A stretch of 64,000 bases of DNA, from the IMG/VR virus record IMGVR_UViG_3300028571_002018; one strand, given 5' to 3'. Made by a program: the position numbers and the translations under genes. This document shows positions 1 to 64,000 of the stretch, in pieces (the first letter of the stretch is position 1; every line of letters begins with the position of its first letter). This stretch comes from an uncultured virus (IMG/VR IMGVR_UViG_3300028571_002018) (Duplodnaviria > Heunggongvirae > Uroviricota > Caudoviricetes). The notes beneath the pieces were generated by a model. The model saw only the letters and a program-made list of their open reading frames with translations. It did not search any database and was not told the DNA's origin.

Positions 1-125
1 TGGCAGAACAAGACGAGGAGTGGATGACCGCAAAAATCTACCTGAACATGAAACCTTGACCTGACGCTATTGCACAACAACCCAACAGCCAAAATCGAAA
101 TTTACAGAATAGATGTTGCTTTATC
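1..125 (+). mobile_element. 3' end of an IS256-family-like insertion sequence (transposase C-terminus and right end)
   Basis: Frame 3 reads ...AEQDEEWMTAKIYLNMKP* (stop ends at 59), resembling IS256 transposase C-termini. It is followed by AATTTACAGAATAGATGTTGCTTTATC, and a helicase frame resumes at 126. Confidence 0.65.
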
Positions 126-521
126 ATCAATATTGATTTGCCGTGGAATCCGACTCGCCTCGAACAGAGGATCGGACGCATCAAGCGCTTCGGCCAGAAG
201 CGCGAAACCGTGGATATGCTCAACCTAGTGAATGAGCAAACCGTGGACGAGAAGATCTACGAACGCCTGTCGGAGCGGATGCGCAATCGCTACGACTTAT
301 TTGGATCAGTTCCTGACACTATCAAGGACGAATGGATAGAGGACATCGAGACCCTCGGGGAAAAGATGGACGAGTTCATCAATGCTCAGAAAGAGGCGAC
401 GGGATTTGACCTGCGCTATACGGGCACGATGGAGCCACCGGAGAAAGACTGGCGGGATTGTTCCGAGGTACTGTCACGGCGAGACTTCGCAGTGCTGATG
501 ACTACGGCTTGGACGGGATGA
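126..521 (+). pseudogene. C-terminal fragment of an SNF2-family helicase, interrupted by the IS; possibly the PLD-helicase of a DUF499/DUF1156-type restriction-like defence system
   Basis: INIDLPWNPTRLEQRIGRIKRFGQ matches helicase motif VI. There is no native start, and the upstream sequence is IS-like. Confidence 0.75.
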
Positions 522-667
522 CGATGCTGGATGAGTACTCAATAGAACAGCGCGCGAGTCAAATCTTCGATGCACGGCGGGCAAATACCGGTCGGCTGTC
601 GTGATGCTGCGGTCGGTCGTGGTCTGCGATCTACTTTTCAAAATCCAAACTTTCAACGGGAGTGACA

Positions 668-1237
668 ATGGCATATAGAAACGGCAACTATTCGGCTTTC
701 TATGTTACTGAGCCCTTCAATCCAAGCGCACTCGGTGCTCACGCTACGCGCGATTTTGTTTACTATAACCAGCTACGCATGTGGAAGGGGCAGGATTCGG
801 ATTTTCCCTTCAATGACTCTCATGACAAAACATACAACGTACGTGACGGGAGTGATTGGGAAACGACTCTGAAGCCTAGACTGAGGGAGCGCCTCCGAAA
901 CTCCAAGAATATCGTTCTGTTTTTGAGTTCTACTACTGCCAACTCACGAGCATTGAGAGAGGAAATCGACTACGGAATTAATGACCAGGGTCTTCCGGTC
1001 ATCGTAGTCTATCCCGAGTATGCATCTGAGTCAGACCTACTGACCGCTGACAATCAGGCCCTCAAGCAAGCAGTAAAGAATCTCTGGGACAAACTTCCAA
1101 TATTTCGTGACTCAATGAATTCCGTGCCGACTCTCCATGTGCCAAATAAGAAATCCGTGATAGAGAAGGCGCTTAACAATGAAAAGTTCATGGTGGGAAC
1201 CAAAGGAGATTCCGGGGTCTTCTTCTACAAACCCTGA
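668..1237 (+). CDS. thsB: Thoeris ThsB-like TIR-domain protein
   Basis: MAYRNGNYSAF start and FNDSHDKT...LRERLRNSKNIVLFLS...EEIDYG...LPVIVVY TIR-like pattern; adjacent to a Macro-domain gene. Confidence 0.8.
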   Translation: MAYRNGNYSAFYVTEPFNPSALGAHATRDFVYYNQLRMWKGQDSDFPFNDSHDKTYNVRDGSDWETTLKPRLRERLRNSKNIVLFLSSTTANSRALREEIDYGINDQGLPVIVVYPEYASESDLLTADNQALKQAVKNLWDKLPIFRDSMNSVPTLHVPNKKSVIEKALNNEKFMVGTKGDSGVFFYKP

Positions 1238-1262
1238 CTGTGCTTATGAAGGGAAGTGAAGC

Positions 1263-2120
1263 ATGACAAAGGTGGCCTTCTTTGACCGACGGCTATTAGC
1301 TACCTTCTACAAGTACGCTACTGCCGTAAGTGTCTTCCTCTCCTTTGTTTTTCCATTTGTCGACATACCAAAAGACTGCTTACCCGCGCCGAGCTATGGC
1401 CTTTGGTATAAGGCTGCTGCTTTTGTGGCAGCGTTCCTCGTCGTCTATATTGTTGTTTGGGTTTGGTCTAATCGACTCAGGAATGTATCAATCAACATCG
1501 AAGGGAGTGAGGTTAATGTTGTTGCTGGGGATATATTTCAGCAGCCGGGGCTTAAGGTGATTGCTTTCAACGAATACTTTGACACCTTGGTCGACGAAAG
1601 AGTCATCTCCAGTAGATCTGTCAATGGCATGTTTGTAAAGCAAATCCTAAAGACGCCTGTCGCTGATTTGGACAATTACATCGCGAGTTATCAATTTCAG
1701 GACGATGAGATAATCGGTGAAAATCAAAACAGGCGAGCCGGAAAGAAAAAGCGGTATAAAATCGGAACAATATGTGTTTACGAGGAATTCTTGCTTACCT
1801 CATTTAGTAAGTTTGATGAGGACAACAAGGCCGTGCTTACTATGCCGGAATATTTGGAGTTCTTAATTAATTTCTGGGATAGAGTTAATTCGATCTATGG
1901 CCAGAGGAGCGTGTCAACTACAATATTCGGTTCTGGCATTACCCGCATCAAGGGGCATAAGCTCATCAGTGACGAGGATTTACTGAAGATTATGCTTTGG
2001 ACGTTTAGAATAAGTGAAATGCGCTTTAAGTATCCGGCCAAGCTGACCATCGTGATTCACGAGGAGAAGATCAATAAGATAAATCTTTTTGACATACAGA
2101 CGGTCAAGAATGGCGTTTAA
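1263..2120 (+). CDS. thsA: Thoeris type II ThsA (two TM helices plus Macro domain)
   Basis: Two hydrophobic N-terminal segments, then VVAGDIF...VIAFNEYFDT...SVNG...FGSGITR Macro-like motifs. Confidence 0.8.
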   Translation: MTKVAFFDRRLLATFYKYATAVSVFLSFVFPFVDIPKDCLPAPSYGLWYKAAAFVAAFLVVYIVVWVWSNRLRNVSINIEGSEVNVVAGDIFQQPGLKVIAFNEYFDTLVDERVISSRSVNGMFVKQILKTPVADLDNYIASYQFQDDEIIGENQNRRAGKKKRYKIGTICVYEEFLLTSFSKFDEDNKAVLTMPEYLEFLINFWDRVNSIYGQRSVSTTIFGSGITRIKGHKLISDEDLLKIMLWTFRISEMRFKYPAKLTIVIHEEKINKINLFDIQTVKNGV

Positions 2121-2169
2121 ATATATTTGATCCTCGAATCAGTGTTCGTCTACGGCGACTCCTGGCTTG

Positions 2170-2667
2170 CTACTTGGTGCCTCCTGTCATCTCCCCGACC
2201 CACACTTGCAACGCCCTCAGTTGCTCGGCGTTTTCGTGGCAGGTTTGGTAGTTGGAGGCAAGGGTTCCGGCGACGGCAGAGAGCGTAATGCCCGTGGCGG
2301 CCGCATCAGCATCTCGGGCGGGCTCGGGCAGCTCACCGGCGGCGGCAGCGTCGTGCAGGCGCACAAAGCCACGGTTGATAGTGCAAGCAGCATCGGCTTG
2401 AGCGGGCACATAGACGGGAACCTCCTTGAAGATGGTGTCGCCCTTCTCGCGGACGATGCGGACGCGGTCGACGTACTGGGTGACGACCTTGACGGTGGCT
2501 TGCGCCTGCCGCTCGCGGATGGCGGCTGTCTGTAAGGCTTGTTGCTGGATGGCGGCATCCCATTGCGCTCGAACGTGGCTCTCACCCTTGATCCAGCCGA
2601 AGCCGACCAGGGCGACGCCGAGCGCCGCCAGGGCCAGCAGCCGGTACGGCCACGGAATCACGCTCAC
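2170..2667 (-). CDS. Rz-like inner-membrane spanin
   Basis: N-terminal TM plus coiled coil, downstream of the endolysin; the GTG start overlaps the endolysin stop. Confidence 0.75.
   Translation of the reverse strand: MSVIPWPYRLLALAALGVALVGFGWIKGESHVRAQWDAAIQQQALQTAAIRERQAQATVKVVTQYVDRVRIVREKGDTIFKEVPVYVPAQADAACTINRGFVRLHDAAAAGELPEPARDADAAATGITLSAVAGTLASNYQTCHENAEQLRALQVWVGEMTGGTK
2217..2411 (-). CDS. Rz1-like outer-membrane lipoprotein spanin embedded in Rz
   Basis: MCPLKPMLLALSTVALCA-C lipobox with a Pro-rich mature part; AAGGAGG Shine-Dalgarno 9 nt upstream. Confidence 0.75.
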   Translation of the reverse strand: MCPLKPMLLALSTVALCACTTLPPPVSCPSPPEMLMRPPRALRSLPSPEPLPPTTKPATKTPSN

Positions 2668-3173
2668 GACGCCTCCCCGATGCACTGCCGGTATTCGGCT
2701 TCTCGCCGTGTAGCCAGCCCACCGCACAGCCGCGCGTTAGTGGGCAGCGCGCAGTCTTTTCCCTGGAAGAAGCGCCAGCGCAGCAGCTCGACACAGGCTC
2801 CCGCGTAGTTCTCGGCGTTGAGTTTCCTGACCAGCGTGGACTGGCAGAACGCACGGCTGCCGACGTTGTAAGAAAAGCTCACCAGCGCGTCGTACTCGTG
2901 CTGGGCCAGGGGCACGGTCACGCATTGCTTGAGCGCCCCCTCGAATTGCTGCACGTCGGTAAGTGCCCGAGCCAGCGCCTTCGGCGGCGTGGTGGTGTCA
3001 CCCAGCTTCACCCCGGTGGTGGTGCCAAAACCAATGGTCGGTACATCGCCCTTGACGGGGATCACTGCGCGGTCGGTGTACCCCTCGTGCAGCACGATGC
3101 TGACCAGGGCGGCGGCGGACAGCGTCAGCCCGGTCACCGTCCTGCGCATCACGGGTGATGTTGGCCGGGTCAT
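2664..3173 (-). CDS. Phage lysozyme (GH24 endolysin, probable SAR type)
   Basis: HEG...DVPTIGFGTT catalytic pattern, FSYNVG, GLATRREAE; weakly hydrophobic N-terminus. Confidence 0.9.
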   Translation of the reverse strand: MTRPTSPVMRRTVTGLTLSAAALVSIVLHEGYTDRAVIPVKGDVPTIGFGTTTGVKLGDTTTPPKALARALTDVQQFEGALKQCVTVPLAQHEYDALVSFSYNVGSRAFCQSTLVRKLNAENYAGACVELLRWRFFQGKDCALPTNARLCGGLATRREAEYRQCIGEAS

Positions 3174-3397
3174 CGGTGCATCGCCGGCTGCGCCACGATG
3201 CGCGCGACGGTCGCGCCGATGCTGGCGGCAAAGGCCAGCAGCACAAACGCGCCGCGCGGCAGTACTTCCCCGAACAGCGGCACCACCACTTCCGCCGCCG
3301 TGAAGGCAGCGGCCAGCAGCGAGAAGCGAATGCTCCAGGCCCGTCGCAACACGCGCCGCCAGTCGTCCAGAAGGCAGATCTTCGGCTTGGCGGTCAT
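3170..3397 (-). CDS. Putative holin
   Basis: 75 aa with two TM segments, directly upstream of the endolysin. Confidence 0.65.
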   Translation of the reverse strand: MTAKPKICLLDDWRRVLRRAWSIRFSLLAAAFTAAEVVVPLFGEVLPRGAFVLLAFAASIGATVARIVAQPAMHR

Positions 3398-3696
3398 TGG
3401 ACGCCTCCCATCAGCTTGAGCTTGATGGCGGCACCGACCAGCAACGCGGCCAGGATGCCTGTGGTGGCCACCTTGATGGTCGTCTGCCAAGCCGTGCGGC
3501 GGGCGTCGCGCCAAGCTTCCAGCAGATCGCGCAGCTCCCGGATGTCGCGGGCAGCGTGGCCGTTCTCCAGACCAAGATGGGCGAGGCAGCGTTCAGCACC
3601 ACGTTCGGCGGCACGGTCGAGCAGATCGTCGAAATCCTCCTTGCGCAGCAGGAGCATGTTCTCGACGAGCGCCGGTTGTTGTTCAGGTTCGGTCAT
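3394..3696 (-). CDS. DUF6127-like membrane protein of the lysis cassette
   Basis: AAERGAERCLAHLGL...DIRELRDLL with a C-terminal TM. Confidence 0.65.
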   Translation of the reverse strand: MTEPEQQPALVENMLLLRKEDFDDLLDRAAERGAERCLAHLGLENGHAARDIRELRDLLEAWRDARRTAWQTTIKVATTGILAALLVGAAIKLKLMGGVQ

Positions 3697-3709
3697 TTGC
3701 TTTCTCCAG

Positions 3710-3749
3710 AAATACGAAACCCGCCCGATGCTTGAGCATCAGGGCGGGT
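3710..3749 (-). terminator. Intrinsic terminator-like hairpin between tail and lysis genes
   Basis: Minus strand ACCCGCCC-T-GATGC-TCAA-GCATC-GGGCGGGT followed by TTCGTATTT. Confidence 0.55.
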
Positions 3750-3772
3750 CTCAGGGTTGAATCAGTTCGGTT

Positions 3773-3994
3773 TCAGATCTCGATGATTTCCAGCGTCAGG
3801 CTGGGGGCGATACCTTCGATGGCGTCGTCGCGGACGAACACCTTCTGGCCAAGGGCCGCAGAGCCCCGCGCCTTGATTCGGCCGCCACCGGGCAATGCGA
3901 CTGTGACCACGCCGGAGCCGACGTCAATCACGGTGCCAGCCTGCAGCGGCGGGTCGGGGATCAGTTGGCGGAACTGCTCGTAGAGGTTATGCAT
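3773..3994 (-). CDS. Small phage tail-associated protein
   Basis: MHNLYEQFRQL... coupled to the upstream tail gene; beta-rich. Confidence 0.6.
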   Translation of the reverse strand: MHNLYEQFRQLIPDPPLQAGTVIDVGSGVVTVALPGGGRIKARGSAALGQKVFVRDDAIEGIAPSLTLEIIEI

Positions 3995-6002
3995 AGGCCT
4001 GCACTCCCAGCGTCTGCCAGACCTCGGGCAACCCGGCGTCCACTTGAGTCGCGCGAACGATGCCGAGCCGTGTGACGCTGCCGTCCTGGTACTCGACGAA
4101 TGCCCCTGGCTCGATGATCCCGGTCTCGGCGAGCACCGGCAGGCGCAGGCTGACCTCGATCTGGTGACCGGTGTCGGCAAGCACTGCGATGCCACGCTGC
4201 CGCGCGACCGCCGCTTCGGTGATCAGCGGATCGACGACCATCGGTGCGAGCACGTCTCCGGCAGTCCCGGCTCGGGTCACTTGCCCAAGCACACCGACGT
4301 CCTGCCCGGAAACGAACACGCGGTTGTAGGCAGGCTTTTCCAGCCAGCGCAGCGACTCGCGGGCGACGGCATCGACCGGCAACACGAAGTCGGGCGTGAC
4401 CGTGCTCCATTCCCAAGGCGCGACCGGGTAGCGATGACGCACGCGGATGCTCTGGGCCGAGGGATGCGGAATCAAGTAGCCACCTGCAGCACCGGCAATG
4501 GCGGTCAGTGCGTCGATCCACGATCCCTGCTGCGCGAACGCACCGGCGGGAACGTTCCAGTCCGTCAGGCCCCAATCGACCGCCCAGCCCAGCGGGATGC
4601 CGTTGATCGTGAGCACATCGTCCATCAACTGCCGAGCAGTGCGGCCCTCGGTGTTCGAGAACGTCATCACCGGCGCGTAGGGCGCTGCCAGAACGGCGTT
4701 GCGCCCCCGTCCGGAGATGCGGATGCTCGCGTCACCGAAGATGCGCTCGCGGCTGATGCTCTCTGCCAGCACGCGGAACGGGGTGCCGTTGATGCTGGCC
4801 ACGAGTTCGACGGGCCCGGACGCGCCGCCCGCGACCAGCGCCTCGGCTTTCGCAGGCAGCACCGCATCGAAGCCCCACGTCCATGACGAGGCATCGAGCG
4901 ACAGCGAGAGATTGAACACTGGCACCGGTGCGCCATCGGACACGCGGTACAGGGTCACGTTGTTGATCACGAAATAGACCCTCCGAACAGGAACGACCAC
5001 CGGCTCCCCATCGGGCGGCGGCGGGGTGATGTGGTTTTCACAAAGGAACAGCAGATGCCCGTCGGTCGCGGCCAGCGCGGCAAACAGCAGGCGCGTACTG
5101 GGCGTGTAGCAAGGCTGCGGAACGGGCGGCTCGGACACCACCCACCGGCTGATGCCAGGTGGCGGCGGCACGGCCTCCTGATACCTGCCGCGCCAGCCCT
5201 TCAGTTGCGGCCGTGCCGTCTGAAAATCGCTCCCCTGACCGCGTACCACCAACACAGCGCTTTGCCACAGGGACACTCTCCCGGCGCGCTCCGTGCGGTC
5301 ACCGTCCTGATGCCGGAACCGCGTGGCATTCCGCAGAGGGCCTGCGTTCTGGAACAGACCGCGTCGGGCCGCTTCAAACCGCGTGGCGTCCTGGTGCGTA
5401 AACCACGTCGAATCCTGCAGCCGGGTCGCATCCTGGTGGCGAGCGCCTCGTTGCTCGGGCGCTGCCGCCAGCACCGGCGGCAACCTGTGCTCGATGCCTT
5501 GAGGAACACCCAAGGTGCGCCGCCAAAACGCGGCCCAGCCAGCGGGCGTTGCGGCAGCGTCCTGCTGGCCCTGAGCGGCACCATCTTCGGTCTGCCTCGC
5601 CACCTGCCAAGAGTGCTCGGTCTGGCCAACCGTCGGTCGCTGCGTGCGCGAGTAGTACCTGACCTCGCTGGTGAACACTACGCCGGGAAGACTTGCGCCC
5701 GCCACGTCCAAGGGCACGCTCGGGCGCAGCACCAGCGTGCTGACTGTCAGTGCTGGTAGCTCGGCCAGCAGTTCAGCCCGCGCGGGCGGAATGAACTTGA
5801 TCGAGACGACCGGCAGCGGAAGGCTGGCCAGCACTACCACGTCGTCGCGCGGTGCGACGAAGCCCGCTCCGAACACCAAGTCGGCGTCGGTGGCGGCGGG
5901 CTGATCGAACAGCAGGTTGACCAGAGGTGGGCCGAACGCGATGCTGACTTCGGGTAGCGGCAGCGTGGCGGCCAGCGTCAATTCGCTGGATGCACTCGGC
6001 AC
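3987..6002 (-). CDS. Phage tail/baseplate hub-like protein
   Basis: 671-aa ORF within the tail module. Confidence 0.6.
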   Translation of the reverse strand: MPSASSELTLAATLPLPEVSIAFGPPLVNLLFDQPAATDADLVFGAGFVAPRDDVVVLASLPLPVVSIKFIPPARAELLAELPALTVSTLVLRPSVPLDVAGASLPGVVFTSEVRYYSRTQRPTVGQTEHSWQVARQTEDGAAQGQQDAAATPAGWAAFWRRTLGVPQGIEHRLPPVLAAAPEQRGARHQDATRLQDSTWFTHQDATRFEAARRGLFQNAGPLRNATRFRHQDGDRTERAGRVSLWQSAVLVVRGQGSDFQTARPQLKGWRGRYQEAVPPPPGISRWVVSEPPVPQPCYTPSTRLLFAALAATDGHLLFLCENHITPPPPDGEPVVVPVRRVYFVINNVTLYRVSDGAPVPVFNLSLSLDASSWTWGFDAVLPAKAEALVAGGASGPVELVASINGTPFRVLAESISRERIFGDASIRISGRGRNAVLAAPYAPVMTFSNTEGRTARQLMDDVLTINGIPLGWAVDWGLTDWNVPAGAFAQQGSWIDALTAIAGAAGGYLIPHPSAQSIRVRHRYPVAPWEWSTVTPDFVLPVDAVARESLRWLEKPAYNRVFVSGQDVGVLGQVTRAGTAGDVLAPMVVDPLITEAAVARQRGIAVLADTGHQIEVSLRLPVLAETGIIEPGAFVEYQDGSVTRLGIVRATQVDAGLPEVWQTLGVQAYA

Positions 6003-6005
6003 GGG

Positions 6006-6401
6006 CTACCCCAGGATCGCCGACACCATCCGGGCATCACCACCCAGATAGAGGTTGGTGCTGGCCAACTTCACGTCGCCACTTCCATCGGTGCCGCTGC
6101 AGTCCAGATCCAGCGCCGTGACCTCGTTGCCGTTGACCAGCCGTGCCCACGTAGCAACGCCGGTGCTGGTGATCAAGCCATCCTCCTGCTGCACCAGCGT
6201 CAGGAGCCCGCCCGCAATCGTGCCTGCGGGTTTCGTCAGCTTGATCTCGACCAACATCACGCTCGTCGGCGTCGTCGCCGGTGTGGCGGGCCGCGTGCCG
6301 CCGTAGATGCGCAGGCGCGCCGGGTTGCTGCCCGCATCCAGGAACGCCAGGGTGCCCGCCAGCCGCGCCTCGTTGTGTTCGACAGTGATGGCAACGGTCA
6401 C
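6006..6401 (-). CDS. Phage tail protein
   Basis: LRIYGGTRPA...GVATWARL virion-protein pattern; position in tail module. Confidence 0.6.
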   Translation of the reverse strand: MTVAITVEHNEARLAGTLAFLDAGSNPARLRIYGGTRPATPATTPTSVMLVEIKLTKPAGTIAGGLLTLVQQEDGLITSTGVATWARLVNGNEVTALDLDCSGTDGSGDVKLASTNLYLGGDARMVSAILG

Positions 6402-7483
6402 GGCATCATCTCCGGATGAAGGTTGTCCGCGATCACGGCGCGGTACATCTGCTTGTGGTCGTAGCTGACCACGGTGTATCTCTGGGCCGGGTCGATAAGC
6501 TCGAACCGGTACGCGCCAGTGGTGTCGCTCCAGGTTTCGGCCACCAGGACGCGGGTGTTCTCGCTGATCAGTTGCACCCGCCGCACCAACGGCTGGTCGG
6601 GCTGACCCTTCTCCTTGACGGTTCCGGCGATCACGCCGTGGCCACTGAAGTGGATGTCCTTGCGGCAGTTCGGAATCGGGTGAAAGTGCCAGTCATAGCC
6701 GCCGCCCCGGGTCCACAACTCAGAGTTGGGGCTGTTCAAGCGCATCAGGTCGCAATCGGCGTTGACGCCGATGTTGGCGGCAGGGTCAGGCAGAACCGAA
6801 CTCGGTCCACCGGACAGCGGTAACAGGTCATCGGCAGCGTTCACGCCGACGGTTGCGGGAAATGCGGGCAGACCTGACGGCGTGTCACCCTCAATGGCGT
6901 GGACGCGCGCCGTGGCTCCATACAGGAATACGCCCGGGATCAGCTTGCCCCGGTACGCTGCATCCCCGACTTGGAACATCAGCACCCCACCGGCCTTGAA
7001 CTGGATCAGACGGGCCCACGGCACGCCGTTGACGTCGAAGGCTCCGACGATGACCTCGCAGCGCATGGTCATCCGCTGGCCGACGTTGAAGGTCGGAGCC
7101 ACGTCAGCAACACCGGCGACCGGTTTCGCTCCATCGTGAACGCCGCCCGTCACTGCCACGCCGTCGCCGAAGCCGCTGTTCCAGCGTGTCACGACCCAGG
7201 CATCGTCCAGATGCGCGAACCGGTAGCCCTCGGAACCGTTGCCGGTGGTCATCCATAGGCCGATGTGCTTGCGGGCGCTCGGATCGGTCAGCAACTCGAC
7301 ATCGGCCTCGAACCAGAAATCACCGTGGGCCGTTTCGTTGAAGCGCAGGATGGACTGGCCGCTCGGGGCCGAAATGTCGATGGACTGCAGCGCGGTGTTG
7401 TGTGCCGCGTCCATTCCACCCAGGACTGCCGTATAGCCAGTGACCGGTGCCGTGGCGAAGGTTTCGCTCAACGGATAGCTCAT
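6398..7483 (-). CDS. Phage tail protein (beta-sandwich plus C-terminal prealbumin-like domain)
   Basis: C-terminal GTVKEKG...TWSDTTGAYRF...YTVVSYD; position in tail module. Confidence 0.55.
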   Translation of the reverse strand: MSYPLSETFATAPVTGYTAVLGGMDAAHNTALQSIDISAPSGQSILRFNETAHGDFWFEADVELLTDPSARKHIGLWMTTGNGSEGYRFAHLDDAWVVTRWNSGFGDGVAVTGGVHDGAKPVAGVADVAPTFNVGQRMTMRCEVIVGAFDVNGVPWARLIQFKAGGVLMFQVGDAAYRGKLIPGVFLYGATARVHAIEGDTPSGLPAFPATVGVNAADDLLPLSGGPSSVLPDPAANIGVNADCDLMRLNSPNSELWTRGGGYDWHFHPIPNCRKDIHFSGHGVIAGTVKEKGQPDQPLVRRVQLISENTRVLVAETWSDTTGAYRFELIDPAQRYTVVSYDHKQMYRAVIADNLHPEMMP

Positions 7484-7486
7484 GGC

Positions 7487-8758
7487 TTACCTCCACGGCC
7501 CGGTGATGTCGAACGCGATCTGCGCGCCTTCGGTTTCCGAGCTGTACTGCGTCCTGACCAGCAGGAAGCGCTTGCCCGCCTGACCGACCACGTTGTCCAC
7601 GATGGTCTGATCGCTGTAGGGCCTGTCCTGGGGCATCCACAGCATCCCAGGCAAGATGCCGCGCATATGGCCGTCCTCTTGCCTCACGTAGGTGGGCAGC
7701 AGCCACAGGCTGTAGTCCGCGCCATTCGGGAACGGCATCGGGCCCCGGCCACAGATCTGCTGGCCATTGTTGGTGTTCAGGGATGTCGTCGCCCAGCGGA
7801 CGGGGTTGCCGAGCTGGGTGTGATTGCGCAGCAGCACTTTGCCTGCGAAGTCCAGCGACGAAATCAGCCCATAGCCGTTGTACTGGCCGGGGTAGCTTGA
7901 GTAGCCGCTGTTGCTGTTGCTCCAGTAGATGTCGTCGGCGCACAGCACTGTGGCGTAGTTGTCGCCGGGTTTGAAGCTGGTGATGTCGCCGAAGCAGTAG
8001 GAGTTTCGCCCGTACCAGCCGAAACCCGCCGCGTTGGTGACAAAAAGGTAGAACAGCCGGTCGTCGCCCACCAGCACCCAATTGCGGTTGCCACCACCGC
8101 TGTCGCCATAGTTTTCGTAGCCGCCTTGCCGGGCGTGATACCACTTGTGCCAACCCCACTGGCCCTCCTGAACTTGCTTCCAGTTCTGGGTCGGGTTGTT
8201 CGGGTCATAGGGGGCCTGTGCGCCAACGATGGTGTCGATGTCAGACAGGTCTTCCACGATGCCGACGTTCGCCCACTTGGCCCAGTCGGTGGTAAAGCCC
8301 GGCGTCTTGAGACTGTCGTCGATCAGCAGGATGTTCTGCGGCGACTGTGGGTTCTTGCTGCGGTAGGCAGCCTTGTTCGTGCCCCCGAACAGCTTTTCCC
8401 ATCCGAGCGACGCCACCTTGGCACTGAGGCTCGTGGTGGTCGTGGCGGGCGACACCGGCGTGCCCGTCACCGCATAGGTGAACGTGGTCATGGTCGTCGC
8501 CAGCACTTGGTGCGATCCGTTGTACTCGGGCTGCTCAGCCCCTGCGATCAGCACGATCTGATTCGGCAGGTAGGCGTGACCGGAGGTGATGGTGGCGGTG
8601 GCCACACCGCCACCGCTGGTCAGCGTGTCGATTGCCTTCAGGGCGAAGCCGTTGACGAGGCAGGCATCGAGCATCGTCACCAGATCGCCCCAGTTGTTGG
8701 AGATCTGAGGTGCGCCGGTCATGCCGCTGTTGAAGTGTTTGACAGTCAGGTCGGTCAT
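7487..8758 (-). CDS. Putative tail fibre/receptor-binding protein
   Basis: GAPQISNNWGDLVTMLDACLVNG N-terminus; aromatic/Gly-rich C-terminus. Confidence 0.55.
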   Translation of the reverse strand: MTDLTVKHFNSGMTGAPQISNNWGDLVTMLDACLVNGFALKAIDTLTSGGGVATATITSGHAYLPNQIVLIAGAEQPEYNGSHQVLATTMTTFTYAVTGTPVSPATTTTSLSAKVASLGWEKLFGGTNKAAYRSKNPQSPQNILLIDDSLKTPGFTTDWAKWANVGIVEDLSDIDTIVGAQAPYDPNNPTQNWKQVQEGQWGWHKWYHARQGGYENYGDSGGGNRNWVLVGDDRLFYLFVTNAAGFGWYGRNSYCFGDITSFKPGDNYATVLCADDIYWSNSNSGYSSYPGQYNGYGLISSLDFAGKVLLRNHTQLGNPVRWATTSLNTNNGQQICGRGPMPFPNGADYSLWLLPTYVRQEDGHMRGILPGMLWMPQDRPYSDQTIVDNVVGQAGKRFLLVRTQYSSETEGAQIAFDITGPWR

Positions 8759-8808
8759 TTCATTGGTTCCTGCAAAAAGTCGGGTTCAAAGGGTGTCCAC
8801 CCACGCCG

Positions 8809-11800
8809 TCAAGGCGTGTCAACATCCCCGCGAATCAGCAACGTGAAGTTGTCGTCGGGCACGGACTCCGGCCCCTGCTGGACGGTGCGCACCACCCAGA
8901 CCGGGAACTGCGCGCCAATGGTGTTGAAGCGCAGCACGTTGCCGGTGGCCCAGCCATTGCCCCAGCCGAGCGCGGGCAGATGGAAGTACGGCACGCCGGT
9001 CGCCGGGTTGTTGGGCGCGCAATCCGCACTGGTGTTGCCCGTGGCGATCACGCCGACGTTCTCGCCGATGACTTCGAACGAGGTGCTGTTGGTCAGGCGC
9101 ACGATCCAACGCTCGGTCAGTGCCCCCCGGTTCGTCACGCGGATCGGGTACTGCGTGTTGTTGAAGGTTGCTGTTGCGGAACTGCCAGACAAGGCATCTG
9201 ACCACGTGCCGTTCCAAGTGGACTGGTCGAACACCAGATTCACGCGGGCAAACAGGTCACCGGCCACCAGGGCGCTGGAGACGTGACTCCCCAGCGGATA
9301 TTCGTGTGTCAGGGCGCGCGTGAAACTGATCTCGCCACTGATCTGCACATCCCGCACCACGGCCATGTCCTCGATGCGGTGCTCGATGGTCACGGGCTGG
9401 CTGTAGCCCGCCACGTTGATGAAGGTGACGGTGCCCGCCTCCAGATCGGCGGAGTACCCGGTGTTGATCACCGCCCCGTCGTGGCCAACGACGCGTACAC
9501 GCGACAGGCGCACCCGCGCGCAGTTGATGGCCTGGCCGTTGCTGACCGAGGTTGTGATCTTGCCGGTGTGACCCACCACAGCGAAGCCGCCCGGGCGAAA
9601 GATCGGCACGCGCCCATCGCTGGGCAGGCGCACCGGATCGATGCCAAGCAGGTCAGCATCCAGCGGCAAATAGCTGTAGGCCACCGCGCTGTAGCGCACG
9701 CTGGATGCCGCCACCGGCTCGGGTCGGAAGATCTTGCCGTCCGTACCCACCCGGTCGGCGGCGTACCAAGGCTGGCTCTCGTTCCCGGCCGCCGTGACCA
9801 TCGTTCCGAAGCGAACGCGCACCAGACCGGTTTCGTAGTCGACGCTGCCGCTGATGCCGGTTGCCTCGATCTTGCCGTCAATTCCGGCCGTCACGTTTTG
9901 CGTGCCACCAACCGCGCGGGCGTACTGGATCGACAGCGACCCAGGACGAAGCGGTGCCGCGCCAGTTCGGAACACGAACTCGCTGGAGATGTTCTCGCCG
10001 ACCGTGGTCACGCAACTGGCGCGTTGAATCGCGTTGATCGTGCCCGCCGTCCATGACGTCAGCGCCACGTCCCCGGACAGGTAGTTGATCGTGCCGCGCG
10101 TGACCCAGCCACTGGTGGTGAACTCGCGCAGCGCGCCCTGTCCGTTGTCGCCCCACGGCTGCGCGCCACCGATGGAGAGAAGCACCGTGCCAGTCACCAC
10201 CTGGGCATTCACACCCGGCACCAACTTGAAGGCCGGGAGGAACGGATGCGTCTCCGTCTGGTTGCTGGTCGAGCCCGCGCTGTTGTAGCGCAGCTTGACG
10301 TAGCCGGACTCGTCGTTGGGGTACAGCGATGGCGCATCCACGTAGGCGATGCCGCCGTAGTTCAATCGCCACCGACCGGTGCCGTTGATGGCGACTGCCG
10401 TGTAGACCGGGCGCGGGATACGGATCGAGACATCCGGGTTGAATGTCACTTGACCGGTTGCGTAGTTGACGGTGCCAATAGAGATCCCGTTCAGCACTAC
10501 GCCGCCGTTCCCATCATCTCGGGCGATCTGGGTTGGGTCGCGCCAGATCGAGACGCCAATGCCCATCTCCTGCAACTGCGCGAACGTGTATGCACCGAGC
10601 ACCGCCTCGTCGGTGAAGGTGTTCCACTCGACTTCGAGCGAACCCGGTTCGATGGCCCCGAGGGTTGCGGTGACCGGCAGCAACCCTGCACCATTGCGTG
10701 AGGGATGCGCGAACGAATCCAGCTGCTTGGGGCCTGAGACGTAGCTCACGGTGAGCTCTGTCCCCACCGACGGCAGCACATTCGGTGCGAATTCCACGCG
10801 GTTCTGCGCCACGCTCAGACTGCCAGTGGCGGCACCCGACAGCACGCCCGAGGTGGCCGCCGTTGCCGTCTTGGTGCCGTCGTACTCCCACGAGACTGTG
10901 AGCGAGCCGGGTTGCACGGCCGTCCCTGCGGGCGGGCTCAGTGCGAGGATTTGGGCAGCCTTCAGAGCGGTCGACGGCTGCTGAGTTTCCTGTGTGGGCA
11001 CGTTCCAAGTCAGCACGAGTGAGCTGCCGACATCGGGCAATGCGCCCAACGTCACCACAAAGGCCCCGGTGTTTCGGTTGAACGTGCCCGCGCCATAGCT
11101 GGCGTCCAAGCCTTTGAGCGAACCGTTGCCACTGTCGGACAACACGTACCAGCGGCCCTGGGCCATGTAGCTGATCGACAACGTGCCGGGCTGCGGCACC
11201 GGGTTGACCGTGCCCACGTAGGACTGGCTGCGCGACTCGGGCGTGACGGGGATCTCCGAGCTTTGCGGCGCTCGCAGAATCTGCGCGGCAGGCGTGTAGG
11301 TGACCGCCTTCGCGTTCGACATCGACCCCGAGTTCAGCGTCAGGATGCCGTTGGCGTAGTCGATGGTGCCCATCGTCCCGCTGGCGGTCTTGAGCAGGCC
11401 CGCGTCATCGGAGATTGTGATGCCGTCAGTCTGGATGGTGAGCGACCCGGGCAAGCAACCGCCCGGGAGGTTGAAGTTGATGCCGGTTGTCCACGTGTGA
11501 AAAGCCGTGTAGCTCACTGCGACGGCCCCGGGCACCGGTAGCCCGGCGGCCGCGTAGGGAGGAACAAAGGAGATTGGTGTCTCGGTCTGCGCGCTCGGCA
11601 CCAACTGCGTGTAGATCGAGGTGCCCTTGATCGTGAAATCGCCGACTGCGGCGGCCTGCGTCAGCGGTACCACCCCGACATAGGTTCCGGCGTCCGCCAC
11701 GACCGTGTCGCGCGTCTTGGTGCTGTTCGCGGCGCGAGTGAACGTGCGACTTGCGGGCGAGCCGGTGAAGTCGTAGCGCAGGGCGTCGCTAATGTCGACC

Positions 11801-12372
11801 GTGACGATGCTGGCCTTGTAGTCCTTGTCGCCGTCGTAGGTGAAGGTTCGCTCAACGACGGACACCGAGGTGGCCCGGATGTACTGCTCTTTCTGGGTGT
11901 CCAGCCCCTCGTTTTCAATCAAGACCAAGGTCTGGCCGACATTGGGAACGGTGTCGGTCGTGCGCTGAAAGAGCTGAATCACACGCTGGCCAGCGATGTG
12001 GTTCTCGAACAGGTAGCCCGCCCACTCCGGGCCCTTGTTGAGATAGGCCTCAACGCGGACTTGTGCCTGCTCACGCGTATCGAAGGTCTTCTCGGTGCTG
12101 AACAGCGTGACGCTGACTCGCGCATCCTGCGGCGGCTCGGCCACGATGACGTTGGCACCGAAGTAGGTGTCGGTGTCGTCGGTCTGCACCGATACGAAGG
12201 ACTTGCGCAGGTTGACCCGGCCACCGGCGCGATCCAGCTCGGAGATGTCGGGAAAGATGGCGTTGGAGACGCCGTCGGCAATGGTGGTGCCGGTCGGCGC
12301 ACCCCCGCCCTCGGGCACGTCCGCCATCACGGCGGACTTCAGCAGTTTCACGTCGCCGGATTGGATCGGCAT
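8809..12372 (-). CDS. Large tail tip protein
   Basis: 1187 aa with repeated GTIDYANG/GTVNYATG/GSVDYETG motifs, downstream of the tape measure gene. Confidence 0.7.
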   Translation of the reverse strand: MPIQSGDVKLLKSAVMADVPEGGGAPTGTTIADGVSNAIFPDISELDRAGGRVNLRKSFVSVQTDDTDTYFGANVIVAEPPQDARVSVTLFSTEKTFDTREQAQVRVEAYLNKGPEWAGYLFENHIAGQRVIQLFQRTTDTVPNVGQTLVLIENEGLDTQKEQYIRATSVSVVERTFTYDGDKDYKASIVTVDISDALRYDFTGSPASRTFTRAANSTKTRDTVVADAGTYVGVVPLTQAAAVGDFTIKGTSIYTQLVPSAQTETPISFVPPYAAAGLPVPGAVAVSYTAFHTWTTGINFNLPGGCLPGSLTIQTDGITISDDAGLLKTASGTMGTIDYANGILTLNSGSMSNAKAVTYTPAAQILRAPQSSEIPVTPESRSQSYVGTVNPVPQPGTLSISYMAQGRWYVLSDSGNGSLKGLDASYGAGTFNRNTGAFVVTLGALPDVGSSLVLTWNVPTQETQQPSTALKAAQILALSPPAGTAVQPGSLTVSWEYDGTKTATAATSGVLSGAATGSLSVAQNRVEFAPNVLPSVGTELTVSYVSGPKQLDSFAHPSRNGAGLLPVTATLGAIEPGSLEVEWNTFTDEAVLGAYTFAQLQEMGIGVSIWRDPTQIARDDGNGGVVLNGISIGTVNYATGQVTFNPDVSIRIPRPVYTAVAINGTGRWRLNYGGIAYVDAPSLYPNDESGYVKLRYNSAGSTSNQTETHPFLPAFKLVPGVNAQVVTGTVLLSIGGAQPWGDNGQGALREFTTSGWVTRGTINYLSGDVALTSWTAGTINAIQRASCVTTVGENISSEFVFRTGAAPLRPGSLSIQYARAVGGTQNVTAGIDGKIEATGISGSVDYETGLVRVRFGTMVTAAGNESQPWYAADRVGTDGKIFRPEPVAASSVRYSAVAYSYLPLDADLLGIDPVRLPSDGRVPIFRPGGFAVVGHTGKITTSVSNGQAINCARVRLSRVRVVGHDGAVINTGYSADLEAGTVTFINVAGYSQPVTIEHRIEDMAVVRDVQISGEISFTRALTHEYPLGSHVSSALVAGDLFARVNLVFDQSTWNGTWSDALSGSSATATFNNTQYPIRVTNRGALTERWIVRLTNSTSFEVIGENVGVIATGNTSADCAPNNPATGVPYFHLPALGWGNGWATGNVLRFNTIGAQFPVWVVRTVQQGPESVPDDNFTLLIRGDVDTP

Positions 12373-12373
12373 T

Positions 12374-12781
12374 TCAGATCTCCAGGAATCGAAGGGTCAA
12401 GCGATAGAAGTCGGTGGCGGCCCGCGCCGGGATGCCCAGCACTGGTTCGGCTTCGATGGCCGTTTCTGCGTGGCGGAAGGCCACGGTGAAGGAGCGGCCA
12501 TCGGAGAAGGTCAAGCCGAAGCGGCCTGTAGCGCTGCCGACCGGAAGCGCGGCCCAGACCCGTAGTTGCTCGACCGTGGCCCGCGTGACCCAAGCCATGT
12601 CGGGTGCGCCAACCAGCGTGATCGGGCGACCGGCTTGGCGGGTGGCGGACTGGATCAGCAAGGCTCCGGTGATGAGGTAGGACGTGGTCGCCACGGCGGG
12701 CGACCACGCGTGCTCGTCGCTCCACAGCAAGTCATCGGGCAATGGCAAAGCCACCCCGGCATCGAGGTTCGTGAGTTGCAT
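12374..12781 (-). CDS. Distal tail-like protein
   Basis: LLWSDEHAWSP...GRPITL, directly after the tape measure gene. Confidence 0.6.
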   Translation of the reverse strand: MQLTNLDAGVALPLPDDLLWSDEHAWSPAVATTSYLITGALLIQSATRQAGRPITLVGAPDMAWVTRATVEQLRVWAALPVGSATGRFGLTFSDGRSFTVAFRHAETAIEAEPVLGIPARAATDFYRLTLRFLEI

Positions 12782-12817
12782 TGGGAATCCTTCAGGCAGA
12801 GAAACAGGAGCGCACGG

Positions 12818-15800
12818 TCAAGCCGTGCGGGCGCGGGCGGCGTCCAGCAGTTGCAGCAGACGAGACTCGTCTCGTGCGTCGACGGTGGCGTTGACCTTCT
12901 GCTGCCCCGAAGACAGTTCCACGCGTACCGTGCGGCTGGGCCCAGCATCGGTTGCCAATACCGGTCGAGCCAACCGCGACCCGCTGGGTTGCACCAGCCC
13001 GCCCGTGGCGAAGCCCTGAACGCCCGCAAGCGCACGCCCGGCCAGAGCTTGCGCCGGGGCCGACAGGTTGTTGATCGCTTCGAAGAAGCCAGCCCCGTAG
13101 CGGGACACGGCATCCTTGTTCACGACAAACTCACCCGGCGTGAGCATCGCCGGGACGGTGTCGGACTTGGCCATACCGCCGCGCCGGTAGAACTCGCCCT
13201 GGTTCTGCTCCATATAGTCGATCAGCTCACGCTCCAGGTCTTTGCCCCAGAGCAGCGGTTGGGCCATCGCCTGCCGCCACGTCTGCTTGATGCGCTCCAG
13301 GTTCTGGCGCTCGTTGCCGGTGAGCGTCTTACGACTGATGAAGTCTTCCAGCGCGCGCCGATCCTGCTGGGCCTGCTTGCCGTAGCTATCCATCGTCTTG
13401 CTGCGCATATCCAGACTGACCGAGGCACCGTATTTCCACTGGAGCCAGTTGGTGTACTCGTTCATCCCCTGCAGGCCGAGGTCGATCATCTTCATCGCCT
13501 CGACTGCCTCCCGGTTCTTCTTTGGTGTGCTGGGCGTGCCATCAGCATCGTTGCCGGGTGGGCGCTTGCCGCCACCCAGCATCACCGCGCCGCCAGTAGC
13601 AAACCGTGACACGCCATTGGCCAGACGCGAGAGCGCCCCGCCGCCATACTTCTGCACAGCAGCCTTGCGAATCACGAAGGCACCGGCCTCCAAGGTTCGC
13701 GGCACGGTGTCGTGGTGGCCTGAGCCGGGAACCGAGCCGCCGCTCATTCGAGGAAAGGCCGGTGCAACAGAGCCGCCATCAGCGAAGCGGCGCACGCCAC
13801 CGCCCACCAAACCGCCAGTGGCATTTGCTTCCACCTTGCGCACGTAGATCGTGTGGGTGCTCGAGGTGTTGGCACCGTTCAGGCTCATGATCTCCGAGCG
13901 GGCCGCATCAGCATTGGTGCTGACCTGATGCCGAGACTCGGTCTGGATGCGATCCAGTGCCTTCATCATCCCCTCGACGTTGGTGATCGCGGCCTGCGCC
14001 TTCTCGGTCGCCACCTTCAGTTCGAACTGCGAGTTCTGGTCGGCGTAGGTCTTGAGCTTGTCCAGCGCCTCCTTGGCCTTGGATACGTCGGCATCGACCG
14101 GCAGCGTCTTGCCCTCCTTGAGCAGCTGCTCGTACTGCTGCAACTTTTTCTCGGCCTCCTGCAAGTCGGCCTGAATCTTTAGCAGGTACTCTTTTTCCGC
14201 CAGGGCCTTGTCGAGATCGGCGATGGCTTTGTCGAAGCGGGTCGTGTCGGCATCCAGCGTGACCTTCAGGCCGTCTTTCAGCTTGGCCGTGATCTGGTCG
14301 ATCTGGTTTTCGGTCTGGGTAAGGGTCTGCTGGATCTGGTCGCGGGCGGTCAATGCCGACTGCGCGGCGGTCTGGTGCGCCTTGGCTTCGGCATCCAAGG
14401 TCTTGTTGAGAATTTCCTCTGATTCCCGGATACGCTGGATGGCTTGGTTGACGCCATCCTTGCCCTGCGCGATCTGTGCGTCGGCATCCTTGGTCTTCTG
14501 GGCCAGTTCGGCGCGCAATGCGTCCGCTTGGCGCATCAGGGCTTCGGCTTGCGCGTATTCCTGCTTGCGATAGGCATCGCGTGACTGCGATTCGAGCTGG
14601 GTGACCTGCGAAATCGCCTGCTCGGACTGCTTGCGGGCATCTTCGCCGCGCTTGGCTTCACTGGTTTGCGAGCTGGCCACCTGTGCGGCCAAGTCCATCG
14701 CTTTCTGGGCGAGTTGCCGAGCCTGCTCGAACTCGCCATTGGCCAGCGCCTCACGTGCCTTCCCCTGGTACTCGGCGATCTGGCGCTTGCGATCCTCAGT
14801 CGCCTCGAAATCGGTCATGCCCTGGCGACGGATGTCGCGGACACGTTCCTCCGTCGTCATGGAGAGCTGGCGTTTCTCCTCCTCGATGCGCTTGATCTCG
14901 GCCAGATGCCGGTTGGCCTCGGCGTTGAGCGCGTCGATGTGCTGCCGGTACTCGGCCAGCGCCTGCGTCATCGTCTGGCGCTTGGTGGCCAGGATGTCGT
15001 TTTCGACCCGCTGGACGTTGGCGCGGCGCTCTTCTTCCGTCTGACCCTGGCGGCGGGCGGACTCAAGCCGCGCCTTGGACTCATCGTCAATGAGCTTCAG
15101 CGTGTCTGTCGTGGACTGCCGCCGCAACGTGGTCTGCTGCGTGAGGGCTTCCGTCAGCAACTGCGTCGACTTGGTGATCAGCGCAGCTTCGGACTGCTTG
15201 GATGTCTCCAGCGCCGACTGTTCCTGCTGATAGCGCGCCTTGACCGCTTCGATCTGGCGCAGCAGGTTGGCCTCGACGATGGACGTCAGGCCCTTGTAGG
15301 CCTCGGCCACCTTGGCGGTGGCGTCATTGACCGTTTGATTGGCCTTGCCAACAGCCTGCTCAACCTCACCGAGGCGGGATTTCAGCTTCTCCAGGGCGCT
15401 GTGGACAGCCTCGATACCGCGCCCGACTGCCTCCTGCGTGCCCTGACGCACGGCTTCGAGCCGCTTGGCGATTTCCTCCGCAGCCGTCGCGGCGGTATTC
15501 ATCGCGCCCTTGGCAGCATCCGCCCCCTTGGTCGCGTCGGCGTACATCTGCGCGAAGATCTGGTTCATCTCCGCGAGACGGGCCTCGTGGCGCTTGGTCG
15601 CCTCGGCAATCGTGTCCGAGGTGAAGATAGCGGCGAATGCCTCCCAGCGGTAGCGCAACTGCTCGACCGCCTTGACCAGCATCTCGACCATGAAGATGCC
15701 CGCCTTGCGGACGATCTCGAACTTCTCCGATAGCCACGTGCCGATCTCCCAGCCAACCAGGAAGGCACCCAGCACGGCGAATGCCGTCTTGAGCAAGCCG

Positions 15801-16861
15801 ACGCTGGCCACGGCGGCCGACACCGACAGGTTGGCCGTCGTCCACGCCGCCGCAGTGGCACTGGCGGCCGTGACGGCCGCCGCACCGGCGGTCTGCCACG
15901 CGGTGATGAGCGCCGGGATCAGGCGGTAGATCAGCACCGCGAGCCCGACTTCGGCGATGCGCTTCAACCACTGCATCACCGTGTCGAGGTTGCTGGCGAG
16001 AAAGGTCAGCGCCTCGGCCAGCTTTTTGGTCAGACCCGTCGATTCGTCGACCCGGTTGATCCACTGCCCGAAGGCATTGCGCAAGCGCTCGAAGGCCTGG
16101 CTCACCGTCTGCGGCAGTTGGGCGTACTCGCTGGCCAGCTTGTCCTTCTGGCTCATCAGCGCGTTGACCACTACGTCAGCAGTCAGACGGCCTTCTTCGG
16201 CCAGCTTGCGCAGCCGCCCGATGGGCACGTTCAGACCATCGGCCAAGGCCTGCGCCAGACGGGGACTGTTCTCGACGACGGAGTTGAATTCCTCGCCTCG
16301 CAGCACACCAGACGCCAGCGCCTGCCCGAATTGCAGCAGAGAGGACTGCGCTTCGGTAGCCGATGCGCCCGACAGGCGCAGTGCCTGCGAGATGCTCTCG
16401 GTGATCGTGAGCGCGTCCTTCTGCTCGCCACCCAGCATCCGCACGGCCTGCTGGAGCTTGCCGTACAGCGTGGCCGTTTCCTGAATCGGCACACCGATGC
16501 GCTGGGCGATGTCGAACAGGGCCGCTTGCGCGGTCGTGAATTCACGCTGTCCCGCCGTCGCCAACTTCAGGCGCGCGGACATCATGTTCCAGGCATCGGC
16601 GATCTGGACGATCTCCTGTACCTTGCCAGCAGCCCAGTTGATCGACAGGAAGGCAAGCAACTGCGTCTTGGCCGTCGCCACCTGATCGCCGAAGGCCGAC
16701 ATCCCGGCCTTGACCTCGGCCATTCCGGCTGCAGCCTTGGCCCCGGCGGTCTTGGCGGTGGTCGACAGCTCACCGAGACTGCGCTCGGCGGACGTGATGG
16801 CGCGTTTGAGCCCATCGTCTGCCCCTTCGAGCGCGACGAGGATGGAAATTCGCTTGGCCAT
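12818..16861 (-). CDS. Tape measure protein
   Basis: 1347 aa, Ala-rich coiled coil; QFGQALASGVLRGEEFNSV tape-measure motif; F-A-x-G-G repeats. Confidence 0.92.
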   Translation of the reverse strand: MAKRISILVALEGADDGLKRAITSAERSLGELSTTAKTAGAKAAAGMAEVKAGMSAFGDQVATAKTQLLAFLSINWAAGKVQEIVQIADAWNMMSARLKLATAGQREFTTAQAALFDIAQRIGVPIQETATLYGKLQQAVRMLGGEQKDALTITESISQALRLSGASATEAQSSLLQFGQALASGVLRGEEFNSVVENSPRLAQALADGLNVPIGRLRKLAEEGRLTADVVVNALMSQKDKLASEYAQLPQTVSQAFERLRNAFGQWINRVDESTGLTKKLAEALTFLASNLDTVMQWLKRIAEVGLAVLIYRLIPALITAWQTAGAAAVTAASATAAAWTTANLSVSAAVASVGLLKTAFAVLGAFLVGWEIGTWLSEKFEIVRKAGIFMVEMLVKAVEQLRYRWEAFAAIFTSDTIAEATKRHEARLAEMNQIFAQMYADATKGADAAKGAMNTAATAAEEIAKRLEAVRQGTQEAVGRGIEAVHSALEKLKSRLGEVEQAVGKANQTVNDATAKVAEAYKGLTSIVEANLLRQIEAVKARYQQEQSALETSKQSEAALITKSTQLLTEALTQQTTLRRQSTTDTLKLIDDESKARLESARRQGQTEEERRANVQRVENDILATKRQTMTQALAEYRQHIDALNAEANRHLAEIKRIEEEKRQLSMTTEERVRDIRRQGMTDFEATEDRKRQIAEYQGKAREALANGEFEQARQLAQKAMDLAAQVASSQTSEAKRGEDARKQSEQAISQVTQLESQSRDAYRKQEYAQAEALMRQADALRAELAQKTKDADAQIAQGKDGVNQAIQRIRESEEILNKTLDAEAKAHQTAAQSALTARDQIQQTLTQTENQIDQITAKLKDGLKVTLDADTTRFDKAIADLDKALAEKEYLLKIQADLQEAEKKLQQYEQLLKEGKTLPVDADVSKAKEALDKLKTYADQNSQFELKVATEKAQAAITNVEGMMKALDRIQTESRHQVSTNADAARSEIMSLNGANTSSTHTIYVRKVEANATGGLVGGGVRRFADGGSVAPAFPRMSGGSVPGSGHHDTVPRTLEAGAFVIRKAAVQKYGGGALSRLANGVSRFATGGAVMLGGGKRPPGNDADGTPSTPKKNREAVEAMKMIDLGLQGMNEYTNWLQWKYGASVSLDMRSKTMDSYGKQAQQDRRALEDFISRKTLTGNERQNLERIKQTWRQAMAQPLLWGKDLERELIDYMEQNQGEFYRRGGMAKSDTVPAMLTPGEFVVNKDAVSRYGAGFFEAINNLSAPAQALAGRALAGVQGFATGGLVQPSGSRLARPVLATDAGPSRTVRVELSSGQQKVNATVDARDESRLLQLLDAARARTA

Positions 16862-16878
16862 AAGTTTTTCTCAGCCCT

Positions 16879-17529
16879 TCAATCCACCGTGCTGATCTGC
16901 TTCTCGACCGCCGCCGCCAGACGCGGGATGCGACCCGCGACCAGCCGCTCGACATCAATGCGCTTCTTGAGTACGACCTTGGGCACCAGGACGGCAATCG
17001 GGATGTCCGCGCCGCGTTTGAGGCGCTTGATGCCCTCTGCCTTGCGGTAGCGGCGCTTGAAGCCTGCCAGTGGCCGGTCGTGCTCCTTGTTGTTCTCGGC
17101 CATCAGGACGATGTTCCCCTTCGCGTTCTTGATGAAATAGGCATTGCCGCCGCGCATCAGCTCGGCCACCTGCGCCTTGAAGCGCTTGCGGCCCACCCGA
17201 CCGTTCAGTGGAATCAGCATCCGCCCGGCAATCTGGCCGCCGGTCTCGTGCATCCCCGACCACGGAATGCGCGAACCTACGTACAGCGCGGGCAGTCGGT
17301 TCGGGTCTTTGTCCAGCACCTTGGCGCTGAAGCCCTTGAGGAAGGACTTCTTGACCACTGCCATCTGGCTCGCGACGTGGCTGCGCACGTCCTGCTTGAG
17401 TTCGACCGCCTCGCTGGCGATGGCGCGTGCGACCGCCTTCTTGACCTTGTCGCGGAACTCGCCGCCCCAGCGGCGCAACTGCGCCTGGGCTGCGGCGCTA
17501 TCGATCTGGACGGAAATGCGCATGGTCAT
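16879..17529 (-). CDS. Basic virion morphogenesis protein (DUF6441-like)
   Basis: 216-aa Lys/Arg-rich ORF between the tail chaperone and tape measure genes. Confidence 0.55.
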   Translation of the reverse strand: MTMRISVQIDSAAAQAQLRRWGGEFRDKVKKAVARAIASEAVELKQDVRSHVASQMAVVKKSFLKGFSAKVLDKDPNRLPALYVGSRIPWSGMHETGGQIAGRMLIPLNGRVGRKRFKAQVAELMRGGNAYFIKNAKGNIVLMAENNKEHDRPLAGFKRRYRKAEGIKRLKRGADIPIAVLVPKVVLKKRIDVERLVAGRIPRLAAAVEKQISTVD

Positions 17530-17834
17530 CAGGCACGGTCGGTGGCCTTGTCAGTGAGTCGGTCGAGGGTTTGGTCGAGGTGACGGGCATCGCTGCGCGT
17601 GCCGATGGCAATCACGGACAGCAGCCGTGCATCGCGGGCCGCATCGGTGCGCGCCGTCGCTGCGACGAAGCCGCGCACCTGCGCCAACGTGTAGTCGAGG
17701 ATGTTCGGCAGGCGGTGGCCGTGCTCGATCAGGTGCTGGACGGCGTCGAACCAGCCACCGCTTTCACGATGGGCGGCAGCTTCACTTGGCCGAACAGCCC
17801 GTCGAGCTTCGGGATCACCGTCCGGGTAAAAAAA
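17529..17834 (-). CDS. Tail assembly chaperone GT extension (-1 frameshift product)
   Basis: An open -1 frame (FYPDGDPE...WFDAVQHLIEHG...YTLAQVRGF) is entered at the T7 slippery site 17828-17834. Confidence 0.65.
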   Translation of the reverse strand, partial: FFYPDGDPEARRAVRPSEAAAHRESGGWFDAVQHLIEHGHRLPNILDYTLAQVRGFVAATARTDAARDARLLSVIAIGTRSDARHLDQTLDRLTDKATDRA

Positions 17835-18130
17835 TCGGCGTTCACCTCGATCACCTTGGCCGCCAGCAGGATGGCCTCGTCGGCAGCCAGTTCGTCGACC
17901 CACGCCCGAGGCTTGCCGACGGCAATGGCGATGGCCGACAGCAGGTCATCGCCGCGCTCGCCGAACAGCGCCAGCCAGTCGATGTCGGATGCGGTGAGCT
18001 GCTGCATCACCGGCGAGATCGCGCGCAGAAAACCGGGCATCTGCCCGACCTTCAGCGGTTTGATGGCCAGCGGCTCACCGTCGATCACCAGTTCGACCGC
18101 CTGCGGAATCAGGGTGTCCAGATCACTCAT
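17729..18130 (-). CDS. Tail assembly chaperone (G-like)
   Basis: Follows the major tail gene; contains GAT TTT TTT in NADFF. Confidence 0.7.
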   Translation of the reverse strand: MSDLDTLIPQAVELVIDGEPLAIKPLKVGQMPGFLRAISPVMQQLTASDIDWLALFGERGDDLLSAIAIAVGKPRAWVDELAADEAILLAAKVIEVNADFFTRTVIPKLDGLFGQVKLPPIVKAVAGSTPSST

Positions 18131-18141
18131 GGCGGCACCCA

Positions 18142-18894
18142 TCACAGTTGCACGATGCGGCCGAACTGGCCCAGCACCGCGTCGAAGGGCTTGGTGGTGT
18201 CGGCCAGCAGCGATCCCTCCAGCTCGAATTTGTTGTACTCGTCCGAGATGAAGGAGATTTCCTTCAGCGGATCGAATGCCACGCGGTAGAGCTCGACCAG
18301 CACCTTGGCATTGCCCTGGGCCGTGTTGATGCCTTCGAGCCGCAGGAAGCGTTCTGGCAGCGCCTGCGTGAAGATGCCGATCTCGGTGGCCACACCGTAG
18401 GCGTAACTGGCCTTGAACGGCGCAGTGAAGCCGGTGGTATCCAGAAACTGGAGGGCACCGAAGTCGGGATCAGCCGTGTAGTTCGTGCCCAAGGCCAGGG
18501 TCGCGGGCGTGCCAGCCGAATCCACCACGACCAAGGACGACACCTTCGGGTGGGCCAGGAAGTAGCGGTCGCCCGCAATCGGCGTGGCACCGCCCACTGG
18601 CTCGGCGGTGACCGTGCCCGGCGTGCCGACGACGTGGTTGCCGTACAGGGCCAGCGCGAGGTTCTCCTTGGTGAATTCCTCGATGGTGAGGTTCACGGTG
18701 GCGGACTTCTGCTTGACCATCCGGTGATCCAGCGAGCGCTGGCCGGTCTGGCTCTCGTAGTGCTCCAGGACGTCGGTCTTGAGGGAGAGCTTCAGCTCTG
18801 CGACGTTGCCGGGCGACCGCACTTCGATGGGAAGGCCGTCGGTGTCGCGCTTGCCGAGGAAGACGCGGCCTTGAAAACTGGCATAGGTGCTCAT
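18142..18894 (-). CDS. Major tail tube protein
   Basis: YASFQGRVFLG...GNVAELKLSL...EHYESQTG tail-tube pattern. Confidence 0.75.
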   Translation of the reverse strand: MSTYASFQGRVFLGKRDTDGLPIEVRSPGNVAELKLSLKTDVLEHYESQTGQRSLDHRMVKQKSATVNLTIEEFTKENLALALYGNHVVGTPGTVTAEPVGGATPIAGDRYFLAHPKVSSLVVVDSAGTPATLALGTNYTADPDFGALQFLDTTGFTAPFKASYAYGVATEIGIFTQALPERFLRLEGINTAQGNAKVLVELYRVAFDPLKEISFISDEYNKFELEGSLLADTTKPFDAVLGQFGRIVQL

Positions 18895-19100
18895 TGCTTG
18901 GGTTCCTTGCGTTGGAGGGGTTTGGGTTCAGGGTCAGTGATGGGTTCAGGGGCTGGGACTGTCGGCTCCGGCGTGGCGATGCCGTGCGCCATCAGCCAGT
19001 CGGCTGATGTGGCGTCGATCTCGATCCGGTCACCGACGCCATAGGTCTTGCCCGCGTGGGTGTGCGGGCGTGTCAGAACAAGTTGGGTCATAGGGGTCAT
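18891..19100 (-). CDS. Small virion-associated protein
   Basis: LTRPHTHAGKTYGVGDRIEID; coupled overlaps on both sides. Confidence 0.6.
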   Translation of the reverse strand: MTPMTQLVLTRPHTHAGKTYGVGDRIEIDATSADWLMAHGIATPEPTVPAPEPITDPEPKPLQRKEPKQ

Positions 19101-19543
19101 CCAAGGGTTGAAAGGTCATTGGCCAGCGTCCGGTACGTGATGCGGTAACGCGCCGGGAGCGCCACGGCCACCGCATCGGCGTCCTCGACTTCCCACTCGC
19201 TCTCCTGTTCCCGGATGCCCAGCGCCAACCCCCCAAAAGTGCCATCCGCGAACAGAGCGGCGTGCACGGCGGTGAGCAGGCGGTCGGCCTCGGTTTCGGG
19301 AGACGCGGGTGGAACCGCCCGAGCCAGAGCCACGACGCGAACAGTCAGTTCGCGTGTGACGCGGTCGTTGGCACGCTCGGTGATGGACTCCGACTCGGGA
19401 AACACCGCCAGCGCCGGACAAAGATCGCGGCTGATGGCCACCGTGGGCGACCGGTGCAAAGTGGCCCCGAGCCCTTCGACTGCGGGACGGGCAGCCGCCA
19501 TCACCGCCAACAGAATCCGCTCGCGGATGGAGTGATCTGCCAT
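19097..19543 (-). CDS. Tail terminator/completion protein
   Basis: SIRERILLA...YRITYRT pattern; position before the tail tube gene. Confidence 0.6.
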   Translation of the reverse strand: MADHSIRERILLAVMAAARPAVEGLGATLHRSPTVAISRDLCPALAVFPESESITERANDRVTRELTVRVVALARAVPPASPETEADRLLTAVHAALFADGTFGGLALGIREQESEWEVEDADAVAVALPARYRITYRTLANDLSTLG

Positions 19544-19547
19544 GGGT

Positions 19548-19850
19548 TTACAGCCGGGTGAGCTTGGCGCGGATCTCGGAGCCGTCACCCACGGCCCGGA
19601 TGTCTCGCACCTGGAAGGACGTGCCACCGATTTCGACGACTTCGCGGGCAACAAGTCCCCAGAACGCCGTGACCGGGTAGGTCATCTCGTAGTCGGTGCT
19701 CAAGGTCAGGCCGTCGAGAAGGGACTCATCCGGCGCGGCAAATCCCACCTGATGCCTTTGCGACGGTGCGCCATTCGACGGATACCAAAGGCACTCCTGC
19801 AGCAGCCCAACGTTCGCCGCCGACGCATAGATCTGCTCGACGAGGTTCAT
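19548..19850 (-). CDS. Head-tail joining protein
   Basis: About 100 aa, directly after the capsid gene. Confidence 0.6.
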   Translation of the reverse strand: MNLVEQIYASAANVGLLQECLWYPSNGAPSQRHQVGFAAPDESLLDGLTLSTDYEMTYPVTAFWGLVAREVVEIGGTSFQVRDIRAVGDGSEIRAKLTRL

Positions 19851-20860
19851 CACGCCACCGTCAGCTTGACCAGCAGCGCGGGGCGGTGGCAGAGCGGCAG
19901 CGGATTGGCCTGCGTGTGCAGATCAGTGCCCCGATCAAACTTGCGCGGCTCCTGCTTCGCATACAGCGGCAGTGCTACCGTGTTGGCCGTCTCGTTGAAG
20001 TCGGCGGGCGCGTAGTAGGTGGCGAACGTATCCATCGTGCCCAGCGGCAGGATGTGGCCCTCGTCGGGTTCGACGAATCGGCGCACAGCACTGCCCGGCG
20101 CGACAGCCCGGCCACGATGTTCCTCGAACGTGATCCCGGCGAAGGTGAAGCCAGCGCGCATATCGGTGCGAAGCGCCTGCCCATCCTGCCAGCGGTCGTA
20201 GGCGGCCTTGACCTCATCGTGCCCGGTGAGCGCGTCGAAGAAGTCCTCGCCGACGAAGGCGTGCAGGCCGCTCATCCGTTCGCCCTGCAGGTTGTCCTCG
20301 ACGTAGCGGACGACGTCCAGACAGGCCTTTTTCACGTCCCAGCCGTTGGCTGGGTCGGCGATGTTGAAGGTGAAGGTCTTGGGCGTGATCTCGAACTCGT
20401 TGTAGAGGTCATAGATCACGCTGCCATCGGCGTCCAGAATTTGGCCCTTGAGCGCGCCGAAGCGCAGATGCTCCAGCGTGATTGCGTGCTTGTTGCGCAT
20501 CGTCTGCAGGTGCTGCGCCATCACGCCCGCCACGGTCTGCAGCTCCGTCTCCGACCCGAAGGCGCGGATGCCCTGGACTTCCTCGGGCAGGATCACATCG
20601 TCGTGGGGAATGTGAGGGATGGTGAACGAGCGCACCTTGCGCTTGCCGCGCACGCCCACGGTGCCGGGCGAACCTGGGGGCATCGTCGGCAAAAGCGTAA
20701 GCACACCGTTCTGCTCCTCGACGATCACCGAGCGAAAACGCTGCGGCTTGTCGACGAACAGACCCATTACGCCCAGACGGTCGTAGTTGTTGGGCAGGAA
20801 GTTGATGGCGGCGGTGAGTGCCGACATCGAGAAGGCGGGGTTTTCGAAGATGTTCTGCAT
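19850..20860 (-). CDS. Major capsid protein (lambda E family)
   Basis: FSMSALTAAIN...PHIPHDDVI...TQANPLPLCHRP. Confidence 0.9.
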   Translation of the reverse strand: MQNIFENPAFSMSALTAAINFLPNNYDRLGVMGLFVDKPQRFRSVIVEEQNGVLTLLPTMPPGSPGTVGVRGKRKVRSFTIPHIPHDDVILPEEVQGIRAFGSETELQTVAGVMAQHLQTMRNKHAITLEHLRFGALKGQILDADGSVIYDLYNEFEITPKTFTFNIADPANGWDVKKACLDVVRYVEDNLQGERMSGLHAFVGEDFFDALTGHDEVKAAYDRWQDGQALRTDMRAGFTFAGITFEEHRGRAVAPGSAVRRFVEPDEGHILPLGTMDTFATYYAPADFNETANTVALPLYAKQEPRKFDRGTDLHTQANPLPLCHRPALLVKLTVA

Positions 20861-20862
20861 GG

Positions 20863-21243
20863 TCAGACTCCTTGGCGAACGAGGACGCCCAGCGCTTTAA
20901 GCTGGGCAACGGCCGCCTGCTGTTCGGCGGTGGTGATGCCGGTGGGCCACTGCAGCGCGTGGTCGGCGACGATGGCGTGACGCGCCACCATCAGGCCGTC
21001 ATCGCGATCCGCCAGATGGGCATCGCACTTCTGCATCAGCACACCTGCGGCGTACTGGCTGCCGTCGGTGGCCGAGGGGTCGATCTGCTTGACCTTGCCC
21101 GTGGCAGTGACCATCCCGGCGACCGCGCCCAGCGGCAGGGTCTGGCCTGCGACCACGGTGACGCGGTCGCGCGAGTAGAGGTTCGGGGCCTCGTACTTGA
21201 GCAGGTCGCCCAAGTTCATCGATTCAGAAAACACGGTGGGCAT
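20863..21243 (-). CDS. Head decoration protein (lambda D-like)
   Basis: LKYEAPNLYSRD...DGSQYAAGVL, between the protease and capsid genes. Confidence 0.8.
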   Translation of the reverse strand: MPTVFSESMNLGDLLKYEAPNLYSRDRVTVVAGQTLPLGAVAGMVTATGKVKQIDPSATDGSQYAAGVLMQKCDAHLADRDDGLMVARHAIVADHALQWPTGITTAEQQAAVAQLKALGVLVRQGV

Positions 21244-21244
21244 C

Positions 21245-22474
21245 TCAGATCTCCTTCTTCAGTGATGCGGACTTGGCCGCGAGCTGCTTCGCGGCATCGA
21301 GCAGCGGGTTGCTCGTGGATGCAGCAGCATCGGGAGCGATGCGGCTGACGATTTCGGGGGACGCTTCGGCCTTCGCCGCCAGCAACTGGCTGCGTACCTT
21401 GGCGGGTGATGCCTTCGCTTCGAGGAAGCCCGCGATCAAGTCGGTGCGCCCGGCCAGGGTGCAGGTCTGGGCGACCTCAATCGCGTCAGCCACGGTCATG
21501 GCGGTGGCGGCCGCCGGTTGAGAAGAACTGCCAGCAGGATCAGCAGCAAGCCGATCAGGAGCAGCGGGGTCGGTTCGATCATTCATTGATGACTCCATCT
21601 GGGGGTTGCTAAAAAGACCGGAGTGGCTTGCCGCCAACTTCGGGAGTGGGGAAACGGATTCGCAAAGCTGCGCAAGGGCGTCGTCGAAGGTGCCGATGGC
21701 GTCGGCCAGCCCGATGGCAACAGCGGCTTGCCCAAAGAACAGTCCGGCCTCGGTGTCACGCACGGCAGATGCCTCGATGCCCCGGTTGCGGGCCACCGTC
21801 TCGACGAACAGGCCGTAGACGCGATTCACCTCGCCCTTGAGAAAGGCGTGGGCTTCGCTGGAAATCGGCTCGTGCGGGTTGAGATCGTTCTTGCGGTCGC
21901 CCGCAAAGACCGCCGTGTAGCGAACGCCGTCTTGGGCATCCTTCTCGGACTGGTCGACGTGCATCGCAATGACGCCAATCGAGCCGACGCCGCCGGTGCG
22001 TGAGACGAACACCTTGCTGGCAGCAGACGCCAGTGCGTAGGCTGCTGAAAAGGCCATGTCGTTGGCCACGGCCCAGACCGGCTTCGTCTGGGCAGCCGCA
22101 CGGATGCGGTCGGCCAGATCGAACACGCCGCCCGACTCGCCACCCGGTGAGTCGACGTCAAGCAGGATGGCGGCGACATCCGGGCTGGCCAGCGCGGCGT
22201 CCAACTGCGCGCTGAGACCGGCGTAGCTGGTCAAGCCGGATTCGGCTTCCAGGCCCACGGTGCGTCGCACCAGCGTGCCGTGGATTGGGATGACCGCGAC
22301 CTTCGTCGTCTGGGTGGCTGCGGGACGCACGGGCGGCGTGAAGGCCGAGGGTGCAGCCAAGTCAGCCAAGCCGATCCGGGGGCCGAGCACGGCCAGGATC
22401 ACATCAAGTTTTGGGCGATGGATCGCCAGCGGCACACCGTAGAGGCGTGCCGCCAAATGGGGCAACAGGGTCAT
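21245..22474 (-). CDS. S49 family prohead protease/scaffold
   Basis: DVDSPGGE, AFSAAYALAS, GSIGV. Confidence 0.9.
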   Translation of the reverse strand: MTLLPHLAARLYGVPLAIHRPKLDVILAVLGPRIGLADLAAPSAFTPPVRPAATQTTKVAVIPIHGTLVRRTVGLEAESGLTSYAGLSAQLDAALASPDVAAILLDVDSPGGESGGVFDLADRIRAAAQTKPVWAVANDMAFSAAYALASAASKVFVSRTGGVGSIGVIAMHVDQSEKDAQDGVRYTAVFAGDRKNDLNPHEPISSEAHAFLKGEVNRVYGLFVETVARNRGIEASAVRDTEAGLFFGQAAVAIGLADAIGTFDDALAQLCESVSPLPKLAASHSGLFSNPQMESSMNDRTDPAAPDRLAADPAGSSSQPAAATAMTVADAIEVAQTCTLAGRTDLIAGFLEAKASPAKVRSQLLAAKAEASPEIVSRIAPDAAASTSNPLLDAAKQLAAKSASLKKEI

Positions 22475-22483
22475 GGGATTCCT

Positions 22484-23995
22484 TCAGGCAGACGATGTGT
22501 CGCTGTTTTGCGTGGTGTCTGCAGCGTTCTTGTTCGGCTCGGCGCTTCCGCCGTCCTTGGACGTGCGGCGCGGGTCGGAGTCGAAGATCAAGCCGAGGTC
22601 GTCGGCGCGCTGGTTGTCGGCGGCGATCTCGCGGTCAACGTCCTCAGCGTCGTAGCCAAAGGCAGCGATGGCTTCCGAGCGGCTCATCAGGCCCGCCCGG
22701 ATGGCCAGCAGCATTGCCTTGAACTCCTTCTCAGGATCGACCCACTGCCAGCCCTGGGGAATCCACTTCACCTGCAGGTACTGGCGGCGACGGGCTGGGC
22801 CGCCACGCGCGAAGCCGGGCGCTTCGATGGCACCGGCGAGCACGGCCTGCTTCATCCACGCGGCCCAAACCGGACGGCACATCTGATGCACAAGAACCCC
22901 GTGCTGCACCATCTCGCAGCGACGCCGGAACTCCAGCATCCCGGCGCGAATGGACGAGTAGTTCACGCCTGTGAGATCGCCAGTCAACTGCTCGTAGGTG
23001 ACGCCGATGGCAGCGGCAACCGCGCGGAACTGCGTGCGCAGAAACTCGCCATACGAGCCACCGACGTCGGCTGGGTCGGAGAACTTGATGTCCTCGCCGG
23101 GCTCCAATATCTGCAAGGTGCCCGGCTCCAGACCGGCCAGCGCGATGCCATCGCCATCAGCAGCACCTTCGCCCATCAGGTTGTCCTCTGGGTTCTGTCG
23201 CGTGACGAAGCCAGCGAACATCGCGGCGGTCTTCTTGCGCACCAGTTCGGCGTCGTCGTACTGGTCGAGTTCGTTGAGCTTGACCAGGGCCCGCGACAGC
23301 CACGGCTCGCCCCGGATCTGGCCGGGACGCAGGACGCGGAACAGGTGGATGATTTCCTTCGCATCGATGCGCACCGTGTCCATCCCGCCCTGGCCCGACA
23401 TCGGAGCCAGCCGACCGTCTTCGGGGTGCGAGCGGTACAGGTGGTAAGCGACGCGCCGCCCAAGGCTGTCGAATTCGATGCCAGAGCGCACCACGTTGCC
23501 CGAAGGCAGATCGAGGTTGAGGCTGATTGGCAGATGCTCGGGCTCCAGCAACTGCAGTTGCAAGGGCACCACCAAGCCATCTTCCGGACGACGCGGGCGC
23601 AGCCGGATCAGGCATTCACCGCCCTCGAGCATCGCGCGGCAGGCCAGCGCCTGCAGCCCATAGAAGTCGGTCTGACCTGCAGCGTCGGCTTCCTCCGTCC
23701 AGTCACGCCACAGCGCCTGCACGTCGGTCTTGAAGCGCTCGTCTGCTGCCAGACTCTGCGGCTTGATGCCAGTACCGACCGCGTTGGACACGAAGGCTTC
23801 GATACCGGCCTGCGCCCAGGCATTGCGGCGCACGAGGTCGCGGCTCTTGATGCGCAGTTCGGTGTTGGTCGCCAGCATCGCGGCGACCGCGCCTGGGTTG
23901 CCGGGCATCCAAGCCAGCGAGCGGCGGCCACGGCCAGCGGCCTCGTGGACGGGCGACTGGCCGAACAGGCTTCGGATCTTCGAAAACCAGGCCAT
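22484..23995 (-). CDS. Portal protein, lambda family
   Basis: RPGQIRGEPW, LTGDLTGVNYSSIR, WVDPEKE. Confidence 0.92.
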   Translation of the reverse strand: MAWFSKIRSLFGQSPVHEAAGRGRRSLAWMPGNPGAVAAMLATNTELRIKSRDLVRRNAWAQAGIEAFVSNAVGTGIKPQSLAADERFKTDVQALWRDWTEEADAAGQTDFYGLQALACRAMLEGGECLIRLRPRRPEDGLVVPLQLQLLEPEHLPISLNLDLPSGNVVRSGIEFDSLGRRVAYHLYRSHPEDGRLAPMSGQGGMDTVRIDAKEIIHLFRVLRPGQIRGEPWLSRALVKLNELDQYDDAELVRKKTAAMFAGFVTRQNPEDNLMGEGAADGDGIALAGLEPGTLQILEPGEDIKFSDPADVGGSYGEFLRTQFRAVAAAIGVTYEQLTGDLTGVNYSSIRAGMLEFRRRCEMVQHGVLVHQMCRPVWAAWMKQAVLAGAIEAPGFARGGPARRRQYLQVKWIPQGWQWVDPEKEFKAMLLAIRAGLMSRSEAIAAFGYDAEDVDREIAADNQRADDLGLIFDSDPRRTSKDGGSAEPNKNAADTTQNSDTSSA

Positions 23996-24216
23996 CAAAA
24001 CCCCTTCGAGGTCGTGACTCGAATCTGGCGCGGCGGGCCGGGCCAAAGACCAGTTGCTGTCGCTTGCTCGGAGATGCCACGTTTGACCTCACGAATGGCA
24101 GCCTTCAGTTCATCGACAGAGCGGTACTCGACCGTCTTGTCGCCGAAACTGACGCGGTGTTCGCCCTTGGCGAGCGCGGTCTCCAATGCCTGGAGTTGGG
24201 CTTCTGTGTAGGCCAT
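23995..24216 (-). CDS. gpW-like head-tail joining protein
   Basis: QLQALETALAKGEHRVSFGDKTVEYRS. Confidence 0.8.
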   Translation of the reverse strand: MAYTEAQLQALETALAKGEHRVSFGDKTVEYRSVDELKAAIREVKRGISEQATATGLWPGPPRQIRVTTSKGF

Positions 24217-24608
24217 CAGCGGTACACCACGAGGTTGATTTCGGAGGAATCGACTGCTGCACCGCCTGCGGTGGTGCAACTCACATCTACTGATTGAGGG
24301 GTTTTGGTGTCCGAGATTGACCGCACCGTTAGTAAGCGCTGCGTGCCACTGTTGGTGCTGCTTCGCGCCAGCGCTGTCCAGCAATAGTTCGCGTCCACCA
24401 TCGCGACAGCGAAATGGATGCGATATCGACCTGTCGCCGATCGAGAGACGCTGCCCACGTTGTACGCGGCGCGCAGCACGATCTGGTTGCCCACGTACCC
24501 GAAGCAGACCCATGCCCGAGCCACCCCTGGATGGCTGGCCTCGATCTTGGCTTTGACTTCCAGACCCACCCGATCGGCCAACGCGGCGATGCGGCTGGCG
24601 AGGCTCAT
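24216..24608 (-). CDS. Fibre-like virion protein in the head module
   Basis: ARAWVCF...YNVGSVSRSATGRYRIHF, a pattern typical of fibre C-termini. Confidence 0.5.
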   Translation of the reverse strand: MSLASRIAALADRVGLEVKAKIEASHPGVARAWVCFGYVGNQIVLRAAYNVGSVSRSATGRYRIHFAVAMVDANYCWTALARSSTNSGTQRLLTVRSISDTKTPQSVDVSCTTAGGAAVDSSEINLVVYR

Positions 24609-25099
24609 CAGACCAAAGCCCCTTCGAAAATGGTCACGAAGTCGGTTTCGGTGTTGCCGACATCGACGGCGGAGGCTGCGCCAATGTTGGAGCGCGCCTG
24701 CAGTTGCTCTGCTTCGGTCAGGGTTTGGGCCGCGTCATACCGCACACGGTTGTTGACCGCTGCCAGCAAGGCATCCAGGCCAGTGGTGCCGTTTTGCAGC
24801 AACTGCTGGATTTCGACCAAGGTGTCGTAGGCCGCATCGGCACCGCCCAAGATTTCAGTCTTGAGGGCATCGAGCAAGGCAACGATCTTGTTCGACGAGT
24901 AGGCGGTGGTGGCACTGACCTGTTCGTCGTTGATCACCGCAGCAGACAGCACCGCAGTCTGCAATTCGTTGATGGCGGCCACCAGACTCGACTTGTCGGT
25001 CGTGTTCAGGTTGGCGAGGTTTCCCGCTTTGGCGCGGACATCGTTGAACTCTTGGGCGACCCGGATGACCAGGCTCTCAATGCGTGTGGCAAGACTCAT
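24608..25099 (-). CDS. Fibre-like/coiled-coil virion protein in the head module
   Basis: GNLANLNTTDKSSLVAAINEL, AYDTLVEIQ and QARSNIGA fibre-type motifs. Confidence 0.5.
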   Translation of the reverse strand: MSLATRIESLVIRVAQEFNDVRAKAGNLANLNTTDKSSLVAAINELQTAVLSAAVINDEQVSATTAYSSNKIVALLDALKTEILGGADAAYDTLVEIQQLLQNGTTGLDALLAAVNNRVRYDAAQTLTEAEQLQARSNIGAASAVDVGNTETDFVTIFEGALV

Positions 25100-25120
25100 G
25101 ACAATCTCCTATGAAAAAAC

Positions 25121-27100
25121 TCAAGACAACCAGCGGCTCTTGATGACGCGCCGCCGGGGTGGGGTTGCAGAAACAGAAAGGCCACCGCTGGTTCTGTTTC
25201 CATTGGTGGCCTCGTCTGGGTCGAATGCTTGAATCGGGGGCAGCTCATCCGGCGGCCGTTCCATCCCGAGTTGCCGTTCCAGTTCGCGCCAGTGGCGCTC
25301 CTCGAAGCGATCCAGGCCCGCCGCCGATGCGGCCGCCCGGGCGTACACGTAGCAGTCGAGCGCTTCGTTGCGCTCGCGCATCTTTTGCCACTCCCGAATC
25401 GGGAAGCCATTGCGGTCGCGGCGGGTGATCAACTGCTCTGCGCAAAGCTGCTGGATGAATTCCGCGTCGATCTTGGGCAGGTGAACAAACCCAGCCGGGA
25501 ACACCGTGGTTACACCGTCCTCGCTGACGTCCGCGCCCTTGCGCAGGTTGTTGTAGAACTCCAGCTTGGCGATGCCCACTGCGACCGAATACACCTTGAT
25601 GCCCCGGCGCAGCTTCTTGCCGCCCTGCGAGATATCAACGGCAGTCGGCGTACCAATCAGCGCCGCACCGCGCGGCACGCCCTTCACAGGCATCACGCGC
25701 GGGTCGCGGCAGGCGCGCACGAAGGCGTAGGCCTCCTGCGTCGCAAAGCCGGTGTCCAGCGCAAAGCGGGCCAAGGGCATCGCCGCGCCTGAGTCGTGCG
25801 TCCAGTTCTCGGCGATCAATTCGGCCAGTCGCTTCCAGACGGCGTCGCGGGCGGTGTCACCCATCAGCACCCGGTGCTCCACCAACCAAGACTCCTTGCC
25901 GCGCCCGAAGGCCCAGATGGACGCCTCGATGCGATCCTTCTGCACGTCGGCAGCGCCCACCAGGAGCAGCCCACCCGGCGGCACTGTGCCGACGCGGTAA
26001 TCCTCACGGCGCTCGACCAGCCGTTGCCAATCGGGTGCTTCGCCTTCCTCGACCCAGGTCTCGCCCAGTTCGGTGTTCTTGAAGGTCTTGATGGCGGCCG
26101 CCGACCCCGATTCCTTGTTGACGGAGCTTTCCCACGCAGCGGCGATGTCGCGCCAACTGCGCCAGCCGACCGGGCTGTATAGCGAGGACAGGTGAAACCC
26201 CGCCGTCTTGCCCGTGCCGTCGCTGATCAGCGCGCGCCACTCGCCGTGCTCCAGCATCCATGTCTTGTGGTGCTCGGCAATCGGCTCATCGCAGGACTCG
26301 CAGATGTAGGCCGCCGAGTCCGGTTGCCCCTTTTCCCATCGCAACTGCTCGAAGCGCAGCCACTGGCGATGCGAGCAATGTGGGCACGGCACGAAGTAGC
26401 GGCGCTGATCACTGGCTTCGTACTCGCGCTCGATGGCGCTCGCCCCAGAGATCGTCGGCGTCGAGACGATGAAGATCTTGCGGCGGGCAAAGGTTCGCGT
26501 GCGCGCCTCAGCCAGCGAGATCGCATCGCCTTCGCCGTCGACGTCCAGCGGGTAGCCATCCACCTCGTCGAGGAACAGATACCGCACCGGCATCGACCGC
26601 AGGCCGACCGCGCTGTTGGCACCGGTCATCACCAGCACACCGCCCCGGAACTCCTTGGCCAGGATGGTGTTGCCTGAGTCTCGGGATCGTGCTGGCGAAA
26701 TCAATTCGCTCAGCGCGGCCGACTCCTCGATCAACGGATCGATCCGCTGCTTGGAGTTGCGCTTGGCCATATCCACCGTCGGCCACACCGCCATCATTGG
26801 CCCCGGCGCGTGGTGGATCACGTAGCCGATCCAGTTCGAGCCCATCTCGGTCGCACCGAGCTGGGCAGCCTTCATGAACACCACGCGCTCGACCGGCGAC
26901 GTCGGCGACAGGCAATCCATGATCGCCTTGAGGTACGGCGTGCGACTGGTACGCCAACGACCCGGCTCGGCGGACGCCTTGCTGGAAAGCATCCGGTGGC
27001 GATCCGACCATTCGGACACGGAGAGCAAGGGATCGGGAGTCAGCCCCTCACGCCACGCGCGCTCAACTTCGGCAGCGCCTTCGTATTCAACGTCTAGCAT
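25121..27100 (-). CDS. Terminase large subunit (GpA family)
   Basis: KAAQLGATE Walker A variant, LFLDEVDGYP, STPT, PCPHC, NEALDCYVYA. Confidence 0.93.
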   Translation of the reverse strand: MLDVEYEGAAEVERAWREGLTPDPLLSVSEWSDRHRMLSSKASAEPGRWRTSRTPYLKAIMDCLSPTSPVERVVFMKAAQLGATEMGSNWIGYVIHHAPGPMMAVWPTVDMAKRNSKQRIDPLIEESAALSELISPARSRDSGNTILAKEFRGGVLVMTGANSAVGLRSMPVRYLFLDEVDGYPLDVDGEGDAISLAEARTRTFARRKIFIVSTPTISGASAIEREYEASDQRRYFVPCPHCSHRQWLRFEQLRWEKGQPDSAAYICESCDEPIAEHHKTWMLEHGEWRALISDGTGKTAGFHLSSLYSPVGWRSWRDIAAAWESSVNKESGSAAAIKTFKNTELGETWVEEGEAPDWQRLVERREDYRVGTVPPGGLLLVGAADVQKDRIEASIWAFGRGKESWLVEHRVLMGDTARDAVWKRLAELIAENWTHDSGAAMPLARFALDTGFATQEAYAFVRACRDPRVMPVKGVPRGAALIGTPTAVDISQGGKKLRRGIKVYSVAVGIAKLEFYNNLRKGADVSEDGVTTVFPAGFVHLPKIDAEFIQQLCAEQLITRRDRNGFPIREWQKMRERNEALDCYVYARAAASAAGLDRFEERHWRELERQLGMERPPDELPPIQAFDPDEATNGNRTSGGLSVSATPPRRRVIKSRWLS

Positions 27101-27627
27101 CAGTCCACCCTGGGCCGCAGTTCGCCCAGCTCCTGCAGATGCTCGCGCACCGCCGCCTCCAGGGCGACGTGCATCGTGTGCGGATCGACATTGAGCTTGG
27201 CCGCCATCTGCGCCGAGATGCGAGCGGGCCAGTTCAGCCACGCATCGCGCTCGGAGCGCGCCAGCTTGAAAACGTGGGCGATGGCATGCGGCCGATCCAC
27301 CAACTCGCCCTTCAGTCGGGCCAGACGCACCTTGTTCGTCTGCGCCTTGACCACCTCGTTGACCGTGCGCGCCTGAAGCAAGGACGCGCCGCCAGCAGGT
27401 AAGGCCGCAGGCCCATCGCTACTGCCCTCCGGCACGGCGACCTTGGCGGCCTTTGCTCGCGTTCCGGCCTTCGGCACATCGGAGTTGCGAGCCCACTCAC
27501 GGTCAGCACGGTCGGCATCAATGGTGCCGTCAGCTTCCGGCGTGATCCGACCTGCACGAATGGCCTTGTGAACAGCGGTGTCGGTCACACCACGGTGACG
27601 GGCGTAAGCGCGAATCGAAATGCCCAT
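27100..27627 (-). CDS. Terminase small subunit (Nu1-like)
   Basis: N-terminal HTH (SIRAYARHRGVTDTAVHKAI), ARLKGELVD; overlaps the terL start. Confidence 0.75.
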   Translation of the reverse strand: MGISIRAYARHRGVTDTAVHKAIRAGRITPEADGTIDADRADREWARNSDVPKAGTRAKAAKVAVPEGSSDGPAALPAGGASLLQARTVNEVVKAQTNKVRLARLKGELVDRPHAIAHVFKLARSERDAWLNWPARISAQMAAKLNVDPHTMHVALEAAVREHLQELGELRPRVD

Positions 27628-27680
27628 TTTGAGAACCGGTTGCCCCTTCAATCATTTGTTCGTCATTCACTCGAAATCAG

Positions 27681-27710
27681 CTTGGCTTCTCTCTGGAACA
27701 GCGCGTTCAT
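27681..27710 (+). promoter_or_regulatory. Conserved 30-bp upstream motif, copy 1
   Basis: CTTGGCTTC-TCTCTG-GAACAGCGCGTTCAT; recurs at 27973, 28985 and 44853. Confidence 0.7.
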
Positions 27711-27744
27711 ACGGACGTCATCAACACCATCAAAGGACGCAGCA

Positions 27745-27942
27745 ATGAGCAAGCTTGAACAACTCCTGACCCAGATCGCACAAAGCAAGCTGGGCATCGA
27801 GACCCTGGAAACCCGCAAGTCGGACAGCCTCGACTTCCACGACGTGGCGGTCTGGTGCCTGCGCGACGCCCTGGAAGCCGCGTTTAACGCTGGCGTCGAA
27901 CAGGGCCGTAAGGCGGCGAAGTCGGACAAGGCCAACATCTGA
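27745..27942 (+). CDS. DUF6900-like small protein
   Basis: IETLETRKSDSLDFHDVAVW...ALEAAF; AAGGA SD. Confidence 0.75.
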   Translation: MSKLEQLLTQIAQSKLGIETLETRKSDSLDFHDVAVWCLRDALEAAFNAGVEQGRKAAKSDKANI

Positions 27943-27972
27943 TCAAGAACCGTCGCAGCCAAGCAGAAAGCG

Positions 27973-28002
27973 CTTGGCTTCACTCCCGAACAGCGCGTTC
28001 AT
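27973..28002 (+). promoter_or_regulatory. Conserved 30-bp upstream motif, copy 2
   Basis: CTTGGCTTC-ACTCCC-GAACAGCGCGTTCAT. Confidence 0.7.
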
Positions 28003-28038
28003 CACGTCACCACATCAACCCCTCCGAAGGAGAAGCAA

Positions 28039-28563
28039 ATGACCACTACCCAACTGACCCCGGCCCAGCACGCGATCCTGGCTTACGCCCTCGAACACAC
28101 CGACGGCAAGATCGACTGGTTCCCTGACAACATCAAAGGTGGCGCACGCAAGAAGGTGCTCGACGGCCTGTTCAACCGCGCGCTGATCACCTCCGACGGC
28201 ACCCACTGGTTCGTTGCCGCCGAGGGCTACGACGCGATGGGGCGCGCCCGGCCAACGCCTGCGCCAGTGGCCGCAGACCCTGAACTCGACGCAGCCGTGA
28301 CGGCAGCAGAGGCCGCGTGGGCGCAAGAAAAGGCGGCCGCCAAACCTCGCACCCGCGAGAACAGCAAGCAGGCCACGGTGATCCAGATGCTGCAGCGCCC
28401 CGAAGGGGCAACGGTGCAGCAGATCTGCGAGACCACCGGCTGGCAGGCGCACACGGTACGCGGCACCTTTGCCGGTGCCTTCAAGAAGAAGCTCGGGCTG
28501 ACCATCGTCTCGGACAAGGCCCAGGGCAGCGAGCGGGTCTACCGGATCGCCGCAGAAGCCTGA
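28039..28563 (+). CDS. DUF3489 winged-helix protein
   Basis: SKQATVIQMLQRPEGAT...TGWQAHTVRG...KKLGL...RVYRI. Confidence 0.8.
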   Translation: MTTTQLTPAQHAILAYALEHTDGKIDWFPDNIKGGARKKVLDGLFNRALITSDGTHWFVAAEGYDAMGRARPTPAPVAADPELDAAVTAAEAAWAQEKAAAKPRTRENSKQATVIQMLQRPEGATVQQICETTGWQAHTVRGTFAGAFKKKLGLTIVSDKAQGSERVYRIAAEA

Positions 28564-28592
28564 TCGCAACGCCAACACCCAGGAGAACATCC

Positions 28593-28952
28593 ATGAGCAC
28601 CATGACCATCACCATCGAACGCACCCCGCGCACCCTGCAGTTTGGCGACACCACCTTCCAGGTCGAGGAGTTGAGCGTCCGATTGCCGTTTGCCCGCAAG
28701 CCTGCCGACTTGGACGAAGTTGGCGGCCAGGGTCAGACCAAGGTCTATGTCACCGAGACCAAGGAACTGACCGTCGGCGAGTTCGATGCCTTTGCCCGCA
28801 GCCTGTTGGTATCGCGCGACTGGCTGCGCGGCAAAGGTGGCGGCACCGGCGACGGCTATCTTTGCGTCGAGGTCACCGCACCGGGTCGCCCCTACCTTTA
28901 CGTGAATCCAGAGGGCGGCGACTACGCCCGGTACGTGGCCCGTCTCGGGTAA
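28593..28952 (+). CDS. Hypothetical phage protein
   Basis: AGGAG SD; RLPFARKP...YVNPEGGDYARYV. Confidence 0.7.
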   Translation: MSTMTITIERTPRTLQFGDTTFQVEELSVRLPFARKPADLDEVGGQGQTKVYVTETKELTVGEFDAFARSLLVSRDWLRGKGGGTGDGYLCVEVTAPGRPYLYVNPEGGDYARYVARLG

Positions 28953-28984
28953 TCGAAATTGATTGAGAAAGAGGCCAAGAACAG

Positions 28985-29014
28985 CTTGGCTTCTCAATCG
29001 AACAGCGCGTTACT
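28985..29014 (+). promoter_or_regulatory. Conserved 30-bp upstream motif, copy 3
   Basis: CTTGGCTTC-TCAATC-GAACAGCGCGTTACT. Confidence 0.7.
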
Positions 29015-29050
29015 ACGGGTGTCGCAACGATCAACCTCAAGGAGCCAGAA

Positions 29051-29419
29051 ATGAACACCAACCAACAGATCCCCGTCACCCAGAACGAAGCCTGGGGCTT
29101 CTGGGGCACGATGAACGAACACGCCAGCGCCGCGTGGCCTCTGGCGATGACCGCCATCTCGGACGCCACCAGCCAGCCCCTCGAATCAGTCCTGGTCTTC
29201 CTCGACAGCCGCCACGGACGCCACTTTGCGGACGATGTGCAAAACGGGCTGTACCGGGGCCAGACCCTGGCGGACGCGATCAGCGCCGCCACCCAACAAT
29301 GGATGGGCTGGACGATTGGCCGCCAGACCAGCAAGGAATATGGCATCCCGCGCGGTTTGCCCTACCTGACGGGCTTTGTGATTCACTGCGAGATCGCCGA
29401 GGAGTCGCTCGCCGCCTGA
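29051..29419 (+). CDS. Hypothetical phage protein
   Basis: AAGGAG SD; TQNEAWGFWGT...FLDSRHGRHFADDV. Confidence 0.7.
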   Translation: MNTNQQIPVTQNEAWGFWGTMNEHASAAWPLAMTAISDATSQPLESVLVFLDSRHGRHFADDVQNGLYRGQTLADAISAATQQWMGWTIGRQTSKEYGIPRGLPYLTGFVIHCEIAEESLAA

Positions 29420-30654
29420 TCATCGAACAGCGCGCCATCCGAATCGCGGGTGGCTTGCTTGCCAGTCCATTCCTGCCAGCGGCGCACGATCACGTCCGCG
29501 TACTTTGGGTCGAGCTCGATCAGCCGTGCCAGCCGCCCTGACTTTTCGGCGGCGATCAGCGTCGTGCCGGAGCCACCGAACGGGTCAAGCACCACGTTTC
29601 CAGTGCGACTTGAATTGCGGATCGCACGTTCGACCAACTCCACCGGCTTCATCGTCGGGTGCAGATCGTTCTTCTGCGGCTTCTTGATGTTCCAGACGTC
29701 GCCTTGGTCGCGGTCGCCACACCAGTGACGCTGCGCCCCCTCAGGCCATCCATACAGGATCGGCTCGTACTGGCGCTGGTAGTCGGCGCGGCCCAGCGTG
29801 AAAGTGTTCTTGGCCCAGATGATGAAAGTCGACCACTTGCCACCGGCGGCACGGAACGCTGCCTGCAGCACATCCAGCTCGCTGGACGACATCGCCACGT
29901 AGATGCCGCCCCGGCAGTTCCCGATGGTCGGCGTCAGCGCCGCCAGCAGGAAGTCGTAGAAGCCGTCGCCGAGGTTGTCGTTCAGGATCGCGCGATCCTT
30001 GCCGCGCATCTTGTCCTTGGCGCTGTTGGCGTAGTTCACGTTGTACGGCGGGTCGGTGAAGACCATATCCACCGGCTCGCCATCAAGAACTCGGTCGTAG
30101 CTCTCAGCCACGGTGGAGTCGCCACACAGCAGACGGTGGCCGCCGAGCAGCCAGACATCGCCTGGACGCGAAACCGGAGTCTCGCTGACCTCAGGTACCG
30201 CATCGTCATCGGTTTCGCCTTCGGCATCCGGCTCGTCGCCCGCCATCAACTCGGCGAGCGCATCGGCATCGAAGCCGGTCAGCGACACGTCGAAGTCGTC
30301 GTCCTGGAGGGACGCGATCTCGATGCGCAGCATCGCGTCGTCCCAGCCTGCGTTCTCGGCGATGCGGTTGTCCGCGATCACCAGTGCCCGGCGCTGCGTC
30401 GCGCTCAGATGATCGAGCACCACCACCGGCACCACCGCCAGCCCAAGCTTCTGCGCAGCGGCAAGCCGTCCGTGACCGGCGACGATCACTCCGTCGCTAC
30501 CGGCGAGGATCGGATTGGTGAATCCGAACTCGGCAATCGACGCGGCGATCTGCGCCACCTGATCGTCCGAGTGGGTACGCGCGTTGCGGGCATAGGGCAG
30601 CAGCTTGGCGGTCGGCCACTGCTCGATCTTGTCCGCAAACCAAGAGGCGGTCAT
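29383..30654 (-). CDS. ParB-like domain plus N6/N4 DNA methyltransferase
   Basis: PYARNARTHS/FGFTNPIL ParB-like N-terminus; FTDPPY, HPTMKP, DPFGGSGTT. Confidence 0.9.
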   Translation of the reverse strand: MTASWFADKIEQWPTAKLLPYARNARTHSDDQVAQIAASIAEFGFTNPILAGSDGVIVAGHGRLAAAQKLGLAVVPVVVLDHLSATQRRALVIADNRIAENAGWDDAMLRIEIASLQDDDFDVSLTGFDADALAELMAGDEPDAEGETDDDAVPEVSETPVSRPGDVWLLGGHRLLCGDSTVAESYDRVLDGEPVDMVFTDPPYNVNYANSAKDKMRGKDRAILNDNLGDGFYDFLLAALTPTIGNCRGGIYVAMSSSELDVLQAAFRAAGGKWSTFIIWAKNTFTLGRADYQRQYEPILYGWPEGAQRHWCGDRDQGDVWNIKKPQKNDLHPTMKPVELVERAIRNSSRTGNVVLDPFGGSGTTLIAAEKSGRLARLIELDPKYADVIVRRWQEWTGKQATRDSDGALFDDQAASDSSAISQ

Positions 30655-32060
30655 TGCTCGGCCTCCGTGGTAGCCAGACGTTCATTGACCACCTCGTCAA
30701 AGGACTGGCCTGTTGCCAATAGCGTCACCGGCACGCCGGGGTGGTTCTGTTGGAAGCGCTTGATGGCGACATCCACGTACTCCGGCGCGATCTCCACGCT
30801 GCGACACACACGACCGGTGCGCTGCGCGGCCAACATCGTCGTGCCGCTGCCGCCAAAGGGCTCGAACACGACGTCGCCAGCATCCGAGTAGGCCTCGATC
30901 ACGAATTCCGGCAGCGCCACCGGGAACACCGCCGGGTGGTCGATGTCCTGACCGATCTTGCCCTTGTGGCGCATCACGCGAATCACCGAGTCGGGAATCC
31001 GGGTGTCCTGTGTCGGCTGGCCCTTGTGCGTCCAGCCGCCGACCTCGCCGTCCTTACCACGCATGGCCGTGGACGACCCGTCTGCGCGCAGGTGCGACTC
31101 CTGGCCCGCGTGCTTGCAGGGCACGATCTTGTTGGGTTTGCGACTGGCGCGGTTGAAGTGAAAGACGAACTCGAAACTCGGGGCGAAGCGACCGGCCCAG
31201 TCTCCGGGCATCCCTGGCCCTTGATCCCAGACGTACCAAGCGAAACGCCGCCAGCCCTGGGAGCGCATCCAGCCAAGCCACGTATCCCAATACGGGATGA
31301 CTTCGTTGTCTCGATGGATCAGCCCGAGGTTGACCAGCACCTGCCCGTCGTCGACCATTGGCACCTTGGCGAACACACCGCGCATCAGGCCATCCCAATC
31401 GGTGATGCCGCCGGAGGTGTAGTCGCGCTGGTTGCCGTAAGGCGGTGAGGTGAAGCACAGCCGGGCCGCATCGCCCTGCATCAGCGTGGCGACTGCTGTC
31501 GGGTCGGTGGCATCGCCACAGATCAGACGGTGGGAGCCGATGGCCCAGACATCGCCGGTGCGGGACACCGGCACCACTGGGCTATCCGGTACATCGTCGC
31601 CAGCGTCCGGCTCGTTGGCATCGGGCTCTTGGTCGGCGGCATCGGAGGCGACGTCGTCAGCGAGCAGGGCCTCGATCTCAGCATCCTCGAAACCGGTCAG
31701 TGCAAGGTCGTATCCGGCCTCGGACAGCTCGGCCATTTCCAGCGCCAGCATCTCCTCGTTCCAACCGGCGTCGAGCGCCAGCCGGTTATCGGAGATGACA
31801 TAGGCACGCTTCTGGGTGGGTGAGAGGTGCGCCAGTTCGATGACCGGTACCTGATCCAGCCCGAGCTTGCGCGCGGCCGCCAAACGACCGTGGCCCGCGA
31901 TGATCCCGTTGTCGCCGTCCACCAGCACCGGATTCGTCCAGCCGTACTCGACGATGCTGGCGGCGATCTTGGCCACTTGCTCGTCGGTGTGGGTACGTGG
32001 GTTGCGGGCGTAGGGGATCAGCGCCTCGAGCTTGCGGTACTCGACGTTGAGCGTGTTCAG
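30651..32060 (-). CDS. ParB-like domain plus N4/N6 DNA methyltransferase (start uncertain, probably CTG)
   Basis: PYARNPRTH; FTSPPY, HPAVFP, EPFGGSGTT; GAGG SD 8 nt before CTG at 32060. Confidence 0.85.
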   Translation of the reverse strand: MNTLNVEYRKLEALIPYARNPRTHTDEQVAKIAASIVEYGWTNPVLVDGDNGIIAGHGRLAAARKLGLDQVPVIELAHLSPTQKRAYVISDNRLALDAGWNEEMLALEMAELSEAGYDLALTGFEDAEIEALLADDVASDAADQEPDANEPDAGDDVPDSPVVPVSRTGDVWAIGSHRLICGDATDPTAVATLMQGDAARLCFTSPPYGNQRDYTSGGITDWDGLMRGVFAKVPMVDDGQVLVNLGLIHRDNEVIPYWDTWLGWMRSQGWRRFAWYVWDQGPGMPGDWAGRFAPSFEFVFHFNRASRKPNKIVPCKHAGQESHLRADGSSTAMRGKDGEVGGWTHKGQPTQDTRIPDSVIRVMRHKGKIGQDIDHPAVFPVALPEFVIEAYSDAGDVVFEPFGGSGTTMLAAQRTGRVCRSVEIAPEYVDVAIKRFQQNHPGVPVTLLATGQSFDEVVNERLATTEAEQ

Positions 32061-32072
32061 AATCGTTTCCTC

Positions 32073-32110
32073 AAAAAGAAAACCCGCCGACGGAAAACCG
32101 TGGGCGGGCT
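32073..32110 (-). terminator. Intrinsic terminator-like hairpin ahead of the late operon
   Basis: Minus strand AGCCCGCCCACGG-TTTT-CCGTCGGCGGGTT then TTCTTTTT. Confidence 0.6.
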
Positions 32111-32135
32111 CGTGATGGGTGCGGACTGGTGCGGG

Positions 32136-32232
32136 TGCAAACTGCAAACCCTGCAAACCTTGGTTTGCAGTCGGACGCTAGGCGAATGCCGCGCTCGCGC
32201 CCCCCGCATTGCGATTTGGGAAGGAAGGACCC
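32136..32232 (-). other. Putative cos site (cosQ-, cosN- and cosB-like)
   Basis: GGGTCCT (the lambda cosQ heptamer), then GGGGGGCGCGAG-CGCGG about 20 nt later, then four TGCAAAC/GTTTGCA repeats. Confidence 0.55.
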
Positions 32233-32387
32233 CTTTTGCCTGGGCCTATTGCCAAGCGCTCGGCCTCAACCGTCACCACTGTCCAGAAGATAGCCGAAAT
32301 ACTACCCCCGACCGGGCTGTTTTGTTGCAGGGCTGCCGGGCCTCGAAACGGACAAGCAAGGCAAAGCAAGGACAAACGCGGCAAGCG

Positions 32388-32804
32388 TTACCCTAAATTG
32401 CCCACGTTTTTGGAAGGCATCCGCACGCCTTCGCTGTTGAGGTTCGCGGTCACGACCTCCATTGCCCGTTGCCAGCGCCGCCACGCTGTCGTGCGGTCGC
32501 AGGCAAAGCGGATCGTGATGTCCCTCCAGCCGTAGCGCTTGGCCCGCATCCACACAAGGTGGCGCTGCTCGACCTCGAGCCATTGCACCCAGCGCATCGT
32601 CTCCAGCATCCGGTCGATGGCCTCGGGGCTCGGTGGGAAGGGCCGGTACACCTTCTCGTCGGCAGCAAAGGCTTCCCACTCCTTACGAACGAAGGAGGGC
32701 CAGCAGTTGAAGTAGCCCTGCACACGCACAGGGGGCAGGCGTCGTCCGGTGGTGGCGGCCTCTTCGAAGCGTGCTGCCACGTCGTCAGTTGTCCACTCAG
32801 CCAT
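32388..32804 (-). CDS. DUF6362-like HTH protein (possible late regulator)
   Basis: VAARFEEAA...LVWMRA...TAWRRW sigma-region-4-like C-terminus; last gene before cos. Confidence 0.65.
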   Translation of the reverse strand: MAEWTTDDVAARFEEAATTGRRLPPVRVQGYFNCWPSFVRKEWEAFAADEKVYRPFPPSPEAIDRMLETMRWVQWLEVEQRHLVWMRAKRYGWRDITIRFACDRTTAWRRWQRAMEVVTANLNSEGVRMPSKNVGNLG

Positions 32805-33006
32805 GACGTGTCCCTCCTGGCCCGTACAGGCGTTCACCAATGCGTCGCACAATCTCGCGTTCGATGAAGTCCAGACGGTCATCGGACGCGTTGACCACCA
32901 GGATGTGCTGGTCACGCCAGCCACGTTCCTTGATGGCGTCCAGATCCGTGGCTTGTGGCTGCAGCCGACCAAGGGGGCAGCGGTATTGGGGTGTCGGAAC
33001 CTTCAC
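32797..33006 (-). CDS. Hypothetical phage protein
   Basis: GGAGG SD and GTG start; DAIKERGWRDQHILVV. Confidence 0.6.
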   Translation of the reverse strand: MKVPTPQYRCPLGRLQPQATDLDAIKERGWRDQHILVVNASDDRLDFIEREIVRRIGERLYGPGGTRHG

Positions 33007-33007
33007 G

Positions 33008-33472
33008 TCACACCTCCTGCGTCTCGACTGCCCAATGCAGCAGGGCCAGCGCGTCGGCCTCGTTATCATCGACTGGGGTGTGACCATGCTCGCGGACGGC
33101 CGCGATCATCTCGTCCTTGCTCGCATTGCCTTTGCCAGTCGCGTGCTTCTTGATCGTGCCGACCGGAACGCCTTGATACGGGATGTTGTGATGCTCACAC
33201 CACGCGGTCAGGTGTCCCATGAAGCCGCCGTAGGCGTGCGCCGCATCAACGCCCGCGTGTCGCCGAACTTCCTCGAAGAACACAGCGTTGATGTGATTGC
33301 TGACCGAGAGCAGTTCGTTGAGCCAGCGCTTGAATCGAAGGAAGCGCATTCCGCCACCCTCGAATCGCTGCGGCTTGAAGTGCTCCGTGCCGCTGGTGAT
33401 GGTGCCGTCCAGGTGCTGCAGAGCCCACCCGGTGTGTGTGCCCAGATCAAGGGCCAGGATTGTCGTGTTCAT
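33008..33472 (-). CDS. RuvC-like Holliday junction resolvase
   Basis: ILALDLGTHTGWA, FEEV, IKKHATGKGNASK, DNEADA. Confidence 0.8.
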   Translation of the reverse strand: MNTTILALDLGTHTGWALQHLDGTITSGTEHFKPQRFEGGGMRFLRFKRWLNELLSVSNHINAVFFEEVRRHAGVDAAHAYGGFMGHLTAWCEHHNIPYQGVPVGTIKKHATGKGNASKDEMIAAVREHGHTPVDDNEADALALLHWAVETQEV

Positions 33473-33493
33473 CGTCTTTACTCCGTGTTGGGT

Positions 33494-33593
33494 GGGCGAG
33501 TGACGGATGCGACGGGTTGGCAGGACAACGTCCCTTACGTGCGCGCACGTGTGGCGCGTCAATCAGGAAACCCGTCAAATCCGTCACTCGCCC
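33494..33593. repeat. 25-bp imperfect inverted repeat with an internal palindrome (candidate replication origin)
   Basis: GGGCGAGTGACGGATGCGACGGGTT / AACCCGTCAAATCCGTCACTCGCCC (23/25), with ACGTGCGCGCACGT between the arms; directly after the primase gene. Confidence 0.7.
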
Positions 33594-33600
33594 GGATTGG

Positions 33601-35892
33601 TCAGTCATCGCGGTAGGGGTAGGCGTTGCTGTACGGCTTGGGCCTGAGGGCGATGCCCGCGATGGCGCGAGCCCCTCCGGTCAGCCGACACTTCTCGAAC
33701 TTGCGAGTCGCCATCAGCTCCGAGAAGCGCTTGACCGAGCCCACGTACTCGCCCGCGCGCTCGGCCCATTCGCGCCAGTCGGCGAACAGTTCGGAGACGC
33801 CTTCGCGGTGGGACTTGGCCAGCAGACAGCGTTCTTCGATCCACTGCCCGAGCGCATCCTCGGCCTCGAAATACTCCTCGGTCGCCGACACCACGCTGGC
33901 GGGCGGCTTCAAGCCCTGGCTTTGCCAGCGGCTGCAGCCCTCGACGGCCCACGCCAGAATCCCATCGCGTTCCTTGAGCAGCTTCTCGGTCAGCCTGCCG
34001 TCGCGGCGCTCGGGCGGGATCGTCACCGTGAACGGGATCAGGTGAAGTCGGCGCTTCATCGCCTCGTCGACATTGCGGATCGACGGCTTGTGATTGCCCG
34101 CGATCACCAACTTGAACTGCGGCAGGTACTCGAAGAAGTCCTGGCGCATGAAGCGTGCGGACACCTTGTCGCCACCGGTGATGGCCTTGACCTTGGACTC
34201 GTTCCAGCGCCGCCCTTGCTCGGTTTCGATGGATGACACGAATCGAGCCCCGCGCAGCCCGGCGAGATCGGTGGGGTGCCGGTCATTGCGCGCCTCCATG
34301 AACGTGTCCATCGGCGCGTTGGCCGCGTAGTCGCCCAGGATGGTGGTCAGCACGTTGACGAACACCGACTTGCCGTTCGCGCCCGTGCCGTACAAGAAGA
34401 ACAGCGCGTGTTCGCTGGTGACGCCCGTCAGGCAGTAGCCAACCATCAACTGCAGGTAGGCCATCAAATCGGCGTCGCCACCGGTGACATCCGCGAGGAA
34501 GGCTCGCCACGTAGGGCAGGCGCTGTCCGGATTGCCCTGCGGCGTGGCCGTGGTCACCTTGGTCATTCGGTCGTCGCGTCGGTGCGGGCGCATCCGGCCC
34601 GTGCGCAGATCGACCACGCCACCGGGGGTGTTCAACGCCCAGACATCGGCGTCCCATTCCTCGGCGGTGGATGCGTGCTTCGGGTCAGAGCGCGCGATCT
34701 TTTCAACCGACGAAATCGTGGCCGAACTGGCCAGCTTGCCCTTGAGCCTCGGCGTGTCCGCTTTCAGCGAGGCGTTGCGGCAGATGCCCCTGGAAAGATG
34801 CGACACGTAGAGCACCTGATCGGGATTCCAGCGCACACCCGTCCAGACCAGCCACTTGCCCCACAGGGCACAGTAGCGCCAGTCTTCGCCATAGCGGCGA
34901 GTGAAAGCGCTGGACAGGCCATCCTCGGTCGTCCAATCAATGCCCGTCAGCAAGTCTGGCGAAGGCGCTTCCTCGACCGAGCGCATCACTGGCATCCGCT
35001 CGCCGACGGCCAGAAAGCCACCGACATCGAAGCCTTCGGGAATGGCATCTGCAGCGTCCCACCCCTCCGGCTTGTCGTCCGGTGGCATGAGGATGGCGAC
35101 CGAGGTCGCGCCTGCCTGCAAGATCGCCTGCGACGCGCGGTCGGCGTAGTCCCATCCCGGCGCATCGCGGTCGGGCCAGATCAGCACCGTCTTGCCAGCC
35201 AGTGGCGACCAGTCGGTCTTGTCGACTGGGGCATTGGCACCGTGCATGGCCGTGGTGGCCACCACGCCGCTGGCGATCAAGGCCTGCGCGCACTTCTCGC
35301 CCTCGACCAGGACGACGTGGCTGGCCGCACCGATGCCCGGCTGGTTGAACAGCGGGCGCGGCTCAGGCGGGGCCATCTTGCGGCGCTTGGCGTCCCAGGG
35401 TCGGAATTCCTTCTTGCCTCCCGGTGGGTCATAGCGGTAGACGACGGCGATCAGCTTGCCACCGGCATCGAAGTAGTCCCACTTCGCCGTGGCCGGGCCG
35501 AGGTCGTCGACCGGCGCTTCCTTCTTCGCCTTGCGCACTGGCACCGACCGCGACCGCCCGAGCAGATCGGCAGCTTCATCCAGCACGCGAGGGAAATCGG
35601 TGTGGACGTTCGCACCGAGATAGGCCGCGATCAGGGCGAAGATGTCGCCGCCATCGCCGGTGGCACGATCCGTCCACAGACCGGCTTTCTCACCTTCGAG
35701 CACCACCTCGAGGCTGTCACCTGGACTGCCGAGCATGTCGCCGATCAGGAATTTTCCACGGCGCTTCTTGCCTGCCGGGAACATCGTGGTCAGCACCGAC
35801 TCCAGACGCGCAAGCAAGTCGGCGCGAATCTCGTCTCGTTCAGATTCCCTGTTGTGCTCCGCAGGTTGGGTGGTGTCGTTGAAGTCGATCAT
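33601..35892 (-). CDS. P4-family primase/SF3 helicase
   Basis: Toprim VEGEKCA...WPDRD; D5-like GTGANGKS Walker A. Confidence 0.9.
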   Translation of the reverse strand: MIDFNDTTQPAEHNRESERDEIRADLLARLESVLTTMFPAGKKRRGKFLIGDMLGSPGDSLEVVLEGEKAGLWTDRATGDGGDIFALIAAYLGANVHTDFPRVLDEAADLLGRSRSVPVRKAKKEAPVDDLGPATAKWDYFDAGGKLIAVVYRYDPPGGKKEFRPWDAKRRKMAPPEPRPLFNQPGIGAASHVVLVEGEKCAQALIASGVVATTAMHGANAPVDKTDWSPLAGKTVLIWPDRDAPGWDYADRASQAILQAGATSVAILMPPDDKPEGWDAADAIPEGFDVGGFLAVGERMPVMRSVEEAPSPDLLTGIDWTTEDGLSSAFTRRYGEDWRYCALWGKWLVWTGVRWNPDQVLYVSHLSRGICRNASLKADTPRLKGKLASSATISSVEKIARSDPKHASTAEEWDADVWALNTPGGVVDLRTGRMRPHRRDDRMTKVTTATPQGNPDSACPTWRAFLADVTGGDADLMAYLQLMVGYCLTGVTSEHALFFLYGTGANGKSVFVNVLTTILGDYAANAPMDTFMEARNDRHPTDLAGLRGARFVSSIETEQGRRWNESKVKAITGGDKVSARFMRQDFFEYLPQFKLVIAGNHKPSIRNVDEAMKRRLHLIPFTVTIPPERRDGRLTEKLLKERDGILAWAVEGCSRWQSQGLKPPASVVSATEEYFEAEDALGQWIEERCLLAKSHREGVSELFADWREWAERAGEYVGSVKRFSELMATRKFEKCRLTGGARAIAGIALRPKPYSNAYPYRDD

Positions 35893-36143
35893 TCGGCTCC
35901 CTCGACAGGTGCGTCCGCATCTTGGGAATCACGGCCCTGAACGGCGGTGGTACGCGTGGCCCACGCAGAGAGTTCGGACAGCCGGTAGCGCACCAGACCA
36001 CCTATCAGGTAGTGCGGAATCCGGTACTTGGTGCGCATCGCGTGGTCGGCGAACCAGTAGTACGGCAGGCGCAACGCGGCGGCCGCCTGCTTGGCATCGA
36101 TCATCGGCTCGATGCCGGTGGCCGGGGTGTTGTTGTCGGTCAT
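35889..36143 (-). CDS. Small excisionase-like DNA-binding protein
   Basis: IDAKQAAAAL...IPHYLIGGLVRYRLSEL. Confidence 0.65.
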   Translation of the reverse strand: MTDNNTPATGIEPMIDAKQAAAALRLPYYWFADHAMRTKYRIPHYLIGGLVRYRLSELSAWATRTTAVQGRDSQDADAPVEGAE

Positions 36144-36877
36144 GCTTGTGTTCTCCAGCAGCGGTCTTGCCACGCGCACATCCGGCACTCGAAGTGGGTC
36201 GGGTCATTGAAGGCACGCGGCAGGAGATCTCCCGCTTCGGTCGCCGTGATGACCTTCACCGCCCGATCCGACATTCGCTGGGCCAGGGCTGCGTCAAAGG
36301 GCACGGCCTCGGTGTAGATCTCCATCGTGTCGGCGTTGAGCGCCGTGAAGATCGCCGGGTGCTCGTGCAATTCGAGATAGGCTTGGTAGATCGCCACTTG
36401 CGCGGCGTAGACGGGCTTGGCCACGGCGAGCCGGTTCTTCTCCAGCTCGCGCCAGGACTTCATGCCGAGGCACTTGTTTTCCCAGAGCGCCGGGTAGGCA
36501 AAGCCCTCCGGGCCATCGACGATGACACCGTCGATGTGGCCCTGCAGACGGCCATCAGCCACGGAGAAGCCAAACTGCTCGCCATCGGCCCTGCGGGTAC
36601 GCAAGTCGAAACCGGCGTCGCGCAGCCACGCGACCATGCAGTCCTCCATGACGTGGCCGCGCTCGAAGATGCGCAGCATCCGGCCCGGGGTGTCCCGGCC
36701 GTGATCGACGGGAGCCTTGGCGTACTCAAACTGCAGCGCACGCTCGCAGGCAGCGCCCAACCGCGAGGCACCAAGGTACTGGCGCTCGGACTTCTGGGCT
36801 CGCGCCCGCTGCATCCCGGCGTCGACCAGCGCAGTGATCTGGCCCGAGATGCTCGAAGTGGAGTTGAAGTCCATCAT
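36140..36877 (-). CDS. Cas4-like PD-(D/E)XK exonuclease
   Basis: YLGASRLGAAC, GHIDG, WENK, QVAIY, CRMC...C. Confidence 0.75.
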   Translation of the reverse strand: MMDFNSTSSISGQITALVDAGMQRARAQKSERQYLGASRLGAACERALQFEYAKAPVDHGRDTPGRMLRIFERGHVMEDCMVAWLRDAGFDLRTRRADGEQFGFSVADGRLQGHIDGVIVDGPEGFAYPALWENKCLGMKSWRELEKNRLAVAKPVYAAQVAIYQAYLELHEHPAIFTALNADTMEIYTEAVPFDAALAQRMSDRAVKVITATEAGDLLPRAFNDPTHFECRMCAWQDRCWRTQA

Positions 36878-37374
36878 GGCTTCTTCCCCTTCGGTTCTTC
36901 CCAAGGCAGGTCGTCCTCCAGATCCGCGAACGGATTGGCTGAACTCGGAGTCATGGGATCGGGCGTCGGTGGCATGCCGCGCACGGGCGGGTACTTGCTC
37001 GCCTCGTGGTGCTCAACCATCGCCTCGGTGTAGCAAGTGACGATGGCGTCGATCACCTGCAGCGCCTCGACTTCGGAGTAGTTGCCCAGCGGCTTGGTAA
37101 AGCCGATCTCGCCTGCCGCCTCGCCAAAGGACTTGAGGCACTTGCGCATCGCGGCCAGCTCGATATCAGAGGGATCGATCATGGCGACCCCCTTGATGTC
37201 GCTGCGACCATCCTTGGCGCGCAGCCAGTTGCCGTACATCGCGTGGAACGCGGTCTGGCAGCGCTGCGAGCAGAACACCCAGTCGATGGGGTAGCGCCGA
37301 GGATCGCCGACACCGTGTCGGTTGTCGGTGTGACCGAATCCCCGGGCCTGTCGTTTGCAGACCCAGCATTTCAC
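36874..37374 (-). CDS. DUF6511-like Zn-finger protein
   Basis: CWVC...FCSQRCQ, ending DDLPW. Confidence 0.65.
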   Translation of the reverse strand: MKCWVCKRQARGFGHTDNRHGVGDPRRYPIDWVFCSQRCQTAFHAMYGNWLRAKDGRSDIKGVAMIDPSDIELAAMRKCLKSFGEAAGEIGFTKPLGNYSEVEALQVIDAIVTCYTEAMVEHHEASKYPPVRGMPPTPDPMTPSSANPFADLEDDLPWEEPKGKKP

Positions 37375-38225
37375 GCCCCCTCCTCAAAGTCTTCGGCCAG
37401 CAGCGCCAACTGCAGCGAGCCGCCAGCGAAGGCGGCTTCGCAGCGGCGGTCGAAGTCGCGGTAGCAGGTCGAGCTGCGCGCAATGGCGGTGACCGCGTGA
37501 ATTTGCGTTTCCAGACGGGCGAGGCCCTGATCGGACAGCCACTGGTGGTGCTTCTGCGAGATGCCCTTGCGAGCGCGGATCTCGTCGATCAGCGTGGCGG
37601 GCAGCACCGGCCCATAGACCCAGCGCTGCGTGATCTGGCCGACAACGTGGGGCGGGTTCTGGTCGTGGCCCTGGTACTTCCAGCCGAACAGCCGGTAGAG
37701 GGCGCGGTAATAGTCCGGGTGGAAGCGGCGCTCCCACGAAGAGCACGACTGGCGCAGCAGCTTGGAGATCAGTTCCTGCAGCGCGTCAGGCGCGCGGTGG
37801 TACTGGTAGCCCGTCGCCTCGTCGATCAGCGCGACCTCGCCGGTGGTCGCCAGCGCGCGCATGATCTTCATGCAGTTGGGCACGATGCCCTGGCGGGCCT
37901 TGTGCAGCGTGCCGCTGATGGCGGCGCTCACCACCGCCGACGCGACGTCCGCAATGATCCCTGCCGGGAAAAGCTGCGCCTGCCGACCTGATGGCAACAG
38001 AATCGGCTCACGAGTTTTCTCCAATGCCGACAGGGAGTTAGGCACGAAGTCGGCCAAGAACCGGGCAAATCGGCCACCCTTGTGCGTCTCGTGAAAACCC
38101 AGCAGCTTGGCCAGTTGGCGACGAACGTAGCCACGCTCGCCGCCCTTGAGGACGACGGCCTCGCATTGCAGATCGCCGAAGCGCACGACGCCGTAGTGGC
38201 TGGCAGTGAGGACGGTTGTATTCAT
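37371..38225 (-). CDS. P63C domain protein
   Basis: ALIDEATGYQ...WERRFHPDYY...KHHQWL. Confidence 0.75.
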   Translation of the reverse strand: MNTTVLTASHYGVVRFGDLQCEAVVLKGGERGYVRRQLAKLLGFHETHKGGRFARFLADFVPNSLSALEKTREPILLPSGRQAQLFPAGIIADVASAVVSAAISGTLHKARQGIVPNCMKIMRALATTGEVALIDEATGYQYHRAPDALQELISKLLRQSCSSWERRFHPDYYRALYRLFGWKYQGHDQNPPHVVGQITQRWVYGPVLPATLIDEIRARKGISQKHHQWLSDQGLARLETQIHAVTAIARSSTCYRDFDRRCEAAFAGGSLQLALLAEDFEEGA

Positions 38226-38235
38226 GGCCGCCTCC

Positions 38236-38862
38236 TCACTGAGCCCAGGACGGCTTGCCCGTCACTGGCGCGCGTTGCGGGGTGGGAGCTGCGTAGGCGG
38301 GAGCCGCCTGGGCCGGAGCGCCGGAGTTGCCACCGCCCGGACTGCCCTTCGGCGGCACGCCCTTCAACTTGGCGTAGTCGGGATGGTCGGGCTCGACTGC
38401 CAGCTTGACCACGTTGCGGTCTTGGCCCTTGGCGTCCTTCTCGATGTCGACGCGCGCTAAGAACTCCAGGCCGTCCAGTTCCGCGAAGCCATTGATGCGG
38501 CGCGCGGCAGCGGCCTGCGGGCTGTTGTCATGCGGGTGGACGTTGCGGGCGCTGTTGAGCGCGGCGCGGATGAAGCTGCGCCCCATCTGGCCCCAGGTCG
38601 GGCCTTTCTTGGAGAGCAGGCCGACGTTGCTCCACATCTTGCGCTTGGCATGGTCGCCAGCGGTGACCACAAACTCGGCGGCCAGATAGATGGAACCGGT
38701 TTCGAAGGACTCGGTGGCGTAGCCGCCACCCCAGCCTTGCTCGGGGTCGTCATAGCCACCCGGCTTGATGGTCATGCGCACCGGCACGACGGTGCCCTTG
38801 GGGATCAGATCGAAGCCGGATTGCTGAGAGTCGGCGTCGTTGAAGTCATTCCATGCGGTCAT
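38236..38862 (-). CDS. Putative single-stranded DNA-binding protein
   Basis: FDLIPKGT OB-like N-terminus with a Pro/Ala tail ending KPSWAQ; follows the AAA ATPase. Confidence 0.55.
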   Translation of the reverse strand: MTAWNDFNDADSQQSGFDLIPKGTVVPVRMTIKPGGYDDPEQGWGGGYATESFETGSIYLAAEFVVTAGDHAKRKMWSNVGLLSKKGPTWGQMGRSFIRAALNSARNVHPHDNSPQAAAARRINGFAELDGLEFLARVDIEKDAKGQDRNVVKLAVEPDHPDYAKLKGVPPKGSPGGGNSGAPAQAAPAYAAPTPQRAPVTGKPSWAQ

Positions 38863-38867
38863 TGCGA

Positions 38868-39716
38868 TTACTCCTGAGATTCGATGTGTGTGGGGTTGGC
38901 GGCGCTGGCGGGCGTGGGGATTGCGCCCGCGCACTTGGCGATCAGCGCGCCGAGATGCGGCGGCTCCAGCAGGTCGAGGCGACCGCTGCGGTCTTTGGCC
39001 GGGAAGCCGTAGGGATTGACGGTGTGCGTGACGAAGGCGCGGTAGGAGCTACCGTCCTCGGCCTTGATCTCGGCCAGCGTCACGACCTCATCGACGATGC
39101 CGGGCAGCTCCAGGCTGGTCTTGCTGCCTTCGATCTGCGGGACGAACACCTTGCGGTTGAAGTCATCCAGTCGCTCATCGAGGATCGCCACGAACACCAC
39201 GTTTTTGCCACGGGCGTGTTGCAGGTGGGTCAACGCACCGATCATTTCCTGGCCGAGCAGCCCGTAGGCCGCGCGCAGATCGGGCTTTCCAGAGCGATCA
39301 CTGACCGCGCCGGGCTGCGTCTTGCACCACGCAAAGCACTGGCGAGACAGTTGCGTGATTGAGTCGAGGAAGAAGGTCTGGTAGCGACCAAGCTGCGTCG
39401 CATCGCCGAACTTCTCGATGACGTGGTCGTAGTGCGCCTGCGAGAACGCGCTTTCCGGCGGTAGCGACTTGTCGGGGCCTGCGAGGAACACGAAGAAGTC
39501 GCGGCTCTCGGGCCAGGACGCCGGGCGGATGGTGTCGCCCGGCCAGTCGGCGACAGCCAAGTCGCCTGCCTCGATGTCAAGGAACAGCGTGGTGGCGGGG
39601 TCGAGGTCTTTGAGCCGGGACGTCTTGCCGATGCCGGACTTGCCCAGCATCAGCAGCTTCACGCCCTTGCGCTCGGCCATGCGCTCAACGGCGGACACGA
39701 TGGGGAGCCTCTTCAT
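38868..39716 (-). CDS. AAA ATPase (Sak4-like)
   Basis: GKSGIGKT, FLDSIT, AKDRSG. Confidence 0.8.
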   Translation of the reverse strand: MKRLPIVSAVERMAERKGVKLLMLGKSGIGKTSRLKDLDPATTLFLDIEAGDLAVADWPGDTIRPASWPESRDFFVFLAGPDKSLPPESAFSQAHYDHVIEKFGDATQLGRYQTFFLDSITQLSRQCFAWCKTQPGAVSDRSGKPDLRAAYGLLGQEMIGALTHLQHARGKNVVFVAILDERLDDFNRKVFVPQIEGSKTSLELPGIVDEVVTLAEIKAEDGSSYRAFVTHTVNPYGFPAKDRSGRLDLLEPPHLGALIAKCAGAIPTPASAANPTHIESQE

Positions 39717-40195
39717 GCCTCACCCCCATCGGTGCTCAGGGTGAAGGACGGCTTGCCGGAATCGACCGTGCGGGCGGCCGCGAACTGCTGCTGCAACGCA
39801 GGCGGCCAGTTGATGTACCGGGACTCGGACACTGAGAGCTTGACGTCGAGGTAGCCCTCGACCTTCTCGCCCGAGGCCACGATGCGCTCGGCAATTTCGC
39901 CCAACTGCTTCTGGTTCCAGCTCACCTTCTTGGGCAGCTCGAACTTGATGTGCAGCGGGCCGTCGCTGATGTGGGCGGTGCCGAAGTCACGGCCGGATTC
40001 ACGCAGCGCGGCGCGTGCCTGCTCGCCGTAGCACTGCTCCAGCGCCGCGTCGAACTTGGTACGTGCCTTCTTGAGCCAGTCAATGGCGGCGTCGAGGTTC
40101 TTGTCGACCTCGCGCTTCTGCTCGGGCGGCAGCGCGGCCAATTGGCTCACGGACATCTCGGCGATGTCGACGGGGAAGATGGTCAGATCGCTCAT
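39713..40195 (-). CDS. Hypothetical phage protein
   Basis: PKKVSWNQ...VSESRY; coupled to the ATPase gene. Confidence 0.65.
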   Translation of the reverse strand: MSDLTIFPVDIAEMSVSQLAALPPEQKREVDKNLDAAIDWLKKARTKFDAALEQCYGEQARAALRESGRDFGTAHISDGPLHIKFELPKKVSWNQKQLGEIAERIVASGEKVEGYLDVKLSVSESRYINWPPALQQQFAAARTVDSGKPSFTLSTDGGEA

Positions 40196-40206
40196 GGCCG
40201 TCCTCC

Positions 40207-40470
40207 TCACTGGTATGCCCGAGCGAAGGTCGAGTAGCGCGAGACGCGGCGCTCGAAGGCTTCGATTTCGGAGATCAGGTAGGTGACGCGCGCCCCGAGC
40301 TTGCAGAAAACGGGGCCGAGCTGTTCCTGCCGCCAACGGCGCAGGGTTTTGACGGAGAGCCCCCAGCGGGCGGCGAGCTCGTTTTCGTCGAGGGCGATGC
40401 GCGTGGCACCGTCCGGAAGATGCCGGGAAAGTTTCCGGCCGGATTGAACAGAGGGGACTTGGTTTTGCAT
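40207..40470 (-). CDS. AlpA/excisionase-like HTH protein
   Basis: ELAARWGLSVKTLRRWR...GPVFCKLGARVTY. Confidence 0.8.
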   Translation of the reverse strand: MQNQVPSVQSGRKLSRHLPDGATRIALDENELAARWGLSVKTLRRWRQEQLGPVFCKLGARVTYLISEIEAFERRVSRYSTFARAYQ

Positions 40471-40472
40471 TT

Positions 40473-40560
40473 GGAGCACTCCTTTCGTTGAAGTGCTCCT
40501 ATTTCCTCGCATATCAGACTGCGATATTTCGCAGTCTTCTCGCAGAAATCACGCAGAAAT
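40473..40560. promoter_or_regulatory. Operator-like region upstream of the early/replication operon
   Basis: GGAGCACT/AGTGCTCC hairpin over the RBS; AGACTGCGA-TATT-TCGCAGTCT palindrome; CGCA(G) boxes phased at 11 bp. Confidence 0.55.
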
Positions 40561-40576
40561 TACAACGCCCTGATTC

Positions 40577-42850
40577 TCAAGCCACCTCTGCCTCTGCGCC
40601 AGTAGATTCAGCTGCGTGCTGATAATCCGGCACGCCAATACTCAATTCCCACAGGCGCGGTTTGCTGTTGCCATCCGCCCCTCGAATGTAGGAAGACCAT
40701 TCCGGCGCACCCCTGAAAAACTCATTCATCGAACGAATGGTTTTCCCGGCGGCATCTTCGAGTTGTAGCTTGGTGCATTTGCGCTTTTGACTTGTCCACG
40801 CGTTCACCAGCAATTCCACAACATCGACCCATTCCTTCGTGGTCAACGACCACGGTTCTGGCCAAGGGCCGACAAGCAAGGCATTTCGCGCATCCTCTTT
40901 GATCAGGATCGGCGTGTCCGTTACTACAGCTGCAGCCTGCCTGCGACGCACCTCGCCCTCGACCCTGGCCATTTCAATGCAGACCTGACCATTCACCTCA
41001 TGAGCCAAGGCATCAAGCGCCACGACAATGCCCGGGCCAAGAAACCTGCGGGATGATCCTGCGGTCGTGGTCAGCACGATGGTCAAACCCAGATTCGACT
41101 GCCGCAGCGCGGTGTCCATTTTGTCGGCATGCTTCGGCTCCCAGAGACGCGACACGAGCGCGACCGGCAGACGCTGGTCGCCCATGCGGTAGTTGCCAAG
41201 CACGTAGGGCTCCTGCTCATCCACGGTCAGCGGGACGTCGATCAGTTGCTGCTTGAGCAGTTGATCCAGCCGTTCGCGCAGGTAGGACTTGTCGACCGTG
41301 TACCGGCACAGGTCTCCTTCGGAAAGGTCATAGCGCTCACCGGTGAGGTCGTCCAGTGCCCAGGTGCTGGTGCTGTTGAAATTCACCTTGAGGCGTCGGA
41401 AGCCGGGCTGGCCCTCCTCATCTTCGACAGGCACGGTGACGTAGTCGCCTGGTGCTTTCCTTTTCAACAGTCCCTTGCTAACGAGATCAGCGGCGGGAAG
41501 ACCAAGCGCTGTCAGCAGATGGCCATCGACATCATCGACCGCGAGATCGAGCAGTTTCATCTCGGCACGGAAAAGGGCCAGATCGGCCCCGACCTTTGCC
41601 GGTTGCACCCGCTTCATGACGCCCAGTGAGGTCAGGATGTCCTCGCCGCATCGACGCATTCGAGGGTCTGGCAGCGCATGCAGGTTGCAGGAACCACGCT
41701 GACCCACGGTAATGTCGAGCGCGCGCGCGTCTTCCTCTCCGTCAAAACGGATCACGAACGACAGCTTTACCTCGAGCACTGAACGGCAGCTCGAAAGCGG
41801 GTTGTGCTCGCCAAAGTGGTGGTTGGAAACACCCCAGACGTTGTCGCTGTTGGCCAGCGAAAGCGTGACGCTGTGGCGGGTGTGACCGAGGGTCACGGAC
41901 AGCGAGGAAATCCAGGCGTCTTGGATCACTGCCCCGGTGGCCTTCGCATCTTTGAGGCTAACCGGCTGCTTGAACATTGCCAGCTCATAGCTGACCGCGT
42001 CCACGGGCTGTTTCGAGAGGGGTTTCTCGAAGCCGATCACAGCGAATCGATCAGCGAGGCGTTTGGCGGTGCTCTGCTTGTCAGAAAGCACATGTACCTT
42101 GTTCTCGGCGGGGTCGTAAACCAGCGTTGCTTCGAGCGCGGGGGTGAACAGGAGCAGGTCGCGCCGACGATCTTTCATCTGGCGTAGCAACTTCATCTTG
42201 CCGGGGTGATAGACGACCAAATAGTGCAGCCGCCGCTTGGCGGTCTCGTCGCCGTCATCCATCTCAAAGTGGATGACCTCACAGCTCTTCTTGGACTCGT
42301 CGTCCAGGCCCAGAATCTCGCCCACGCCTTCGTGCAGTTTCCGCTCGACCTCGGGCGTCCACTGAAAGTCCCGGCCGTCGCCATCGCGCACGGTGAATCC
42401 GAGAAATTTCTTGTGCCCATGGAAATGGTGCGTGAGATAGATCGTCTCGATCTGGTCGAAGATGCGTGGAGCCTTCACGCGCAACCAGATCAAACGGGTC
42501 ATGGCATCAGCAGACCGGTCGAAGGTATCGATCTCCGGATGGCTTTCGAACTCGATTTGACTGAATGCGTGCTCCAGCATTTCCTCTGTGCGGAAACGCG
42601 CCAGTTGGAGGAGACGCACCGCCTCCTGGTCAGCAATCGTGATGTCTTCGCGCTTGACCGATGGGATGCACTCGAGCAGTTCGGAGCGTGCTTGGTGCTC
42701 AGGCTTGGCGGCATCGAGTACGCCAAGGAATGCGAATTTGTCCACCTGCGCCAAAAGCGAGATGGACATCAGGGTCGACGAGTTGACGAGGTCGGCGACG
42801 TGCTTACTGTTCTTCTGAGATTTCTTGGCCACTCGATGCTCCTTGAACAT
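40577..42850 (-). CDS. Large hypothetical protein (757 aa), possible C-terminal winged helix
   Basis: Long ORF; third gene of the HTH-ImmA/PIN operon. Confidence 0.75.
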   Translation of the reverse strand: MFKEHRVAKKSQKNSKHVADLVNSSTLMSISLLAQVDKFAFLGVLDAAKPEHQARSELLECIPSVKREDITIADQEAVRLLQLARFRTEEMLEHAFSQIEFESHPEIDTFDRSADAMTRLIWLRVKAPRIFDQIETIYLTHHFHGHKKFLGFTVRDGDGRDFQWTPEVERKLHEGVGEILGLDDESKKSCEVIHFEMDDGDETAKRRLHYLVVYHPGKMKLLRQMKDRRRDLLLFTPALEATLVYDPAENKVHVLSDKQSTAKRLADRFAVIGFEKPLSKQPVDAVSYELAMFKQPVSLKDAKATGAVIQDAWISSLSVTLGHTRHSVTLSLANSDNVWGVSNHHFGEHNPLSSCRSVLEVKLSFVIRFDGEEDARALDITVGQRGSCNLHALPDPRMRRCGEDILTSLGVMKRVQPAKVGADLALFRAEMKLLDLAVDDVDGHLLTALGLPAADLVSKGLLKRKAPGDYVTVPVEDEEGQPGFRRLKVNFNSTSTWALDDLTGERYDLSEGDLCRYTVDKSYLRERLDQLLKQQLIDVPLTVDEQEPYVLGNYRMGDQRLPVALVSRLWEPKHADKMDTALRQSNLGLTIVLTTTAGSSRRFLGPGIVVALDALAHEVNGQVCIEMARVEGEVRRRQAAAVVTDTPILIKEDARNALLVGPWPEPWSLTTKEWVDVVELLVNAWTSQKRKCTKLQLEDAAGKTIRSMNEFFRGAPEWSSYIRGADGNSKPRLWELSIGVPDYQHAAESTGAEAEVA

Positions 42851-42903
42851 TGCTGAGTGGCTTTCCTCCCTTTGATGGACGCGCCCTCAGCGTCAAACGT
42901 TTC

Positions 42904-43425
42904 TCACGGGATGATTCCTAACCTGACCTTGGTCTTGATGCTGGAAAGCCAGTCCTCGCGGTATTGAAGAGCGAGCGCATCAAGATTGACACGGCCTACC
43001 CCCGCCTTTCGGGCCAGAACCTCCAGCGAGGTCATGCAGTCGAGCCAGCCCAGTCCGTTCGAGGCAACCATGGCGGCCTTGTCAGCCGTCGTGACCACGA
43101 TGACCTGTGATGGCAGCAGCTTGTTGGCGTACAGCCACGCGAAGAGATGCTTCTCGCCATCGTCAAGCGTGCTGCACGATGGATTGCTCAACACCAGAGA
43201 GGCAAGTTCCTTTCGATTGACCGGATGCTGCCCAGAAAGGCCCGCTATCAAGTCGGCAGACGGGACGGCAACGTGGCGGGAATCGCCAGGATTGCCGGTC
43301 AGCGTTTCCTCAACGCACTTCTCGACCGTCTCGATGGAGAAGTGGTTGCTGATGGCTGCCCAGCAGCCCGTTCGGAATGATTCGAGGATGACGTTGGTGT
43401 CCGCGAAAACTCGGATTTTCGGCAT
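42904..43425 (-). CDS. PIN-domain protein
   Basis: VFADTNVI...LDDGEKHL...TTADKAA acidic PIN pattern. Confidence 0.7.
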   Translation of the reverse strand: MPKIRVFADTNVILESFRTGCWAAISNHFSIETVEKCVEETLTGNPGDSRHVAVPSADLIAGLSGQHPVNRKELASLVLSNPSCSTLDDGEKHLFAWLYANKLLPSQVIVVTTADKAAMVASNGLGWLDCMTSLEVLARKAGVGRVNLDALALQYREDWLSSIKTKVRLGIIP

Positions 43426-43437
43426 ACGGTGCTCACC

Positions 43438-44559
43438 TCACAGCTCGAACGGTGCGGTGAGGTCGTACTGAGCGAACAGCTCGGTCAACCCGCCAAGTCC
43501 AAGGCCCATCGCCTTGGCGGCTTTGCGAGCCGACAGCCGTCCGTTTTCCAGGGCTTCGTGAAGCATCTTCACGAAGGTAGGAGAGAACCGTTTTGGTGGG
43601 CCTGACACCGATGGCCGCTGCTTCTCTTGCGAAAGACTGCGCCGGGTATCTTCACCGATGAGCTTGAGGTTAAACAGTCGCCATGCCAGCGTGACCGGTG
43701 CAACCCGGAGCAAGGCCGCGACCTCGCACAGATGCGCAATATCGCCTTGACGGTCGGACTCGATCAGCTTGTCGAGGGTGGCGCTCGGCATCAGCAGCGC
43801 AGCGGCGAAACTATTCGCCAACTGCTCGATGCGCTTGCCTTTGCTGCGCTCCTCGACAGAGTTCGACTCCCGGTGTTCCGGCCTCATCGCGTCCCAGGTT
43901 AGGGCATGGAAAAGCTCGTGCGCGAGATCGAAAAAACGCCGGGCTTCGTTCTCGTTGCGGTTGATCAGGATGACACCCATCTCTTCGAGATGGCAGGTGG
44001 CACCCGAGATGGACTGACCATCGGCAGTGTCAACCGTATCGACGAATAACACCGGGATGTCCAGCTCGCGCTCGATCTTGTCGATCAAGCCTTCGGCTGG
44101 AATAACACCGAGATCCAGCTCGGCAACCAAACTTTCCGCGCGCTCCTGTGCGTCTTCGAAAGAAGACTGCGATGACAGCCGGAGGGCGCGCTTGAGCACG
44201 CTTGACCGGCTGTCCTGCTGCTCGCGCAGCCAGCGAAGCAGACCGATCCATTGACCGGCCTTCAGCTCGAATCCGTCGAGGCTGTCCTCGGGCACCTCCG
44301 GCGCGGCACGCCAGGAGAACTGCGCCTCGCCAGCAACGGCAAACGGGTCGATGAAGAACTCGAGATCGCGGTCCAACAGGTCGGACAGCGTCAGCATCTC
44401 GTCCGGCTTGAGGGCGCGCTTGCCGTTTTCGATGTCAGAGACCGTCTGGCGGTCGTTCAGACCCATCCCTTGAGTGAGCTGATCCTGCGTCCAGCCCTTG
44501 GCCTCGCGCGCCGCTTTGACGCGGTAGCCGATCAGCTTTTGCGAGATCTTTTCGAGCAT
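43438..44559 (-). CDS. XRE HTH plus ImmA/IrrE Zn-metallopeptidase fusion
   Basis: Cro/C1 HTH (WTQDQL...VSDIENGKR); LAHELFH HEXXH; EQLANSFAAALLMP; AGGAGG SD. Confidence 0.88.
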   Translation of the reverse strand: MLEKISQKLIGYRVKAAREAKGWTQDQLTQGMGLNDRQTVSDIENGKRALKPDEMLTLSDLLDRDLEFFIDPFAVAGEAQFSWRAAPEVPEDSLDGFELKAGQWIGLLRWLREQQDSRSSVLKRALRLSSQSSFEDAQERAESLVAELDLGVIPAEGLIDKIERELDIPVLFVDTVDTADGQSISGATCHLEEMGVILINRNENEARRFFDLAHELFHALTWDAMRPEHRESNSVEERSKGKRIEQLANSFAAALLMPSATLDKLIESDRQGDIAHLCEVAALLRVAPVTLAWRLFNLKLIGEDTRRSLSQEKQRPSVSGPPKRFSPTFVKMLHEALENGRLSARKAAKAMGLGLGGLTELFAQYDLTAPFEL

Positions 44560-44588
44560 GGCAGTCACCTCCTAAACCTGCATTCTAG

Positions 44589-44621
44589 TCTTGCGAAGTT
44601 AAAAAGGCAAGAATATCTTGC
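44589..44621. promoter_or_regulatory. TCTTGC/GCAAGA operator-like repeats in the divergent promoter region
   Basis: TCTTGC (44589), GCAAGA (44607), TCTTGC (44616). Confidence 0.4.
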
Positions 44622-44720
44622 GTTGTGCTGTTTGCATGTTATCCCGATTGCCCTGCGTTGCCATCCTCTTCGGGGGATCGAGCTCACCATCTGTGACGTT
44701 TGCAATTCCTCGGAGCCGTC

Positions 44721-44912
44721 ATGAAGAACCTCGAACTCGCATCTCCCTCGGAGATGTCCGCCAGCGCCCGCGCTGGCGAAATCACCGCCATCCTTGCGGC
44801 CGCCATCGTCCGCACCGTCGTCGCAGAAGCGCCAAAACAGAGAGAAGTTGGCCTTGGCTTCCTGCCCGACCAGCGCGTTCATACAACCCCCTATCAACAG
44901 GAGAAGTTGTGA
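44721..44912 (+). CDS. Small hypothetical protein
   Basis: GGAG SD; overlaps the DUF2924 start; contains motif copy 4. Confidence 0.5.
   Translation: MKNLELASPSEMSASARAGEITAILAAAIVRTVVAEAPKQREVGLGFLPDQRVHTTPYQQEKL
44853..44882 (+). promoter_or_regulatory. Conserved 30-bp upstream motif, copy 4
   Basis: CTTGGCTTC-CTGCCC-GACCAGCGCGTTCAT, 30 nt before the DUF2924-recombinase genes. Confidence 0.65.
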
Positions 44913-45364
44913 TGAACGAGAAACAAACATCCGTCGCCGCGCGGATCGCGGAGCTGTCGAGCCTGCCCATCGCCGAGTTGTGGCCAGTGTGGGATCGGTA
45001 CTTCAGCAGCCGCCCCATCAACCCCAACCGCGTCTTCATCGAGTCGCGCATCGCCTACAAGATGCAGGAGGAAGCCTTCGGCGGTCTGGCGCACAACACG
45101 CGCCAGCGCCTGGAGGCCATCGGTGCCAAGCATTCCAAGATCAAGCTGCGGGCTCGCCCGCGCGACACCAACTTCGCGCCCGGCACCGTGCTGCTGCGCG
45201 AATGGGGCGACCGCGAGCACAAGGTGGCGGTCACCGCCGAAGGTCTGTTCGAGTACGAGGGCAGCACCTTCAAGAGCCTGACAGCCGTGGCCCGGCAGAT
45301 CACCGGCACGCACTGGTCGGGGCCACTGTTCTTCGGCCTGACCGGCAAGGCAGGTGCGCAATGA
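44912..45364 (+). CDS. DUF2924 protein
   Basis: IAYKMQEEAFGGL...PGTVLLREW...SLTAVARQITGTHWSGPLFFGL. Confidence 0.85.
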   Translation: MNEKQTSVAARIAELSSLPIAELWPVWDRYFSSRPINPNRVFIESRIAYKMQEEAFGGLAHNTRQRLEAIGAKHSKIKLRARPRDTNFAPGTVLLREWGDREHKVAVTAEGLFEYEGSTFKSLTAVARQITGTHWSGPLFFGLTGKAGAQ

Positions 45365-46749
45365 GCGACGCCACCCAAATCGCCTCTCCCAAGGCGCGCA
45401 AACGCTGCGCCGTCTACTGCCGGGTGTCGTCGGACGAACGCCTTGACCAGGAGTTCAACTCCATCGACGCGCAGAAGGAAGCAGGCCACGCCTACGTCGC
45501 CAGCCAACGCGCAGAAGGATGGATTCCGGTGGCCGACGACTACGACGACGCCGGCTTCTCCGGCGGCAACACGGATCGTCCAGGGCTGAAACGCCTGATG
45601 GCCGACATCGAGCGCGGCCAGATCGACATCGTGGTGGTCTACAAGATTGACCGCCTGACGCGCAGCCTTGCCGACTTCTCCAAGATGGTCGAGGTGTTCG
45701 AGCGCCAGGGCGTGTCGTTCGTGTCGGTCACGCAGCAGTTCAACACCACCACCTCGATGGGACGGCTGATGCTCAACGTGCTGCTGTCCTTCGCCCAGTT
45801 CGAGCGCGAGGTCACCGGCGAGCGCATCCGCGACAAGATCGCCGCCAGCAAACGCAAAGGGATGTGGATGGGTGGCGTGCCGCCGCTCGGCTTCGATGTC
45901 GAGAACCGCCTGCTGGTCATCAACGACACCGAGGCGGCGGTGGTGCGACGCATCTTCGAGGAGATGCTGACCATCGGATCGCCCACCCAGATTGCCGCCA
46001 ACCTGACGCTGGATGGCATCACGACCAAGGCGTGGACGACACAGGACGGCCAGACGCGGGCGGGCACGCGCATCGACAAGAAGTACCTGCACAAGCTGCT
46101 GCGCAACCGCATCTACCTCGGGGAGTTGTCGCACAAGGGCAGTTGGTACCCGGGTGTGCATCAAGCCATCATCGATCCCGGGCTGTGGGGCCGGGTTCAC
46201 GAGGTGCTGGCCAAGGATGGCCACACTCGGTCGGTGGAAACCAAGATCAGGTCGCGCACCGACGCCTTGCTGCGCGGCCTGCTGTACGCACCCTCAGGCG
46301 AGCGGATGTACCCGACCTACTCGCGCAAGAACGGGCGCAAGTACCACTACTACGTGTCCAAGTCGGAAGCGCGGTTCGGCGCGCCGGGCAAGGGCTATGA
46401 GCGCCTGCCCGCGCCGGAGATCGAGGGGGCGGTGGTGGCCCAGATCCGCACGGTGCTGACCAGCCCGGAGACCGTAGCGTCGGTGGTGCGGCACATCCAA
46501 CGCAACGGGGCCCAGATCGATGAGGCCACCACCGTGATGGCGATGGGACGGCTCAACAACGTCTGGGATCAACTGTTCCCGGTCGAGCGCCACCGCATCG
46601 CCAATCTGATGATCGAGCGCATCGACCTCGTCCACACGGGCGAGGTTCAGGGGATCAAGGTGAAGTGGCGTGAGGTGGGTTGGAACGCGCTGATCAAGGA
46701 GTTCGCCCCGGACAGCATCGGTGCCGAACTGTTGGAGGTCGAAGCCTGA
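45361..46749 (+). CDS. Large serine recombinase (integrase)
   Basis: CAVYCRVSS catalytic Ser, SGGNTDRPGL, KIDRLTRS, FAQFERE. Confidence 0.93.
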   Translation: MSDATQIASPKARKRCAVYCRVSSDERLDQEFNSIDAQKEAGHAYVASQRAEGWIPVADDYDDAGFSGGNTDRPGLKRLMADIERGQIDIVVVYKIDRLTRSLADFSKMVEVFERQGVSFVSVTQQFNTTTSMGRLMLNVLLSFAQFEREVTGERIRDKIAASKRKGMWMGGVPPLGFDVENRLLVINDTEAAVVRRIFEEMLTIGSPTQIAANLTLDGITTKAWTTQDGQTRAGTRIDKKYLHKLLRNRIYLGELSHKGSWYPGVHQAIIDPGLWGRVHEVLAKDGHTRSVETKIRSRTDALLRGLLYAPSGERMYPTYSRKNGRKYHYYVSKSEARFGAPGKGYERLPAPEIEGAVVAQIRTVLTSPETVASVVRHIQRNGAQIDEATTVMAMGRLNNVWDQLFPVERHRIANLMIERIDLVHTGEVQGIKVKWREVGWNALIKEFAPDSIGAELLEVEA

Positions 46750-47120
46750 TGGACGAGTCGATGGAAACCTTCGTGCCCCTGACGTTCCGACGCCGGGGCG
46801 TCCAGCGCGTGGCCACCGACGAGCGTAGCGTCCACGACGTGACCCTGCTCGACGGTGTGGCACGGGCCTTTTACTGGCAGCACCTGCTGGACACCGGCGC
46901 GATGCAGAGCGGGTCGGCCATCGCCCGCGCCGAGAAGCTGCACCACTCGGTGGTCAACGAACTGCTGCGCCTGACCCTGTTGGCCCCCGACATCATTGAG
47001 CAGTTCATGGCGGGCAAGCAGCCACGGCGGCTGACGCTGATGTGGTTTCAGCGAAACCGCCTGATGGTCGACTGGCACGCCCAGCGCCAGCTCATGGCCA
47101 CCTTCGAGGAGGACGTATGA
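46749..47120 (+). CDS. Recombinase-associated small HTH-like protein
   Basis: TFVPLTFRRRG...ARAFYWQHLL...LRLTLLAPDII. Confidence 0.7.
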   Translation: MDESMETFVPLTFRRRGVQRVATDERSVHDVTLLDGVARAFYWQHLLDTGAMQSGSAIARAEKLHHSVVNELLRLTLLAPDIIEQFMAGKQPRRLTLMWFQRNRLMVDWHAQRQLMATFEEDV

Positions 47121-47596
47121 GCAAAAAGCATCGTGGCCACGCCAAGGGCGACCCAGTGACGTATCAGACGCCGCTGCCTGCTGGCGGCGTGCAGATGGAA
47201 ACATTCCTGCCCTGGACGCTGGTGCGCCGGGGTTTGAAGAAGCAGGTCATCACGCCGCTGGACGCGCCGCAGGAGTTCCTGGACGAGGCCCGCCGTGAGC
47301 GGCAGGTGCGGGAGATGGCGCAGGACACTCCCTTGATCCGGGCGCTCGGCCTCGCGCACCACTGGCAGCGCCTGCTGGACGAAGGACGGTTCAGTTCAAT
47401 GACCGAGATCGCGGCGGCCGAAGGCATCGACCTCGGCCAAGCGAGCAAGATGAGCCGACTGGCACAACTGGCCCCCGACTTGATCGAAGCCATCGCCCTG
47501 GGACGCCTCGATGTGGGCGTCAGCCAGTTGCTGCGCGGCAAGTTGACGGCGTCCTGGCTGGCGCAACGCGAGGCGCTGGTGGCAGGCTCGCGCTGA
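47117..47596 (+). CDS. Recombinase-associated small HTH-like protein (paralogue of the previous gene)
   Basis: TFLPWTLVRRG...GLAHHWQRLL...RLAQLAPDLI. Confidence 0.7.
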   Translation: MSKKHRGHAKGDPVTYQTPLPAGGVQMETFLPWTLVRRGLKKQVITPLDAPQEFLDEARRERQVREMAQDTPLIRALGLAHHWQRLLDEGRFSSMTEIAAAEGIDLGQASKMSRLAQLAPDLIEAIALGRLDVGVSQLLRGKLTASWLAQREALVAGSR

Positions 47597-47616
47597 CATC
47601 CGTGCCGCAGCGACAC

Positions 47617-47638
47617 GCCGCCGCAAGGCGGCTTTTTT
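47617..47638 (+). terminator. Intrinsic terminator
   Basis: GCCGCC-GCAA-GGCGGC-TTTTTT after the recombinase operon. Confidence 0.8.
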
Positions 47639-47864
47639 GTGCCTTTCGCTGTCTCGGTCGCGCGCTCCCGAGCAAGCGAAGAAGCAAACCAATGGCCCGC
47701 AAACCCGCGCCAACACACGACTTCTGGCCTTGAATGCTCAAGAGGGCAGCAGAGAACAGAGAGAGAAAAACGGCGGAGTGCGCGCCTGCAACGGCGACTT
47801 CCGGAGGGGCGTGCTCAAGAGGACAAGGCCGGAAACCGCGCAAACACAGGGGGAACGGGCGAAA

Positions 47865-47892
47865 AAAAACCAACCGAGAACGGTTGGTTTTT
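47865..47892. repeat. Perfect 12-bp inverted repeat near the probable prophage end
   Basis: AAAAACCAACCG-AGAA-CGGTTGGTTTTT. Confidence 0.65.
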
Positions 47893-48159
47893 CAAATAGT
47901 GGTGGTGGGGCCGCACCCCCTGTCAAACCCAGCGAACTGGGCTCCTTTTTGCTGCCAATGGCTGCATCGAATAGCTGCGGAAACCTCCAACATAACTGGC
48001 AGTCTATCAGAGGCCGATGGTCGACCCCATCGAGAACTGTGGACGCCAGTTCAAATCCGTATTTCGCACTTGAACCGCCGTCCGCATTTTTTCACCTCTT
48101 GGCTTTGGGCTGAAAACACGCCTTCATGGAGTACCACCAACTCATTCGGAAGGAAACCC

Positions 48160-48372
48160 GTGGAAACCAAACATCTGGGACAAAAACAGCTCGCAGCCCG
48201 TTGGAGCATCAGCGAGGCCAGTCTTGAGCGCTGGCGCAGCGAGGGCATTGGCCCGAAGTTCCTAAAACTCCCCGGCCGCGTCCTCTACCGCCAGGTCGAC
48301 ATCGAAGCCTTCGAAGAGTCTTGCCTGTCAACATCGACAAAGGCCCTGGCTGGGCCGGTTAGATTCGAATGA
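48160..48372 (+). CDS. AlpA/excisionase-like HTH protein
   Basis: QLAARWSISEASLERWRSEGIGPKFLKL; AAGGA SD and GTG start. Confidence 0.7.
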   Translation: METKHLGQKQLAARWSISEASLERWRSEGIGPKFLKLPGRVLYRQVDIEAFEESCLSTSTKALAGPVRFE

Positions 48373-48565
48373 AAATGTTGCGTTTTGTCGGCATTTCTGC
48401 ACAAGTGCCGACGTTCTAGATTGGACCCAAACGAAGCAACTAACCAAAAACACACCCAATTGCACCCAATTGTTGAAATGAAGCGCCTATCCGCGAACTG
48501 GGAAAACACCGGGAACCACTCACCTCCGGTGGCGTATCAAACACTCCGTTGCTTGTCTTGCGGGC

Positions 48566-49411
48566 TCAGATGACCCCGACAGCTTGAAACTTACCGCGCA
48601 GTCTTTTCACCACATCGACCAGCACAATTGGATCAAGCTGGTTCTTTTTCAAAAATGCCTTCCACTGAGTTTGCTTGGTTACATCTCCTGCAAAGGCGTC
48701 TGTAAAGCCGACGGGCACCGTGATCGGCATGGGCATTTTGCGGCGCTCAAAAGTTGCTTCAATGGCACGGCGCACTTCGGATGGGTCAAGCGTGGTGTCA
48801 TCCAGTAGCACCCACAAATCGAAGTAATCCTTCATTCGTGTGTTGGCCAGCCCCAGCAGGCACACGGCATGGAATTTCTCGGCGACGACCGTGTATTTCG
48901 GATATGCCCGCAGCTGCGGTGCCGGAAGATCTTCCAACAGTACCGGATAACTGATCGCCTGTGGTGCCGGAGTCACCGCGTCACCGAACCCGATGTCAAC
49001 TTGCAGAGCAATGCGCGCACCATCTAGCTTTGCCTGAATGTCGATCCGCACTCCGCCATAGCCAGCCTCCTTGCGGATGACTGAACCCTTGACTGAATCG
49101 GGGTCAAACACCACCCCGTCTTCCGATGGGGTCAGGCAAATTTGGCGGAAAGTCTTGACTGCTGTTTCAACGTCGTCCGGGCCAAAGCCCAAAAGATCAG
49201 CATCACGGGTGGGCCGGTGCGCGACGTCATACCAAAGCGTAAACAGCAGCGCCCCTTTGAGCAGAAAATTTGAGGCGTGCTCGGAAACGGACAGTCGGTA
49301 CAGCAGACGCTCCAGACCGTAATGCGTGAGCGTCAAATTGAAGTCTTGCTTGGTCGCATCAGCGTGTTGCTTCAAACGCGCCCGGACCGATGCAGCCAGA
49401 TTTCGACTCAT
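48566..49411 (-). CDS. abiEii: AbiEii nucleotidyltransferase toxin (type IV TA)
   Basis: LERLLYRLS, LKGALL, RPTRDADL, DIGFGD, AEKFHA, RMKDYFD. Confidence 0.9.
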   Translation of the reverse strand: MSRNLAASVRARLKQHADATKQDFNLTLTHYGLERLLYRLSVSEHASNFLLKGALLFTLWYDVAHRPTRDADLLGFGPDDVETAVKTFRQICLTPSEDGVVFDPDSVKGSVIRKEAGYGGVRIDIQAKLDGARIALQVDIGFGDAVTPAPQAISYPVLLEDLPAPQLRAYPKYTVVAEKFHAVCLLGLANTRMKDYFDLWVLLDDTTLDPSEVRRAIEATFERRKMPMPITVPVGFTDAFAGDVTKQTQWKAFLKKNQLDPIVLVDVVKRLRGKFQAVGVI

Positions 49412-50025
49412 GTTGTCACGCTTTCCAGGTATGGGCGCATGACATTGGCCACGCGGTCAACCGTCGCGAAATGCCAGATTTCGTCCATTGTGAATTTTCG
49501 TTGCGCCCAGCCATCGCGTAGGGCTTCCAGGGCAACGTCCAGCCCAATTTTGTTGCGGTATTTGAAGCAGTCCGCCACTGTCTTGGCAGCGTTAAACACC
49601 CGCACGCTCACGCCATCAACCTGCAGTTGTTCAATGCCATCTGTGAAAGCCACCCCTGACATGCGCACGGCGCGAATTTTGGGCTGGTCAAGCCTTGGAA
49701 TGGGTGCCCGATGTTCAATGGCAAGCCAGACCTCAAAAGGTGCCTGTGTCCCGATGCCATGCACCCGCAGTGCCGAAAGCAGGCAAACAACTCCGTGCGG
49801 TACACGCAGCGCCACTTCCGCCAGGGACCGGTGCTCGCTGATTGCCTGCCCTGGCAGGCCATAAACTCCTCTGGCAACTCTTTCGAGCTTCCCTGCGGCG
49901 ACCAGTCGGCTGAGCACTATGGTTGGCAGTTGCTGCTGCGCTAGGTCCCGAGCACGCAGCAGCGGTCTTGCCCTGGCAAGTTCAAGGACAGCCTGCTCAT
50001 GCGTCGGATTGGGCCGAAAATTCAT
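49408..50025 (-). CDS. abiEi: AbiEi antitoxin (type IV TA)
   Basis: wHTH LERVARGVY, VVCLLSAL, KTVADCFKYRNKIG. Confidence 0.9.
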   Translation of the reverse strand: MNFRPNPTHEQAVLELARARPLLRARDLAQQQLPTIVLSRLVAAGKLERVARGVYGLPGQAISEHRSLAEVALRVPHGVVCLLSALRVHGIGTQAPFEVWLAIEHRAPIPRLDQPKIRAVRMSGVAFTDGIEQLQVDGVSVRVFNAAKTVADCFKYRNKIGLDVALEALRDGWAQRKFTMDEIWHFATVDRVANVMRPYLESVTT

Positions 50026-50035
50026 AGTGCAAGTA

Positions 50036-50083
50036 TGTTGCAATATCTATGCATTTGTCAATAAATTACACGCTATAGCAACA
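50036..50083. promoter_or_regulatory. Inverted repeat upstream of abiE (probable autoregulatory operator)
   Basis: TGTTGCAATA ... TATAGCAACA (9/10); AbiEi proteins are known to autorepress at promoter inverted repeats. Confidence 0.55.
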
Positions 50084-50144
50084 AACATGCTTACTTGATC
50101 ATCCATTCTTCCTGACTTTGTACAAACGTCTGACTTGCGGTGAC

Positions 50145-51089
50145 TCAAGATAGTGAGGCATCGACTTCGTTCAGCAATTCACGTGTCAGTCGGTATATGC
50201 CCGGTCGTTTGCTTTCTCGCGGGCCAGCGACATTCAGGGTCTTGATTTCGTGCTGACGCAGCCATTCGAGAACGCACTTCGCCGATTCCCCGCTAACGCC
50301 CTGATCGGCCTGAACCACAAGGAACGGCTTGTTCAATCGCTCAGCGAAGACCTGGGTGGCAAGTGTCCCCCCATCCATTTCACCGCAATTAACAATCAGC
50401 GTGCCATCACTCTCCTCAACATTACGGCGTGTACGCTGCCGGTAGCCACCGTGATCCAACTCAACCAGCTGATACTTCATGGGAATCTTGCGGTCCTCGG
50501 CTTCGCGACCCTGAGGTGCCCATCCACCGTGCGTGTAACCGTGCTCAATGGCAAAATCCAACGCGCCACGATCCGCCCCAGTCTGGCCGCCTGAAATAAT
50601 ATGCTGGCAAAAGCGAACTGCCTCGAAGTTTGATCCGCGAAACGTCGGCAAATGCATCAACGCGCCATCAGCAAGGACTTCTGTGCGCTCGGCGAGTCGA
50701 TGGTTAGGGTCTTCACAGGGTTTGTCGTAAACGACGCGATAGTCTTCACCAACCTCATCCTTCAGCAAACGCGCCAGGTGGACACCACGCGCATGAAACT
50801 CAAGCCAATCCCAATCACTTGCATCGAAATCTTCAGAGTAAAACCGCGTGCGGTCAAAGGCGACGGCCCAGTCTGCAAACTTTCTCCAAAGAACTTCCGA
50901 CATTGGACATGATTCATCCCAGCCGGTGCCATCGCATATATTGCCGCCGATGCCCAATTCATTAGGTGCATCGACAAGCCACAAGAATGGCGCATTGCCA
51001 TAGTCCACCATCACGGTGAGGACGGGAATAAAGGGCAAATTTTCAGCATTCATGATGGCGGGCTTTACGTTTTGGAGATACCAATTCAC
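50145..51089 (-). CDS. Unknown N-terminal domain plus circularly permuted YpsA-type SLOG ('putative molybdenum carrier') domain
   Basis: IISGGQTGADRGALD, RTRRNVEESDGTL, GGTLAT, LNVAGPRES. Confidence 0.8.
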   Translation of the reverse strand: MNWYLQNVKPAIMNAENLPFIPVLTVMVDYGNAPFLWLVDAPNELGIGGNICDGTGWDESCPMSEVLWRKFADWAVAFDRTRFYSEDFDASDWDWLEFHARGVHLARLLKDEVGEDYRVVYDKPCEDPNHRLAERTEVLADGALMHLPTFRGSNFEAVRFCQHIISGGQTGADRGALDFAIEHGYTHGGWAPQGREAEDRKIPMKYQLVELDHGGYRQRTRRNVEESDGTLIVNCGEMDGGTLATQVFAERLNKPFLVVQADQGVSGESAKCVLEWLRQHEIKTLNVAGPRESKRPGIYRLTRELLNEVDASLS

Positions 51090-51125
51090 TTTCTAATTGC
51101 AGTCTCCTCTTTGAGCTAGAAGTGA

Positions 51126-51944
51126 TCACCGAATGATCTCGATGATTTCCCATGCATCTTTGTTGTAGATAGGTGACGGGTGGTACTTAAATTTCACAGC
51201 AGTCTTACGGCCAATGTCTTCCCGCAATGCTCGACAAAATGAACGTCCACTTTGCAGATACGCTAGGTAAGCAGGAATCTCCGACTCACTATTTGGAAAC
51301 ACACCGATCGACTTCCACGCCAAATACGCTTCCATTAGTTCGGCTTCAAGATTGAGGTCTTCCATTTGGTATCCAACCCCGCCAACAGTGACAAAGCCAT
51401 GGTACGCATCAACCACCACTTGACAAGCCAAAATTCGCCGATCAGGCTCCATCGTATGCGCAGAAAACGGTCGTGTTTCCAGTGCCAATACCTGTTCGAG
51501 TTCGACACCATGAACTTGGAACTCACACGGAATCGGTGCTGATATGGCCAGCGATTTGATTTGCTTGATGCCCGAGTCAATTGCATCTATGTATTGCTCA
51601 GGCTCAAAAACGAAGTGCTCAAACGTCGTTACACCATGCTCCCACAGGTCAGGGGTGTCCTCATTGACTGAAAGCGGATCTGGACTTTTCCACGTGATCT
51701 CTTTATGAGAGTGTCCGACTTCAATGCCTTGAAAGATACCTGCGCACCCGGGTTGACCGCATCCGCAGGTGAAAATGTCAAGCTCGCCTGACCACTGACA
51801 ACTTTTGACAAGACTGGTTAAGTCCAATGGATGCTCTGGGTGAAACTCGACACCATTGATTTTTAGTCCGTAATCAACAACAGACCCCGAGTACCCTGGT
51901 GAATCGACCATGACTACTTCTAACTCGATGGTGTCGTACTTCAT
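51126..51944 (-). CDS. Hypothetical protein with CxCxxxxC motif
   Basis: IFTCGCGQPGCAG; the C-terminus resembles the N-terminal domain of the next gene. Confidence 0.7.
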   Translation of the reverse strand: MKYDTIELEVVMVDSPGYSGSVVDYGLKINGVEFHPEHPLDLTSLVKSCQWSGELDIFTCGCGQPGCAGIFQGIEVGHSHKEITWKSPDPLSVNEDTPDLWEHGVTTFEHFVFEPEQYIDAIDSGIKQIKSLAISAPIPCEFQVHGVELEQVLALETRPFSAHTMEPDRRILACQVVVDAYHGFVTVGGVGYQMEDLNLEAELMEAYLAWKSIGVFPNSESEIPAYLAYLQSGRSFCRALREDIGRKTAVKFKYHPSPIYNKDAWEIIEIIR

Positions 51945-51963
51945 ATGAGTCCTGAATGATCAA

Positions 51964-52737
51964 TCACATCCGATAACGCATCGGAGCAGATTGCCGCTCT
52001 TTAATCATCTTTGAAATTAGCTGTCCGGTTACATCATCCTTTTTGATGTCCATCGATGAAATCAATAATTCAGCCTCGTCAAATCGTCCTTGCTCCCTAA
52101 AAAGATCGACTAGATCGATGACATACCCCTTGCGAGAAGTTTCCCAGCGGTCAAATAGAACTTTGCTGAGACGCTGCATGTTTTGAAGTTGCACATCCGT
52201 TGGATCGAAGGCCGGATAAGTGAACGGACTGTTTTGTGGACGTCTGTATTCCGGTGGTTTTCGACGAAGGAACTTGTCCCACCAGGTTCTGCGATCTGGA
52301 TTTGCTACAACCCATGCCGTTTTGGTTGCGGCCTCTTCAGCATCCCTGTGCTGACGGTATCTATCACGGTACTCGTGATTGAGATGTCTCCAGTAACCCA
52401 GCCTAGCCGCGACCTCCATGTCCTCACTGCTCGCCTTTGAGATGCACTCGGGCAAAAGATCGTCGGGCACATGATCCATAAATGGCAGTTCATTGGACTC
52501 ATCGTCGTCCGCACTGGGTGCTGCTGGTCTCTCGATTGAGACCATGTCCTTTATCAGGACAAACCGCCCACATTTGCACCGTCGCAAGCCTTCGTCGTTC
52601 GGCATGAGTGACCACTCGCGCCAACCATCCGTCCAGTATTCAAATGCCGAAAAATTCATCGACACGTATCTTGGGAAGGCATATTGCGCACCACAGCACG
52701 GCGCTGCCATGATTCGAACACCACGAACGATGGTCAT
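51964..52737 (-). CDS. Hypothetical Zn-ribbon/helical protein
   Basis: PCCG...WTDG...RCKCG, and a TPR-like DLFREQGRFDEA. Confidence 0.65.
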   Translation of the reverse strand: MTIVRGVRIMAAPCCGAQYAFPRYVSMNFSAFEYWTDGWREWSLMPNDEGLRRCKCGRFVLIKDMVSIERPAAPSADDDESNELPFMDHVPDDLLPECISKASSEDMEVAARLGYWRHLNHEYRDRYRQHRDAEEAATKTAWVVANPDRRTWWDKFLRRKPPEYRRPQNSPFTYPAFDPTDVQLQNMQRLSKVLFDRWETSRKGYVIDLVDLFREQGRFDEAELLISSMDIKKDDVTGQLISKMIKERQSAPMRYRM

Positions 52738-52853
52738 GCTGCATTCTGCTTTCTCAACTCATGCCAGCCGTGAACGGATGTTTGACAACGTGCATTGGTC
52801 AAGGTTGACCATGCCGTATCGATGTGATGTTCGATCATCCTATTGAGTTGCCG

Positions 52854-53387
52854 TCAGAGCAGTTCTGACTGTCTGGCAAACAGACCATCGAAGGTTGCTT
52901 CAAGTCCAGGGTGAATGCCACGTACACCAGCCACCACGCGAGCCGCCCAATCAAAATAAGCTTTCTTTCGCTCCGCAGTCCAATCCGCCGGTGGCGATGC
53001 CAGGATGTCTCTCAAATTACAAATTTTGTCAGCCAGCTTGACCAATTTGGCTTCGGAGGACATAAGAGGCGCGTGCCGCACCTGTTCCTCTTTTCGAACT
53101 GCCTTTTCCAAGCTTTTGTCATCGGTCACTTCCAGCACGATGCTCGTGACCTTGTCTCCAAAAATATCTGCCAACTCTTTTGCGGTCGTATCGGTGTCTT
53201 CAACGGTGTCGTGCAGCATCGCTGCACAGATCACATCCGGGTTTTCGACACCGCCCTCAACGGCAAGAACGCTGGCCAACGCCAACGGGTGGTTGATGTA
53301 GGGCGAGGCATCGACATCTTTGCGACGCTGATTTTTGTGCTTCTCGGCTGCAAATTGGGCGGCTTTCACGATTGCTGCAACTGTCAT
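52854..53387 (-). CDS. Mesh1-like stand-alone HD hydrolase (small alarmone hydrolase family)
   Basis: AAEKHKNQRRK...PYINHP...AAMLHDTVEDT...VKLADKICNLRD. Confidence 0.88.
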   Translation of the reverse strand: MTVAAIVKAAQFAAEKHKNQRRKDVDASPYINHPLALASVLAVEGGVENPDVICAAMLHDTVEDTDTTAKELADIFGDKVTSIVLEVTDDKSLEKAVRKEEQVRHAPLMSSEAKLVKLADKICNLRDILASPPADWTAERKKAYFDWAARVVAGVRGIHPGLEATFDGLFARQSELL

Positions 53388-53470
53388 AATTTTCCCTTTC
53401 TGTATTTCATCCCTTGACACGCACCGCCGAAATCACGGTGTTCGATTTTTCATTCCGACATATTTCAGTC

Positions 53471-53652
53471 GGACAGCCCTGCGGATTCGAACCGCAGTCA
53501 GTTGAAAGATTGGCCTCCTTTTCAGCACCGGTTGCCTGGTTTCCCAACCATCCAGCGGCTTCGTAGATAAATGACAAAGGTGCCCAACCATCCCCTTGCC
53601 CTCTCAAACGTAGCGAGCACTTTTCACCATGCTTCCAATACATCAGGCTGTC
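53471..53652 (-). ncRNA. tRNA-like RNA with an insertion of about 120 nt in place of the anticodon loop
   Basis: GACAGCC/GGCTGTC acceptor, ATGT-ATTGGAA-GCAT D arm, CTGCGG-TTCGAAT-CCGCAG T arm. Confidence 0.65.
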
Positions 53653-53656
53653 TACT

Positions 53657-54853
53657 TCAACCTTTGACGCAGACGACTTGCTTGAGCGTGTGCAGAATCT
53701 CCGTCAGGTCAGCCTGATTGGCCATGACCTGATCGATGTCTTTGTAGGCACCCGGAATCTCGTCAATCACATCCTTGTCCTTGCGGCAGATCACACCTTG
53801 GGTTAGCGCCACCATGTCAGCTACCGTAAATTGCTTCTCGGCGGCGGTTCGACTCATCTTGCGTCCGGCACCATGGGCGCTGGAACAAAAGCTCTCAGGG
53901 TTACCAAGGCCGCGCACAATAAAACTGCGCGCACCCATGCTGCCTGGAACAATTCCCAGGTCACCGGCACGGGCACGAATGGCACCCTTGCGGGTCACCC
54001 AGACGTTTTCGCCGTAGTGGTGCTCTTGCGCAACATAGTTGTGGTGGCAGTTCACAGCCTCGGTCGTGACAGTAAAGGGGGGCAGATGGCGCTGTAAGGC
54101 AGCCAGCACCAGTTCTAACATCGACGTGCGGTTCTGCATCGCGTAATCCTGCGCCCAGTGAACCGCTTCCACATAATCTGCAAAGTGTTCAGAGCCTTCA
54201 GGGAAATAGGCCAGATCGCGGTCGGGCAGCTGGATCATCCAGCGTTCCATGTCCTTGCGCGCCAAAGCAATGAAGTAACTGGCAATCGCGTTACCAATGC
54301 CACGGCTGCCCGAATGCAACATAACCCACACCTGGTTAGTCTCATCTAGGCAGACTTCAATGAAGTGGTTTCCACCACCGAGCGTGCCCATCTGGTTGGC
54401 CCACTTGGAGAACTTACCAAACGCTTTGAGCAGTTCGGGGTGGCGATCAGTCAACGATTTAAGGCCTGGCTCAAACGGTTTGGAGGCATCGACCAGTACC
54501 CGCTCATCGCTATGCTGGGCACGACCGACCGGCACATCTCGACTGATCTGGTCAAAGACTTTTTGCAGCGCTTTTTCGTCGATTTCATTGGCCGTCAGCG
54601 ACAAACGTGCCGCCACCATGCCACAACCCAGGTCAACACCGACCGCAGCTGGAATGATGGCTTTATGGGTGGCAATCACCGACCCGATGGTGGCACCAAT
54701 ACCCAAATGGACATCGGGCATCGCCGCCACATGATGGTGAATGAATGGCAAACTTGCAATGTTGGTCAGTTGCTCAATTGAGCGCTCGTCCACATCGTCA
54801 GTCCATATCTTGACCGGAACTCGCTGGTCCGCAATAACTTTTTTTATGGGCAT
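53657..54853 (-). CDS. rtcB: RtcB RNA 2',3'-cyclic phosphate ligase
   Basis: MPDVHLG, VGVDLGCGM, GTLGGGNHFIE, HSGSRG, HHNY, PGSMG, SAHGAGR, DEIPGAYK. Confidence 0.95.
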   Translation of the reverse strand: MPIKKVIADQRVPVKIWTDDVDERSIEQLTNIASLPFIHHHVAAMPDVHLGIGATIGSVIATHKAIIPAAVGVDLGCGMVAARLSLTANEIDEKALQKVFDQISRDVPVGRAQHSDERVLVDASKPFEPGLKSLTDRHPELLKAFGKFSKWANQMGTLGGGNHFIEVCLDETNQVWVMLHSGSRGIGNAIASYFIALARKDMERWMIQLPDRDLAYFPEGSEHFADYVEAVHWAQDYAMQNRTSMLELVLAALQRHLPPFTVTTEAVNCHHNYVAQEHHYGENVWVTRKGAIRARAGDLGIVPGSMGARSFIVRGLGNPESFCSSAHGAGRKMSRTAAEKQFTVADMVALTQGVICRKDKDVIDEIPGAYKDIDQVMANQADLTEILHTLKQVVCVKG

Positions 54854-54871
54854 AAATTTTTCCCTCGCTTT

Positions 54872-56131
54872 TCATTGGTCCAGCAATGGCAGCTGTTCTG
54901 CCTTCGCTGCTGTGAATTCGGCAAACGGCTTGTCCCAATCTTCATAGGGAAATGCGTCGCGAACTTTTTTCTGAAAATCGCCACTGGCCAAAGTTTCGTA
55001 GGTCACACCCTTGCGAACGCACTCCAGCTTCATATCTCCAACGACACTCTCTGCAGTTGGAAAAACCTCCTCAAGACGCTTGGTCAAATAGAGCGTCACA
55101 TGATCGACCGTTACTTTTCCAGTAACTTGATCAATCAGGTCTTGCGGCGGCTTCTTCTTGAGTGCGGGAGTCAGTCCCTCCACTAATTTGTTCCTCGACG
55201 AAGCAATTTCCTTCGTAAGTCGCTCGACCACAGATTCACGAAACTTTTCAATGTCGGCCCGAATCGCTTCAATCAGCGAATCGACCTCCTTGCGCTTGCT
55301 GCGAAGAGTTATGGCACCAATGTCACCAATCGGACGGACAAATCGATCACGCAACTTGCGCACTCTGACTTCGACGGCATCAGCATCCTGACCAACTTTG
55401 CTTTTTCCATCCAACAAGTTGAAACTTGTGCGCAATCGCTTTGACGTGGCTTCGTCGCGCAAGGCCAGGATCAAGTCTTGCGGTAATTTGACGGTGTGGC
55501 GGGTAATTTGCAGGCCAGTCAGCCGCAGCTCAATGAACTCGACGTATGCGTTGAATACTGTCAGAGTGCGTGTAAGGTCAAATCGTTGCGGAGGATTCTT
55601 CACCATCTCAGCTTCCACAGCCTTCACATGGGCATCGGTTAACGGCTCCTTACCGATTTGTGGAGGGGTTGGCTTTATCGTTTCTTCGCTCGGACTACTT
55701 TTCACGTAGTCAGGGGCGACCGTGGCGAGCACACCATCAACTTGCTCTCGCGAAAGAATTAAGGCATTTGGACCACGCGGCAGATTTGGGTCTTCCACCA
55801 TCATGGCAGGAAGCATGAAAACCATCGCCAGATCATCCACCACCAGAAGACTCATGCGCAAGCCCTGCTCGACTCGCACATCGACATCGTGCTCCAACAA
55901 CATCGGCATGGGGTCAGTCTGGCCATACCCCAAACGCAGGGCGTTGGCACTGCCGTCAAGTACGACCCTAACGCGGCTTTTCACGAGACGTTTTCGAACT
56001 TCAATGAGCGCCCCTGCCACCGTGTCAGTTACCCCTGGACCAGCATAGACAGCACGGACTTTTGCCCCACGAATCATCTCTGCCACATCGTCATCTTTGA
56101 TTACTTTAAGTTCCAAGTTGTGTCCCTCCAA
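54872..56131 (-). CDS. Hypothetical protein; degenerate PLD-like N-terminus plus helical C-terminus
   Basis: VYAGPG...VRVVLD...LRMSLLVVDD spacing resembles the PLD fold but without HKD; 18 bp upstream of rtcB. Confidence 0.65.
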   Translation of the reverse strand: MEGHNLELKVIKDDDVAEMIRGAKVRAVYAGPGVTDTVAGALIEVRKRLVKSRVRVVLDGSANALRLGYGQTDPMPMLLEHDVDVRVEQGLRMSLLVVDDLAMVFMLPAMMVEDPNLPRGPNALILSREQVDGVLATVAPDYVKSSPSEETIKPTPPQIGKEPLTDAHVKAVEAEMVKNPPQRFDLTRTLTVFNAYVEFIELRLTGLQITRHTVKLPQDLILALRDEATSKRLRTSFNLLDGKSKVGQDADAVEVRVRKLRDRFVRPIGDIGAITLRSKRKEVDSLIEAIRADIEKFRESVVERLTKEIASSRNKLVEGLTPALKKKPPQDLIDQVTGKVTVDHVTLYLTKRLEEVFPTAESVVGDMKLECVRKGVTYETLASGDFQKKVRDAFPYEDWDKPFAEFTAAKAEQLPLLDQ

Positions 56132-56509
56132 ACGCTGATCTAGTAAAAGTCACCTTGGCGTTGAGGGAATCCAGATTTGGACTTTGTGTACCAAAGCGGC
56201 CGGAATGATCAGCCGGCATAGTTGCAACGTCGTTGCAAATAAATGGCAAACTAGTGTCTTCGGCAATTCGAAACCACGAGCGCAATTCGCGATCGTCCAT
56301 CCAAGCACTGGCGAGACAGCCTTGATTTGACTTCTGCTGAAGTAGTTTTACACCCATGGCGGAATCCCATTGGTGAGTCCGTTCGGCAAAAACCTAGGCA
56401 TAGACGAATTTTTGTTGAAGCGCATCGAAATTCATTTCAGTTTGTTCACCAACTGTAGGACTTTCAACGGGCGTAGACGAAAATTCCCCTACTTTATTGA
56501 GATCACACC

Positions 56510-57193
56510 ATGTGGCCATTTTTTAGTAAACAAAAGCAATCGTCGGGTATCACTGAGGTTCATACTGAATCTCGTACCCGACCGATGAAATTTTCACAAC
56601 TCCTAGATGGCATGGGAGACTTTAGTGATCTGGGCAACCACGACACAGCGATGAAGTTTTGGCTGCCCGAGCCCGCCCTTGAAGCTCTCAAGGAGATAAG
56701 CAATTTGAATGGCGACTCTGTTAGTGAAGCTTTGCGCCAGTTTTTTGCTCATCATTGCTACGGCATCTATGCGTTTCAGATGATGAACGCAAAAATTCCA
56801 GGGATTTTCAAAGACCCTGGACCTATTATGTTTTCAAGGGGTCCCAGCAATGATCCTGTAGGTAAAAAGCGTGTTCACACCTATTGGGTTCCCGAGTTGG
56901 GTAAAAACGTTATGCCGATCAAGGTGTGGGTGCCTGCCCGAATCCGAAATGATCTTCAATTGCTCGCAACCCACGTTGAGTTGAATTTGTCTCAATATGC
57001 CAGAGAGATTGTCATTTCTCGACTACTCGGGCATGGAACACTTCCTTACCGGCCAGAAATGCTGGCGGCCAATCCATTACCTGCGGCACACGACTGGTGC
57101 GAGGGAAAAGACGTACCGTTACGCCAATTATGTGATGGTGAAAAAGTTCTCCACGATGAAGTGAAGACAGTTTCCGAATGGGTCGATGCGTGA
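56510..57193 (+). CDS. Putative tandem ribbon-helix-helix DNA-binding protein
   Basis: Two internal repeats: MKFWLPEPALEALKEIS...SVSEALRQFF and IKVWVPARIRNDLQLLA...NLSQYAREIV. Confidence 0.6.
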   Translation: MWPFFSKQKQSSGITEVHTESRTRPMKFSQLLDGMGDFSDLGNHDTAMKFWLPEPALEALKEISNLNGDSVSEALRQFFAHHCYGIYAFQMMNAKIPGIFKDPGPIMFSRGPSNDPVGKKRVHTYWVPELGKNVMPIKVWVPARIRNDLQLLATHVELNLSQYAREIVISRLLGHGTLPYRPEMLAANPLPAAHDWCEGKDVPLRQLCDGEKVLHDEVKTVSEWVDA

Positions 57194-57216
57194 TCTTGAT
57201 CTGGCATTGATAACGT

Positions 57217-58944
57217 TTACAGTTCAAACAAATCTGGTTCAGCGTCGACAACGGGCATTCGTTTTTCGCCCAAGTGCTCAGAATATTTTCTGTTGACTTC
57301 TGCTACAGCCTGCTTGGCATACTTCCGAACTGCCAATTGCACTGGCTCGTTGCAAGGACCTGCAATCTCGTCCAGCGACCAGTGTCGGACACGCCGGACA
57401 GCAGAGGCCAACGCTATCCTTCGGCCTGTGCTCTTATCGCGCAGGCTAATAAGCAACTCATTGCCCTGACGGCATCGGGAAATGTAACTATCCGCGCAAT
57501 TGTGCAATGCCGTCGCCTCGGTAATCAATGCGTTTGGGGAAAGTAGTGGCACAACCATTAGCTTGCCCGATGTATCCCATTGCGCCGATTGAACCCACAA
57601 GGCCCAGGCTGGAGCGTCCTGCGTATCCTCTGCTTGTTCCAATTTTTCGTGAAATTGCACCGCCTCACGCAACCAAGAGCAACCGCGGCGTCGCTGATTC
57701 TTGTCTGGGCGAAAGGCGTACTTTCTAACCAGCCATGCCCAGCGTGGAACGCTATCAAAGAGTTCCTGATATGCCACGGCGTCCCCGCGCCTATCAGAAG
57801 CCTCGTTGCAGACAATTTGCCAAAACCAACCCGGAACACCTGCACTGGACGTTTCAAATGTGTCGGGCCGACCCGCTGAATCGTGCAACAAACGTATAAA
57901 ACCACGCGGAGCCAATGTTGGCCACCGTGATGCATCCAGAGCCTTCAGGCTCAAAATGAGCGATTCCCATGGAGAACGGTTAAGTTGGCTTGGCAGCAAG
58001 CGGTTCATTCCCTTCTCGGCCAATACACGCCAAGCCTTTTGCGACAGACCCGATGCCAGAATGTCATTCATCATCGCTGGAATGGCATCTGCCGTTTGGG
58101 AAAGATCGTTAGGTCTAGCGTACGAAAGCCACGCGGTCAGCGCAACCAACAGTCGTGGGTTTTCTCGATCCATGGTTTGAAACACGCGAAGGTTTCTCCA
58201 CACCAAGTTCAAATGCTGTGCCGTGAGGCTTGCCTTACCTGGATAGAGCCGAGCACGCAATGCGGTATCCACGAGATCTGAACCTATGTACAAAGTCAAC
58301 ATGGCGGCCAAGCGATGCCGAACTGCCGCCATTGCGCCACATCTTTTCAATCGCGCGCCAACCAAATCGATAACGTCATTGAGCGCCGAATCCATCGCGT
58401 CAAAGCTCGTAAAGAGTTGACCTTGATCCTGTTCACCAAGCTTTTTGGTGTAAGAAAACCAGCCTGGCCGGGCTGCGATATAGACAAGCCAAGTCGACTT
58501 GCAAAGTGGATTGAGTAGATCAACATTGTCCAAGCGCGAATCGACACAGTGCTTCCATGGCGGACTTTGTTTGCTGGCCTTTTCTCGACGTGAAATGGGA
58601 GATGGTTCAACCCAGACTGCCTGCTCTGACCGATCAATTACATAGTCCAACGCGCCAAAGATTCGAATCCGCAATCGACTGCCAACCGAAGACATAACGC
58701 GTATGGGGTCGGCATATAAGTGTTGCATCACATGTCCCAGCAATGCCGAAGCGCCTAAGGAAACGGTGTCCTCATACACATCCCCAGTCAAAACTGGATG
58801 TGCGAGGTGGTCACTGGTGCATTCCTTAGCCGATCGCATTCTCTGGCGAACTGCCGCATTTATCAACCGCGCCCCAATGCCGTTGTCTATCAAATATTGG
58901 ATCGGTACAAGGTGTGCTTCTCTCATGTACGGCAGGTTAGCCAA
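57217..58944 (-). CDS. PcfJ-like domain protein
   Basis: C-terminal LITEATALHNCADSY...ISLR...EIAGPCN. Confidence 0.7.
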   Translation of the reverse strand: MANLPYMREAHLVPIQYLIDNGIGARLINAAVRQRMRSAKECTSDHLAHPVLTGDVYEDTVSLGASALLGHVMQHLYADPIRVMSSVGSRLRIRIFGALDYVIDRSEQAVWVEPSPISRREKASKQSPPWKHCVDSRLDNVDLLNPLCKSTWLVYIAARPGWFSYTKKLGEQDQGQLFTSFDAMDSALNDVIDLVGARLKRCGAMAAVRHRLAAMLTLYIGSDLVDTALRARLYPGKASLTAQHLNLVWRNLRVFQTMDRENPRLLVALTAWLSYARPNDLSQTADAIPAMMNDILASGLSQKAWRVLAEKGMNRLLPSQLNRSPWESLILSLKALDASRWPTLAPRGFIRLLHDSAGRPDTFETSSAGVPGWFWQIVCNEASDRRGDAVAYQELFDSVPRWAWLVRKYAFRPDKNQRRRGCSWLREAVQFHEKLEQAEDTQDAPAWALWVQSAQWDTSGKLMVVPLLSPNALITEATALHNCADSYISRCRQGNELLISLRDKSTGRRIALASAVRRVRHWSLDEIAGPCNEPVQLAVRKYAKQAVAEVNRKYSEHLGEKRMPVVDAEPDLFEL

Positions 58945-59040
58945 CGAGGGGAATCATTACCAAAATTCCCCTCAAATTTCGCAAACCTTCGAACCGCTAA
59001 AACCTCCCACATCGCCATGAAGTTCAATACACTACCGATG

Positions 59041-59118
59041 TGCCAGGGCCGGTGGTCATAGAGACGTGCAGTGAGTAGCTGCAAGATGTCTGGTTCAAAT
59101 CCGGGCCTGACCCTGGCG
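59041..59118 (+). ncRNA. tRNA-like cloverleaf with non-canonical D and anticodon loops
   Basis: TGCCAGGGCCGG/CTGACCCTGGCG stem; GTC-ATAGA-GAC; TGCAG-TGAGTAG-CTGCA; GTCTGG-TTCAAAT-CCGGGC. Confidence 0.55.
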
Positions 59119-59185
59119 CACCGTCGTAGAAGGTGATGTTGACGGCTGACCGATAGATGATCTGGCTATTTGATGTCGTTTCGCG

Positions 59186-60061
59186 TTAACCGATATACAC
59201 CCGCACACAAGCCCGCATCGTGTTGTCGTGCAAGTCTAGTACCGGTCGAATCCCATGCATATCATCCCGCTGATAACCACCAGCCAGATTCCATGCAACC
59301 GGGACTTGCATCGCTTTACATTCTTGAAACACCAGTTCGTCGCGCCGAAGCATTTGCTCCGTTGTCATGACACCCCCCAGCGGATCATTGATATGGGGAT
59401 CGGCACCCGCCTGGTAGAGGATGAGATCACATCCCGACATGCCTTTAAGCACACTGGGCAAATGCCTGAAAAGTTCCTCCGACTTTTCAACCGTGGTGTA
59501 GGGCTGCTCCCCAAACGTGTAGTGTTGCAGCCAATTTCCCAGCTCAAGCAATTCAATGAGCGAAGCAGTCCCATCCCCGAAGTGCACATCGCAGTCCACA
59601 ATGCCCACCCGATCCACAAGGCCCGCACTTTTCAAGGCTCGTGCTGCGATGACCAAACCATTAAAAGTACAGAATCCTGCACCCTTTGCATAGCGAGCAT
59701 GGTGGAACCCTGCGACAGGTGCCACAGCTACTTTGCCATTGGCAACAGCCTCGCGTCCGGCATCAATCATTGCACCGACGGTGTACCTGCAGGTTTCAGC
59801 TATCGCCACATCTTTGTTCATAAAGCCATTGGCTTGCTGGCCTGAGAAAATCTTCCTCACGTAGTCCATCGAGTGGGCCAGGCACAGCACTTCGTCGTCG
59901 GCTGGACAAACGTCGTGTACCGAGATTGGTGCGCCCATGGCCAGCCAAGAGTGCACAACTGGTTTGGGCTTTGCTGCGCTGGGCGAAAATCCACCGCTGT
60001 CTGCGACCATCTGATCACAGTAGAAGACCGGCAGCGTTGACAGCGTTTCGTTAGTTGTCAT
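59186..60061 (-). CDS. Zn-dependent histone-deacetylase-family protein
   Basis: GFHHA, GFCTFN, DCDVHFGDGT, QAGADPHINDPLG, LAGGYQ. Confidence 0.88.
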   Translation of the reverse strand: MTTNETLSTLPVFYCDQMVADSGGFSPSAAKPKPVVHSWLAMGAPISVHDVCPADDEVLCLAHSMDYVRKIFSGQQANGFMNKDVAIAETCRYTVGAMIDAGREAVANGKVAVAPVAGFHHARYAKGAGFCTFNGLVIAARALKSAGLVDRVGIVDCDVHFGDGTASLIELLELGNWLQHYTFGEQPYTTVEKSEELFRHLPSVLKGMSGCDLILYQAGADPHINDPLGGVMTTEQMLRRDELVFQECKAMQVPVAWNLAGGYQRDDMHGIRPVLDLHDNTMRACVRVYIG

Positions 60062-60923
60062 GACCACGCCCCTTCACTTCATCCAGTGCGGATTGAATGC
60101 CCAGCAAGCCCTCGAGCGCGCTCTTAGGAATGCTGACGTCAGCACTCCCTGGCACCTGACTTTCTTGGGGATTAATACGAATCAAGCGCCCGTCGTATCG
60201 GCTGATGATGCTGTGGCTGAAATGGCGGACCGATGGTATCGCGGTTCCAGCCCCCAACTCAACGATTACCACTCGGGCTCGCGCTGATTCAACCGTGTAA
60301 AGCCACTGGTCTTCCCGGCGGGACTGAGCCCGTGTTCTGGATTCCAGCCAATTCCAATCTCCAAACATCAATATGTTCGGACGGGCAAGACTGCCGCAGG
60401 CTGAGCAGGTCGGAGGTCCATTGGTGAGGTGACAAGCATCTTCGTTGATGTGGGGCATAAATCCGTCTGCACTCCACACCGTGCGCTCGCATCTCTCCTT
60501 GCACTGGAAGTGGTGGATCGAGCCATGGCATTCATGAATCTGGTCGTCTGCAAACCCGGCCTTTTGAAACTGTCCATCCACATTGCTCGTGAATATCCAG
60601 CTACCAAACATCATCTCCTCGCTCCACTTGCGAAGAATTTGAAACCCTTCATGCGGCACGGTCTTGCGGTACAAGTCCAATCGGTGACCGTAGAAGCCCC
60701 AAGCGAGCATTGGGTCCTTCTCGAATGTCGCCGGGTTCGCCACTTGAGTAAAGTCCAACTTGGCTCGTGCCAATGCGGGGTAGGCATTCCAGAAGCCCTC
60801 ACGCCCCCGAAAATCAGGCAAGCCGGAGTCCACGCCCATGCCCGCTCCCGCCCCGATAACCAAGGCATCTGCACCAGCGATGAGCTCAGCAGCCCTGTAA
60901 AACGATGTTGTCAAGTCGGTCAT
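60051..60923 (-). CDS. Sir2-family NAD-dependent protein
   Basis: GAGAGMGVDSGLPDFRG, TSNVDG, HGS, four-Cys Zn site, RPNILMFGD. Confidence 0.9.
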   Translation of the reverse strand: MTDLTTSFYRAAELIAGADALVIGAGAGMGVDSGLPDFRGREGFWNAYPALARAKLDFTQVANPATFEKDPMLAWGFYGHRLDLYRKTVPHEGFQILRKWSEEMMFGSWIFTSNVDGQFQKAGFADDQIHECHGSIHHFQCKERCERTVWSADGFMPHINEDACHLTNGPPTCSACGSLARPNILMFGDWNWLESRTRAQSRREDQWLYTVESARARVVIVELGAGTAIPSVRHFSHSIISRYDGRLIRINPQESQVPGSADVSIPKSALEGLLGIQSALDEVKGRGHDN

Positions 60924-61795
60924 TTTTCAAAAACCTCGTTGGCATCTGGTGAAACGACCACAAGGTCGATGATTTTTGCGCAATCTGGGAACACCGCTTG
61001 CAGCCTCTCACCAAGGTGATCCCACAGAGCGACACACTCATGGACGCACTGACGATGCAACGTTATGAGGTGGCTTTCGTCCAGCGCGTTCAACCACTGT
61101 GCGGCACGAGCAATCTGGGCACTGCCACGCGGTGTCTGATCCAAGCTCGGCCATTCGCCAAGGGGCGGGATTTCGTCCCGATACACAGCCCAAATTGCCC
61201 GAAGCCGCATTCTGTCGTTCAACAGTGGACTTTCCAGATCCATCAAGTTGAGAAACGTAAGCATCTGCCCCAGGGCAGCGAGCATGTCATAGGTGTCCCA
61301 AATGGGAAGTTCCCCTTCCTCCACTGCGTAGCCCTCCTGCGCCGGGTGCACCCCAGCATCCCACCACAAAACCATGAGTTTGGTGGTACCCGTGGCCTTT
61401 TCTCGAAGGAGTTTTTGCGTGCTGACGGCCGACTGAAGTGCCTCACTTAACAGCGGATCGGACCGAACCAAAATGAAGTCCCAAAGCGACTTCTTGTCCT
61501 CCAGACTCCACTGTGCAGCAAAGTCTTCGAACTGGTTCAATCGGAATCCGCTGCGCACAGGAACCAATCCTGGCGGTCTTGGCAGAGAACCGTCCAGGAA
61601 CGCGTTGCTTACCTGCTCCTCTGATGCCTGCTCTTCTGGTACGAGCCAGAGGACCTCTGCAAATCGGTGCAAATCCTTTTTGTGCTGAATGCCCAAAACT
61701 TTATGCACATTTATGACGTTGGCCGCGTCAGACAACAGATCGTGCAAGGGCTGAAAGAGAATTGCGACGTGACGGCCGCTCGGGAGCATAGGCAT
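60920..61795 (-). CDS. Hypothetical protein
   Basis: 291-aa ORF whose stop overlaps the Sir2 start. Confidence 0.7.
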   Translation of the reverse strand: MPMLPSGRHVAILFQPLHDLLSDAANVINVHKVLGIQHKKDLHRFAEVLWLVPEEQASEEQVSNAFLDGSLPRPPGLVPVRSGFRLNQFEDFAAQWSLEDKKSLWDFILVRSDPLLSEALQSAVSTQKLLREKATGTTKLMVLWWDAGVHPAQEGYAVEEGELPIWDTYDMLAALGQMLTFLNLMDLESPLLNDRMRLRAIWAVYRDEIPPLGEWPSLDQTPRGSAQIARAAQWLNALDESHLITLHRQCVHECVALWDHLGERLQAVFPDCAKIIDLVVVSPDANEVFEK

Positions 61796-61859
61796 TGGAG
61801 TTCCTTGGGACTTGAACCCAGAGCTTATGTAAGCGTCTGCCTTGTCGCCAAAATTCCCC
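61796..61859 (-). ncRNA. Short tRNA-like element lacking a full anticodon arm
   Basis: GGGGAATTT-TG-GCG-ACAAGGCAGA-CGC-TTACATAAGCTC-TGGG-TTCAAGT-CCCA-AGGAACTCCA. Confidence 0.5.
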
Positions 61860-61990
61860 TACTTTTTAAGATTGAAGTCACTCTTGCAGTGGCGATGGAC
61901 CCATCCAACCTATTTTTTTCGGCCACTACCAAATCACCGGAAGTTACTGCCAAAATAGGCCAATTTTGACAAATCTGGATGTTTCTGCTC

Positions 61991-62221
61991 ATGGCTAAGC
62001 CCACATCGGACATTCTTACTATCACAGAAGTTGCAGAGTATTTGAAGGTCGCAGAACGGACGCTTTACCGGTTAGCCGCAGCAAGAAAGGTCCCCGCCTT
62101 CAAGGTTGGTGGTACTTGGCGGTTTTCTCGCGCGGATATTGATAAGTGGATCAAACAACAGTCCCTGGTTGCCCAGGAAAACGATATCCACGTCGTAACA
62201 AAAGGGAGTGGACTGAAATGA
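61991..62221 (+). CDS. Excisionase-family HTH regulator preceding the defence operon
   Basis: ILTITEVAEYLKVAERTLYRLA...PAFKVGGTWRF. Confidence 0.85.
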   Translation: MAKPTSDILTITEVAEYLKVAERTLYRLAAARKVPAFKVGGTWRFSRADIDKWIKQQSLVAQENDIHVVTKGSGLK

Positions 62222-62297
62222 ATAAATTCTGGAAAGATGGCAACACAGACCATCATCAAGTCTTCGCACATGTTGAAACTGAGTCGGGAAGCTGCGA

Positions 62298-64000
62298 ATG
62301 ACTGGCCGCTGGAAGACGATTTCGCCGTCCCAGTTTCCGTGGGAGCAGGATGCACTCGACTTTGTGCAGCGCGCGTTGCCCAACCGCGAGCCCTTCCGGG
62401 CCTACAGTAACTTCGAGTTTGTCGCCGACGACGGGAGCATTAACGAAGTCGATTTGCTGATCATTTCGCGCTACAGCATTTTCCTCGTTGAGATCAAAAG
62501 CCGCCCTGGGGAAGTAAGTGGCGATTCGCACACCTGGATCTGGCGCGACGGCGCCCGGGAATACTTTGACGACAACCCCTTGCTGCTCACAAACCGGAAG
62601 GCAAAAAAGCTCGCGTCGCTGCTGCGAAAGCAACTGACCGTTCAGAAACGTCGCACACCCTACATCCAGTCGCTGGTCTTCCTGTCCGACCCTGCGCAAC
62701 GTTGCAAGCTCACCGGTCCTGCTCGGGAAAATGTCCATTTGCGGGCCGACATTGCCAGCAAATTGTTCGATGAAGCGGCTCCTGTTGCCAGCGCGCAGCC
62801 GATAGACCGTGATCTGGCCACGTCACTCAATCGGGCGCTGGAAACGATCGGCATCCGTCCGCCGCAGCAAAGCCGGCGCGTTGGCGACTACCAGCTCGAA
62901 CAAGTTCTGGCTGAGACCGACTTTCACCAAGACTGGCTTGCCAAGCACGTATCGCTCACCAACCTGCGCCGACGTGTTCGTCTGTACACCGCCAAACGCA
63001 CGCTCAACGCTGCACAGCGCTCCATGCTCGCCGACGCAGCTCGGCGCGAGTTTCAGTTGCTTGAGGGCATCCGCCACCCAGGTATCCTGCGCGCTTCAGA
63101 CTTCATCGACAGCGAGCACGGGCCTGCCCTGATCTTTGAGTACGACGAAGGACTCCAGCGACTCGACCACTTCATCCGGGCGCAAGGGGAACACCTCGAT
63201 CTCTGGCAGCGGTTGAAGCTTGTCCGCGCCATTGCCGAGGCGCTGGATGCTGCTCACCGCTACCGCCTCTACCACCGAGGCCTGTCGCCGCAGACCATTA
63301 TGGTTAGGACTGTTGGTGCCAATTCGTTCGATGTCACCATCTTCGACTGGCAGATCGCCACGCGCCAGTTGCAAGAGGCCGAAGGTGAGACAACCGGAAC
63401 GCTGCATGTCGAGATGCTTTCGGACCGTGTAGCTCAAGAGATCTACCTCGCCCCAGAAGCTCGCATTGCGCCCAGACCCGACTCCATCAAGTTGGACCTG
63501 TTTTCGCTCGGAGCCATCTCCTATTTTGTGCTTGCGGGCGAACCTCCCGCCATCAGCGGTGATGAGCTGGTCACCAAGTGCGAACAAGGGCCCGGCCTCA
63601 CTTTGTCATCCATGGTCAACGGATGCCTGGCCGAGATAGAGGAACTCATCCAGTTCGCCACCTGGCCCTCTCCTGATGATCGGTTCAGCTCGACCAACGA
63701 ATTCTTGGCCGCCCTCGACAAGGCAGAAGAAGCCCTCGAGGATGCCCTGACCGCACCCGCTTCACCGCTGACGTCCCCGCTGGAGGCCAACACAGGCAAC
63801 GAACTCAATGGCTTTGAAGTCATTCGCCGACTTGGCAAGGGCGGCACAAGTTTGGCCCTTGAAGTACGCCGCCAAGGATCTGGGCAACCGCGCCAGGGCG
63901 TATTCAAGATCGCGTTGGAACCAGAGTACAACGAGCGGCTCAAGCGCGAAGCTGAAACGCTCGTGCGGCTGCAGCCCCACCAGAACATCGTCCAGTGCTT
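62298..64000 (+). CDS. pglW: BREX type 2 (Pgl) NERD plus Ser/Thr kinase PglW, 5' part (runs off the window)
   Basis: Not in the ORF track because it has no stop. Manual translation gives MTGRWKTISPSQFPWEQDAL...YSNFEF...EVDLL...VEIKS (NERD), then HPGIL, YHRGLSP, YLAPE, DLFSLG, and a second kinase LGKGG. Confidence 0.85.
   Translation, partial: MTGRWKTISPSQFPWEQDALDFVQRALPNREPFRAYSNFEFVADDGSINEVDLLIISRYSIFLVEIKSRPGEVSGDSHTWIWRDGAREYFDDNPLLLTNRKAKKLASLLRKQLTVQKRRTPYIQSLVFLSDPAQRCKLTGPARENVHLRADIASKLFDEAAPVASAQPIDRDLATSLNRALETIGIRPPQQSRRVGDYQLEQVLAETDFHQDWLAKHVSLTNLRRRVRLYTAKRTLNAAQRSMLADAARREFQLLEGIRHPGILRASDFIDSEHGPALIFEYDEGLQRLDHFIRAQGEHLDLWQRLKLVRAIAEALDAAHRYRLYHRGLSPQTIMVRTVGANSFDVTIFDWQIATRQLQEAEGETTGTLHVEMLSDRVAQEIYLAPEARIAPRPDSIKLDLFSLGAISYFVLAGEPPAISGDELVTKCEQGPGLTLSSMVNGCLAEIEELIQFATWPSPDDRFSSTNEFLAALDKAEEALEDALTAPASPLTSPLEANTGNELNGFEVIRRLGKGGTSLALEVRRQGSGQPRQGVFKIALEPEYNERLKREAETLVRLQPHQNIVQC

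What the first reader, a model, noticed from the sequence alone, without database searches (positions are those of the whole stretch)
50145..61865. Candidate undescribed system: RtcB island combining 'damage-reversal' enzymes with several tRNA-like RNAs
Seen: a lower-GC block between abiE and pglW encodes RtcB, a Mesh1-like HD hydrolase, a cpYpsA SLOG fusion, an HDAC, a Sir2, PcfJ, a PLD-like protein and unknowns. Its spacers hold three T-arm-containing tRNA-like elements. Established: RtcB religates RNase-cut RNA, Mesh1/SAH enzymes remove (p)ppGpp/(p)ppApp-type alarmones, HDAC and sirtuins remove acyl groups, and SLOG domains handle nucleotides. No Ro60/TROVE, rtcA or rtcR, the usual rtcB partners, appears in the window. 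Inference: this may be a co-regulated antidote/recovery kit against toxin, abortive-infection or phage-inflicted damage to translation, with tRNA mimics as substrates, decoys or processing signals.
Basis: partly seen in the sequence, partly recalled or inferred. Interest (0 to 1): 0.82.

Follow-up and report, generated by a model that had tools for sequence, protein, structure and literature searches.

The report
New master switch for repair genes
A stretch of mobile bacterial DNA puts an RNA-mending enzyme and several clean-up enzymes behind three copies of a previously undescribed promoter that travels with a small DNA-binding protein, probably their shared on-switch; the tRNA-like RNAs first proposed have no detectable relatives.

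Summary
The genes are as described; the PLD-like protein has the fold only. They are not a fixed set: among 80 close RtcB loci, cpYpsA occurs in 6, HD 5, Sir2 4, HDAC 1, PcfJ 1. Three T-arm hairpins exist beyond chance, but none is a tRNA or Rfam RNA, none has a homolog, and one straddles a promoter. All ten minus-strand genes lie behind three copies of one promoter, AGGGGAATTTT-N22-TAnnnT, the only such sites in 64 kb. One copy abuts a divergent 227-aa gene with a TraY-like tandem ribbon-helix-helix fold. The window-derived pattern recurs in 32 of 79 loci of that regulator, 0 of 80 RtcB loci lacking it, and, relaxed, 0 of 401 genomes. There it often heads Sir2, cpYpsA, PcfJ, DUF932, ADP-ribosylglycohydrolase or RtcB genes. 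Best reading: an island-borne regulon of interchangeable repair-type cargo, activated from a site replacing the -35 box. Binding, sign of control, trigger and protection are inferred, untested.

The parts
61822..61867 (-). Promoter P1: A-rich run + AGGGGAATTTT (61860-61850), 22 nt, -10 box TAAGCT; heads unk291-sir2-hdac
   Evidence: profile score 38.7 bits
60920..61795 (-). unk291, unknown protein; homologs recur beside the RHH gene
   Evidence: no Pfam or Atlas hit; 5 of 41 RHH lineages
60051..60923 (-). Sir2-family NAD-dependent protein (overlaps both neighbours)
   Evidence: PF02146 E 4e-22; gaps -4 and -11
59186..60061 (-). HDAC-family Zn-dependent deacylase
   Evidence: PF00850 E 4e-31; PDB relatives
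59037..59121 (+). E2: cloverleaf-like fold with T-arm and long closing stem, antisense to neighbours; best candidate for a real small RNA, no homolog found
   Evidence: z -2.7 for 90 nt, -1.3 for the 70-nt core; absent in L120
58934..58979 (-). Promoter P2: AGGGGAATTTT (58972-58962), 22 nt, TAACCT; 7 nt before the ATG at 58926 (likely leaderless); core sits in a 10-bp inverted repeat
   Evidence: (21.2 bits); kept in L120
57217..58926 (-). PcfJ-like protein
   Evidence: PF14284 at cut-off; 7 of 41 RHH lineages
56510..57193 (+). RHH227: single-chain tandem ribbon-helix-helix protein, proposed regulator
   Evidence: model pLDDT 83.7 with two strand-helix-helix units; TraY-containing relaxosome chain Z 10.2, single-chain Arc Z 8.5, AvtR Z 7.9; 340 homologs
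56452..56497 (-). Promoter P3: AGGGGAATTTT (56490-56480), 22 nt, TACAGT; 19 nt from the RHH start codon on the other strand; heads pld-rtcB-hd-unk257-unk272-cpYpsA
   Evidence: 35.3 bits
54872..56131 (-). Protein with an N-terminal PLD-like fold lacking a conserved HxK motif
53657..54853 (-). RtcB RNA ligase of a mobile proteobacterial clade (closest 94-96% in Rhodoferax-labelled records)
53471..53562 (-). E1: T-arm with degenerate acceptor and further hairpins; no homolog found
52854..53387 (-). Mesh1-like HD hydrolase
51964..52737 (-). unk257, Cys-motif protein of unknown function
   Evidence: no family hit; homologs in L115, L143
51126..51944 (-). unk272, unknown protein
   Evidence: no family hit; homologs beside rtcB in 3 of 80 loci
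50145..51053 (-). cpYpsA SLOG domain fused to an unknown N-terminal domain
   Evidence: PF12694 E 2e-56
61796..61859 (-). E3: tRNA-like D- and T-arm look-alike that overlaps promoter P1 (its 5' half is the site, spacer and -10 box)

Best explanation
The block is the cargo of a small island-borne regulon. RHH227, a single-chain pseudo-dimeric ribbon-helix-helix protein, binds the asymmetric site (AAAAAGT)AGGGGAATTTT, which sits at about -52 to -35, always in one orientation and 22 nt before a sigma-70-type -10 box, where no consensus -35 box exists. Bound there it recruits RNA polymerase, as class II activators do, and turns on three transcripts covering all ten minus-strand genes; the copy next to its own start codon also limits its own expression. 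The cargo differs between islands but is drawn repeatedly from one pool of enzymes that reverse or clear damage and signals of toxin and anti-phage conflict (RNA breaks, alarmones, acyl and ADP-ribose adducts). The T-arm hairpins are mostly decayed tRNA-like or integration-site remnants and not needed. Shown: genes, sites, spacing, fold, site-regulator co-occurrence. Inferred: binding, activation, autorepression, operon extent, recovery function. Trigger unknown.
For: Core 11-mer with <=1 mismatch occurs exactly 3 times in 64 kb, all in island spacers on one strand (0.005 expected); all three have TAnnnT after 22 nt. A profile trained on 43 sites from other loci finds only these three above 8 bits in the window and none above 12 bits in 80 RtcB loci. 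The strict window-derived pattern: 35 hits in 32 of 79 RHH loci (508 kb), 0 in 80 RtcB loci (1.19 Mb), 0 in 34 other loci; 19 of 41 RHH lineages strict, 32 of 41 relaxed (own lineage included); 31 of 43 distinct cores have TAnnnT at exactly 22 nt, 4 at 23. 33 of 56 distinct loci have the core within -120..+40 of the RHH start, at 42-100% protein identity. Neither RHH nor pattern in 401 genomes of the order (both searches ring on positive records). In 17 lineages with partner homologs, 20 of 33 hits lie downstream of and co-oriented with a site. Tandem RHH fold; the tandem RHH AvtR represses its own gene and activates the neighbour (PMC5569661, passages); the RHH protein TprA is needed for expression of an island operon (PMC8565334, passages). 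Long loci lie beside restriction-type helicases and methylases, WYL genes, integrases or tRNA ends.
Against: No binding or expression data. 9 of 41 RHH lineages lack even the relaxed pattern (some contigs are short) and 23 of 56 lack a site at the RHH start. A motif-only scan of viral contigs gave 9 loci, only 2 with the RHH; 5 are one AT-rich hairpin, 2 unexplained. 13 of 33 partner hits are not behind a detected site. Much regulon cargo is not repair-like or has no family (SnoaL, GDSL, CRISPR-associated, small unknowns). Most RHH proteins are repressors (recalled). Read-through from P3 across the 269-nt hairpin-rich rtcB-hd gap is unproven.
Confidence: 0.55

Rival explanations
1. Same regulon, opposite sign: the promoters work unaided (A-rich UP element, weak TT-only -35) and RHH227 represses them until stress removes it, as TrcR does for rtcB and the tRNA array of Anabaena.
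For: TrcR is an RHH repressor of rtcB and the trn array (PMC10272220, passages); the site overlaps the -35 region; the A-run could serve as UP element.
Against: TrcR sites overlap or lie near the -10 box; here spacing is fixed at 22 nt and orientation is fixed (31 of 43) and the -35 position is not conserved beyond the TT of the site, which suits a polymerase contact more than steric blocking.
Confidence: 0.2
2. The site is read by a factor from elsewhere (helper element, phage or host sigma factor) and the RHH gene is only one of its targets or a passenger.
For: 7 of 9 motif-found viral loci lack the RHH; islands activated in trans by a helper's activator are known (AcaCD; abstract listing).
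Against: No pattern in 401 genomes of the order, so not a common host factor; site stays unchanged beside RHH genes down to 42% identity and across low- and high-GC contigs.
Confidence: 0.1
3. One reading: a dedicated RtcB antidote kit in which tRNA-like RNAs act as decoys, substrates or processing signals.
For: T-arms exceed chance; E2 folds as a cloverleaf; close RtcB relatives sit beside tRNA arrays (L006, L037, L038) or Ro60 with a T-arm (L038, L076); tRNA decoy ideas exist for Anabaena arrays and YrlA (PMC8421152, PMC7790460, passages).
Against: No homolog of E1-E3 in any fetched locus, viral contigs, plasmids, phages or 251 family genomes; no T-arm within 500 nt downstream of rtcB, same strand, in 72 of 75 loci, the 3 others being tRNA genes in distant clades; E2 missing in L120; best alignments to 74 real tRNAs do not beat shuffles; gene set not fixed.
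Confidence: 0.1
4. Unorganised accretion of mobile genes in a defence hotspot with no shared control.
For: Gene content and order differ in every related locus; orphan T-arms in relatives are mostly tRNA/tmRNA-end scars.
Against: Three identical promoters head all three units and recur with the regulator.
Confidence: 0.05

Closest known systems
TrcR regulon of Anabaena PCC 7120 (RHH repressor of rtcB and the trn tRNA array; PMC10272220, PMC8421152)
   Same: An RHH-family protein, autoregulated, controls rtcB and other stress genes through a repeated promoter motif.
   Different: TrcR is a conserved chromosomal repressor with an 8-bp site at the -10 box; here a tandem RHH on mobile islands, an 11-18 bp asymmetric site 22 nt upstream of -10, variable cargo and no tRNA array.
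RtcR-rtcBA and rsr-yrlBA-rtcBA operons (PMC7790460)
   Same: RtcB in an inducible unit with a divergent regulator; tRNA-like RNA nearby.
   Different: No RtcR, RtcA or Ro60 in the window; sigma-70-type -10 box rather than a sigma-54 activator; E1-E3 match no Rfam family.
Tandem or island RHH regulators: F TraY, AvtR, TprA of PAPI-1
   Same: Fold (Z 10.2 and 7.9); AvtR represses itself and activates the neighbour; TprA controls an island operon.
   Different: No sequence family match beyond a weak RHH_1 hit (E 0.02); extra conserved N- and C-terminal parts; targets are enzymes, not transfer or virus genes; the TprA site lies about 250 nt upstream of its gene.
RNA-repair and NAD+/ADP-ribose conflict neighbourhoods described by Aravind and colleagues (PMC9503650 passages; Burroughs and Aravind 2016, recalled, not held)
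   Same: RtcB, sirtuin, SLOG, ADP-ribosylglycohydrolase and related domains cluster loosely and are proposed to counter conflict damage or signals.
   Different: No shared regulator or promoter class of this kind was seen in the passages read.

Membership tests
RtcR-regulated rtcBA operon | rtcB present and intact | tested here: met
   PF01139 full length; aligns to P. horikoshii RtcB over residues 10-395
RtcR-regulated rtcBA operon | rtcA and sigma-54 activator rtcR adjacent | tested here: not met
   no tblastn hit in the window with RtcA and RtcR from L044, L046; the rest of the genome is not held
Rsr/Y RNA (YrlA) module | Ro60/TROVE gene next to the RNA | tested here: not met
   no hit with the Ro60-vWA protein of L038
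Rsr/Y RNA (YrlA) module | RNA matches a Y RNA model | tested here: inconclusive
   no Rfam match; whether Rfam holds a suitable bacterial model was not checked
tRNA gene or tRNA array | complete cloverleaf scored as tRNA | tested here: not met
   ARAGORN 0; Rfam tRNA not hit at E<=10
TrcR-type regulon | RHH regulator with a repeated site before its own gene and before rtcB's unit | tested here: met
TrcR-type regulon | site overlaps the -10 box; repression | tested here: not met
   site ends 22 nt upstream of the -10 box; sign of control itself not testable here
TrcR-type regulon | sequence homology to TrcR | not tested
   TrcR sequence was not fetched
Tandem RHH proteins (TraY, AvtR) | two strand-helix-helix units in one chain forming one DNA-binding sheet | tested here: met
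   E46-53/H54-67/H71-95 and E134-141/H143-155/H160-173; Z 10.2, rmsd 2.7, 88 aligned; predicted model
Class II activator-dependent promoter | site at fixed distance and orientation abutting -35, weak -35 box, intact -10 box | tested here: met
Class II activator-dependent promoter | activation through contact with RNA polymerase | not testable with these tools
   needs reporter or in vitro transcription
Mesh1/small alarmone hydrolase | stand-alone HD domain with Mesh1-type motifs | tested here: met
   E 1e-48 to human Mesh1, HD motif aligned; substrate untested
Active phospholipase D / Nuc nuclease | conserved HxKxxxxD motif | tested here: not met
   no conserved His or Lys among invariant columns of 82 homologs; fold similarity only
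Catalogued anti-phage system (PADLOC) | island proteins match system models | tested here: not met
   0 hits for the 11 island proteins; only flanking MAD1-type HTH and PglW match

The most novel reading that the evidence does not exclude
A mobile, self-contained master switch: a tandem-RHH activator family with its own promoter class that has repeatedly captured interchangeable damage-reversal genes in defence islands and induces them together to revive cells after toxin or abortive-infection damage, sensing the trigger through its extra conserved His/Cys-containing and terminal parts; E2 may be a private small RNA of this island.
Probability: 0.3. Interest if true: 0.8.

Novelty: new variant of a known kind. 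Interest (0 to 1): 0.6.

Why it matters
It would be a third way of controlling RtcB-type repair after RtcR and TrcR, carried on mobile DNA, and it defines by promoter a set of otherwise unlinked and unknown genes (PcfJ-like, unk291, DUF932, PLD-fold, cpYpsA fusions) as one functional group. That makes the recovery-kit idea directly testable: supply one regulator and read the regulon. An 11-18 bp site absent from 401 genomes would also be an orthogonal inducible switch.

Tried and rejected
Own genome not held; nearest genome G001 shares the prophage to about 47.9 kb, not the island. Generic promoter scan: 5 sites, fewer than shuffles, and it misses P1-P3. Repeat finder showed no att-like repeat. 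RHH227 not found in plasmid or phage collections, by peptide scan of viral contigs, or in 15 genomes behind RtcB loci with partner genes. PLD-like protein not found in viral contigs. No RNA holder listed; two runs labelled RNA look like DNA: no evidence on expression. An 8-nt word after E2 was not enriched (15 in 508 kb vs 33 in 1.19 Mb). Parent tRNAs for E1-E3 could not be assigned. Atlas gave no hit for unk291. Foldseek gave no match at E<=0.001 for either model. Earlier scan findings: none in 5 look-ups. Literature: no paper on this regulator or motif in the listings (20 of 61 listed); subscription papers and bioRxiv supplements were not visible, and gene-neighbourhood supplements of Aravind-group papers could hold this family.
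Full report
Setting. The window's first 47.9 kb is a lambda-like prophage (portal, terminase, capsid, tape measure, serine recombinase, 20 window ORFs scanned) shared in part at 95-96% with genome G001, where the matching end lies next to a tmRNA 3' end. The block in question lies outside it, between abiEi/abiEii, which has its own consensus promoter at 50061, and a MAD1-type HTH plus BREX pglW. GC is 0.52 against 0.64. Near-identical copies occur in lake, wastewater, sludge and sediment metagenomes of 16 studies; a 6.9-kb contig of run X4 spans 55438-62336 with 26 differences, so the arrangement is not an assembly artefact.

Genes. RtcB, Mesh1-like HD, cpYpsA fusion, HDAC and Sir2 are confirmed; PcfJ is marginal. 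The 419-aa protein has a PLD-like N-terminal fold (TrmBL2, NucT, FAM83; E 3e-3 to 8e-3) without catalytic motif. None of the 11 island proteins matches PADLOC. RtcA, RtcR and Ro60 are absent from the window.

Is it a fixed RtcB system? No. In the best 80 of 591 confirmed RtcB loci, homologs occur for cpYpsA in 6, HD 5, Sir2 4, unk272 3, HDAC 1, PcfJ 1, RHH227 0; among the 34 loci of 20 kb or more, 4, 3, 3, 1, 0, 1. This RtcB clade is promiscuous: neighbours include MerR plus VIT-vWA (11 loci), RlaP, Ro60, KptA, ADP-ribosylglycohydrolase, WYL and tRNA arrays (124 of 231 neighbour representatives scanned). RtcB beside tRNA arrays and co-regulated with them is published (PMC8421152, passages).

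The RNAs. Three T-arms lie in spacers, far above chance. E1 (53471-53562, minus) has a T-arm and a poor acceptor. E2 (plus strand) folds as a cloverleaf with a long closing stem (z -2.7). E3 looks like D- and T-arms without anticodon arm. None scores as tRNA or Rfam RNA; none aligns to 74 real tRNAs better than shuffles; no homolog was found in fetched loci, viral contigs, plasmids, phages (E1 only) or 251 family genomes (E1, E2). In L120 (RHH 88%, PcfJ 81% identical) promoter P2 is kept and E2 is replaced. E3's 5' half is promoter P1 itself, so it cannot be made from that promoter, and the other promoter copies have no such arms. Orphan T-arms in related loci are largely tRNA or tmRNA ends at island borders. 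I read E1-E3 as remnants; their excess is not fully explained and E2 could be a private RNA.

The organiser. The 11-mer AGGGGAATTTT occurs exactly three times in 64 kb even allowing one mismatch, at 61860, 58972 and 56490, all minus strand, all intergenic. Each is followed after exactly 22 nt by TAAGCT, TAACCT or TACAGT, a sigma-70-type -10 box (label from established knowledge). They head unk291-sir2-hdac, pcfJ, and pld-rtcB-hd-unk257-unk272-cpYpsA, i.e. all ten minus-strand genes (gaps). The third lies 19 nt from the start of a divergent 227-aa gene. Its model has two ribbon-helix-helix units and is closest to an F relaxosome chain (TraY by length and by the Atlas row; Z 10.2), single-chain Arc and AvtR. 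The family has 340 close homologs and 196 representatives at E<=1e-10, unnamed in the records listed. A single-chain pseudo-dimer fits a non-palindromic site (inference).

Test on independent loci. With the pattern fixed from the window alone, 32 of 79 RHH loci carry it (35 hits), against 0 of 80 RtcB loci and 0 of 34 others; by lineage at 85% identity 19 of 41 strict and 32 of 41 relaxed, own lineage included; 31 of 43 distinct cores have the -10 box at 22 nt. 33 of 56 have the core at the RHH start. A profile from 43 outside sites finds only the three window sites (its 61 of 80 in RHH loci is circular and not relied on). Neither protein nor pattern is in 401 genomes of the order (controls 117, 118). 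Against: a motif-only viral scan gave 9 loci, 2 with RHH. Behind the sites lie Sir2, cpYpsA, PcfJ-like, HD, unk291, RtcB fragments, DUF932, ADP-ribosylglycohydrolase, VIT-vWA, SnoaL, WYL, CRISPR-associated and many unknown genes (55 of 109 representatives plus 7 other members scanned). In the 17 other lineages with homologs of the window's genes (one locus each), 20 of 33 hits are downstream of and co-oriented with a site; 7 of the 13 misses are in three loci with no detected site. 12 of 19 lineages with contigs of 6 kb or more, own included, hold at least one such homolog. Long loci often border restriction-type helicases, methylases, integrases or tRNA ends (70 of 177 ORFs scanned).

Mechanism. 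Fixed spacing, fixed orientation, a site ending at -35 and no -35 consensus fit a class II activator (established knowledge). The site next to the regulator's own start suggests autorepression, as for AvtR, which represses its own gene and activates its neighbour (PMC5569661, passages). Repression in the manner of TrcR (PMC10272220, passages) is the main rival. The cargo's known chemistry (RNA ligation, alarmone hydrolysis, deacylation, ADP-ribose and nucleotide processing; PMC9503650, passages) fits recovery from conflict damage, but no protection is shown and much cargo is unclassified.

Novelty. Repair-gene clusters and RHH control of rtcB are known. This regulator family and promoter class did not appear in the listings of my searches. 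Verdict: new variant of a known kind; interest 0.6.

Noticed in passing
window 2000-47900: Lambda-like prophage with serine recombinase, two ParB-methylase genes and HTH-IrrE regulator; relatives in G001 and provirus record G002; L201 carries the RHH gene next to a 79% identical recombinase.
   Followed up: partly
window 1263-2120 (+): ThsA Macro-domain protein (Thoeris-like) in a low-GC patch at the left end of the prophage.
   Followed up: no
window 61979-64000 (+): HTH scoring as MADS MAD1 directly before BREX PglW; site P1 lies in the same divergent spacer.
   Followed up: no
window 58926-58975: PcfJ-like gene probably starts at an ATG 7 nt past the -10 box (leaderless); the site core lies in a 10-bp inverted repeat (z -4.8) that is broken in L120.
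   Followed up: partly
window 56131-56450: About 330-nt leader between promoter P3 and the PLD-like gene, with an 83-codon ORF of unknown reality.
   Followed up: no
L037 7446-9345, L038 3107-4248, L045 1125-4864, L006 9292-9754: tRNA arrays (16, 9, 18, 3 genes) beside close RtcB relatives, some with HNH and Ro60 genes.
   Followed up: partly
L038 about 6941 and L076 about 942: Similar T-arm elements between a Ro60-type gene and rtcB, probably Y RNA-like; not scored by ARAGORN.
   Followed up: no
L123 510-2096 and L158 1-1161: CRISPR-associated genes (Cas6-like, Cas3 HD-helicase) lie downstream of the RHH-linked promoter.
   Followed up: no
L008, L010, L011, L012, L016, L019, L029, L034, L083: MerR-HTH and/or VIT-vWA genes directly upstream of rtcB, the commonest context of this RtcB clade.
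   Followed up: partly
window 56510-56530 and residues 82-85 of RHH227: Conserved N-terminal MWPF motif followed by a disordered stretch, and conserved HCYG; possible targeting or sensing elements (speculation).
   Followed up: no
L202, L203, L205, L206, L207: One AT-rich virus group has the same core inside a short inverted repeat, without the RHH gene nearby.
   Followed up: partly
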